This document shows, one piece after another, positions 1 through 40,077 of a stretch of DNA of 40,077 bases. Source of the stretch: a virus (lineage: Duplodnaviria; Caudoviricetes); IMG/VR virus record IMGVR_UViG_3300029319_000140, positions 1-40,077 of that record. One strand, 5' to 3'. How positions within the stretch are numbered: position 1 is the stretch's first letter; each line of letters starts with the position of its first letter. The translations under genes and the position numbers were made by a program. Below the pieces are notes generated by a model, which ran no database searches, was not told where the DNA came from, and saw nothing but the letters and a program-made list of their open reading frames with translations.

Positions 1-1083
1 ATTAGCATTAGTGATATAAATGGAGAGTTTGGCAGAAGTGGTACAACTGCAAATAGTTCATTAGAAGATTTATCTGACGGAACTGTAGCTACTATTAATA
101 CTCAAAACGCTTCAGATGATAGACCAGACGGTAGTACACCTCACGCTATGTCTGAGTTTTATAGTTATGACCACGATTTAGCAGGTACATCTTGGAGTGT
201 TGTAGATAATACTGGATTAGACCTTGCTGATTTACCTGGACAAACTGCAACAAGTAATAAAGATGCACAGATGACAGTAAATAGTGGTAGTGGTGGAACA
301 AGTTGTTCTTTATCTACTACTGGTGGTCCATTTGGTAATTTTACATTAGCCATATCAAGCAGTGGTGACCCAGGTTTTGGAGGTACAAGTAATAGTGGTA
401 GTGGTTTTATAAGCACATCAACAGCTAATAGTAACACTTTATTTAGTAGTCATAATTCTGGTACAAGATATATTAGAACAAGGTGGCAACATACTCCAAG
501 TAATAAAGATGGTACTGGAGCATATACATTAACACTTACAAATAATAGCGTAAGTGCAACTATTACTGGAAGTATTAACTTTTCTTCTGGTGGTGGATTT
601 GGTTTGTGTATTTATGAAAATATACCAGTTAATTTAAAAGAAGGTACTGCAAACATACACGACTTAGATGTTGGAGATATGATTATGTCTTACAATTGGG
701 AGACTGGACAAGAAGAAGAAGTTGAGATACAACAGATAGAAAAAAGATTACACAGCAATTTGTACAAAATTATGTTATCAGACCCTAACGATGAAACAGA
801 GGGAGAAGAATTAAAAGAATTGATACTTACACAAGACCACCCTGTATATAAAGAAGATGGTAGTATGGTATCAGATGACCCAAGTAGAACTGCAGCTAAT
901 TATGATTTAGAAGCAGCTGCTATACAGCCTAACGATTTGTTAAAAATATTGGATGGTAAGTATTATGCACAGGTTCATAGGCTAGAGGGATTTCCAAAGA
1001 AACATTGGACATATACAATATTAACAAAGAACAATAACTTCTACGCAAATGGCGTACTAGTGCATTCAGAGATAGGAGAATAA
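1..1083 (+). CDS. Tail/virion-associated Ser/Thr/Gly-rich protein with C-terminal Hint (intein-like) domain; 5' truncated by the window
   Basis: Frame 1 is open from base 1 (ISISDINGEFGRSG...PHAMSEFYSYDHD), so the gene starts upstream of the 148 ATG. Hint motifs: GL|CIYENIPV (Cys at 607), LTQDHPVY, and NNNFYANGVLVHS near the C-terminus. Confidence 0.8.
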   Translation: MSISDINGEFGRSGTTANSSLEDLSDGTVATINTQNASDDRPDGSTPHAMSEFYSYDHDLAGTSWSVVDNTGLDLADLPGQTATSNKDAQMTVNSGSGGTSCSLSTTGGPFGNFTLAISSSGDPGFGGTSNSGSGFISTSTANSNTLFSSHNSGTRYIRTRWQHTPSNKDGTGAYTLTLTNNSVSATITGSINFSSGGGFGLCIYENIPVNLKEGTANIHDLDVGDMIMSYNWETGQEEEVEIQQIEKRLHSNLYKIMLSDPNDETEGEELKELILTQDHPVYKEDGSMVSDDPSRTAANYDLEAAAIQPNDLLKILDGKYYAQVHRLEGFPKKHWTYTILTKNNNFYANGVLVHSEIGE

Positions 1084-1084
1084 G

Positions 1085-1219
1085 ATGCCTGGATTATCAA
1101 AGAAACAAATGAAAATAGCAAAGGTAGCACCCCCAAGAAATAAAATTACAAGAGCCGACTTTATAGCATTGAAAAAAACAGATGCTCGTAAGAGAAGAAT
1201 AGGCAATGGCAAAAAGTAA
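1085..1219 (+). CDS. Small basic protein, 44 aa (MPGLSKKQMKIAKVAPPRNKITRADF...)
   Basis: Read by hand; fills the gap between the Hint gene and 1206, with AGGAG about 6 nt upstream. Confidence 0.65.
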   Translation: MPGLSKKQMKIAKVAPPRNKITRADFIALKKTDARKRRIGNGKK

Positions 1220-1499
1220 AAGAGACCCAAGACTTAAAAGAGCAGGTGTATCAGGTTTCAATAAACCTAAAAGAACACCTAACCATCCAACCAAGTCACA
1301 TATAGTTGTGGCTAAATCAGGTGGTAAAATAAAGACTATACGTTTTGGACAGCAAGGAGCTAAAACTGCTGGTAAACCAAAAGCAGGTGAGTCAAGACGT
1401 ATAAAAATGAAACGTAAAAGTTTCAAAGCAAGACACAGAAAGAATATAGCAAAAGGACCAATGAGTGCTGCTTATTGGGCAAACAAAGTTAAATGGTAG
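1206..1499 (+). CDS. Small highly basic phage protein
   Basis: K/R-rich; RFGQQG...SFKARH...SAAYWA pattern resembles conserved phage hypotheticals; in operon context. Confidence 0.75.
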   Translation: MAKSKRDPRLKRAGVSGFNKPKRTPNHPTKSHIVVAKSGGKIKTIRFGQQGAKTAGKPKAGESRRIKMKRKSFKARHRKNIAKGPMSAAYWANKVKW

Positions 1500-1508
1500 G
1501 AGAATACA

Positions 1509-1805
1509 ATGGAAGTTGGAAAAGACAGTAAATTTACACTAAGTATAGAGACTGCTGTTAGTGTAGTAGTCAGTATAGGTATGGTGGTTGGTTTATGGTA
1601 TTCTTTGCAAAATGATATAGAAGAAGCAAAAAGATTACCAGAACCAGAGGTGTCACGTATGGAGTATGATTTGAAAGACCAGATGATACGTGATTCCATA
1701 TTAAATACAGAAGGTAAAGTTGATAAGCTGGAAGAAAAGGTAGACGATATTAAAGAGGATACCAAGATGATTCAAGAAACACTTATCAATATGAATAACA
1801 ATTAA
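1509..1805 (+). CDS. Single-pass membrane protein with coiled coil (possible lysis accessory)
   Basis: Hydrophobic stretch AVSVVVSIGMVVGLWY followed by a heptad-like C-terminus; AGGAG RBS. Confidence 0.7.
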   Translation: MEVGKDSKFTLSIETAVSVVVSIGMVVGLWYSLQNDIEEAKRLPEPEVSRMEYDLKDQMIRDSILNTEGKVDKLEEKVDDIKEDTKMIQETLINMNNN

Positions 1806-1820
1806 TGAGGAAGTTAGACA

Positions 1821-2216
1821 ATGAAAAAGATAAAAGATACTTTACTACGATGCTTGTCGTATGGTTTTGTTTTTTGTGTTTACTTATCTTCTTTATCGGC
1901 TCAGTCAGTCAATTTAGATAGCTTTCAAGACATACAGTTAATGTCTTTGGAAGGTTGTGCCGTAGTACAAGTAAACGCATCTTGGAATTATAAGAACAGG
2001 CTAGAAATAGAAAAGTTAAAAGATTGCTATAAAGGCGAAATAGATTTATCAAACAAACAAATAGGTGCTGTCATTCAAAAAGAATGGGGTATAACAGTAG
2101 TACCTACTGTGATAATATTTCGTGAAGGCAAAGAAGTTAAAAGATTTGTTCCAGATATTTCTTTGAAGTTTGATGAAGAAGAAGTGTTAGGAAAAATTAA
2201 AACATACATAAGGTAA
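1821..2216 (+). CDS. Exported thioredoxin-fold protein lacking CxxC
   Basis: Signal-peptide-like N-terminus ending SLSAQ; VQVNASWN in the place of F-A-x-WCxxC; GITVVPTVIIFREGKEVKRF is the thioredoxin cis-Pro motif. Confidence 0.65.
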   Translation: MKKIKDTLLRCLSYGFVFCVYLSSLSAQSVNLDSFQDIQLMSLEGCAVVQVNASWNYKNRLEIEKLKDCYKGEIDLSNKQIGAVIQKEWGITVVPTVIIFREGKEVKRFVPDISLKFDEEEVLGKIKTYIR

Positions 2217-2218
2217 CT

Positions 2219-2707
2219 ATGAAAAAATTATTGAAAAAAGGCATATTGAAAAATGTCGTAGGTGCAGTAGCTCCTACATTAGGCAGTGCTTTAGGTGGAC
2301 CTATGGGCGGTATGGCTATGAATATGATAGCTGAAAAGTTAGGTGTTCCTAACAATCCAAAAGCTGTAGAGAAAGCTATAGAAAATGCTACACCTGAACA
2401 AATGATAGAGATTAAGAAAGCAGAACAGGCTTTTGATTTACAAATGAAAGAGCTTGATGTTGATGTATTCAAGATGGAAGTGGCAGATGGACAAGATGCT
2501 AGAAAACATTTTAGTAAAGATTGGACAGCTCGTATTATGGGTATTGCTGTCATAGGTGGATTTTTAGGATACATATTCTTAGTAACAATTCAACCACCAG
2601 AGCAAAACTCAGAAGCTTTGATAAACTTAGTGCTAGGATACTTAGGTGGTTTAGCTAGTGCAGTAATAAGTTTTTACTTTGGAGCTTCTAACTCATCTAA
2701 AGAATAG
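2219..2707 (+). CDS. Putative holin (3TM/GTA-holin-like)
   Basis: VAPTLGSALGGPMGG N-terminus, DAR motif, two C-terminal hydrophobic helices ending SFYFGAS. Confidence 0.7.
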   Translation: MKKLLKKGILKNVVGAVAPTLGSALGGPMGGMAMNMIAEKLGVPNNPKAVEKAIENATPEQMIEIKKAEQAFDLQMKELDVDVFKMEVADGQDARKHFSKDWTARIMGIAVIGGFLGYIFLVTIQPPEQNSEALINLVLGYLGGLASAVISFYFGASNSSKE

Positions 2708-2716
2708 GAGAATACT

Positions 2717-2752
2717 ATGAACTGTGAATGTGGATGCGGTTGTGTCAGATAA
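2717..2752 (+). CDS. Candidate 11-aa Cys-rich micropeptide MNCECGCGCVR
   Basis: AGGAG 6 nt before ATG 2717; the ORF overlaps the probable GTG start (2742) of the next gene. Confidence 0.4.
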   Translation: MNCECGCGCVR

Positions 2753-4019
2753 GAAAAAGACTACAATGTTGGACCTAGCAGGTTCACCATCATTTAACTA
2801 TGAGGCAGCGGCAGTGTCATTGAATACTGCCAATGCTACCCGTACATCCAGAAAACTTCAATCTGATTCTGTAGAGATGGATAGAAGAGAGAAGATTCAC
2901 AGAGCATTACAAAACTTTGGACTTGCTACTGCTGGTGCAAGTATAGCCTCTCCTGTAACTGCACCTGTAACAGAGATAGCAGGTGGTGTTGCTGACTTAA
3001 TAGATGGTGTGTTATACTCACTAGAAGGTGAACACGGAAACGCTGCATTATCCTATGCTTCTATCCTACCTGTAGTAGGTGCTGCAGTGGCTGCTAAAAG
3101 AGGGATGAAGTTAGCAGAGAAAGCTGGAGAAGAGCTTGTAGATATATATAGAGGAGTTCCTGAAGAGTTTATGGGAGCAAAATCTATGACAAGATTTGAC
3201 GGTGAACTCTATCACGTAGGAGGAGAGTTTGATGCTTTTAAAAGGCAACATCCAGAAGTATTGTATGAAGGTTTCAAAGCTTCTTACAGAGGTAAAGCAG
3301 ATGATGTATATGCACAGTATTTGCAAACAGGAGAAATTCCTATGATGGGAAGTGGTCCTTTCACACGAGGAAGGTATTTTATGAGAGATGAACCATATCC
3401 ATTCCCATACGGATATTATAATGAATTAAAACCGAGAGGGGTAGATACCAGAGGCAATGTTATTATGGCAAAAAGAGGTGAATACGATTCTTATTTCAGA
3501 CAACAAGAAGAAATGAGAAATCCTTTGTTTTATTTAACTAGCACACATCACTACGGAGGTCGTGGAAGAGCTAAAACCCTTATAAAAGAAGGCGAAGATA
3601 AAGTTTCAACAAGGCTTACGAAAGAGCTACAAGAAGCTATGGGTAAAAATATGCCAAGAACATTGCTAGGAGATGATGCTCTTAGAGCTATGGAAGATAC
3701 TTATCAAAGAAAAGTTACTACAGATAGATTTTTATTTGCTACTGAAGACATCACAGAAGCTCAAAGATATGGTAACACAATTTTACACTTCAAGGTACCT
3801 AAAAGTTATTTAGAAGACATAGCAAAGAGAGATAAAATTAGTGGATTTGGTAGTGAAAAATTTAATAAAGTATCTAATATTATAAATCCAGTCAGAGTAT
3901 CTAAAGATAATTTTACGGGACTGGGTATACAAAGTGAATGGATATTTGATGAGGGAATACCACATAGATTTTTTCACAGAACCTTAGCAGGTATTAGAGA
4001 CTTAAGTGAGATAAGATAA
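2742..4019 (+). CDS. Polymorphic-toxin-like protein A: pre-toxin-like helical domain plus putative ADP-ribosyltransferase-fold domain
   Basis: Start reassigned to GTG 2742 by similarity to the paralog N-terminus. Motifs: ADLIDGVLYSLEGEHGNAALSYASILPVVG; IYRGV; FATEDITEAQRY; ILHFKVP; QSEWIF. Confidence 0.6.
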   Translation: MSDKKKTTMLDLAGSPSFNYEAAAVSLNTANATRTSRKLQSDSVEMDRREKIHRALQNFGLATAGASIASPVTAPVTEIAGGVADLIDGVLYSLEGEHGNAALSYASILPVVGAAVAAKRGMKLAEKAGEELVDIYRGVPEEFMGAKSMTRFDGELYHVGGEFDAFKRQHPEVLYEGFKASYRGKADDVYAQYLQTGEIPMMGSGPFTRGRYFMRDEPYPFPYGYYNELKPRGVDTRGNVIMAKRGEYDSYFRQQEEMRNPLFYLTSTHHYGGRGRAKTLIKEGEDKVSTRLTKELQEAMGKNMPRTLLGDDALRAMEDTYQRKVTTDRFLFATEDITEAQRYGNTILHFKVPKSYLEDIAKRDKISGFGSEKFNKVSNIINPVRVSKDNFTGLGIQSEWIFDEGIPHRFFHRTLAGIRDLSEIR

Positions 4020-5164
4020 TGTCAGATAAGAAAACAACAATGTTAGATTTAGCAGGGTCACCTTCGTTTAATTACGAAGCTGCTGCGGATGCTTTAAATA
4101 CATCTAATACTAGTCCTAAACAAAAAGAATTAAACAGAGCTATTAACTTACGTAATGTAAATACAGCACTAGACCTTGCAGGTTTTGCACCAGGTCCAGC
4201 TGGATTTGCAGCAGATTTTGTAAATACTATCTTATATGGATTGCAAGGTAAGTTTGGAGAAGCAGCTTTATCATCTGTTGCTATGGTGCCTGTAGTTGGC
4301 AGTATTGCTGCTAATAAAAAGTATTTAGAACAACTATATAAATCTGGTGACGAATTTGTTACTTTCTACAGAGGAGTAGATGATAGTGTTCCATTAGACA
4401 AAATGATAGTAGAGCTAGAGGCTATGCCATCAGGAAGAAAATATTTTATGGATGAAGATGTTCCAGATATGTTACACGTAGGAAGTGATTTTCACATACC
4501 TGATGAATTTGGAAGTTTTCCACCAGGAGCAGCCAATCCTATGTATGCAAGAGTAGGTGATGCAGGATGGGAACAAACATTCTTAGGAGCAACAGAAGAA
4601 GGGGTAAGAAATCCAAAGATAGTAGGAAAATATTTAAGTGAAGAAAGAATGGACCCATTCATTAAGTCAATGGTTTCACCAGACTATCCTATGGCAAATA
4701 CAATAATACATACCTCCACTGTTCCAGAGATAGCAATGGATTATGTAAATATAAATTTAAAAGGTAAGGGTACTTTGTTTAGATATGATATACCAGTAAA
4801 AGAATTAAAAAGATTAGCAGACCCTACAACGAAACCTCATATGATGCTAGGACCTGGATTTTTAACAAACGATAAAATATTATTTGAAAAGTATAATTTA
4901 GGCACAGGTTCTTATGGTTCTTTTTCTGGAGGATTTAAACCTATAGGAGATGTATCTATATTTATGAAAGGTATACCACACAAATATAACACGAAGATAT
5001 ATCAAGGAACCTTAGATGAAATAAAAGAACAATTAGTAAAAGGTGGAGATTTAGATGATTATGCAAAGTTTAGAGATGATTATATAACTAACCGAGATTT
5101 ATTTAAAAAGAATATAGAAAGTAAACCATTTGGACAAGCATTAAGGGATGTGACAATAAAATAA
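4019..5164 (+). CDS. Polymorphic-toxin-like protein B, paralog of the upstream gene
   Basis: Same KKTTMLDLAGSPSFNYEAAA leader; ALDLAGFAPGPAGFAADFVNTILYGLQGKFGEAALSSVAMVPVVG; FYRGV; HTSTVPEIAMDY; LFRYDIP; SIFMKGIPH. Confidence 0.6.
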   Translation: MSDKKTTMLDLAGSPSFNYEAAADALNTSNTSPKQKELNRAINLRNVNTALDLAGFAPGPAGFAADFVNTILYGLQGKFGEAALSSVAMVPVVGSIAANKKYLEQLYKSGDEFVTFYRGVDDSVPLDKMIVELEAMPSGRKYFMDEDVPDMLHVGSDFHIPDEFGSFPPGAANPMYARVGDAGWEQTFLGATEEGVRNPKIVGKYLSEERMDPFIKSMVSPDYPMANTIIHTSTVPEIAMDYVNINLKGKGTLFRYDIPVKELKRLADPTTKPHMMLGPGFLTNDKILFEKYNLGTGSYGSFSGGFKPIGDVSIFMKGIPHKYNTKIYQGTLDEIKEQLVKGGDLDDYAKFRDDYITNRDLFKKNIESKPFGQALRDVTIK

Positions 5165-5165
5165 T

Positions 5166-7295
5166 ATGGCAAAAGAAGGAATACTAATACAACGATTTGA
5201 TGGTGGAGTTAATAACAAAGACTCACAGAAAGACTTACCTGAAGGATTCTTAGCAGAAGCAAAGAACATAGATGTAAGTGCAGTAGGTAGAATCAAAACA
5301 CCTGGCAAGTTTGAAGCAGATACGTTTGGCTCAGGTAGCACTAGCATTAGTGTTACTTCACCTTCGTTTGTTGCTAATGCAGGATTGTTTAGCTTTAGAA
5401 CAGATGAAGACATAGCATCAGGTATAGATGCTGGTGAGTTTATTGCATATACCAAAGGTAGTGGAGAAGTATTTATAGGTAATACAGCAGATGCTATGGC
5501 AGAAGAGTTTGATATAAATAGTAATGACCCATCTAACACAGAGCCTGTATACTATTATGCTAATGGTGGATTAAGAGTACAGGATAAAATAAATACAAAT
5601 TCAAGCACTTCAACCTTTGTTCCTTTACCATCAAGAGGTGGTGTATATGAGACAACAGCTGCAGCATATCACGCTACTACTTCTGTACTAACAGCACCTG
5701 ATATGAGTAACGATGTATCAGCATTGTCAAGTGATACAGTAGACCCTAATGTAAGTGGAACTAAATACCACGACCTAGGAGACCCTAACACAAAAGATAT
5801 TACAGTAGCAGTAGAAGCAGTAAGTCCACAAAGTGGAGAGGCAGATGGTTTATGGGCAGAAGGTAAATATGTTATTGGATTAAGCTATGTGTATTTTGAT
5901 GGACAAGAATCTAAAATATCTACATTTAGCACCAACGTTGATATAGCTGATGGTCAAGTAGTCTTAACGTCTGCGGCAATAGCAGATGCAGGTATGAGTA
6001 AATTTATACAAGGTTTCAGAGTATATGCTAAAAACTTTAATGATATAGATGATGAGTTTAGATTAGTATTAGATGTAGATTTAGAACAAGGTTCAAGAAC
6101 TACTTTAGGTGATGACTTTGATGCACTTCAAGATGAAGGAGCTTACTTTCATACTTCAGACCCTAAAGAGGGAACTGCTGCTACCAACCAATACTATGCT
6201 TATGTATTACAAAACCCTAGCTCACTAACATATTCTGCTATTAATGGATTTGATTTAGAAGAACACGCAATCTCTTTTCACGAACTAACATCATACAGAT
6301 ATGATACAGCAGTAGTTGCAAACCAACGTGCTTTTGTGGGTAATGTATTTTATAAAGACACAGATGGTAGGGCAAGAAGACTAGGAGATAGAATACAATA
6401 TACACCTGTAAGAAAGTATGATACATTTCCACAGTCATACTTTTTAGATATAGGAACAAACGATGGTGATGAGATTGTAAAGCTGATGGAGTTCCAAGAT
6501 AGATTGTTTGTGTACAAAAAAAACAAACTATTTATTATTGATATTACTTCTGGTTCTGATGCTAACTGGAGTGTGATTGGAGAGTTTGAGAACAGAGGAG
6601 TGTCAAGTCCAGGAGCAGTAGTAAAAACAGACTTAGGTTTAGTATGGGCAAATGAACACGGTTTATTCGCATTCTTTGATACCATAGTAAAGCTTTCTAA
6701 TGCGATTGATGATAACACTTGGGCAACCAATGTAAACGCTGAGAAAGTGCAGGTTGGATTTATACCAAAAAGAAATCAAATATTAGTGTTAGGTGATACA
6801 AGTTCTAATTCTAGTGCAGGATACATCTATGATGTAGTAACACAATCTATTGTAAACATAGATACATCAAGTGTATTAGTTGGTGACAATGTTTCTAACT
6901 TTATTAGATTTAATCAGGAGTTATGTCTAATGGATGAAACAGGAGAGATGAGAAGATTTAACACAAGCTCAGCCTCACATACCATAGAAATCAAAACAAA
7001 AGAATATGACTTTGGTGTGCCATCATCTGATAAAAGATTACAAAAAGTGTATGTAACACACAAAGCGGGGGACAATCTAACATTGGCAGTAGCCTATGAT
7101 GGTGGTGCGTTTCCAGGGACAAACAAGTTTTCAAGCACTGCATTAAGCACAAGCGGTACAATGACACAAACATCTTTTGTGCCTACAACAGTAGAGAACT
7201 GTAAATCTATGCAGTTTAAGATTACTGGTACAGCAGAGGCAGATTTTGAACTAGAGGATATTACTGTAGTGTATAGAAGAAAGGGAGTTAGATAA
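5166..7295 (+). CDS. Tail nozzle / DNA stabilisation protein (T7 gp12 / P22 gp10-like)
   Basis: 709 aa, beta-rich; N-terminal FDGGVN...NID...GRIK and C-terminal FELEDITVVYR patterns; lies before the internal virion genes. Confidence 0.65.
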   Translation: MAKEGILIQRFDGGVNNKDSQKDLPEGFLAEAKNIDVSAVGRIKTPGKFEADTFGSGSTSISVTSPSFVANAGLFSFRTDEDIASGIDAGEFIAYTKGSGEVFIGNTADAMAEEFDINSNDPSNTEPVYYYANGGLRVQDKINTNSSTSTFVPLPSRGGVYETTAAAYHATTSVLTAPDMSNDVSALSSDTVDPNVSGTKYHDLGDPNTKDITVAVEAVSPQSGEADGLWAEGKYVIGLSYVYFDGQESKISTFSTNVDIADGQVVLTSAAIADAGMSKFIQGFRVYAKNFNDIDDEFRLVLDVDLEQGSRTTLGDDFDALQDEGAYFHTSDPKEGTAATNQYYAYVLQNPSSLTYSAINGFDLEEHAISFHELTSYRYDTAVVANQRAFVGNVFYKDTDGRARRLGDRIQYTPVRKYDTFPQSYFLDIGTNDGDEIVKLMEFQDRLFVYKKNKLFIIDITSGSDANWSVIGEFENRGVSSPGAVVKTDLGLVWANEHGLFAFFDTIVKLSNAIDDNTWATNVNAEKVQVGFIPKRNQILVLGDTSSNSSAGYIYDVVTQSIVNIDTSSVLVGDNVSNFIRFNQELCLMDETGEMRRFNTSSASHTIEIKTKEYDFGVPSSDKRLQKVYVTHKAGDNLTLAVAYDGGAFPGTNKFSSTALSTSGTMTQTSFVPTTVENCKSMQFKITGTAEADFELEDITVVYRRKGVR

Positions 7296-7633
7296 TGAAC
7301 AGACCATTAAAGAAAGGACCTGTTTCAAAAGAACAACTTAGAAACGGTGAAGAGGTTATAACATTTCATAGAGGTAAGTTAAAACTTATCAGAAAAGAAT
7401 TTGGTAAATTGTTTGAGTTGGAGTTCAGTAGCCCTGAAATAAAAGAACTCAAAACTTTTGCAAAACATTCTGACGTTAGAACTCCGCAGAAAAACGCAGT
7501 AAAAATAATTAAAGAAGGTGTAAGAGTAGCAGACGACAATAAAAATTTATTTGCTACCTTACCAGATACAACAAGTTCTGAAGCACAGTCAGGAGAGGCG
7601 GTAGTAAGTAGTGGTAACGTTATACCAAAGTAA
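7295..7633 (+). CDS. Hypothetical protein
   Basis: Coupled to the upstream gene by a TAATG overlap. Confidence 0.65.
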   Translation: MNRPLKKGPVSKEQLRNGEEVITFHRGKLKLIRKEFGKLFELEFSSPEIKELKTFAKHSDVRTPQKNAVKIIKEGVRVADDNKNLFATLPDTTSSEAQSGEAVVSSGNVIPK

Positions 7634-7656
7634 TAGGTTATTTATGGTTGTTCAAC

Positions 7657-7686
7657 TTGACTTGACAGAGGAAAAATTGGTAAATT
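7657..7686 (+). promoter_or_regulatory. sigma70-like promoter TTGACT-N18-TAAATT
   Basis: Intergenic; same geometry as the motifs at 27361 and 30888. Confidence 0.55.
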
Positions 7687-7716
7687 TTAGACGAACATCT
7701 TTACGTAAGGACACAT

Positions 7717-8538
7717 ATGGCATATAGTGTAAGAGGAAAATTTCAAAATCAAAGTAGATACAGCAACAAAAAGTATAATCAGTTGCTAGATTTAATGAGA
7801 GTACAAGCTGAAGATACTATTGAAATTGAAAGACAAGTAAACAAAAGATTAAAGAAGGCAGCAAATGCAAGGAACCTAGGTCCTTTAGCAACTATTGCAG
7901 ATACTATTACTGCCTTAACACCTACAAAAGCAGACGATGTAGTTAATAAACTTATACAAGGTGCAGTATTAGATAAAAGAAGAAGTGCTGCTATTGGTGG
8001 TATAGATACATCGAATGTTCAGTTTTTAAAAGCTGCTGCAAACAACGCAGATATGGAGGTTAGAGATTTAACCAGACAGCTTACAGAGGGAATGCAATTC
8101 AAAAACACTGTAAAAGATGTAGGTCTTAACGAAGCATTTAAAGTCATCAAAGAAAGTGAAGCCTATAAAAAAGCAGCAGATAAAATTAAAGATAAGTTTG
8201 ATGACATAGATTTTAAAGGTCAGTTTGGTACAGGAGCTAATGTAAAAGATTTATTATCTCTTGTTAAAGAAGGTGTAGGAGATATAGCAAAAGAGTATAA
8301 AGAATACTACACAGACCCAGGTGAATACATCAAGGCAGTAGACAAATACAAGAATCCAGAAAAGTATAGAAACAATATAGGATTATTGTCACAGATTGCT
8401 TTATCTAAACTTGTTGCTAATGATAGCTCTACTGACTATTCTATGTTCCCATTTATCTTTATGCCTCAGAATAATGAAGATGTTGAAACTGATAGAAATC
8501 CTTTTAGTGCAATAAACCTTAACAAGCAGGGTTCATAA
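7717..8538 (+). CDS. Putative internal virion/ejection protein
   Basis: Helical-looking; first of four coupled large ORFs after the nozzle gene. Confidence 0.5.
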   Translation: MAYSVRGKFQNQSRYSNKKYNQLLDLMRVQAEDTIEIERQVNKRLKKAANARNLGPLATIADTITALTPTKADDVVNKLIQGAVLDKRRSAAIGGIDTSNVQFLKAAANNADMEVRDLTRQLTEGMQFKNTVKDVGLNEAFKVIKESEAYKKAADKIKDKFDDIDFKGQFGTGANVKDLLSLVKEGVGDIAKEYKEYYTDPGEYIKAVDKYKNPEKYRNNIGLLSQIALSKLVANDSSTDYSMFPFIFMPQNNEDVETDRNPFSAINLNKQGS

Positions 8539-9641
8539 TGGCAAGTAAATTACAAAGCTTATTAGGTGTAGCACCTTTAGAAAATCTAAGAAAAAGAAAA
8601 CCACAGAATCAATATGGTATGTCTGGTCAAAGTATGTTTGGTATGGACACACCAATCAATACAGACTTTCAACAAATAGGTAATCAACCTCTTGCACCTA
8701 TCAGAACACAAGCACCTGTTCAACAAAATTATTTTAATACACAGATGAACAATATGGGATTACAGGACCCATACTCTATGTCTCTTGACCCAGACCAAGA
8801 AAGTGGAGATGAAGGAACAGCAACCCCATCAGGTGATGTGCCAGAAGGAGCAAACGTTCCACAAACTGGTATGCAACGATTTAGAACTAGTGAAAAAGAT
8901 TTAATTAGAACTGCATTACAAGCATTACCGCCATCACAAGCAGCACAATATGAAAAGTTTTTAGCAGATGGTGAGCTTAGCATTCAAGAGATTGGAGCAT
9001 TAGCTGGGTTTGACTACAATGAAATACAGCCTGGTAGTGAATTGTATATGGCACTAGAAAGTGCAGGTGCAGGTAGATTCTCAGATGCATTAGCAAATCT
9101 TGGTAGTGAACTTGCAAATGCACAAGAATATAGAAGTAGTTTGTTTGGACAAACATTAGAAGGTGCTTCAAGAGAAGCTGGTACATTGTTAGGAATGTCA
9201 GAGGCTGGAAGCACAGCAGGATTAATAAGTGGTAGAAGGGCAGGACAACAACAAGAAGCTACTGATGTGTTAGAAAATGCACTATCAAGACAATTATTAG
9301 CAGATGAATCTACTTACTTAGGTGAAGTTGATTCTATTATAAGCGGTTCAATAGGTCAATTACAAGAGGACTTATCAGGATTGCTAGAAAGTGTGTTACA
9401 AGCACAGCCTGACTTAGGAGTATATACTATAGGAGATACAGGTGCTAATGTAGAAGACTATCCTGCATACTTACAATCTACTATCAGCTCATATGGATTA
9501 AGTGAAAACGAAATGGCACAGGCAAATAGTTATGTGCGTGGATACTTTGAACAATATGGTGAGTATCCTACTGCATCTATCTTTGATGCCTGGTATAAAG
9601 CTACCTTTGGAGATGACCAAGAGCAGGACCAAGAATATTAA
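8538..9641 (+). CDS. Putative internal virion/ejection protein (acidic, Gln/Gly/Ala-rich)
   Basis: Composition and position typical of podovirus ejection proteins. Confidence 0.5.
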   Translation: MASKLQSLLGVAPLENLRKRKPQNQYGMSGQSMFGMDTPINTDFQQIGNQPLAPIRTQAPVQQNYFNTQMNNMGLQDPYSMSLDPDQESGDEGTATPSGDVPEGANVPQTGMQRFRTSEKDLIRTALQALPPSQAAQYEKFLADGELSIQEIGALAGFDYNEIQPGSELYMALESAGAGRFSDALANLGSELANAQEYRSSLFGQTLEGASREAGTLLGMSEAGSTAGLISGRRAGQQQEATDVLENALSRQLLADESTYLGEVDSIISGSIGQLQEDLSGLLESVLQAQPDLGVYTIGDTGANVEDYPAYLQSTISSYGLSENEMAQANSYVRGYFEQYGEYPTASIFDAWYKATFGDDQEQDQEY

Positions 9642-9650
9642 GGAATAATT

Positions 9651-11054
9651 ATGGCAAACGGATTAACAAGAGATATTAATATAGATGTAAGAACACCAAA
9701 GAAAACAAATATCATTGAAGATATTTTTGGTACACCTGCTGAACGCATACAACAAAGACAGTTAGAAGCAGCTCAAGAGTTACAACAAGAACGAAGAGTT
9801 CAAAAGCAAAAAGAATCTGACTATAGATTGTTTATGCAGTTTGAAAGAAACTTTGAGAACTTATCAGATAAAAGAAGTTTAGCAGACCAAATGGGATTAG
9901 ATGAACTTGTTGCAGGTATGGATAACAAGTATGACTTTGGCACTATACAATCTGAAGAACAGCTATTACAAGATATGACTAAAGCAGCAAACGCAAGAGA
10001 GTTAGTGCAAATCTATAGCAACATTAGAGATGACAGTTATTATTCTGACAAAGCACTTAAAGTTGCAGAAAGTAGAATGAAAGAGTTTGGAAACATTATA
10101 CCTGCTGAACAAAGAACTGAATATGATTTGAATAAAGCAGATTACTTTGATGGAGTACAAGCCATACAGAAGTATGAGCAATTTATAGCTAATACAAAAG
10201 AACCATTTACAAACCCTCAAATAAATATCGGTACTAAAACCAATCCAATACCTATTTCCTACAATGACCTTGTAAAATTAAATAACGATGAAAAAGCAAA
10301 ACAAGTATTAAGACTTCAAAACATAGAAGCTTATGAAAATAATTTTAACAATCAGTTTCAATATGCACTATCACAGTTTGGTCCACAACCAGAGGTAGGT
10401 GAGGGAGAAGAACGTAATGAAGCTGTAGATAATGTAGTAGATGTAAACACAGCAGATAATATAGAAGAAATAAATAACGTTATAACTGAAAGAACCTTAA
10501 CAGATATAGATGATTTAGGTTTAGATGAGCAGTACGTAAAAACTTTGGAAAATTTAGATATATCTGCAATAGATGAAGATGTATTAGGAGATGACCCATC
10601 ACAGATAATGGAACCTATTGTTTCTTCACTTGAAAACATACAGTCTTTTTTAACTGCAGATGTTGAATCAGGAGCTTACTTTACTAGTGAGAATATAGGT
10701 ACATTTAGGGATGAAGTTAAAAATTTATCAAAAGAATTATTTGACCTCGGAGTAAACGTCAGTGATAATGAGGTTGTAAGACTATTAAATACTGCAGACT
10801 TTGGAGCCGCACCATCATATGATATTATTTTTGGTGGACCTGATGCAATAAATGATGCTGAAAGACGTAAGATAGAAAGAAAAGTTGAAAGAACCAGAAA
10901 GAGAATTGAAAAATCACAAAGAGGAGAAGGTCTAAATCCTAAAGTTTTAGATATGTTTGGCACAGAAGACAAGCTTAAAAGATTAATAAAAGAATTAGAT
11001 TCTCCGCAACAATTTACTTCAGAAGATTTACTTCGTATGTTATCGGAGGGCTAA
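9651..11054 (+). CDS. Putative internal virion/ejection protein
   Basis: 467 aa, acidic and helical-looking; AAGGA RBS; synteny. Confidence 0.5.
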   Translation: MANGLTRDINIDVRTPKKTNIIEDIFGTPAERIQQRQLEAAQELQQERRVQKQKESDYRLFMQFERNFENLSDKRSLADQMGLDELVAGMDNKYDFGTIQSEEQLLQDMTKAANARELVQIYSNIRDDSYYSDKALKVAESRMKEFGNIIPAEQRTEYDLNKADYFDGVQAIQKYEQFIANTKEPFTNPQINIGTKTNPIPISYNDLVKLNNDEKAKQVLRLQNIEAYENNFNNQFQYALSQFGPQPEVGEGEERNEAVDNVVDVNTADNIEEINNVITERTLTDIDDLGLDEQYVKTLENLDISAIDEDVLGDDPSQIMEPIVSSLENIQSFLTADVESGAYFTSENIGTFRDEVKNLSKELFDLGVNVSDNEVVRLLNTADFGAAPSYDIIFGGPDAINDAERRKIERKVERTRKRIEKSQRGEGLNPKVLDMFGTEDKLKRLIKELDSPQQFTSEDLLRMLSEG

Positions 11055-14000
11055 TGCCACATCAACCAGGACATAATCAAAATCCACAAAGAGTGCTACC
11101 TGCACCATCTGCAACAAGCTACGTGCAGATGCCAATTCGATTAGAAACCCCTTCTTATACAAGTGCTTTGTTTCAAGAAGGATATAATAGAAGCATCCTT
11201 GGACTTGTAAATCAACTTAACGGTGGAGAAAAGTATGACCTATCTGGTTTTGAAGGCGGTGTATTGTTTGATGTATTAGCATCTGTTGCATCTTTTGGTT
11301 TTGATTTACCAGCATACATTGCAGGTGGAGGTATAGGTGGTGCTGCATTTAAACAGGTAGCCAAGACTGGTGCCAAAGAAACAATCAAAAGACAAGCTCT
11401 AAGAAAACAAATGCAAAACAATATCAATAATGCTACCAAAACATTAGCAGATAATGGTGCAAATCCTACCTACTTAGCAAGAGCTAACAAAAAATTAAAG
11501 AAAGCGTTTTTAGAAGATGGAGAGTTTATTGTAAAAGACTCTTCTGGTTTTGCTTTGATTAGTGGTATGCACGAATACTATAATCAAAAATTAACAGGAG
11601 ATGATGTAGAGTTTACCAAAGTATTTAATAAAGCGTTGGTAGGAGCAGCTGCTTTTCCTGTTGGTAGAGCTACTGGTGTAGCAGCAGCAAGTGTGTTTAG
11701 AGGTAAAGTTCCAGCAGCAGGAGCAAGAGGACTTGGTGAAGGCTTTGGATTTACTTTACCATATGCTTGGGAAAATGGAGAGGTATTGCCTAGCCCTGAA
11801 GATTTTGCGGTGGTTGGTGGTATATTAGGTGCTGCAAGATTAACAGGTGCAGGTATGAGAAAGTACACTAAAAACCAACAAGCACTTATTGATGACACAA
11901 ACAAAGCCTTTGGTAATAAAAATTCTGTAAAGTTTGAAGACAGACCTGATGAAATAAAAAAAGTAGCAGTAAATATTTTTAACTCAAGAAACAAAGATGA
12001 CTTTTTTAAAAGAGAATTTTATGATACAGATGGTTCCAGAATATTTATAGAAAAAGTAGATGACTTTGGAGACATTGTATATAGAAGAGAACAAGGTAAC
12101 GTCACAGAAAAACTATCTGAAATAAAATTTTATGAAAGATTTAATATTAAGAATAGCAACAAGACACCAAGATTTAATCTTGTAAAATCAATAGGAGATA
12201 AGTTAGACCATCTTAATATTGTAGATGATGATGAGATAAGAAAGCTCTTGTTTTCATTAAGAGGTGGCAATATCCCTAAAAATTTAGGTCCAAGAGATAG
12301 AGGATTTGGTGAATTAACAAACAGAGAATTATATCATATCAATAGAAAATTAGATACACGTATGAACTTACAAGACATAAGTCAAAGATATGCTGCTATT
12401 GACCAGGCAACAAAAAGAAATTATATGGGTGGTCCTTTTGGTGGGTTGCAAAAAATATTTGATAAGCTAACTATAGATGGGTTTACATTTGCTGGTAAGA
12501 AAAGAACAATACCATTATTAAGTTCATTAAGAAGTGTAGAAGCAAAGCTAAGTAAACCTGGTATATCGCCTGAAGCTAAGTATATGTTATATGATATAAA
12601 CAACTTTACAAATTTAAAATCAGATATTCTAAGTAGGATTCACGACAGATTAAGAAGCAAAGGTTTAATACAAAAAATAGAAGACGAAGATTTAATGACA
12701 AAACTTACTGGTGAGTTAGAACTTAATAAAGGTTTGACAAACACTATGAGTGAAGGTGCTACTGAAATTCGTATGATATACAATGAGCTATATCAAATGA
12801 TGAAGGAAGAAGGAATAGATATAGTAGGCTTTGAAGAGATGTATGCTGCTAGATTTTTACGTTCAGATATAATAGATACTATTAAAGATATACGTGCTGG
12901 TATAAATAAAGAAAGACCAGAACTAATGAGATATGATACAGGTATAGTTGGTATATCTAAAATGAGTAAAGAAGATGCTCAATGGTTATCTAATCATTTA
13001 GACAAAGTTGTAGCACAAAACAAAGACAATCCTGGATTGGTTGAGTATTTGCAAACAATGAGAAAAGCATACAAAGATGATGCTCTCGTGTTAGATGATA
13101 TGAATAGACATATTGTGCAAGTAGCAAGTCCACAATTTAACAACATATCAAGAAGCAGAGGTGCTAATATTACTTGGGTTGGAGACAGATATAGTATGGA
13201 TATATTTGATACTAATGCTGTATCAAATCTTATTTCATATACAGAACACGCAGCACAGCAAATAGCAACTACAAGATTTTTTGGTAGAAACTTTGATGAT
13301 GCTTTAGCTAAGATTGACGATTTAAGAATTAATAAGGGCGATGATTACTCTGCAAATATTTTAAGAGATGTATTAGCAAGAGTTAGTGGAGCCATAGAAA
13401 TAGACCCTTTAAGTAATTATAAACACAAAGATTTCTTTCAAGCTGCAATAAATTTTCAGGTGGCTACAAAGATTGGTGGCGGTTTGGCTACACTTGTTAA
13501 TGTTACACAGCCTTTAATATCATCACTGTTATTAGCTAATTACAGGATTGGTATTCCTGCTTATATGAAATACTTTGTTTCTAAAGATAGAAAAGAAATG
13601 ATAAGAGAATTTGGTATACATAAAGATACAAAATTTTTAAATGTGATGGATGTATTAGCTGGTCGCACAAGATTTACAGAGGGACCAGGAGATAAAGCAG
13701 TAGAGTTTATATTGAAAGCTAGTGGATTTGAAGGAATCAATAGAGTGAATCTTGGTACATCTGCATCTGTTGGTATTGATATGATGAGATATTTAAATAA
13801 GGTTGCTAACGGTGAATCAGTAATGTTAAAAGCTGTCCCACTGCCAAAGAGTGTAAAAGAAAAAATTATTAATGATACATTAGCAGGACAATCAAGAACT
13901 GCTTGGGCTAAAAGAAAACTGTTTAGAGATTTTGGTGTAACCTGGAGAGGTAGAAAAGATTTGACAGCACAAGAGCTTCGTTCTGGTGCATTACAGTTTG

Positions 14001-14887
14001 CAAAAGATTCGCAGCTACAAAGAAATTATTTAAAAGAACCATTGTTTATGACAGAACCTATGGTTAGACCATTTATAGTTTTAAAAACATTTGGATTCAA
14101 ACAAGCTAAGTTAATTAAAGATGTGTTAGTCAAAGATGTAGAAGAGGGTAATGTTATTCCAGTAATAAGACTAGCTATTGGTGCAGGTATTGGTGGTAAA
14201 GCTATGATTCAATCCAGAGAGTTAATAGAAAACTTATTGACAGGTAAAGATAATTATGATTGGAATAAATCTAAACTAGCACCAACAGGACAGTATGATA
14301 AAGATGCACCAATCTTAGAAAGAGTTGCAACTCAGTTTGAAGAACTACGACCTGGATTCTTTGGTGGTAAAGAAAACTACAAAAGAACTGACTACTGGTT
14401 AGAACTATTAACTCCTACCATAGAAGAGCTTGGAGCAGTAGGTGCTATGGGTGTGGTCACAGATTTTATGGCAGCAGAAAATGCAAGAAGTAATTTAGAG
14501 TTTGTAATGACACCTGCTATACTAGATGATGTGTTTTCTGTTTGGAATGGTTTTTGGGATGTGATAGATGAACAAGGAGATTATGGTGTTGGTGGTGCAT
14601 TGAGAAGAAATCAACCTAGATTTACAAAAGTATTAGGTTCTAATCTAAACAGATTAATTACAAGAGGTGTGCAATCACAGAAACAATATGAAGATAAGAT
14701 TACTTATCAAAGAAACAGAGTAGCAAGAGAAATTATTGAAGACATTATTAATAAAGATAAGTTAGCAGCCAAACAAAAACTAGCTTCTTGGAACAGGGCA
14801 CACCCTGACCAACCTATCCTTGAACCTGATGCACTAACGATTGTTAGTTATTTATACAGACAACAGCAGAAAAAAGAGAATCAGTAA
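11054..14887 (+). CDS. Large internal virion/DNA ejection protein
   Basis: 1277 aa with Gly/Ala-rich hydrophobic N-terminal segments; last gene of the structural operon, as T7 gp16 is the largest ejection protein. Confidence 0.6.
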   Translation: MPHQPGHNQNPQRVLPAPSATSYVQMPIRLETPSYTSALFQEGYNRSILGLVNQLNGGEKYDLSGFEGGVLFDVLASVASFGFDLPAYIAGGGIGGAAFKQVAKTGAKETIKRQALRKQMQNNINNATKTLADNGANPTYLARANKKLKKAFLEDGEFIVKDSSGFALISGMHEYYNQKLTGDDVEFTKVFNKALVGAAAFPVGRATGVAAASVFRGKVPAAGARGLGEGFGFTLPYAWENGEVLPSPEDFAVVGGILGAARLTGAGMRKYTKNQQALIDDTNKAFGNKNSVKFEDRPDEIKKVAVNIFNSRNKDDFFKREFYDTDGSRIFIEKVDDFGDIVYRREQGNVTEKLSEIKFYERFNIKNSNKTPRFNLVKSIGDKLDHLNIVDDDEIRKLLFSLRGGNIPKNLGPRDRGFGELTNRELYHINRKLDTRMNLQDISQRYAAIDQATKRNYMGGPFGGLQKIFDKLTIDGFTFAGKKRTIPLLSSLRSVEAKLSKPGISPEAKYMLYDINNFTNLKSDILSRIHDRLRSKGLIQKIEDEDLMTKLTGELELNKGLTNTMSEGATEIRMIYNELYQMMKEEGIDIVGFEEMYAARFLRSDIIDTIKDIRAGINKERPELMRYDTGIVGISKMSKEDAQWLSNHLDKVVAQNKDNPGLVEYLQTMRKAYKDDALVLDDMNRHIVQVASPQFNNISRSRGANITWVGDRYSMDIFDTNAVSNLISYTEHAAQQIATTRFFGRNFDDALAKIDDLRINKGDDYSANILRDVLARVSGAIEIDPLSNYKHKDFFQAAINFQVATKIGGGLATLVNVTQPLISSLLLANYRIGIPAYMKYFVSKDRKEMIREFGIHKDTKFLNVMDVLAGRTRFTEGPGDKAVEFILKASGFEGINRVNLGTSASVGIDMMRYLNKVANGESVMLKAVPLPKSVKEKIINDTLAGQSRTAWAKRKLFRDFGVTWRGRKDLTAQELRSGALQFAKDSQLQRNYLKEPLFMTEPMVRPFIVLKTFGFKQAKLIKDVLVKDVEEGNVIPVIRLAIGAGIGGKAMIQSRELIENLLTGKDNYDWNKSKLAPTGQYDKDAPILERVATQFEELRPGFFGGKENYKRTDYWLELLTPTIEELGAVGAMGVVTDFMAAENARSNLEFVMTPAILDDVFSVWNGFWDVIDEQGDYGVGGALRRNQPRFTKVLGSNLNRLITRGVQSQKQYEDKITYQRNRVAREIIEDIINKDKLAAKQKLASWNRAHPDQPILEPDALTIVSYLYRQQQKKENQ

Positions 14888-15008
14888 TTTTTTCGACACT
14901 TCTTGGAAATTTTCTTTACGAGAATGCCCATAGAATCCATTATCTTTTTCTTTTGGATATAACTATCGACAAATAACACTTATTGCCCTAGAGGCACAAC
15001 CTCGTGCG

Positions 15009-15215
15009 TTATTCTGCATTTTGGTATTTTTCGTGTAATTCTAGGGCAACAGCGGACAAGTAGACACATAGGTCTAACAATTCCTCTATACTTTCTTTAA
15101 GATTGTCCCTACTTCCATCAATAGGAACTTGCTCCCCATACTTTTTAGCACCACTTTCTAAGCGTTGCTGTATTAATTCTAAAATCTTTTGGTTGTTCTT
15201 CACTTTAATCTCCAA
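15009..15215 (-). CDS. Small all-alpha NTP-pyrophosphatase-like (MazG-fold) protein
   Basis: GAKKYG...ESIEELLDLCVYL contains an EExxD motif. Confidence 0.5.
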   Translation of the reverse strand: MEIKVKNNQKILELIQQRLESGAKKYGEQVPIDGSRDNLKESIEELLDLCVYLSAVALELHEKYQNAE

Positions 15216-15400
15216 CCTCTGCCATACTTTTTGTTAAACCATTCTTCAAGTTCATATCTTTCTTTTGAGAATGCAGGGTATGATTTAGCTTTCTTTAATC
15301 TTTCCTCAAACTGACCACGAGCTTTACCGTACTCATCATAACTTGGTCCTGATTTCTTTTTTCTTTTTTCCCAAGCTATTTCTCTTTTTGTTAATTTCAT
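15200..15400 (-). CDS. Hypothetical protein
   Basis: AAAGGAG RBS; overlaps the next gene. Confidence 0.65.
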   Translation of the reverse strand: MKLTKREIAWEKRKKKSGPSYDEYGKARGQFEERLKKAKSYPAFSKERYELEEWFNKKYGRGWRLK

Positions 15401-15415
15401 TTTGTCTCCTTTGTA

Positions 15416-15571
15416 TTAATCATACTTATCTTTTTTATCTTCCAAACTTCTAAGTATATATTTTTCTCTTTCTTTCATATTGAGTATACGTCTGTCTTCT
15501 AATGCATCGTTTTCTTTTTTTAACATATCAAGAAGACGTTTGTATTTTTTGTATATTTTTTTATTTATCAT
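15416..15571 (-). CDS. Hypothetical 51-aa charged protein (MINKKIYKKYKRLL...)
   Basis: Read by hand; fills the gap; no clear RBS. Confidence 0.4.
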   Translation of the reverse strand: MINKKIYKKYKRLLDMLKKENDALEDRRILNMKEREKYILRSLEDKKDKYD

Positions 15572-15578
15572 AATTTTT

Positions 15579-15710
15579 TTGGGCTAACGAGTAGCCAACC
15601 CATATTCACAACAATCTCTTATTGTTTGTGTTAGCCCAAGTATTGGTGTCAAGTAGCAAAGGAAAACAGAGGTAAATGAAAAAACCATAAAAACTACCTG
15701 ACACCTAATA
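15579..15710 (-). ncRNA. Two adjacent stem-loops with large loops (candidate sRNA)
   Basis: TTGGGCTAAC(15579)/GTTAGCCCAA(15639), and TATTGGTGTCAAGTAG(15641)/CTACCTGACACCTAATA(15710). Confidence 0.5.
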
Positions 15711-15711
15711 A

Positions 15712-15969
15712 TTAAAATGGCAAATCATCATCTTGTTTTTGTGATGATGGTGCGTTACCTCTCTTTGATTCATATTCATCATTGCTTTCAAACTTGATGG
15801 ATATGTATTCATTACCATTTTTTGCTGTCTTAGTCCAACCTGATATTTTACCTTCAACCCCATTGAAAGTAACTGTGCCTATTGTTTTCCAGTTTGGTCT
15901 TTTATCATTGTCACCTGGGTCATTATAAAACAGGTTTGCTGTATTTGGTTTTGGTACGAAATCACTCAT
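15712..15969 (-). CDS. Single-stranded DNA-binding-like protein (DUF736-like)
   Basis: DKRPNW...ISGWTKTAKNGNEYISIKF and an acidic DDDLPF tail; lies in the recombination module. Confidence 0.65.
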   Translation of the reverse strand: MSDFVPKPNTANLFYNDPGDNDKRPNWKTIGTVTFNGVEGKISGWTKTAKNGNEYISIKFESNDEYESKRGNAPSSQKQDDDLPF

Positions 15970-15980
15970 TGTTTTCTCCT

Positions 15981-16217
15981 TTAGTCTATATGCTCAGCAG
16001 AAGTAGGATTAGCTGCTTTTAGCACATCCTCATCTGTTGGCATCGTTTTTATTTTTTCTTTACGTTTTTCTATCTTGTCTTGCACTTCAAGATAAATGTT
16101 TCTTAAATCTGTTCTCAACTTATCCTCCAACTCTCCTTCGTGTGGTTGTCTAGTTAAGATTTCTATTAACATCTTTACTTCCTCTGATGTTAGTTTAATT
16201 AATACTTCTGGATTCAT
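15981..16217 (-). CDS. Hypothetical protein
   Basis: Coupled ORF in the minus-strand operon. Confidence 0.6.
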   Translation of the reverse strand: MNPEVLIKLTSEEVKMLIEILTRQPHEGELEDKLRTDLRNIYLEVQDKIEKRKEKIKTMPTDEDVLKAANPTSAEHID

Positions 16218-16408
16218 TTCTTATCCTTTACTTTTTTATATCTATATTTTCTAGCTCTCACTACTCTTCTTGAATCAGTGGAACTTAATAATTTTTTACG
16301 ATACTCACTAACTAATTCGTTGTATCGTTCTACACCTTTACCTGTTATCTTACCTTCATCTATTAATTTTTTATATACAGAGATTAAGGCACTACGCTTC
16401 ATTGTCAA
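16214..16408 (-). CDS. Hypothetical basic protein
   Basis: Coupled ORF. Confidence 0.55.
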   Translation of the reverse strand: MTMKRSALISVYKKLIDEGKITGKGVERYNELVSEYRKKLLSSTDSRRVVRARKYRYKKVKDKK

Positions 16409-16742
16409 TCTCTTTTAATAGTTTTAACATTAAAAGATAATCTTCCAAATCAATAACGATACTAGGTTTTAACCTATCTGCTCTTATTACTACGCCTACT
16501 TCTTCTTTTTCAGGCAGCAAGTATGAAGGTATAGACTTACGCATCTTACATCCATAGTATTTATCTTCAATTAATATGTCTCCTAATGGATGACAAGCAC
16601 CACCTCTGTCTCTGTTGTGTGCTTCTAACTCATACTGTTTAGCTAGGTTTACTGCTAGTCTTTGTAGCTCTGCTCCCCTTTGCCTGTTTCTTCTTCCCCT
16701 TTGTTGATGCGTCTTTTTCTTTTTCAATTTTACCCTCCACAA
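16392..16742 (-). CDS. Holliday junction resolvase-like PD-(D/E)xK nuclease
   Basis: NRQRGAELQR...GDILIEDKYYGCK...IDLEDYLLML resembles Hjc-type phage resolvases; the usual ExK reads GCK. Start uncertain. Confidence 0.6.
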   Translation of the reverse strand: MWRVKLKKKKTHQQRGRRNRQRGAELQRLAVNLAKQYELEAHNRDRGGACHPLGDILIEDKYYGCKMRKSIPSYLLPEKEEVGVVIRADRLKPSIVIDLEDYLLMLKLLKEIDNEA

Positions 16743-16902
16743 ATTCTGTGAGTTTGTCTACATCTTTATTCATATCAAGGTAAGAGTTCAACAAAAACTT
16801 TATACCGTGTAGCTCTGTGTATAAAGTTTGTATTTGTCTATCAAACCCTGATAGAATCTTAACCATATCTTTGTATGTTAATTTATTTTTCTTTTGTTTC
16901 AT
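16639..16902 (-). CDS. Hypothetical protein
   Basis: Operon context; overlaps the resolvase 5' end. Confidence 0.6.
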   Translation of the reverse strand: MKQKKNKLTYKDMVKILSGFDRQIQTLYTELHGIKFLLNSYLDMNKDVDKLTEFVEGKIEKEKDASTKGKKKQAKGSRATKTSSKPS

Positions 16903-17257
16903 ACATCAATGGGTTTTTTACAGTCATATTAAATGTAATAGTTACTGTGCTATCAGCCTCTATAACCTCATCAAGAATCTTATGCACTTCATCTCTCATA
17001 GTCTCTACACTCTTTCTTTCAGATTCTTCTTCTGCTTCCTTTACGTAAGACTTGAACAAGCTATCTGTCTCTGCTTCTTCTTGCTCACTAAGTTCTGGAA
17101 GTTCAGGAATCTCATTAGGTTTTACCCTATCAGGTGTAAAAGTAGATGATGATACATTTGATTCTACTGGTTTATATTCTGTGGCAACCAAGTTAATATA
17201 AGAAAATAAAGCTATCATTGTAGCAACCACTATCAAAACTAATGTTTCATCTTTCAT
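16883..17257 (-). CDS. Membrane-anchored acidic protein
   Basis: N-terminal hydrophobic helix LVLIVVATMIALFSYINLVA; GGAGG RBS. Confidence 0.65.
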   Translation of the reverse strand: MKDETLVLIVVATMIALFSYINLVATEYKPVESNVSSSTFTPDRVKPNEIPELPELSEQEEAETDSLFKSYVKEAEEESERKSVETMRDEVHKILDEVIEADSTVTITFNMTVKNPLMYETKEK

Positions 17258-17361
17258 TCTTATCCTCCATTTCTTTCAACATTTTTTTTGCTTTATGTAA
17301 TTTAAAATATTCTACATATATCCAACTATCTTTGCAAGTCAGGACATCATACAGCAGATTA

Positions 17362-17715
17362 TTATTCTTCTTCTTGTTCTGTTGTATCGAATATTTTAAC
17401 TTGGCTCTCCTCATTCTTACTCCATTCGGTCAAGGATAATCCTACTTGATTACCAAAACCTCTATTGAAAGTAAACCCACGTGAACGAACTGCCTCAATG
17501 GTAGAGTAATAGGTTATGCCTGTTAGCTTATCCTTTACTTTAATCTTTGAGGCACCTTGTTCTTCTGCTTCTGACAGAGCCAATTCATCAAAAGCAATCG
17601 CAGGTGGTGTTCGTAGCAAATGTTTGGATGAATCTATCACTTTGGATAGTGTACCATCCTCTACAATTCCTACGACTTTCTCGTTAATTATAACCTCTTT
17701 AGGTTTCATACTCAT
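17362..17715 (-). CDS. Hypothetical phage protein
   Basis: Globular-looking ORF directly downstream of ERF. Confidence 0.65.
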   Translation of the reverse strand: MSMKPKEVIINEKVVGIVEDGTLSKVIDSSKHLLRTPPAIAFDELALSEAEEQGASKIKVKDKLTGITYYSTIEAVRSRGFTFNRGFGNQVGLSLTEWSKNEESQVKIFDTTEQEEE

Positions 17716-17740
17716 AAGATAATGATACTACTAGCTATAA

Positions 17741-18418
17741 TCAACTAAAAACCTTCTCAATCTCGTCAGGAGATATATCAGGGCTACTCTTCTCAATCAA
17801 ACCTTCTAGCCATTCTTTAGTCTTTTCTACATTCTTGGCATTGATACGATTAGTTTCAAGTCCTTCTCTTACTTTCTCCTTGACATCATCGCCTAAGTTC
17901 TTACACATCCCACGCAGTATCACTGCATCTGTGCTTGATATAGGCTCACCGCTGACCTTTGCTTGTGCAGTCTTTGGTGCTGTCTTCTTTGCAGGTATCT
18001 TCTGTGCTTGTGTAGGTATCTGTGCTACATCATTGTCTTCATCACTAGCAATACCTACGAAAGCAGACAAGCTGTATCTTCTAAAGTATGTGATAGCTGA
18101 ACCAACTGATTGATACACATTCATCTGTTTAGACTCTACGATTGGTGAACACACCGCACTACGAATCCACTCACCTGATGTATGCATATACAAAGTCTCA
18201 ACACCTATCTCATTGTCAGAGCCTACTGGCATCTGAACAAATGATATTCCGTGTTTGGTTAGTAGTGGTCTAAGGTATTTAACTAACGCATCGTATGATG
18301 TGTAGGTATACCCATAGCCTTTACTATCCTTAGGCATATCAGCAATCTCTTTCTGAATCTTAACCTGTGCTGCTGCAAGGCTCTTGATTGATTCAGACAT
18401 TGTTGTTTCTATTCTCAT
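17741..18418 (-). CDS. erf: ERF-family single-strand annealing recombinase
   Basis: KDSKGYGYTY, LYMHTSGEWI, GSAITYFRRYSLSAFVGIASDEDND signature. Confidence 0.9.
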   Translation of the reverse strand: MRIETTMSESIKSLAAAQVKIQKEIADMPKDSKGYGYTYTSYDALVKYLRPLLTKHGISFVQMPVGSDNEIGVETLYMHTSGEWIRSAVCSPIVESKQMNVYQSVGSAITYFRRYSLSAFVGIASDEDNDVAQIPTQAQKIPAKKTAPKTAQAKVSGEPISSTDAVILRGMCKNLGDDVKEKVREGLETNRINAKNVEKTKEWLEGLIEKSSPDISPDEIEKVFS

Positions 18419-18437
18419 TGTTTTTTCCTTATGTTGT

Positions 18438-18459
18438 GGGCAGGGTTTTACCCCTGCCC
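18438..18459. other. GC-rich hairpin upstream of erf
   Basis: GGGCAGGG/CCCTGCCC stem; no U-tract on the minus strand, so more likely an mRNA stability or processing element than a terminator. Confidence 0.5.
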
Positions 18460-18471
18460 TCTGTTTATTAT

Positions 18472-18735
18472 TTAGTATAGTGTACCAAGTTGTTTAGAGA
18501 GATATTCTATGAGGTCTTCAACCTCTTTTTCAATCTCATCCTCCCAATCATATTCTGGTACATCACCTGAAGAAAGCTCTCCAAGTATATTGTGAGCTTT
18601 ATCTTTTATGTTTCCAACTTCTAAATCAGCGTAGTCGTAAAGACTCTCTATACGATTTTGAAGATGTTTCCATTTTTGTTTTTCTTCCTCAGGGCGACTA
18701 TCCCAATGAAGACTTTTTTCATTATTTTTAATCAT
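18472..18735 (-). CDS. Hypothetical acidic protein (start reassigned to MIKNNEK)
   Basis: AAAAGGA RBS before ATG 18735; the longer ORF call would overlap the promoter at 18793-18819. Confidence 0.65.
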   Translation of the reverse strand: MIKNNEKSLHWDSRPEEEKQKWKHLQNRIESLYDYADLEVGNIKDKAHNILGELSSGDVPEYDWEDEIEKEVEDLIEYLSKQLGTLY

Positions 18736-18792
18736 AATTTTCCTTTTGTTAAGGATTAATATGTAGCCAAACTTTTGTTTGACTCTACTACT

Positions 18793-18819
18793 TATACGCC
18801 ACAAACTTTAAAAGGTTCC
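18793..18819 (-). promoter_or_regulatory. ECF-type promoter GGAAC-N16-CGTATA
   Basis: Member of a 12-copy motif; intergenic and oriented with the downstream genes. Confidence 0.7.
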
Positions 18820-18822
18820 CAA

Positions 18823-19179
18823 CTATTTTTCATAGCGTACTAATTTCTCATCTATCATACTTGCTACTAAATGATATGTAGCAAAGTCTCTACCTTTACC
18901 GCCAGTGGTTTCAATTACATATCCCTGTTCTTTCAAAGTAAATATGATACCTGATAATCTTGTAGCTTTGTACAACTGAATAGCCTCCCAAGAAGTTATC
19001 TTGCCGTGTTCTTTTAAATGATTAAGAACATACAATGTCTTGCTTGGTTTACCATTAGTTGATAGTATCCTAGCTCTACCTGTTTGTATAGTCTTAACGT
19101 TGGTATGTCTTTTTCTACCAGTCGCATATGTCTTTGTGCTGACTGCTTTCTTTCTACCATCTGCTAATGTTTTACCCAT
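18823..19179 (-). CDS. Winged helix-turn-helix DNA-binding protein (HTH_39-like)
   Basis: VLNHLKEHGKITSWEAIQLYKATRLSGIIFTLKEQGYVIET...ATYHL. Confidence 0.75.
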   Translation of the reverse strand: MGKTLADGRKKAVSTKTYATGRKRHTNVKTIQTGRARILSTNGKPSKTLYVLNHLKEHGKITSWEAIQLYKATRLSGIIFTLKEQGYVIETTGGKGRDFATYHLVASMIDEKLVRYEK

Positions 19180-19528
19180 CTTCTCTCACCCCCTCTAACA
19201 ATTTATTAAGTCTGTTTTGCATATCAGTTAAACTAACTGGGTTGCTGTGTTCATTGAGAAGTCTTTCTCTTTCTTCAAAAGACAAGCCTCCCTTTTGAAT
19301 GCTACGCAATCTTGCAGGTTTAACTTTTGTGTCATTGCAAAAATTACAACACCTTCCAACTGATAGTGGCTCTGCATTATGTCCATCTGTCCATATTGCT
19401 ACACCATTTCTATACAGCACATCAAGTGCATCTTTACAAAGAACACAGAATTGTTTTGCTTTACCAACAACTTTCTCGTTCCACTCTCCGTATCCTGTAC
19501 GGCTATAAAATTTTATTTTATCACTCAT
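19172..19528 (-). CDS. Zn-finger phage protein
   Basis: CVLC...GHNAEPLSVGRCCNFCN. Confidence 0.65.
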   Translation of the reverse strand: MSDKIKFYSRTGYGEWNEKVVGKAKQFCVLCKDALDVLYRNGVAIWTDGHNAEPLSVGRCCNFCNDTKVKPARLRSIQKGGLSFEERERLLNEHSNPVSLTDMQNRLNKLLEGVREDG

Positions 19529-20289
19529 CTTTTACTCCATTTGCTTTGACCCTTCAATCCACCTCCGCAGTGGTTGTAGTAGCCACAATATTTAACATTA
19601 CACTCCCACTCATAAACTGGTGCAGTGCCTAATGATACCTCTGGTATCCCAATTTTAAATCGTTCATTCACATCTTTCCAATACTCGTAAGCCTTGATAA
19701 TAAAGGACTTAGGGACATTGACTTCTCTCATCAGAGAGTTGTCTTTGTTATAGTATAGCAATGCTAACTTCTGTAATTCAACATCATACTTTTGTTGATA
19801 CCAGTATGCATATGTGCCGAGCTGCAACGCATAGTTCTCCGCAGGTTCAGGGTCTGGTGTTCTACCAAACAAGTTCTTCCACTTGAAACTATTGCAAGTC
19901 TTCACATCATACATAGCATCATCATCTACTATACATATATCAAAGAACCCTCTGACATTGATGTCCTGTATTCGTATCTCTTCTTCAATCAAGACATCTA
20001 CCTTCTCTTTCTCGGCGTGTAGTTGCAATGCATCTTGTATGTCATTGTGAACCAAGTCCCCTAGCCTAAACAATCTTAATGTGTTGTCATCTATTGGTGT
20101 TGCATCTACTTGCTCTACACTATTGTAGTATATCTTACGCATACACATCCCACTGGATGATGCGTGAAACCAACTCTCTCTGTCTTCATATCTGTTGATA
20201 CGATTTTCTTCGTTGAGTTTCTTCAAGTATCCTGCGTATATGTCTTTAATATCAAGCATTGCCTTCGCCCAACATAAACACCTTATCAC
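19525..20289 (-). CDS. Cas4-like PD-(D/E)xK exonuclease
   Basis: HASSSGMCMRK, GDLVH, GFFD, YDVKT, QLGTY, and C-terminal CNVKYCGYYNHC (1+3 Cys cluster pattern). True start is probably the second Met (MLDIK). Confidence 0.85.
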   Translation of the reverse strand: MIRCLCWAKAMLDIKDIYAGYLKKLNEENRINRYEDRESWFHASSSGMCMRKIYYNSVEQVDATPIDDNTLRLFRLGDLVHNDIQDALQLHAEKEKVDVLIEEEIRIQDINVRGFFDICIVDDDAMYDVKTCNSFKWKNLFGRTPDPEPAENYALQLGTYAYWYQQKYDVELQKLALLYYNKDNSLMREVNVPKSFIIKAYEYWKDVNERFKIGIPEVSLGTAPVYEWECNVKYCGYYNHCGGGLKGQSKWSKR

Positions 20290-20590
20290 TATCTATAAAA
20301 TCTAACTTATGCATTCTACATACTTTCTTGACTGCTTCTTTTAGCATTGAAGTAAATCTACTTGCCTTTGAATTTTGTGGTGTGTGGTTCATCATAATCA
20401 CTTCAAACTCCATTAAGTTTACTACTTCTCTGCATAATTCGTTAGCATTTTTTTTATCCATATCTTCAAATCCTTTAATGTATGCACCTATATCCTGCTT
20501 AGCAAGTGGCACAATCACGGCATACTGATTTAGTTCTTCTAAGTCTGCTCTGTATTTAGCCTCTATGCTTTCTACATTATACTCCCTCAT
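20252..20590 (-). CDS. Hypothetical protein (start probably MREYNV)
   Basis: Coupled to the upstream hand-called ORF. Confidence 0.6.
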   Translation of the reverse strand: MREYNVESIEAKYRADLEELNQYAVIVPLAKQDIGAYIKGFEDMDKKNANELCREVVNLMEFEVIMMNHTPQNSKASRFTSMLKEAVKKVCRMHKLDFIDSDKVFMLGEGNA

Positions 20591-20753
20591 ATTCTTTTGG
20601 TTCCTTTCTTTTTGTTTCTTTGAGTTCATCTCTGTTCTTCTTTGCTATTTCTTCAAGATGTCCTAATGTTAGTCTATGTTTTAAAACTAACTGCTCTATC
20701 TTGTATAGTTCTTTGAAGGCTTTACTTACTGCTTCATCTAATCTATCACTCAT
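20577..20753 (-). CDS. Hypothetical 58-aa protein (MSDRLDEAVSK...)
   Basis: Read by hand; ACAAAGGAG RBS. Confidence 0.6.
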   Translation of the reverse strand: MSDRLDEAVSKAFKELYKIEQLVLKHRLTLGHLEEIAKKNRDELKETKRKEPKEYEGV

Positions 20754-20880
20754 CTTCTTTCTCCTTTGTTGTTTCTATGATTGCCAGATAACATCCAAAA
20801 CAATAGGGTTGATTATCTATTTGATAAACATCCCATATCATTATCGTCTTCCAACAATCATAACATTTACATATTTTCAT
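20746..20880 (-). CDS. 44-aa Zn-finger peptide (MKICKCYDC...CFGC)
   Basis: Read by hand; two CxxC pairs; overlaps both neighbours. Confidence 0.55.
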   Translation of the reverse strand: MKICKCYDCWKTIMIWDVYQIDNQPYCFGCYLAIIETTKEKEDE

Positions 20881-21211
20881 AGACTTCTTCTGCCATATCA
20901 CAAGTCATATTGTCCATAGCATAGTCTCTCATCTTATCATTCCAACCATCTAACTCTGCCTGTTCATTGGCTTCAAGTTGTTTGATTGCTTGTTCAAACT
21001 CATTACGAATACTATCTGTATCGTAGTGTCTGATACCTGTCTCATCATCTATTGAATAATAGATTGGTATTGTTATCACTTCTTGTTCATTCATTACTTC
21101 CTCCTTAGAAACTCTTTTTGCATATTCTAAATCAGTTTCTACATAAGGTTTTATATTCATTACTTCCTCCACTTCTTGTCTTTGTCTATCTATCTCTTTG
21201 AACTTTCCCAT
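20867..21211 (-). CDS. Hypothetical acidic protein
   Basis: AGGAG RBS; EEVMN occurs twice. Confidence 0.6.
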   Translation of the reverse strand: MGKFKEIDRQRQEVEEVMNIKPYVETDLEYAKRVSKEEVMNEQEVITIPIYYSIDDETGIRHYDTDSIRNEFEQAIKQLEANEQAELDGWNDKMRDYAMDNMTCDMAEEVYENM

Positions 21212-21387
21212 TGCTCATCTACTCCTTCTAATAGTCTTGCTTTACTTTTATTAGGTTCTTTCAATAGACTATTAATTTCTTGAAAGACCTTCTCTGTTAG
21301 TTGTTCTGATAACATAACTTCATACTGCTGTCCATTGTTATCATACCATTCTATAAATACTCCCCAATCAAAATTAGGTTGCTTCAT
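21190..21387 (-). CDS. Hypothetical protein
   Basis: AAGGAGG RBS. Confidence 0.6.
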   Translation of the reverse strand: MKQPNFDWGVFIEWYDNNGQQYEVMLSEQLTEKVFQEINSLLKEPNKSKARLLEGVDEQWESSKR

Positions 21388-21700
21388 TTACTTCCTCCTT
21401 ATTTAGGTCATCAAAGTTTGCTCCATCATAACACTTGGAACAAATCCCTGTTTTATCTTCTTCTATAAAACTATTGCCAAAGGGCGGAGCAGTACAACAA
21501 AGGCTCTGCCAATCCCTGTCTTCACATACATCACACTCGTTGATAGTGATAGTAGGGCTATCTCCTTTGACATTGTTTCCGCAATAACTACACTCAATCT
21601 GTGGCTCATACAATTCATACATATCTGTATGTTGTTGTTGCACATATTTAAGATAGCCCAATGCTTCTCTTCCATTGTCATTCATTCTCATAACCTGCAT
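21374..21700 (-). CDS. Cys-rich Zn-binding hypothetical protein
   Basis: CSYC, CDVC, SLCCTA, GICSKC. Confidence 0.6.
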   Translation of the reverse strand: MQVMRMNDNGREALGYLKYVQQQHTDMYELYEPQIECSYCGNNVKGDSPTITINECDVCEDRDWQSLCCTAPPFGNSFIEEDKTGICSKCYDGANFDDLNKEEVNEAT

Positions 21701-22052
21701 TCATCTCATTCAATCTGTTCTGTATAGTCATTCTTATCCACTTGTCAAAGCCATAAGCATAACTATTGTGTGAACCTATGTTGAACTGCACTTCCTCATC
21801 TAACTTCCAGAAGTCCACTGGTTTAATACCATCTACATCATACAGGGTAGTGTATTTCCAATCATATAAAGTGATTGGTGTGCCTGTCTCTGTGTGTTCA
21901 AAGATATACTCACCTGACACTTTATAACTATCGCAGATGTGTGGCTTACCAAACACCATCAATAGTTCCACAGGCTTCAACATAACCTCACTGAACCTGC
22001 TTGTCCCACCTGTCTCTACATTAGGGTTTATTCTGTATTCATTTACTTTCAT
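21678..22052 (-). CDS. Hypothetical phage protein
   Basis: VFGKP...TLYDWK...FNIG pattern; AACAAAGGAG RBS. Confidence 0.7.
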   Translation of the reverse strand: MKVNEYRINPNVETGGTSRFSEVMLKPVELLMVFGKPHICDSYKVSGEYIFEHTETGTPITLYDWKYTTLYDVDGIKPVDFWKLDEEVQFNIGSHNSYAYGFDKWIRMTIQNRLNEMNAGYENE

Positions 22053-22288
22053 TGTTTATCTCCTTTGTTAAATTTTAATGTTTCAATAAATTCATAGTGT
22101 AAACCTTGAATTTCTATTCTATATTCTACATCTGTATCAGAAGTATCTGGAAAGTCCACTCCCTCTACCTCTATGTGTTTAGGGTAATCACTTCCATTAT
22201 GTATATCTATACATAGTTTATTATTCAAACCTTCACCTATCAATATGTAGACTTGATTGTCTTCATTTACTTTTTGTTTAACTTTCAT
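22049..22288 (-). CDS. Hypothetical protein
   Basis: GGAGGAG RBS; ATGA overlaps. Confidence 0.65.
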   Translation of the reverse strand: MKVKQKVNEDNQVYILIGEGLNNKLCIDIHNGSDYPKHIEVEGVDFPDTSDTDVEYRIEIQGLHYEFIETLKFNKGDKQ

Positions 22289-22545
22289 TTGTTCTCCTCC
22301 AATTTCTGAATAGACTTTGGTACGATTTCATTATCTATTTGAAAGTCTACCACACATATCCTAGCAGTTTCATAAACGCTATCTGCAAATCCATCTTGCT
22401 TGTCTTCCAGAAACTTATTCCATTGCTCATCTGTAAAGTCCTCTGCAATATGTTCTTTCTCATAATACTGCCATAAGACATTTGCTTTTTCAAGCAGTCT
22501 CCATAGAGTGTCATACTCTTTATCTGTTAGTCCATTACTTTTCAT
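22285..22545 (-). CDS. Hypothetical acidic protein
   Basis: AAGGA RBS; ATGA overlaps. Confidence 0.65.
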   Translation of the reverse strand: MKSNGLTDKEYDTLWRLLEKANVLWQYYEKEHIAEDFTDEQWNKFLEDKQDGFADSVYETARICVVDFQIDNEIVPKSIQKLEENK

Positions 22546-22655
22546 TTTTCTTCCTTTATTCCAATTAGTTTTAGTAGTGTTGTCATTATGATATACAATA
22601 TCCCAATGAACATCATCACATAACTAATTATGTATGTTATTATTTTACTAATCAT
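22542..22655 (-). CDS. 37-aa hydrophobic membrane peptide (MISKIITYIISYVMMFIGILYII...)
   Basis: Read by hand; AAGGAG RBS; ATGA overlap with the next gene. Confidence 0.5.
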   Translation of the reverse strand: MISKIITYIISYVMMFIGILYIIMTTLLKLIGIKEEK

Positions 22656-22682
22656 TATACTCCTTTTGCTAAATAAAGTTCC
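22656..22682 (-). promoter_or_regulatory. ECF-type promoter GGAAC-N16-AGTATA
   Basis: Motif copy; the -10 element overlaps an RBS. Confidence 0.5.
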
Positions 22683-22692
22683 CACTTTTTTT

Positions 22693-23022
22693 CTATCTCC
22701 AATTTCTATCTACTTTATCTTCAAAGTATCTGTTCTGATACCATATGTGGTTCATTAATATCTGAACACAGGTACCAATATCATCGCCATTTCTAATGGT
22801 ACAGACGATAGTATAGACATAGTTCATTCGTATTCTATACACACAATCTCCCATTCCAAACAACTCTACATTGTAGTCTGCTACATTTTCAATCTCCTCT
22901 TTTTCTTGTAGTTGATTATGTAGTTCTACATTTACCAAATTAGCAATGGCTTTTGTTCTATCTCTCGGCTCCTTGAACCTGTATTTTGTTTTAATGTTTT
23001 CAAACTCTTTACTTATATTCAT
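22693..23022 (-). CDS. Hypothetical protein
   Basis: AACAAAGGAGAACAAATG start. Confidence 0.7.
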   Translation of the reverse strand: MNISKEFENIKTKYRFKEPRDRTKAIANLVNVELHNQLQEKEEIENVADYNVELFGMGDCVYRIRMNYVYTIVCTIRNGDDIGTCVQILMNHIWYQNRYFEDKVDRNWR

Positions 23023-23204
23023 TTGTTCTCCTTTGTTGGTTTAAATCCAAAGTCTACGCAACCCTCATCATTTATTCCATTAGAACAAATAACTTCTGGA
23101 TTGCCCAAATCTAAATCTGGTGTGTGATTATGTATAATATAAAAACTCACAGGATTTTCATCTGGTATATCTTTTAATATATCTTTTAACTCTTTTGCTT
23201 TCAT
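23019..23204 (-). CDS. Hypothetical protein
   Basis: MKAKELKDILKDIPDE N-terminus resembles common small phage proteins; GAGGAGG RBS. Confidence 0.65.
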   Translation of the reverse strand: MKAKELKDILKDIPDENPVSFYIIHNHTPDLDLGNPEVICSNGINDEGCVDFGFKPTKENK

Positions 23205-23440
23205 TCGTCCTCCTCATTTTCAAATACATCTCTGTATTTTTTACATATACATTTGTACTCTCTTAACCAACCATTAACTATATCTATTTCCTCTTTGATT
23301 TCTTTGTACATAGTTTCATCATCAAGGTTGCCATCATTATCAATGAGACATAGGTTTGGGTTAGTTATCCAATACATCTCTCCAATATGTTGTAATTTCT
23401 CTTCAAGATATTTTTCTAATGGTATGTGTGGTTTGTTCAT
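23201..23440 (-). CDS. Hypothetical acidic protein
   Basis: Coupled ORF; GAGG RBS. Confidence 0.65.
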   Translation of the reverse strand: MNKPHIPLEKYLEEKLQHIGEMYWITNPNLCLIDNDGNLDDETMYKEIKEEIDIVNGWLREYKCICKKYRDVFENEEDE

Positions 23441-23742
23441 TAGTCCTCTTTTCGTTTGTATTTAATATCTACTATCCAATAGTCCTCTCCATCATCATAA
23501 CTCTCCAAGTTATCTCCAAGTTCCTCAACTATTCTGTCATAGTTTTCTTGAATATAGAAATAACTTTCTTTGTCTTGTAAAGGGCTATCCATAAACTCTA
23601 ACTCTTCCAAAACACTTCTGACTTCTGTTATCATATTGTATTCTCCACCAAGTCTAATGTGTTCATAATCACAAAACTTATTATACACATTTTCTACTTC
23701 GTGTTCTTGTTGTAGTTCGTACATTTCTTTGTATGTTTTCAT
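23440..23742 (-). CDS. Hypothetical highly acidic protein
   Basis: AACAAAGGAGAACAAATG start; D/E/Y-rich. Confidence 0.7.
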   Translation of the reverse strand: MKTYKEMYELQQEHEVENVYNKFCDYEHIRLGGEYNMITEVRSVLEELEFMDSPLQDKESYFYIQENYDRIVEELGDNLESYDDGEDYWIVDIKYKRKED

Positions 23743-23756
23743 TTGTTCTCCTTTGT

Positions 23757-24017
23757 TTATTCGTCTTCGTGTATCATAAATCCATACATCTCTGCAATCT
23801 CACACGCCATCTCAATTACTCTATCTATTGCTCTTTCTTCTTCTTCTCCTTGATATTCTTTGGTGTCTTCTACATCTCCGCACTCATCTAATATTGTTAA
23901 ACAATCTTCTAACATTGGTGCGGTGTTTCTAAACATACAATACGCATAAGACTTTGTTTGGTTTAGTCCTCTGTTTTGTATGCCATTTGAAATCATCTGT
24001 CTTCTATCTTCGTTCAT
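23757..24017 (-). CDS. Hypothetical acidic protein (start reassigned to MNEDRRQ)
   Basis: AACAAAGGAGAACAAATG start downstream of the promoter at 24040-24066. Confidence 0.7.
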   Translation of the reverse strand: MNEDRRQMISNGIQNRGLNQTKSYAYCMFRNTAPMLEDCLTILDECGDVEDTKEYQGEEEERAIDRVIEMACEIAEMYGFMIHEDE

Positions 24018-24039
24018 TTGTTCTCCTTTGTTTACTATA

Positions 24040-24066
24040 TATACGAACCTAATCAATAAAGGTTCC
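24040..24066 (-). promoter_or_regulatory. ECF-type promoter GGAAC-N16-CGTATA
   Basis: Motif copy. Confidence 0.7.
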
Positions 24067-24333
24067 GAATTATTTTACAGGCTTTGTTTATCCTTTACTG
24101 CGTAGGTGTGGAATAAATTTAATGCTTTTCCACCTTTGTTTCTACAACCTGTAATTACGCAGGGGGTTTCTGAATATAATAGTTATGCACTATCTCATTT
24201 GATATTCTCATTGTGCTATTGCCATATTCTCACATAACTTTTGCAGTGTATCCTTCATTTTCTCAAACGCTATAATACTCTAACTAACACTCTCTCGCAA
24301 AGAGTGGCGACAATATCCACCACCCCCAAGTCT

Positions 24334-24660
24334 TTAATAGTTTCTTACTATGTATCTATAACACCACTCATCATTCATTCTGTCGGTGTAGTGCTTGAAC
24401 TCTACTACTTCTGTTTTATCCATAATATCGTCAAGGCTTTTCTCGTCATAGTAATCTAATAATTCTTTTCTACTATCCCATTCGGTATAGTCGCAACAAA
24501 AACCAATCCAATCCATTTCTAATTCTTCTCCTATGTCTTCTTCTAAATCCACTAAATATTTATATAGTGCTTTCTTTCCATAGTAGGAAAAGTTGTCTTT
24601 GTGTTGTGTGTATTGCTCACTTATATTTATAAAATCGTGTTCACTCACATTCATTTTCAT
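24334..24660 (-). CDS. Acidic hypothetical phage protein
   Basis: FSYYGKKALYKYL...CCDYTEW; AACAAAGGAG RBS. Confidence 0.7.
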   Translation of the reverse strand: MKMNVSEHDFINISEQYTQHKDNFSYYGKKALYKYLVDLEEDIGEELEMDWIGFCCDYTEWDSRKELLDYYDEKSLDDIMDKTEVVEFKHYTDRMNDEWCYRYIVRNY

Positions 24661-24684
24661 ATATTCTCCTTTGTTTATATTACT

Positions 24685-24711
24685 CTAATGTTTTTAATCT
24701 ATAAAGGTTCC
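24685..24711 (-). promoter_or_regulatory. ECF-type promoter GGAAC-N16-CATTAG
   Basis: Motif copy. Confidence 0.6.
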
Positions 24712-24716
24712 CAACT

Positions 24717-24926
24717 TTATTTAATTTTCTTTAAATAATATTCTATTGTATCTAACATCATTTCTGCTTGATGACTTTCAGTTTCAAGAATAGTATATTC
24801 CTCTCGTTCTGCGTCGTAATACCTGCCATCATAATTTTTAAACTCTCTATCCATTATTCTTTCGTTGCATCTAATTGTAGTTTCACAACTCTTTTTAATG
24901 GACATAACAATGTCTTTATATTCCAT
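24717..24926 (-). CDS. Hypothetical protein
   Basis: AACAAAGGAGAATAAATG start. Confidence 0.7.
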   Translation of the reverse strand: MEYKDIVMSIKKSCETTIRCNERIMDREFKNYDGRYYDAEREEYTILETESHQAEMMLDTIEYYLKKIK

Positions 24927-25093
24927 TTATTCTCCTTTGTTTTTCAAAGGGCTTAGGTAGTGCCTATTTTTTTATAAGGTATTCTTCCTTGCTTACTACT
25001 GCCATTAAAAGCCCTTTGTTTATTGTGCTATAAAACTTTTTTTTGTTGTAAGAAACTACACAATATTTAGTTTTTTGTCGTTTATCTATTAGT

Positions 25094-25120
25094 TATATGC
25101 AATAACCTAATTAAAGTTCC
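25094..25120 (-). promoter_or_regulatory. ECF-type promoter GGAAC-N16-CATATA
   Basis: Motif copy. Confidence 0.65.
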
Positions 25121-25128
25121 AGACTTTT

Positions 25129-25359
25129 TTATTTATATATTGGTTTATATTCCCAATATATATTTACTGCCTCGTCAATCGCTTGTAATATTGCTTGTTC
25201 ATCTGAACAATTATAATACTTGCCACTTTCAAGAGGGAATTTTTGCCCCCTCAATCTTACAAATTTTCCATTGTCATTAGATAAATATTTTGCCCTCTCT
25301 ACTTTTATTTGTTTGGCTTTACTTATACCTAATAACAAAAGTTTATTTTTTAAAGTCAT
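25129..25359 (-). CDS. Hypothetical protein
   Basis: AACAAAGGA RBS; downstream of a promoter motif. Confidence 0.65.
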   Translation of the reverse strand: MTLKNKLLLLGISKAKQIKVERAKYLSNDNGKFVRLRGQKFPLESGKYYNCSDEQAILQAIDEAVNIYWEYKPIYK

Positions 25360-25390
25360 ATCAAAATCCTTTGTTAAATTGTATACTTCT

Positions 25391-25496
25391 TTAATGCTTA
25401 GTAATTAATAAAGTTCCCAACTTTTTTATTTTTTTTTTGGCTCTTTTTATTATTGCCTTGCATACTATCCCAACGCTATATAATAAAATAAGTTCC
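25391..25496 (-). promoter_or_regulatory. Two tandem ECF-type promoters (25391-25417 GGAAC-N16-CATTAA; 25470-25496 GGAAC-N16-CGTTGG)
   Basis: Motif copies at the head of the leftward unit. Confidence 0.6.
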
Positions 25497-25653
25497 CAAC
25501 TATTTTTAAAATAATTTATTTCTATGACGACAAAATTATTAAATGGTATCTACAAGACAATAAAAGAGATTTTGAGATATAACTATTAATAAAGCGTAGA
25601 TGTAGCCTTTAAGGGCTATTTTAAAGCGTTTAAAGGCTATACTAAAAAACATT

Positions 25654-25760
25654 GGAACCTAATTTTTTTTTATGCGTATAAGCAAACTTTCATAATGTTA
25701 ATAAGTTGTGGAAAACTTTTTTTTAAAAACTTGGGAACTTTTTTTAATTAGATATATATA
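25654..25760 (+). promoter_or_regulatory. Two tandem ECF-type promoters (25654-25680 GGAAC-N16-CGTATA; 25734-25760 GGAAC-N16-TATATA) with a DnaA-box match TGTGGAAAA at 25707
   Basis: Motif copies at the head of the rightward unit. Confidence 0.65.
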
Positions 25761-25796
25761 ATGGTTGTAATAAAAACAAAATAAGGAATAAAAAAA

Positions 25797-26009
25797 ATGC
25801 AATTAATAAAACAATATGAAAAAAATTCAAAAGCAATAAACAGAAAAAAAATGCTAATATTATTAAAAGATTATCAAGAGGCTTTTAATAGTGTAAATAC
25901 TATACAAAAATTATTACTATTAAATAAATCATTTGAACAAGAATTAAATGAAATATTACCTAAGGGCTTTAAAGTCAAAGATTTGACAACATTAATACAA
26001 GTATTTTAA
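25797..26009 (+). CDS. Hypothetical protein (very AT-rich)
   Basis: TAAGGA RBS; follows a promoter motif. Confidence 0.6.
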   Translation: MQLIKQYEKNSKAINRKKMLILLKDYQEAFNSVNTIQKLLLLNKSFEQELNEILPKGFKVKDLTTLIQVF

Positions 26010-26016
26010 AAACTTG

Positions 26017-26043
26017 GGAACCAAAACAAGTTATAATAGTATA
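26017..26043 (+). promoter_or_regulatory. ECF-type promoter GGAAC-N16-AGTATA
   Basis: Motif copy. Confidence 0.65.
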
Positions 26044-26079
26044 TAGGGTATAACATTAATAATTTAAGGAAGAAAAAAA

Positions 26080-26283
26080 ATGACTAAAAAACATTATATA
26101 AAATTAGCCGAAATAATTAATAATAATTCTAGATATGGTAATATCAGAGATGAGATTAAAAGAGTAATTGACTTAGATAATTTTTATCAAGATTTAGTAT
26201 TATTTTTAAAAGAAGATAATCCTAATTTTGATGATAATAAATTCTGGGATGCGTTAAATAAAGACGCAATAGTATCAGAATAA
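26080..26283 (+). CDS. Small hypothetical phage protein
   Basis: MTKKHYIKLAEII...DNPNFDDNKF pattern; TAAGGA RBS. Confidence 0.7.
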   Translation: MTKKHYIKLAEIINNNSRYGNIRDEIKRVIDLDNFYQDLVLFLKEDNPNFDDNKFWDALNKDAIVSE

Positions 26284-26291
26284 AAAAAGTT

Positions 26292-26318
26292 GGAACCAAA
26301 ATAATATATAATAGTATA
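26292..26318 (+). promoter_or_regulatory. ECF-type promoter GGAAC-N16-AGTATA
   Basis: Motif copy. Confidence 0.65.
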
Positions 26319-26352
26319 TAAAGTAAGATTAATAAAATAAGGAATACAAATA

Positions 26353-26595
26353 ATGGAAAATTTAAAAAGCAAAATATTAAGTTTAGATGTATCATCAAGA
26401 ATTAAATCTATGTTATTAAACAGAGTTAATAAGATTAAAGGCTGTAAGGTTTTAATTAATGGTGATAGCATAGAAATAGTTCCAAAGTATTACAAAGAAC
26501 TACACAAGAAAAAACAAATATATTCTTTTAATTGTGTTAATATGCGTTGGCTGGAACTTGATAATAAATACAGCGAAAATATTATAATTTGTTAA
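26353..26595 (+). CDS. Hypothetical protein
   Basis: TAAGGA RBS. Confidence 0.6.
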   Translation: MENLKSKILSLDVSSRIKSMLLNRVNKIKGCKVLINGDSIEIVPKYYKELHKKKQIYSFNCVNMRWLELDNKYSENIIIC

Positions 26596-26600
26596 GAACT

Positions 26601-26666
26601 TGTGGATAAGTTGGGGGTTAAAAAAAACCTAAATAAATGGGAACTTTTACCCCCCTTATACATATA
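26601..26666 (+). promoter_or_regulatory. DnaA box (TGTGGATAA, 26601-26609) and ECF-type promoter GGAAC-N16-CATATA (26640-26666)
   Basis: Exact reverse complement of TTATCCACA; promoter motif copy. Confidence 0.6.
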
Positions 26667-26701
26667 TATAATGTAAGATTAATTAAATAGGAAATAATAT
26701 A

Positions 26702-26995
26702 ATGAAATATAATGTAAATGAAAAATTAATAGAATTGAATAAATTAGAAATGAATTATTCAAGATATGTAGTTAATTGTGATAATATTTATAGTTGGGCT
26801 TGTGATACTTACAACACAGAAAAGCCAACAGATAAACAATTAGAAAGCATCTGTGAATATCCACTAAATTATTCAGATTATTACAGAAATATAAAAGTAA
26901 TAGATAGTATGCAAAAAAAGATTATCAAAGATTTAAAAGATAATCATAATGTAAATGTAGAATACAATGGTGATATTTATATTATAGTTCAGTAA
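26702..26995 (+). CDS. Hypothetical protein
   Basis: AGGA RBS; follows a promoter motif. Confidence 0.65.
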   Translation: MKYNVNEKLIELNKLEMNYSRYVVNCDNIYSWACDTYNTEKPTDKQLESICEYPLNYSDYYRNIKVIDSMQKKIIKDLKDNHNVNVEYNGDIYIIVQ

Positions 26996-27006
26996 TATAA
27001 TTGGGT

Positions 27007-27070
27007 TGGGTTGGGGTTTTCAAAATCTCAACCCATTTCCAAATTTTCAACTTCGCCTTCGGGCGGGGGG
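27007..27070 (+). terminator. Two hairpins ending the rightward small-gene unit
   Basis: TGGGTTGGGGTTTT/AAAATCTCAACCCA followed by TTT, then CGCC-TTCG-GGCG (UUCG tetraloop). Confidence 0.5.
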
Positions 27071-27131
27071 TATTTGCAAAAAAACAACCTCACACAAAAT
27101 CGCCAAATTTTTTTAGAAAATTTTTTTCAGC

Positions 27132-27250
27132 ATTAGGGTACCCTAGTATTTGGTTACCCTAATATGTAGTGTGTGTCTTGGGAACCCTAATTAGGTTACC
27201 CTAATAGGAATACCCTAATAGGGATACCCTAATAGGGTAATACCCTAATA
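27132..27250. repeat. Array of seven ACCCTA-containing quasi-palindromic repeats
   Basis: ACCCTA at 27140, 27156, 27184, 27198, 27212, 27226 and 27242; units resemble TAGGGTACCCTA. Confidence 0.85.
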
Positions 27251-27360
27251 CGACAACCTGAAAGAGGTTCTTTAAGATAAGGTATTTTCTTTCGTTTTCA
27301 AAGAACTATTTTCACTTTTTTTAATTTTTCTCTGTTTTTGAGACTTTACGTAGATATTTA

Positions 27361-27390
27361 TTGTAAACACTTGACGAAAGATTGTAAGTT
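27361..27390 (+). promoter_or_regulatory. sigma70-like promoter TTGTAA-N18-TAAGTT for the packaging operon
   Basis: Same spacing as the 7657 and 30888 motifs; TAAGGAG RBS downstream. Confidence 0.45.
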
Positions 27391-27418
27391 TTAACAAACA
27401 TAAGGAGACATTAGTATT

Positions 27419-27610
27419 ATGAAAGATAAAGTAAAAACACAGATACAACAATATCAACAACAGTTTGATGAGTTGCTAAGTAAAAGAGACGAGTTAGTTG
27501 CTGAGATAAAAACAATACAACAAGCAATGGAACAAGTCAAAGGTGCTTACGCTGCTTTAAAAGGTCTTGCAGAAGAAGACAAACCTAAAAAAAAGAAAGA
27601 TAAAAAATAA
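27419..27610 (+). CDS. Small coiled-coil protein
   Basis: Strong RBS; heptad pattern; basic tail. Confidence 0.75.
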   Translation: MKDKVKTQIQQYQQQFDELLSKRDELVAEIKTIQQAMEQVKGAYAALKGLAEEDKPKKKKDKK

Positions 27611-27817
27611 ATGGAACTCAATGAAAGCATAGAACGTATGAAGTTTTTAGTAGAACGATTACGTGATGCTGAGATATTTGCAGAAGAACCCTTTGTATTG
27701 GAACGCCTCATAGAATTATTTGAAGTAGTAGAGATGATGGAAACACCTGAACTTGTAGGGCAGGATGATATATGGGGGAGTTCAATAAGTGAAGATGGCA
27801 AAAAAATCAAAGCTTAA
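27611..27817 (+). CDS. Hypothetical acidic protein
   Basis: Directly follows the upstream stop. Confidence 0.65.
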   Translation: MELNESIERMKFLVERLRDAEIFAEEPFVLERLIELFEVVEMMETPELVGQDDIWGSSISEDGKKIKA

Positions 27818-28568
27818 AAGAGCAATCGTCTTTCCTGATGTGCACTTTCCGTTGCACGATATGAAAGCATTATCTTGTGCATTACAAGCAATCAAGATTG
27901 TCAAACCAGACATCTATGTCAATATAGGTGATGTGGGAGAGTGGCATCACTTCAGTCCTTGGAAGTATAAAGGAAAGAAGTTGCCAGACTTAGAATATCA
28001 AATCCCATTCCTTGACCAAGACATTAGAGATGTCAATGCTGGTTTAGATATAATTGATTACGAATTAAAAAAGCACAAGGTATCTGAGAAGTATATGCTT
28101 CAAGGAAACCACGAACTCTGGATGGATAACTTTGTAGAACGTTACCCATATATGCAAGAGTATACCTTTCCAAAGGCTTGTAAGCTAAAAGAAAGAGGGT
28201 ATAAGTATTATGAATACAACTTACCATTGAAACTTGGTAAGATTAATTTTATACACGGTACCTACGCAACTACTTACCACGCTAAAAAACATCTTGAAAC
28301 GTATGGAGCCAATATTATGTACGGGCATACTCACGATGTTCAACGACATACCTTAACCAAATTAGATGCAGGAACTATTGGAGCTTGGGGAATTGGATGT
28401 CTGAAAGATATGTCAAGAGAAAGCAACAAGTGGTTGCGAGGTCGTTTGCATAATTGGAATCACGCATTTAGTATCATTACCTTTTTCCCAGGTGGGAACT
28501 TCCAAGTAGAAGTCGTTGAGATTGTCAATGGCAGATGCGTGGTATGGGGTAATGTTGTTGAAGGCTAA
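27789..28568 (+). CDS. Calcineurin-like metallophosphoesterase
   Basis: PDVH, IGD, GNHE, IHG and GHTH motifs. Confidence 0.9.
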   Translation: MKMAKKSKLKRAIVFPDVHFPLHDMKALSCALQAIKIVKPDIYVNIGDVGEWHHFSPWKYKGKKLPDLEYQIPFLDQDIRDVNAGLDIIDYELKKHKVSEKYMLQGNHELWMDNFVERYPYMQEYTFPKACKLKERGYKYYEYNLPLKLGKINFIHGTYATTYHAKKHLETYGANIMYGHTHDVQRHTLTKLDAGTIGAWGIGCLKDMSRESNKWLRGRLHNWNHAFSIITFFPGGNFQVEVVEIVNGRCVVWGNVVEG

Positions 28569-29302
28569 TGCATAAACGTATTATCAAAGGTGTCCCTCGT
28601 TATGTATTTGATAACGAGAAAGAGTTTAGAAAGATATTCCCTGATGCAGAACTGATTCAGGATTGGCGAGATGGAGAACCAAATGATTGGGTGCTAACCG
28701 ATGATGGCAAGGTTACACAGATTCTTCGTAAGAAGAAGATGAAAAACACTACCCTTAAAGCAATAGATGATTATTATATCACATTGCTTGGACCTTGTTT
28801 TCGTTCAGGAACGATGGAGGGAGCACCCAAAAAAGATTATAACTCATTCAAGAAAAGGACTAACATAGAAGAAAAGCCTTTGTCTTGGAGAGAGATTCGT
28901 TTTGTGAAGATGATAGCACACGGCGAAGCACCCGTTCAAGCATACTTAGAATGTTTTGAAACGAATAATAAAAACACAGCATCTGTGAAATCATCAATGC
29001 TGTTAAAACAAACTAGGATAAAAGAAGAAGTGGAAAAAGAAATAGAAGAATTACTGACTGATATTGGTATTGACAAACGCTGGACATTAGAACAGGCAAA
29101 AGATATTGTAGAAAACCCTGACACCTCTGATGCAGTGAAGCTAAGAGCTTTGGAAAACTTTATGAAGATACAAAGTATGTATCCAAAAGAAAAGAAGTCA
29201 GAGCAGTTACTACTTGGTCAAGCCTTTACTGGGTTTAGTAAAGAAGAAATCTTACAACTTAGTGGAGTGAAACAAATTGAAAGTGGAGAACAAGAAGATT
29301 AA
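28568..29302 (+). CDS. terS: Terminase small subunit (putative, with an extra N-terminal domain)
   Basis: Immediately upstream of TerL; HTH-like REIRFVKMIAHGEAPVQAY...ASVKSSMLLK; DAVKLRALE. Confidence 0.65.
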   Translation: MHKRIIKGVPRYVFDNEKEFRKIFPDAELIQDWRDGEPNDWVLTDDGKVTQILRKKKMKNTTLKAIDDYYITLLGPCFRSGTMEGAPKKDYNSFKKRTNIEEKPLSWREIRFVKMIAHGEAPVQAYLECFETNNKNTASVKSSMLLKQTRIKEEVEKEIEELLTDIGIDKRWTLEQAKDIVENPDTSDAVKLRALENFMKIQSMYPKEKKSEQLLLGQAFTGFSKEEILQLSGVKQIESGEQED

Positions 29303-30881
29303 TATTATCCCATCTGCGTCAGAGATGTCTGATAGAGATGAGATATTAGCCAAAGCATACAAAGACTTAATATTTTTTGGTCGTGTATTCTTACCACAAG
29401 ACTTCTTACACAAATCTGAAAGTCCACAATTCCACCACGACCTTGCTAAAAAACTAATTCAACATAAACCAGGGGCACGTATTTGCAATGTGATACCTCG
29501 TGGTATGGGTAAAAGTATTTTATCTAAAGCTGCTATTATGCATAAGTTTCTTTTTGCTGAGGAAGACAAACAAAACTTTGTGGCTTGGGTATCAGAAGAA
29601 CAAGGTCAGTCTGTAGACCATTTGAAATATATACGACACCACTTTGAAGAAAATGAAATCATAAGATATTACTTTGGTAATATGGATGGTGGTTCAGTTG
29701 GTAAGAGATGGACTGAAAAAGATATTGTTACACCCAAAGGTGATAGAATCATAGCCAAAGGTTCTGCACAGAGACTTCGTGGTAGAGCAGAGGTAGGTGT
29801 AAGATATACTGGTATAATTCTTGACGACTTTGAATCAGAGTTAAATACTAAGACTCCAGATAGAAGAGCAGAGTTAAAGAAGTGGATTGTATCTACTGTG
29901 TTTCCATCATTAGAAGAAACACCAGGTAATGAAGGTTGGATATGGCTGACTGGTACGATTGTACACTATGACTCATTCTTGCAAAACATTGTTGATGGAT
30001 GGAAAGAGGCAAAGAATGATAACAGAAACTATCCTTGGGATTTAACATTTCATAGAGCCATAGAAGATGGAAAGCCTTTATGGAAAGACCAGTTCCCATT
30101 ATCTAAATTAGAAAATAAAAGAAAAGAATTTATTGAAGCAGGACTTGTAAACAAGTTTGCTCAAGAGTATATGAATGATGCAAGAGACTCAGCATCCGCT
30201 GCATTCAAAGTAGATAGAATACAATATTACAATCATAAGTTTGAAGTAAGAGATAGGTTTTGTTATTTAGTTGATAATGATGAAGCCATACCAATTAATG
30301 TATATATTGGAGTAGACCTTGCAGCTACCGCAACAAAGACATCAGACTATCAAGTTATTTTGGTAATGGGTATTGATGCAAACAAAAATAGATACATCTT
30401 AGATTACTTTAGAGAAAAAATACCAGCCTTTGATATGGCAGAAGAAATAGTTAAGATGGCAAGAAAGTATAGCCCTGTAAGAAGAGTGAGTATTGAAACT
30501 GTTGCTGCACAAGAAATGGTAAGAGATATGACAAGTAGAATATCTGTGGCTGATAAAAGGTTGATGCCAGGTATATTCAAAGGGGTAAAGCCTCCATATG
30601 GTATTAAGAAAGAAGATAGATTAGAAACAACACTTGGTCCCATAGTAAATTCTAAGAAGCTATATATCAAAAAACATATGACTGAGATAGTAGATGAGTT
30701 GTTTGAACATCCAAAACCAAAGAACGATGACCTTATGGATGCATTATACTATGCAGATTATTTTGCTAAAGCTCCTAGTAGCACTGCTATAGATGCTAAA
30801 AATTTTAAAGACAGGCTAGAAAAACAAGTTAATATTAAGAAAAACAAGGTTTATAACTGGATAACAGGTAGTATTGACTGA
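29277..30881 (+). CDS. terL: Terminase large subunit
   Basis: Walker A PRGMGKS, Walker B IILDDFE, GTIVH, FAQEYMN, nuclease GVDLA and NDDLMDA. Confidence 0.95.
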   Translation: MKVENKKINIIPSASEMSDRDEILAKAYKDLIFFGRVFLPQDFLHKSESPQFHHDLAKKLIQHKPGARICNVIPRGMGKSILSKAAIMHKFLFAEEDKQNFVAWVSEEQGQSVDHLKYIRHHFEENEIIRYYFGNMDGGSVGKRWTEKDIVTPKGDRIIAKGSAQRLRGRAEVGVRYTGIILDDFESELNTKTPDRRAELKKWIVSTVFPSLEETPGNEGWIWLTGTIVHYDSFLQNIVDGWKEAKNDNRNYPWDLTFHRAIEDGKPLWKDQFPLSKLENKRKEFIEAGLVNKFAQEYMNDARDSASAAFKVDRIQYYNHKFEVRDRFCYLVDNDEAIPINVYIGVDLAATATKTSDYQVILVMGIDANKNRYILDYFREKIPAFDMAEEIVKMARKYSPVRRVSIETVAAQEMVRDMTSRISVADKRLMPGIFKGVKPPYGIKKEDRLETTLGPIVNSKKLYIKKHMTEIVDELFEHPKPKNDDLMDALYYADYFAKAPSSTAIDAKNFKDRLEKQVNIKKNKVYNWITGSID

Positions 30882-30887
30882 TAGTTC

Positions 30888-30917
30888 TTGCTGAAACTTT
30901 ACCAAAATTCGTAAATT
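30888..30917 (+). promoter_or_regulatory. sigma70-like promoter TTGCTG-N18-TAAATT for the head operon
   Basis: Intergenic before the portal; same geometry as 7657. Confidence 0.55.
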
Positions 30918-30953
30918 TGACTCAATAAAATACATCTTTTTCTAAGGAATAAT

Positions 30954-32987
30954 ATGGAATATGACAAAAGAGCACTAACCAACCGAGAACTTTTCGACAG
31001 ATATAAGAATGATAGAAAGGCTTGGGAGACAGATGCTAGACAAGATTTAGATTTTTATTTAGGTAATCATTTCACAGAAACAGAATCTCACGAATTATCA
31101 GCGAGAAACCAGGCAGATGTTCCTATGGATAGAATATCTCCTGCTGTTGAAAGATTAAAAAGTATGCTGACATCCAGACCTCCTGTGTTTACAGTTGTAC
31201 CTAGAGAGGATTCAGACACATCATTAGCCTATCTTTGGAGAGAGGTAATGGGATTTGCTTGGCAGAACTCAGAAGGAGACGCACAGGTAAAACAAGCGAT
31301 ACACGATTATTGTGTAGTAGGGCTTGGATTTTTATATGCTTACATTGACTATGACTCTGACTTTGGTAAAGGGGATGTAAAGTTTTCATACCTTGACCCA
31401 TTCAGAGTGTATGTCCCAGCTTCATCCAGAGATAGATTTTTTACAGATGCAGATAACATAATCTTATCTACAATACTTACAGAAACACAGGTATTAAATT
31501 TATATCCAGAGTTAGGTTCAAGCGTAGACCCAGAAACTGGAGAAGAGATTGACCCATTGATTGATAGAATATCTACATACTCTAATGAGCAAGACTATCC
31601 TGATAATATAAATAAAAACTCTTTGAATACATATACACCTGATACAGTAAGAGGATACACAGAACAAAACTATAAACGTTTTCAGATATTAGAAAGATTT
31701 ACAAAAGTTAAAGTTCCTTTTTATCGTTTGATGGATAATGAAAATGGTAAAGAGTTTATTGTAGATGAAGCAGATTTTAGAATATTTTTAGAGCAAAATA
31801 AAAATTTAGTTGAAGAGGGTAAGGTAGATATAATACAAGTCTATCAAAATAGAATTAAAGTTGTTGCAAGTATTGGTGAGGTAGTGTTGTATGAAACTAT
31901 ATTGAACACAGATGTATACCCAATAGTGCCTATTGCAAACGTTTGGACTCAAACCCCTTATCCTCGTTCTGATGTCTCCAGAGCAAGACCAATGCAACGT
32001 TTGTTAAATAAGTTATGGTCATTAGCACTATCTCACGCACAAGCATCAGCAGGTTTGAAACTTATGGTTCCTATTGGAAGTGTAGAAAATGTTTCACAAT
32101 TAGAAAAAGATTGGGCAAATCCAAATGCAGTAATAGAAGTAGATTCATCACAAGGTGAGCCACACTATCCAGCACCTCAACCTTTGTCTGGAGAGTTTTA
32201 TAGATTGATACAGCAGTGTGAGTTTTATATAAACTTTATCTTTGGTATTCCAGAGATAATGCAAGGGGTGGGAGAACAGCCAGATACTGCAAGAGGAACT
32301 GAAAGAATTATAGCATTAGGTAGTGAAAGACCTAAATCAAAACTTAGAGATGTAGAATTTAGTATAAAGAGATTAGGTAAAGTAATGTACAACTATGCTA
32401 AAACACATTACAACGTACCAAAATTAATGAGATTGGTACAACCTAATAATGATATTACAGAGCAAATGGCTCAAATATACTCTGACAAAACGAGAGTTGT
32501 GTTTGATTTAAAGAAAGATAAACACAATTTAGAACAGCACGATGTGGGTATTGAGTCAGGTTCTACATTACCAACAAGTAAATACGCAGAGTTAGCTGTG
32601 TATATGGAAGCATTCCAAATGGGATTAGTAGACCAAGTAGAAGTATTAAAGAAAAACCCAGACATCTTTGATAAGGAAGGTATTTTAAATCGTATGAATC
32701 AAAGAGCAGCAATGGAGCAACAAATGACAAGTATGTCAGAAACTATAAAGAATTTACAGGGAGACCTGCAAACGGCTACAAGAGAATCTATATCAGATAG
32801 AAAACGAACTGAAGTTGAGAAATTTAAGACTCGTTTACGTGATATAGAAGCTAACGCCACTGCCGATAGGCGTATAAGTAAAAACAAACTAAACGATAAG
32901 GTGTTGCTAGAACTCGAGAAATTGCGTGGAGAACTAAAAGTCGTAGAGGCTGAAGTCAAGCGTGGTTCTGCTCAACCAGAGGACTAG
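30954..32987 (+). CDS. Portal protein (P22-like)
   Basis: 677 aa after TerL; DFYLGNHF, LDPFRVYV, YPIVP, MQRLLNK and a C-terminal coiled-coil segment. Confidence 0.9.
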   Translation: MEYDKRALTNRELFDRYKNDRKAWETDARQDLDFYLGNHFTETESHELSARNQADVPMDRISPAVERLKSMLTSRPPVFTVVPREDSDTSLAYLWREVMGFAWQNSEGDAQVKQAIHDYCVVGLGFLYAYIDYDSDFGKGDVKFSYLDPFRVYVPASSRDRFFTDADNIILSTILTETQVLNLYPELGSSVDPETGEEIDPLIDRISTYSNEQDYPDNINKNSLNTYTPDTVRGYTEQNYKRFQILERFTKVKVPFYRLMDNENGKEFIVDEADFRIFLEQNKNLVEEGKVDIIQVYQNRIKVVASIGEVVLYETILNTDVYPIVPIANVWTQTPYPRSDVSRARPMQRLLNKLWSLALSHAQASAGLKLMVPIGSVENVSQLEKDWANPNAVIEVDSSQGEPHYPAPQPLSGEFYRLIQQCEFYINFIFGIPEIMQGVGEQPDTARGTERIIALGSERPKSKLRDVEFSIKRLGKVMYNYAKTHYNVPKLMRLVQPNNDITEQMAQIYSDKTRVVFDLKKDKHNLEQHDVGIESGSTLPTSKYAELAVYMEAFQMGLVDQVEVLKKNPDIFDKEGILNRMNQRAAMEQQMTSMSETIKNLQGDLQTATRESISDRKRTEVEKFKTRLRDIEANATADRRISKNKLNDKVLLELEKLRGELKVVEAEVKRGSAQPED

Positions 32988-33004
32988 ACATCGAAGGAGT
33001 AAAT

Positions 33005-33745
33005 ATGAGTAATGAAACATCACAAACCGATACTCAAGCTGTAGAATCTATGGATACGGTTCAAGCTGGGTCTCAACAAGAAGGTACTTTAGAAGGACAA
33101 GAAGCAATGGATTGGGAAAAAGAAGCAAAGAAGTTTCAGTCTATGTATGACAAAGCTGAAGCAGAAAAAAAGCATATGGACCAATACAAACCGCTAGTGA
33201 ACTTACTAGAGCAGAGACCTGACCTTGTAGAGACTTTAAGAGATAGTATTGTCGGTAATACTGGTGAAGATAAAAAAACTGATACAGCACAGTTACAAGA
33301 TGACGAGTTCAATCCGTGGGATGCGTATAACAAACCTGGCTCTCCATCATACGAAATGCGTGTGAAACAAGAAGAAGCTAGAATAAATAATGCTGTAAAC
33401 AATGCTATGAGAGGGCAAGAACAGAAACAGTTTATTTCAAACACAATGAATAAACTTGAAAGTGATTTTGGTATGAATAAAGACGAAGTGCAAGAATTTA
33501 TGCGTTTTGCTCAACAGCCAAAAGATAATGTTCCTCTTGATAACTTAGTCAAACTTTTCAAAATGAATAAAGGTGAATACAAAGAACCTGTCATTCAAAA
33601 GCCAGACACAAGTAATCAAGCCCGTACAGCAGGAGTTTTGCAAGGTGGAAGTGTTCCTACCAAGTCTGAACAAGATGGAATGTGGGACCAAATCCTAAAT
33701 GCAGCAAACGCTGGTAGCATTAGTAGAGGAATAAAACGTAAATAA
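33005..33745 (+). CDS. Capsid scaffolding protein
   Basis: Acidic, helical-looking; between portal and capsid. Confidence 0.75.
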   Translation: MSNETSQTDTQAVESMDTVQAGSQQEGTLEGQEAMDWEKEAKKFQSMYDKAEAEKKHMDQYKPLVNLLEQRPDLVETLRDSIVGNTGEDKKTDTAQLQDDEFNPWDAYNKPGSPSYEMRVKQEEARINNAVNNAMRGQEQKQFISNTMNKLESDFGMNKDEVQEFMRFAQQPKDNVPLDNLVKLFKMNKGEYKEPVIQKPDTSNQARTAGVLQGGSVPTKSEQDGMWDQILNAANAGSISRGIKRK

Positions 33746-33758
33746 CTAGGAGAATAAA

Positions 33759-35126
33759 ATGGCAATAAGCGGACAAATAAAACAAACAGACTTGACTGCT
33801 GCTACTACATCTGCTGATTATGGAGTTGCTCCAGATAGAAGAAGACTATATAACTTTTCTGATAGGATTGCTGAATTAGCACCTGAAGAAAGTCCTTTCT
33901 TCGTCTACTTGAGTCAAACTGCTAAACTTCCTACTGATGATTCATTGTTTCGTTATCTTGAAGATAGAACAAAGATTAATTATACAAGTAGAGAGTTCCT
34001 TTTAAAAGGTAATCACGATAGTTCAGCAACTCAATCTGCTGGTGATACAGTATCATTTATTGTAGATACACCAGATGGTGCTGCTGTAGACTTCCTTGTT
34101 AAAGGTATGGTATTTGCTGTAAGAACATTAGGTGACACAGCTGCTGACGCAACATATGCAAATATTGTTGTAAGAGTAGAAGATGCACCTGTTCAAAATG
34201 CAAGTGACACATCCTTTACAGGTAAAGTAATATCTGTTTCCTCAACTGCAACCAATGCAAACAAACTTTTAGATAATAAAAGATGTCAAATCATTGGTAC
34301 TGCATATGGAGAAGGTACAGGTTCACCAGACGTATTCTCAGATAGCTTAGAAGATAATTATGGTTACACCCAGATTTTCAAAACAGCAGCTGAGATTACA
34401 AACACAGCGTATGCTACACAACTACGTGGAGTATCAAACGAGTTCGAAAGAGTGTTAGCTCAAAAAATGAGAGAGCACAAAATCGACATTGAAAGAGCTA
34501 TGCTCTTTAACCAAAAAGCAAGAGTTGGTGGTATTCAGTACACTGAAGGTATTGTTGGACATATCATCAAAAACAGCACAGTTGTTTCTGACAATTCTAA
34601 CTTATCATACTCATCAGGTAAAGGATATTTTAGAACAGCTGCAGCAAGTGAATTAACATACGACAGACTACTAAGTGACTTTGAAGTTCTGTTTGACCCA
34701 GCAAGAGGGGGTTCAAATGAAAGATTAGCATTAGCTTCTCTTCCAGTGATTTCTTTCTTCAACAAAATGGGAGATGGTTTCTTTGCTGATAATTCAACAG
34801 CATCAACTCAATATCAAATCAATATGGATGAACTATCAGGACAGTTTGGTCACCAGTTAATGGAAATCAATACAGTTCACGGTTCTATGTTTATGGTTAA
34901 AGAACCATTATTCAGAGGACATTCATCTGGATTAATGATGTTAGCTGATATGAGTAAACTATACTACAGACCACTTGTTGGTAATGGTATTAACAGAGAT
35001 ACACAAGTTATGACAAATGTACAAGGTGCAGATGAAGACTTAAGAAAAGATATGATTCTTACAGAAGCAGGTCTTGAAGTATGTCTTCCTGAATCACATT
35101 ACTTAATTAACTTGGAAGGAGTATAA
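33759..35126 (+). CDS. Major capsid protein
   Basis: PEESPF...NYGYTQIFKTA...EHKIDIERAMLF...DMILTEAGLEV resembles the DUF5309/SU10-type HK97-fold capsid; synteny. Confidence 0.88.
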   Translation: MAISGQIKQTDLTAATTSADYGVAPDRRRLYNFSDRIAELAPEESPFFVYLSQTAKLPTDDSLFRYLEDRTKINYTSREFLLKGNHDSSATQSAGDTVSFIVDTPDGAAVDFLVKGMVFAVRTLGDTAADATYANIVVRVEDAPVQNASDTSFTGKVISVSSTATNANKLLDNKRCQIIGTAYGEGTGSPDVFSDSLEDNYGYTQIFKTAAEITNTAYATQLRGVSNEFERVLAQKMREHKIDIERAMLFNQKARVGGIQYTEGIVGHIIKNSTVVSDNSNLSYSSGKGYFRTAAASELTYDRLLSDFEVLFDPARGGSNERLALASLPVISFFNKMGDGFFADNSTASTQYQINMDELSGQFGHQLMEINTVHGSMFMVKEPLFRGHSSGLMMLADMSKLYYRPLVGNGINRDTQVMTNVQGADEDLRKDMILTEAGLEVCLPESHYLINLEGV

Positions 35127-35127
35127 A

Positions 35128-35562
35128 ATGGCTAAGAGTGCATATTTAGAAGTAAATAGTGGTGTTAGTAATTTAAAACTCAAATACGAAGAAATTGCAG
35201 CAGCTAGAACACTAACTGCAGCTGACTCAGGAAAAGTATTCGGAGTAAATCAGGCATCTGCCTATGAGATTACTTTACCTTTAGCAGCTTCAGCTGGTGC
35301 TGGTTGGCATTGCAAATTCGTTTTATCAAAAGTAGCTTCAAACGCAGTTACTATTGCAAACAATACTGCCGAGGATTCAATCGTTGGTATGGTTGCAGGA
35401 GCTGACGATGGTTCAGCTGGTAACTCAGCAGAATCTGCAGTTGATGAAATCGTATTTATCAGTGGTGCAGCATTAGGTGACTCAGTAGAACTATTTTGCA
35501 ACGGTATTAATTACTTTGCAAAAGCTATTGTTCACGATGTAGCACACGTAACTATATCATAA
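35128..35562 (+). CDS. Capsid decoration/cement protein (putative)
   Basis: TLTAADSGK...ITLP...GDSVEL, beta-rich; directly after the capsid gene. Confidence 0.6.
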   Translation: MAKSAYLEVNSGVSNLKLKYEEIAAARTLTAADSGKVFGVNQASAYEITLPLAASAGAGWHCKFVLSKVASNAVTIANNTAEDSIVGMVAGADDGSAGNSAESAVDEIVFISGAALGDSVELFCNGINYFAKAIVHDVAHVTIS

Positions 35563-35636
35563 CCCGAACCAATAAGGGTAACAGTTTTGGATACTGTGGG
35601 GTTGTTCGTATAAAGGTTCAACCCCGAAATCCAAAA
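35562..35636 (+). ncRNA. Candidate structured RNA with three stems and pseudoknot(s)
   Basis: ACCC/GGGT, ACAGT/ACTGT, GGGGTTG/CAACCCC; loop TTTGGAT complementary to downstream ATCCAAA. Confidence 0.6.
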
Positions 35637-35662
35637 AAATTTAAAACTAATAGGAGAATAAA

Positions 35663-35854
35663 ATGGCAAATTTTGATACAGTGACAAAAGTTATAATCAA
35701 TGATATTAGTCCAGATGCAAGTACAGTCTCTGGTTCTTTAGCAAAAGAAATTAATGATTATATTGAAACTATAGATGATGCAAAGCTAGTGGCTACTAAC
35801 GCAGTTATGTTAGACAGAAGCAGAGTTGCATTCATTATCATTACTAAAGTGTAA
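35663..35854 (+). CDS. Small virion-module hypothetical protein
   Basis: TAGGAGAATAAAATGGCAA start identical to that of the capsid gene. Confidence 0.75.
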   Translation: MANFDTVTKVIINDISPDASTVSGSLAKEINDYIETIDDAKLVATNAVMLDRSRVAFIIITKV

Positions 35855-36108
35855 TGGCTAATTGTCAGCATTGTAATAAACCAAACAAAGAAGGACACTT
35901 TAATTGTCCATCTTGTGGCAGGAGGGCACACCCTCCAAAGTGGAGCACTCAGTTTGTTATAAGAGAAACACCAATGGCAACTGCTATTAGAAAAGACCAA
36001 ATAGATTTTGGTACGACTGATATGAAAAGTCATATTAAAAAAACAAAACAGAAAAATGATGAAGAAAGAAGTAAAAAACTAGATAACCTAATATGGGGAG
36101 ATAAATAA
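35854..36108 (+). CDS. Zn-ribbon protein
   Basis: CQHC...CPSCG. Confidence 0.7.
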   Translation: MANCQHCNKPNKEGHFNCPSCGRRAHPPKWSTQFVIRETPMATAIRKDQIDFGTTDMKSHIKKTKQKNDEERSKKLDNLIWGDK

Positions 36109-36215
36109 TGTACGGAAAAATAAAAGCATCAAAGATGAATGGCAAACGAAGAAAGAATGCTATGAACGGAAAGAAGAAAAAGAAAGTAGTTAAAAAGAAA
36201 GGCTACAGAAGATAA
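36108..36215 (+). CDS. 35-aa Lys/Arg-rich peptide
   Basis: Read by hand; TAATG coupling at both ends; GGAG RBS. Confidence 0.65.
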   Translation: MYGKIKASKMNGKRRKNAMNGKKKKKVVKKKGYRR

Positions 36216-36382
36216 TGGCAAGAAAGAAAACGAAAAGAAAAAAAGGCAGTCCTAAACCAAAGAATCCAGCTTTGTATTCAAGAGTAAAGGCTGCAGCAAA
36301 ACGTAAGTTTGATGTATATCCTTCTGCATATGCTAATGCTTGGTTAGTAAGAGAATATAAAAAACGTGGTGGTAAATATTAA
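36215..36382 (+). CDS. 55-aa basic protein (DUF5872-like)
   Basis: PKNPALYSRVKAAAKRKFDVYPSAYANAWLVREYKKRGGKY; TAATG coupling. Confidence 0.75.
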   Translation: MARKKTKRKKGSPKPKNPALYSRVKAAAKRKFDVYPSAYANAWLVREYKKRGGKY

Positions 36383-36666
36383 TGGCTTACAAGGGTGGAC
36401 TTAGAAAGTGGTTCAGTGAAAACTGGGTTGATATTGGTGCTCCGAAAAAAGGTGGAGGCTTCAAAAAATGTGGGAGGTCAAAACTAAAAGCGGACAAAAA
36501 AAGAAAGTATCCTAAGTGTGTCCCTGCTGCTAAAGCAGCAAAGATGACTAAAGCACAGATTAGAAGTGCGGTTAGTAGAAAAAGAGCAAAAGCACAAGGA
36601 GTAGGCGGTAAGCCAACAAACGTAGCAACATTTGCTAGAAAACAAAATGGGAAAAAAAGAAAATGA
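36382..36666 (+). CDS. Basic phage protein (DUF5872-like)
   Basis: GLRKWFSENWVDI...CGRS...YPKCVP. Confidence 0.75.
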   Translation: MAYKGGLRKWFSENWVDIGAPKKGGGFKKCGRSKLKADKKRKYPKCVPAAKAAKMTKAQIRSAVSRKRAKAQGVGGKPTNVATFARKQNGKKRK

Positions 36667-37403
36667 GTGATAATATAAATGAATTTTTTACTCTTGAGAA
36701 TAGACAACAAAACGGTGCTATAACAGCTGAGGAATATGCAGCACTTAAAAGCTTGAACATAGACATTGATTTTATTGAGAAAAGAGAAGGCTTTAGAACT
36801 GAAGGTTACATTCCAAAAAGAAATGACGGAACAATTTTTGGTAATTCAGGAGTTACTATAGGATTTGGTATTGATTTAGGGCAAAGAAGTTTGATGGATT
36901 TTGTAGGATTTGAAGACCAAGAACTCATAAAAAAATTAGAACCATACTTTGGGCTAAAAAAACAAGATGCTCAAAACTTATTACTTCAAAACATACGAGC
37001 AGGTAATCCTCTTGTTGTTACAGAAGATGAGGCTAATAGATTAAGCAACCATATATTAGAAAACTTGACTGGCACACTTAGAACAAATTTTACAAATCTG
37101 TTTGGTGTAGATTTAGCAGATATGCCACCAGAACTTCAAACTGTTTTGGCTTCTATTGGAACACAATATGGACCAAACTTTTTAGACAATCCTATGACTG
37201 AAGAGTATGACCCAAAGACACCTAAGTTTGCAAAAAAATTACGTGACGTTGTCACTCCTCAAGATTCATTGCTGTCTCTAAATATAGAGGGATATGAAAC
37301 TTTAATTGATGAGCTTAGAAATTTTGGTGATGACTATGACGATAGAAGAGAGGCGGAAGCAGATTTAATACAAGGTTATATAGATGGTATAGGAAGATTT
37401 TAA
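36663..37403 (+). CDS. Pesticin-like muramidase (lysozyme fold)
   Basis: DFIEKREG...YIP...NSGVTIGFGIDLGQ and LRNFGDDYDDRREAEADL. Confidence 0.8.
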   Translation: MSDNINEFFTLENRQQNGAITAEEYAALKSLNIDIDFIEKREGFRTEGYIPKRNDGTIFGNSGVTIGFGIDLGQRSLMDFVGFEDQELIKKLEPYFGLKKQDAQNLLLQNIRAGNPLVVTEDEANRLSNHILENLTGTLRTNFTNLFGVDLADMPPELQTVLASIGTQYGPNFLDNPMTEEYDPKTPKFAKKLRDVVTPQDSLLSLNIEGYETLIDELRNFGDDYDDRREAEADLIQGYIDGIGRF

Positions 37404-37540
37404 TGAGAGGATTGAAACCACAGGTAAAAAGACACACTAACGGTAAGAAGAAAACCAGACAAGGGCAAAGCAATAATACAAAATACGGAAACAAGATGAG
37501 TACAAAATACTACAAGAAAAGATATAGAGGACAAGGATAA
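37403..37540 (+). CDS. 45-aa basic peptide ending KKRYRGQG
   Basis: Read by hand; TAATG coupling at both ends. Confidence 0.7.
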   Translation: MRGLKPQVKRHTNGKKKTRQGQSNNTKYGNKMSTKYYKKRYRGQG

Positions 37541-38193
37541 TGGCAACATTTAAACAACAAATATTTGATATTACTGGTGATTTATCTACATCAGTATCTG
37601 ATGCTTCAATAACACAGTGGCTAACATCAGGTGCTAGATTAGTATTAAATGCTATGCCTATACACAAACTTGAAAGAATTGCTAGTAATACAAACTTTAC
37701 AAACTCACAAGACACTGAAGGTAAAAGAATTCTATCAGTTTTAAGAAAAGATGCAAACAATAGTAATAGATATATGCCTTGCAGGGAGTTACAGCCTAGT
37801 CAAATGGGTAAAGTTCACGATTCTTCATATATGGAATTTGCTTCAACAAGTGACCCAGCATACATAATTCATAATCAAGTTATTAATACTTTTCCAGAAA
37901 GTGTAGCATCTAATGATAGCAGAGTAGTATCTATAAATACAGACATAACAGTAGCTCACGGTGTAGAAGTTATTGATAACTTTCCAGATGAGGCGGAGTA
38001 TGCTGTAACTCTTTATGCAGCAAGACAAGCTTTGAAAAAATTAATAGCAGATGCTAATAACGATGAGGATGTAGAGTTGGCATCATCATATAGTAACCAG
38101 TATGCATTAGTAGATGCACAATATAAAGAAGCATTACAGATTTTAGGTATAGAAGAAATAGAAGAAAGAAAACTACAAAGGGATGCTAGATAA
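37540..38193 (+). CDS. Putative head-tail adaptor protein
   Basis: Position after the head genes; helical N- and C-termini flanking a beta-like insert (FPDEAEYAVTLYAA). Confidence 0.5.
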   Translation: MATFKQQIFDITGDLSTSVSDASITQWLTSGARLVLNAMPIHKLERIASNTNFTNSQDTEGKRILSVLRKDANNSNRYMPCRELQPSQMGKVHDSSYMEFASTSDPAYIIHNQVINTFPESVASNDSRVVSINTDITVAHGVEVIDNFPDEAEYAVTLYAARQALKKLIADANNDEDVELASSYSNQYALVDAQYKEALQILGIEEIEERKLQRDAR

Positions 38194-38429
38194 TGTCAGG
38201 AGTAACTACTAACTGGACAAAAAGTACAAGCAATGATACGTTAGGAAAAGATAGTAATTCTACTACATCTTGGACAGAACCTGCTTTAAATGTGATAGCT
38301 ACATCTTGGACAGAACCTGCTTTAAATGTGATAGCTATAACCTGGGCAGAGGTTTTAGAACAATTTAAATTTTGGGTAGATGGTAATTCTTTTTGGCAAG
38401 ATGTGAATAGTAATTGGGAGGATTTATAA
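38193..38429 (+). CDS. Small Trp/Thr-repeat protein
   Basis: Repeated T-x-W-T units; TAATG coupling. Confidence 0.6.
   Translation: MSGVTTNWTKSTSNDTLGKDSNSTTSWTEPALNVIATSWTEPALNVIAITWAEVLEQFKFWVDGNSFWQDVNSNWEDL
38263..38337 (+). repeat. Perfect 36-bp tandem duplication
   Basis: CTACATCTTGGACAGAACCTGCTTTAAATGTGATAG x2, followed by CTA. Confidence 0.95.
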
Positions 38430-38734
38430 TGGCAGCAATAGAATTTAGTGGTAAAGAAATACATAGTAGAGTTCAACAGGCAGTACCTGAAGTTTCAGAA
38501 AACTATGTATTAAATCTTATAAACGAAGCGTTGATAGATTTAGGACAATATAATTTAAAAACAGAGTATGCTAAAACAAACTTAGCAAATGGACAGCAAT
38601 GGTATGGATTAGGCGACGATAGAGATGTTACAGTAAACAAAGTTTTTAGATGTAGTATCTTAAACTCTGATGGAGAATATATAAGAATACCTAGATTAAC
38701 AAATCAAGAAACGAAAATAACAGATACGGAGTAA
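38429..38734 (+). CDS. Virion structural protein (adaptor-like); start probably ATG 38429
   Basis: GGAGG RBS and TAATG coupling; YVLNLINEALIDL motif. Confidence 0.55.
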   Translation: MAAIEFSGKEIHSRVQQAVPEVSENYVLNLINEALIDLGQYNLKTEYAKTNLANGQQWYGLGDDRDVTVNKVFRCSILNSDGEYIRIPRLTNQETKITDTE

Positions 38735-38736
38735 TT

Positions 38737-39189
38737 ATGGCAGCGGTAGACAGCACATTTAAAGACCCTTCAGTAAACTTTGTTTGGTGGATAGAAGGAG
38801 ATAAAATAGCTATAGCCACTTCAGAGGGTGATGGAGGAACAACTGAAACAGGAAATGGTAGACTAAAAGCTCCTATCATTGGTTCAGGTTCTGATGTAAT
38901 TACAAATGGTATGCTTATATCTTACTATGCAGAGCCAGATAAACTTAGTTCTATTACAGGAACAATAGATATTGACAATGCACTACAACCTGCATTGATA
39001 TTATATGTAAAAGCAAAAGCTCTTATGGATGCTGCCGCAAGAACAAATAATCCAGAATTAGCTTCAATAAAATTACAATCAGCTCAAATGGCTATGGCAG
39101 AATACAAAGAAATGATTACAAAGTATGGAGCAAGAAGAAGGGATAAAACTGGTGGAACACGTGGTGTTACTCCTGCAAACTTTAGATAG
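38737..39189 (+). CDS. Virion structural protein (adaptor-like)
   Basis: IDIDNALQPALILYVKAK resembles adaptor C-terminal helices. Confidence 0.5.
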   Translation: MAAVDSTFKDPSVNFVWWIEGDKIAIATSEGDGGTTETGNGRLKAPIIGSGSDVITNGMLISYYAEPDKLSSITGTIDIDNALQPALILYVKAKALMDAAARTNNPELASIKLQSAQMAMAEYKEMITKYGARRRDKTGGTRGVTPANFR

Positions 39190-39198
39190 AGGTAAAAA

Positions 39199-40077
39199 GT
39201 GGCTACACTAACAGGAAAAAAAATATCAGATTCTTATAAGGACTTATTACAAGTTTCAAATAGTAATGCTGGAGTTGATGGAACATTAAGAGATATAGAA
39301 GATGGAGAGGGTACAGCAAGTGTACTACAGATAAGTTCTTCTTCTATAAACATCAAAGATGATGGAGCTCTACAAATCAATGAAACTGCAGTTACTGCTA
39401 CTGCAGCAGAGTTAAATATTTTAGATGGTGTAACTTCTACAGCTTCAGAACTAAATATTCTTGATGGCGTAACTGCTACAACAGATGAAATAAATTATCT
39501 TGACGGTGTTACATCTAATATACAAACACAAATAGATGCTGTATCACCATTGACAACAGAACAAGTTCAAGATATAGTAGGTGCTATGTTTACTGGTAAT
39601 ACAGAGACTAGAATATCAGCTTCATACGAAGACGGTGACGGCACTATAGATTTAGTAGTGGACGATATGACAGCTCACCCAAGTATATCAGCAGCTAGTT
39701 CCTCTGATAACAGTGGCAGAACATACATACAAGATATAACATTAGATTCTAACGGTCACGTAACTGGAATAGCTACAGCAACAGAAACAGTGACTGATAC
39801 GAATTTAAGCACCGAAGCAGTGCAAGACATAGTAGGAGCTATGTTTACTTCAAACACAGAAACACGTATTGCTGTTGAATACCAAGATGCTGACGGTACT
39901 ATTGACTTGGTGGTTGACGATATGACAGCAGACACTAATACGTTTAGAACTGTAACTGCAGGTGGTAATACTTTAGGTGCTTCAGAAACATTAGCTTTTA
40001 CAGAGGGCTCAAACATAACTATAAGTGAATCTGGTGGTGCTGTTACGATAGCAGCTACAGATACTAACACACAACTA
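39199..40077 (+). CDS. Tail fibre protein, 3' truncated (missing from the ORF track)
   Basis: GAGG RBS and GTG 39199; frame open to the window end; ELNILDGVT-like x3 repeats and two copies of EQVQDIVGAMFT.NTETRI...DGTIDLVVDDMTA. Confidence 0.85.
   Translation, partial: MATLTGKKISDSYKDLLQVSNSNAGVDGTLRDIEDGEGTASVLQISSSSINIKDDGALQINETAVTATAAELNILDGVTSTASELNILDGVTATTDEINYLDGVTSNIQTQIDAVSPLTTEQVQDIVGAMFTGNTETRISASYEDGDGTIDLVVDDMTAHPSISAASSSDNSGRTYIQDITLDSNGHVTGIATATETVTDTNLSTEAVQDIVGAMFTSNTETRIAVEYQDADGTIDLVVDDMTADTNTFRTVTAGGNTLGASETLAFTEGSNITISESGGAVTIAATDTNTQL

Follow-up and report, generated by a model that had tools for sequence, protein, structure and literature searches.

Two coupled genes in a marine podophage raise the question of whether a phage of about 40 kb carries enzymes of the polymorphic-toxin kind and, if so, in which cell they would act. 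The genes, ORF A and ORF B, lie in the 40,077-nucleotide stretch analysed here (hereafter the window; Duplodnaviria; Caudoviricetes), which is IMG/VR record IMGVR_UViG_3300029319_000140, positions 1 to 40,077.

Two coupled genes with a common plan

ORF A (2742..4019, plus strand; GTG start, TAA stop, 425 aa) and ORF B (4019..5164, plus strand; ATG start, TAA stop, 381 aa) are genuine, coupled ORFs, the start of B sharing nucleotide 4019 with the end of A. A consists of a leader, a pre-toxin-type helical block and a tip of predicted ADP-ribosyltransferase (ART) fold with a 164-aa insert; B follows the same plan with another block subtype and another tip. A Cys-rich mini-ORF of 11 codons (2717..2752, plus strand), also present in locus L002, lies 3′ of an AGGAG, overlaps the start of A and may couple translation to it. 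Upstream, the gene at 2219-2707, labelled holin in an initial sequence-only reading, has phrog_1544, of unknown function, as its sole match; downstream, the gene at 5166-7295, labelled nozzle, matches phrog_511, ‘internal virion protein’, and both names are putative. No ORF occupies the gap between B and this gene, the next ATG being at 5166. Promoter and terminator scans gave chance-level results, RNA runs contained <0.1 of the words of the window, and the Pfam scan of the window covered 26 ORFs. An assembly chimera is unlikely: the same pair occurs in locus L109, and contigs in runs X3 and X6 span the A/B junction unchanged, though X3 and L109 are possibly the source of the window DNA and X6 shares a study with possible sources.

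The leaders of A (2742..2843, plus strand, aa 1-34; a candidate capsid-targeting sequence) and B (4019..4117, plus strand, aa 1-33) contain the longest A/B identity, the 20-aa stretch (A5-24, B4-23) noted earlier. Because synonymous differences affect 15 of the 20 codons and no long DNA repeat is present, recent duplication is ruled out as the origin of the common leader. In phages of the compact type, a DxxAFxxM leader also opens unrelated ORFs (13 matches in a set of 2,549 other ORFs, each within residues 3-8), one of which is a SET domain. The window-type leader was found on block-bearing genes only, and it is a candidate homologue of the DxxAFxxM leader.

A helical block of Rhs-type toxins

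Behind the leader follows a helical block (A, 2874..3122, plus strand, aa 45-127, moderately hydrophobic and Gly/Ala-rich; B, 4136..4342, plus strand, aa 40-108). BLASTP of A against B aligned the N-terminal part only (37% over 177 columns, E 2e-26), as did hhalign of the A and B subfamilies. The block of A is homologous to the segment preceding the toxin domain in Rhs-type proteins; in bacteria it sits between the Rhs core or another carrier and the toxin domain. The Streptomyces protein P0198 has an Rhs core, the block and a DUF3990 ART in that order, and aligns with the compact family across both block and ART core (probability 99%); in P0178 and P0201 the block is followed by AHH, and in P0232 by DUF6883. 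The proposal that the block is a pre-toxin segment of bacterial polymorphic toxins thus holds in this broad, positional sense, but its assignment to PT-TG (PF14449) does not: the PT-TG model gave no match in HMM tests that included 26 members, at E up to 1. Searches of Pfam and similar collections returned nothing for the block beyond weak RTX N-terminal matches. A wide fold search with model A gave generic helical-hairpin matches to residues 40-97 that are uninformative on the block, and pLDDT was <50 in the leader, the block and parts of the inserts.

A predicted ART fold in A and B

A and B had no family match in Pfam, PHROGs, NCBIfam or PADLOC. In structure searches, both tips nevertheless show the predicted ART fold that the sequence-only reading had proposed, at modest Z scores that all stay below 8 with top rows that are consistently ART. 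When model B was compared with 48,161 chains, ART folds filled the top 9 rows (residues about 82-359, Z 5.9-4.5), the best, at 5.9, being TreX. For model A, a second look gave Tpt1/KptA in the top 8 rows (residues 130-424, Z 7.6-6.5), with the core aligned at Z 7.6 and rmsd 4.1 over 89 residues; in the wide search, KptA at rank 43 was the sole ART row. Foldseek returned no match at E 0.001 or better (best E 0.017), and BFVD nothing below E 0.047, the value of DarT, the top viral match of B. Atlas leads for the compact domain were Tox-ART-HYD1 (0.87), TreTu_C (0.86) and TNT-family clusters (0.83). The mixed profile A3 had no match among PDB sequences at E up to 5.

Against Tox-ART-HYD2, DUF3990 and ART-PolyVal, neither A and B nor the compact phage members had a Pfam match; the H-Y-D triad of these families was absent, and the relation is one of profile kinship (21.3 bits versus 10.5 for shuffled sequence). 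A C-terminal-domain profile built from 71 compact relatives scored 34.7 bits on the A tip and 34.0 bits on the B tip, compared with 5.6 and 4.6 for the best of 500 shuffles each. The ordered islands noticed earlier between the two tips are therefore beyond chance.

Tips are exchanged at a fixed site

In near-identical phages from three independent studies, the A tip has been swapped precisely after nt 3148, within the Tyr136 codon and next to the strand-1 Arg137 (3147..3152, plus strand): in single contigs of runs X8, X9 and X11, position 3148 is followed by 921-963 different bases and then by 4016/4028. Loci L002 and L006 are 91-93% identical to the window across 2699-3148, and there the A tip is unaligned save for a 42-nt piece in L006. 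Within B, runs X9 and X11 have 99 different bases in place of insert positions 4588-4677.

Related phages carry further tips on the block. The 111 unique block-bearing ORFs (from 141 loci) ended in 80 ART, 7 GNAT, 4 ‘RSTG’, 1 second ART-like and 9 other tips, with 10 cut, counts that are skewed toward ART because several scans used ART-bearing queries. GNAT tips were Pfam-confirmed in all four tested, with RimI, below cut-off, as the best NCBIfam model; in some relatives the tip is short and helical only. The second ART-like tip (GDxVT), which we presume to be an ART from its motif, did not score above shuffles with the family profile. Tips of one type are found joined to blocks of different clades. 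The full-length profile matched 1,114 representatives, many through the block alone, and the ART-type family has 80 unique members in the fetched loci. A constant N terminus with an exchangeable C-terminal domain, as in polymorphic toxins, is thus what the homologues display; they do not share one invariant structural C terminus, and the polymorphic-toxin-like architecture suggested at the outset is upheld.

Active-site residues and selection

In A, a variable insert (3222..3713, plus strand, aa 161-324) separates strands 1 and 2 and precedes the ART core (3714..3989, plus strand, aa 325-416; F332, T334, A340, Y343, F350, P353, E399 and G405). In B, strand 1 with Arg118 and a variable insert (4355..4684, plus strand) lead into the core (4685..5011, plus strand, aa 223-331; H231, S233, A239, Y242, P259 and G318), which has a hydrophobic residue at the strand-5 position. 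The arginines singled out earlier at 3150 and 4370 are indeed the strand-1 residues R137 and R118. This position is R in 75/78 compact relatives; in the A clade it is H in 26/30 and R in 4/30. E399 is kept in 28/30 A-clade sequences, Glu is absent from 21 B-clade rows and it occurs in 7/78 compact relatives.

Although the ART fold suggested earlier is retained as a prediction, the R-S-E signature with QxE is doubtful: the strand-5 [QE]xE typical of the R-S-E clade is not a feature of the family, Q397 being present in 1/30 of the A clade. When aligned to P0198 by hhalign, F332 and H231 fall on the Y of GFYTT, whereas a weak HMMER match to 4xsg (E 0.1) places S/T at the strand-2 triad position instead. 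The favoured register puts an aromatic residue or His there, so R-S-E is probably the wrong reading of the active site. The predicted triads are R-F-E for A, in a mostly H-F/W-E clade, and R-H-h for B, like TreTu, for which ART activity with an R-H-h site has been described (PMC9825190).

Selection on both cores is purifying (B core, dN/dS 0.13-0.20), and the cleft residues R118 and Y242 are conserved with the core. The inserts evolve fast (0.35-0.62 versus 0.13-0.28 in the core) and may select the target. Packaged, ejected proteins could also be NAD+ glycohydrolases or binders of NAD derivatives, for instance to deplete NAD+ or immune signals of the ADPR type, as would suit the missing strand-5 Glu of B and 71/78 compact relatives, the TNT-family clusters among the Atlas leads and the description of ART folds that are pure NADases, Tne5 among them (PMC13285283). 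Large fast-evolving inserts round the cleft suit recognition of a macromolecule, however, and the sister GNAT tips are other transferases. Draining NAD+ would, moreover, harm a lytic phage, and we regard this explanation as improbable.

The sequence-only reading had also considered a heterodimer and a decoy. A occurs without a partner in L113, where the tip is 96% identical, and B is paired with three different first genes, which makes obligate heterodimer formation unlikely. Absence of the Glu is the family norm, so it does not mark B as an obvious decoy, and with the B core under purifying selection that role is unneeded. More generally, one or both copies might be non-catalytic (structural parts of the ejection path, decoys or sponges) or might form an A/B heterodimer, in keeping with the merely short, helical tips of some relatives, the lack of Glu in B and the finding that close B homologues are the second gene of a pair in 5/5 loci, window included. 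Yet the copies differ in number and location, and B carries an internal deletion in L002, observations that speak against an essential structural role; given also the separate occurrence of the partners and the conserved core, we consider this explanation quite improbable.

Late-gene context without a cognate immunity gene

Of 89 unique ORFs, 88 are accompanied, on the same strand of the same locus, by a homologue of one of the window's late genes; 30 are between TerS and TerL, 9 between TerL and portal, and 5 directly after the largest internal protein. This location speaks for late expression, not for packaging. It is compatible with the earlier idea of virion delivery, in which packaging and ejection themselves are a proposal.

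Late enzymes might instead stay unpackaged in the producing cell. Before packaging, they would modify the DNA of the phage or its virion proteins, for anti-restriction as with Mom, the GNAT-fold protein of phage Mu; alternatively, they would act on host proteins late (lysis timing, superinfection exclusion). Frequent adjacency to terminase genes fits such a role, as do the nucleic-acid ends on which Tpt1/KptA, the best structural match, acts, the DarT match of B and the existence of GNAT tips, Mom being a GNAT-type phage DNA modifier. It would leave unexplained, however, why a conserved leader is common to unrelated ORFs and why the block travels with delivered toxins in bacteria, and the best NCBIfam model of the GNAT tips is RimI. 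On balance it seems unlikely.

As had been noted from the sequence, no immunity ORF is adjacent, and we found no cognate, tip-specific immunity gene downstream. A small downstream ORF follows 25/98 evaluable genes; in several cases it is a single conserved ORF, found behind GNAT tips as well as ART tips. INPHARED contained no isolate, with capsid matches just 22-29% identical, and two pattern scans of contigs in GTDB genomes found no relative and no prophage. A weak search for fusions with MuF, portal or capsid proteins gave none, and a literature search for the string ‘Y-X10-Y’ found no paper. The polymorphic-toxin architecture, the origin from Rhs tips and the MuF precedent (PMC5576092) would agree with particle- or lysogen-borne weapons that kill or arrest competitors or bias the lysis-lysogeny decision. 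The rarity of a downstream small ORF and the lack of a related prophage in the GTDB scans tell against this, and we hold it to be highly improbable.

Proposed function and significance

We lean towards the reading that A and B are capsid-packaged, ejected, host-modifying ARTs of a polymorphic family, building on the architecture, the exchange of tips at one constant breakpoint, the purifying selection on both cores, the late context and the homology of block and ART to a bacterial Rhs tip. The leader would function like the T4 capsid targeting sequence (CTS) and pack A and B into the capsid; the proteins would be ejected with the DNA, the hydrophobic block might help the enzyme out of the ejection path or through the inner membrane, and the two would ADP-ribosylate different host targets. 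Two copies could serve two targets or match two host alleles. An immunity gene would be unneeded because the protein is made late and would act in the next cell. T4 Alt and the CTS are described as precedents for a delivered ART (PMC9026906), and about 44% of phage ARTs are reported in packaging contexts (PMC9503650).

More tentatively, these podophages may have captured the toxin end of Rhs proteins, pre-toxin block plus enzyme, with the capsid as a substitute for the Rhs cage. The result would be an immunity-free, leader-addressed arsenal (several ART types, GNATs, SET domains and unknown folds), swapped at a fixed site at the population level, and a new ART family that switches between H-F/W-E, R-F-E and R-H-h triads.

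Most likely, the A/B cassettes encode effectors that work like T4 Alt or MuF toxins with another targeting module. If so, they would add to MuF fusions, T4-type internal proteins and polyvalent proteins a further route for virion-delivered effectors, and one in podophages, where ARTs were considered rare. An unannotated ART family with natural triad variants becomes available, and a so far unnamed Rhs pre-toxin block would be tied to phage ejection, with a testable role in membrane crossing. The exact, recurrent breakpoint shows that an arms race is under way among marine phages at the population level; the targets would indicate host functions or defences active in the first minutes of infection.

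Comparison with known systems

Like the MuF toxins of temperate phages (PMC5576092), for which capsid delivery has been proposed, A and B combine a constant N terminus with a variable C-terminal enzyme, ARTs included, in a head/packaging module. Unlike them, they match no MuF domain in Pfam, PHROGs or NCBIfam and have a short leader and an Rhs-type block instead; their gene position varies, they often come in two copies, mostly without a downstream small ORF, and they belong to marine podophages rather than temperate Firmicutes phages.

With T4 Alt and the internal proteins that carry a capsid targeting sequence (PMC9026906, PMC5512222), they would share a non-essential late protein, an ART delivered with the DNA and a short N-terminal peptide common to different cargoes, which is established in T4 and presumed here. 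T4 Alt, however, is an R-S-E enzyme of the Alt/VIP2 clade without exchangeable tips, whereas here a minimal Tpt1/TreX-like core with large inserts is found in a 40-kb podophage; ARTs are reported to be encoded by only 3% of podo- and siphoviruses (PMC9503650). Phage polyvalent proteins (PMC5512222) likewise offer a repertoire of host-injected modifiers with ART and GNAT domains, but A and B have one tip per protein on a small carrier, the repertoire arising through tandem genes and tip exchange.

Tpt1/KptA aligns to A in the NAD-binding lobe only (chain residues 91-186), and A differs from it in having Arg, not His, on strand 1 and in evolving rapidly rather than with housekeeping conservation. 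Rhs tips (the DUF3990/Tox-ART-HYD2 protein P0198, TreTu, TreX, TreThr and RhsP2) have an ART core of similar topology, which in P0198 is preceded by the same helical block; the R-H-h site of TreTu resembles B, and the catalytic Glu of TreThr lies, as read by eye, six residues before G-I-P, like E399 of A. Unlike these tips, A and B have no Rhs cage, T6SS module, immunity gene or Pfam match, and they carry inserts of 100-160 aa.

A tandem gene pair with exchangeable tips

The window virus is probably a podophage, because its 40,077 bases encode terminase, P22-like portal, SU10-type capsid and adaptor genes (Pfam, PHROGs). Marine metagenomes contain near-identical sequence; a search for an isolate and host genome of this phage found none. 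ORF A (GTG start, 2742–4019, plus strand, 425 aa) and ORF B (4019–5164, plus strand, 381 aa) overlap by 1 base, and the stop of B lies 2 bases upstream of the next gene's start. As the sequence-only reading had noticed, these coupled ORFs share an exact 20-aa stretch; 15 of its 20 codons differ and therefore, judged from the codons, the peptide is maintained by selection. Similarity between A and B stops shortly past the YRG strand (BLASTP; hhalign of the two subfamilies), and neither protein matched a model in Pfam, PHROGs, NCBIfam or PADLOC.

Word-index searches yielded 51 and 44 relatives, and a profile from 26 relatives matched 1,114 representatives at E ≤ 0.001. Among the best 150 of these, 143 were new, and 71 of the 143 (selected by regex) were compact versions of ~165–345 aa, in which the same helical block precedes a short domain with YRG, aromatic-x-T/S, A-x-x-Y, EFxVP and FxxGxP. 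A profile of the compact C-terminal domain alone scored the A tip at 34.7 bits and the B tip at 34.0 bits, compared with at most 5.6 and 4.6 bits for 500 shuffles each. Because both scores lie far above the shuffles, the tips are, by profile comparison, the compact domain carrying long inserts, and the ordered islands that had been picked out by eye in the diverged tips exceed what chance would give. The family ART domain also follows another N-terminus, with no recognisable block, at L106:6407–7276 and L107:110–979, and in protein P0053 a B-type core is joined straight to the leader.

A census of tips covered 141 loci with 111 unique ORFs that carry the block; repeat fetches were collapsed and close alleles counted separately. 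The tips comprised 80 family ARTs, 7 GNATs, 4 'RSTG' domains, 1 second ART-like type, 9 others and 10 cut by contig ends, a tally skewed toward ARTs by scans with ART-bearing queries; the block is thus also fused to domains other than the family ART. In a block tree (72 columns, rough support), identical tip types fell on separate clades. The 'RSTG' tip (L074:3299–4423, L088:2705–3670, L045:7827–8837; P0169, P0188) has an F-Y/I-R-S-T/S-G motif followed by W-L-P-F-x-G, is fused to the helical block and matched nothing in Pfam.

Close relatives show an abrupt switch: loci L002 and L006 match the window at 91–93% identity over 2699–3148 and do so again from the end of B, or from the following gene, onwards, whereas the stretch in the middle is almost entirely unalignable. 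Eight metagenome runs were compared with the window. Individual contigs of X8, X9 and X11 (three studies) link 3148 to 4016 or 4028 through 921–963 other bases, as does a contig in X3, a possible source of the window; leader, block, B and next gene remain near-identical to the window in these contigs. The breakpoint falls within the Tyr136 codon. In run X15 sequence other than the window's precedes B, and X10 contains a joint from 4035 to 5187. Across 33 metagenome loci the slot was filled by a lone A (L113), by a different A- or B-type gene on its own, or by pairs in various combinations; close B homologues occupied only the second position among the loci compared, and some phages carry family genes behind a 1,280-aa internal protein instead. 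At L002:3824–3985 an in-frame internal deletion, either a real loss or an assembly artefact, cuts B to the leader plus its last 32 residues.

Predicted fold and active site

AlphaFold2 models from 108 (A) and 99 (B) aligned sequences had mean pLDDT of 65.6 and 73.3, with core strands at 85–95 and values below 50 in the leader, the block and some segments of the inserts. Compared with 48,161 chains, model B returned ART folds in all top nine rows, the best matches being TreX (Z 5.9, rmsd 3.8, 113 aligned), exotoxin A (5.5) and KptA (5.5); Foldseek ranked cholera toxin A best (E 0.017). Generic helix pairs dominated the wide search with model A (KptA, Z 6.7), and a second comparison with 153 Foldseek chains had Tpt1/KptA at the top (Z 7.6, rmsd 4.1, 89 aligned), followed by TreX (Z 6.1) and RhsP2 (Z 5.8). 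Despite individually modest scores (every Z <8, no E ≤ 0.001), both tips very probably adopt the ART fold first proposed for them, since independent routes agree. For the tips we favour NAD+-dependent modification of host targets and consider NADase activity or signal depletion quite unlikely.

Both A and B have Arg on strand 1, whereas 26 of the 30 A-clade sequences have His there. Streptomyces protein P0198 has matches to DUF3990 (E 1e-17) and to PARP (E 2e-6); in hhalign of the compact family against it, the family's strand 2 aromatic residue aligns with the Y of GFYTT, the Tox-ART-HYD2 signature (PMC3482391, in excerpt). This register predicts triads R137-F332-E399 in A and R118-H231-V312 in B, with a conserved Tyr 11 residues past the strand 2 residue in each. 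A two-tyrosine motif characterises the diphtheria-toxin group, and this spacing recalls it. The alternative register, R-S-E, comes from a weak match to a C3-type enzyme. Of the original R-S-E reading with QxE in A, the Glu stands (E399 in 28 of 30 A-clade sequences), but Q397 occurs in 1 of 30 and hhalign puts an aromatic residue or His at strand 2. The Glu, whose absence from copy B had suggested different targets, a heterodimer or a decoy, is indeed absent throughout the B clade, but it is also missing in 71 of 78 compact relatives, and dN/dS in B is 0.13–0.20 for the core versus 0.35–0.60 for the insert (three comparisons); in A it is 0.28 versus 0.62 (one informative comparison of two). 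Because TreTu works as an enzyme with an R-H-h site (PMC9825190) and TreThr is classed R-Y-E (PMC13617354), both as excerpted, neither A nor B need be a dead enzyme by analogy, and we regard non-catalytic or heterodimer roles as very unlikely.

The helical block

Two or three helices rich in Gly and Ala make up the block, whose hydropathy peaks at 1.0–1.5. Its proposed assignment to PT-TG was rejected, as the PT-TG model (PMC13483458, in excerpt) matched none of the tested members. In bacterial proteins it does, from domain order, occur in the pre-toxin position: P0198 has Rhs core, block and DUF3990 in that order, and the block precedes an AHH nuclease in P0178 and P0201 (from a cluster that bears the name Flavobacterium) and DUF6883 in P0232. 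The alignment between P0198 and the phage family spans both block and ART core (hhalign probability 99%) and suggests that the phage gene may have derived from an Rhs-type tip. The 732-aa P0187 carries two copies of the block and no recognised enzyme.

Genomic context and leader

In the first 108 loci, 88 of 89 unique ORFs were accompanied, on the same strand of their locus, by a homologue of one of the window's late genes, and 30 of the 89 lay between TerS and TerL. In compact-type phages, 35 of 89 proteins have a DxxAFxxM motif (loose form) ahead of the block. On unrelated ORFs the strict form matched 13 of 2,549 (five distinct proteins, all at residues 3–8) and the loose form 9 of 1,726 unique ORFs; 5 of these 9 matches were early, while early positions make up 13%. 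Packaging-region ORFs beginning with the motif (L071:2718–3116, L018:1686–2069, L020:4892–5329, L025:5638–6090, L059:5595–6254) are candidates for further capsid cargoes; one motif-led ORF is a SET domain (PF00856) and the others are without known function. The motif resembles the T4 capsid targeting sequence, common to different internal proteins (PMC9026906, in excerpt), in likewise standing on different proteins. The window-type leader was seen only on block-bearing genes. Genes so placed might act late within the producing cell, self-DNA modification included, a reading to which we give a minor chance; packaging directed by the leader is the one we prefer.

Lysozyme or peptidoglycan-binding ORFs occupy the TerS–TerL slot in some relatives (L039:7276, L024:311, L030:8552), and the window has a pesticin-like lysozyme amid its head genes (36663–37403; PF16754, E 5e-32). 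Two genes upstream of A lies a thioredoxin-like protein with a hydrophobic N-terminus, conserved in relatives (1821–2216; PF00085, E 0.028); TreX requires thioredoxin as chaperone (PMC11606950, in excerpt), although any link to the present pair would be speculative. The start of A is overlapped by a Cys-rich mini-ORF of 11 codons (2717–2752), which has a ribosome-binding site of its own and is conserved in L002. A fibre-like protein (1–1083) has a Hint-like domain at its end, from a weak match to PF14890 (E 0.049). Relatives, but not the window, encode a 363-aa protein rich in aromatic residues, with a signal-like N-terminus (L010:689–1780, L012:1550–2644, L044:12030–13121), that looks like an outer-membrane barrel.

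As noted at the outset, no immunity gene adjoins the pair, and the window contains none. For 98 evaluable family genes, the next gene was a core late gene in 48, a family gene in 13, nothing in 6, a large unknown ORF in 6 and a small unknown ORF in 25, one of which recurs downstream of both GNAT and ART tips; the corresponding figure for MuF toxins is 89.4% (PMC5576092, in excerpt). That A and B are MuF-type weapons seems highly improbable.

Proposed role

We lean towards a role in which A and B would be synthesised late in infection, directed by the leader into the capsid and ejected together with phage DNA. After membrane passage, the tips would modify host targets in an NAD+-dependent manner, with inserts selecting the targets and tips being exchanged as hosts change. 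This reading builds on observed architecture, tip exchange, selection and gene context and on a predicted fold; packaging, membrane passage, activity and targets are deduced from these. In the literature searched, mostly main texts of open-access papers, no description of this leader–block–enzyme family appeared. In their proposed mode of action A and B resemble T4 Alt, MuF toxins and polyvalent proteins, but they fall outside all three by the tests that define them (PMC9503650, PMC5512222, PMC5576092).
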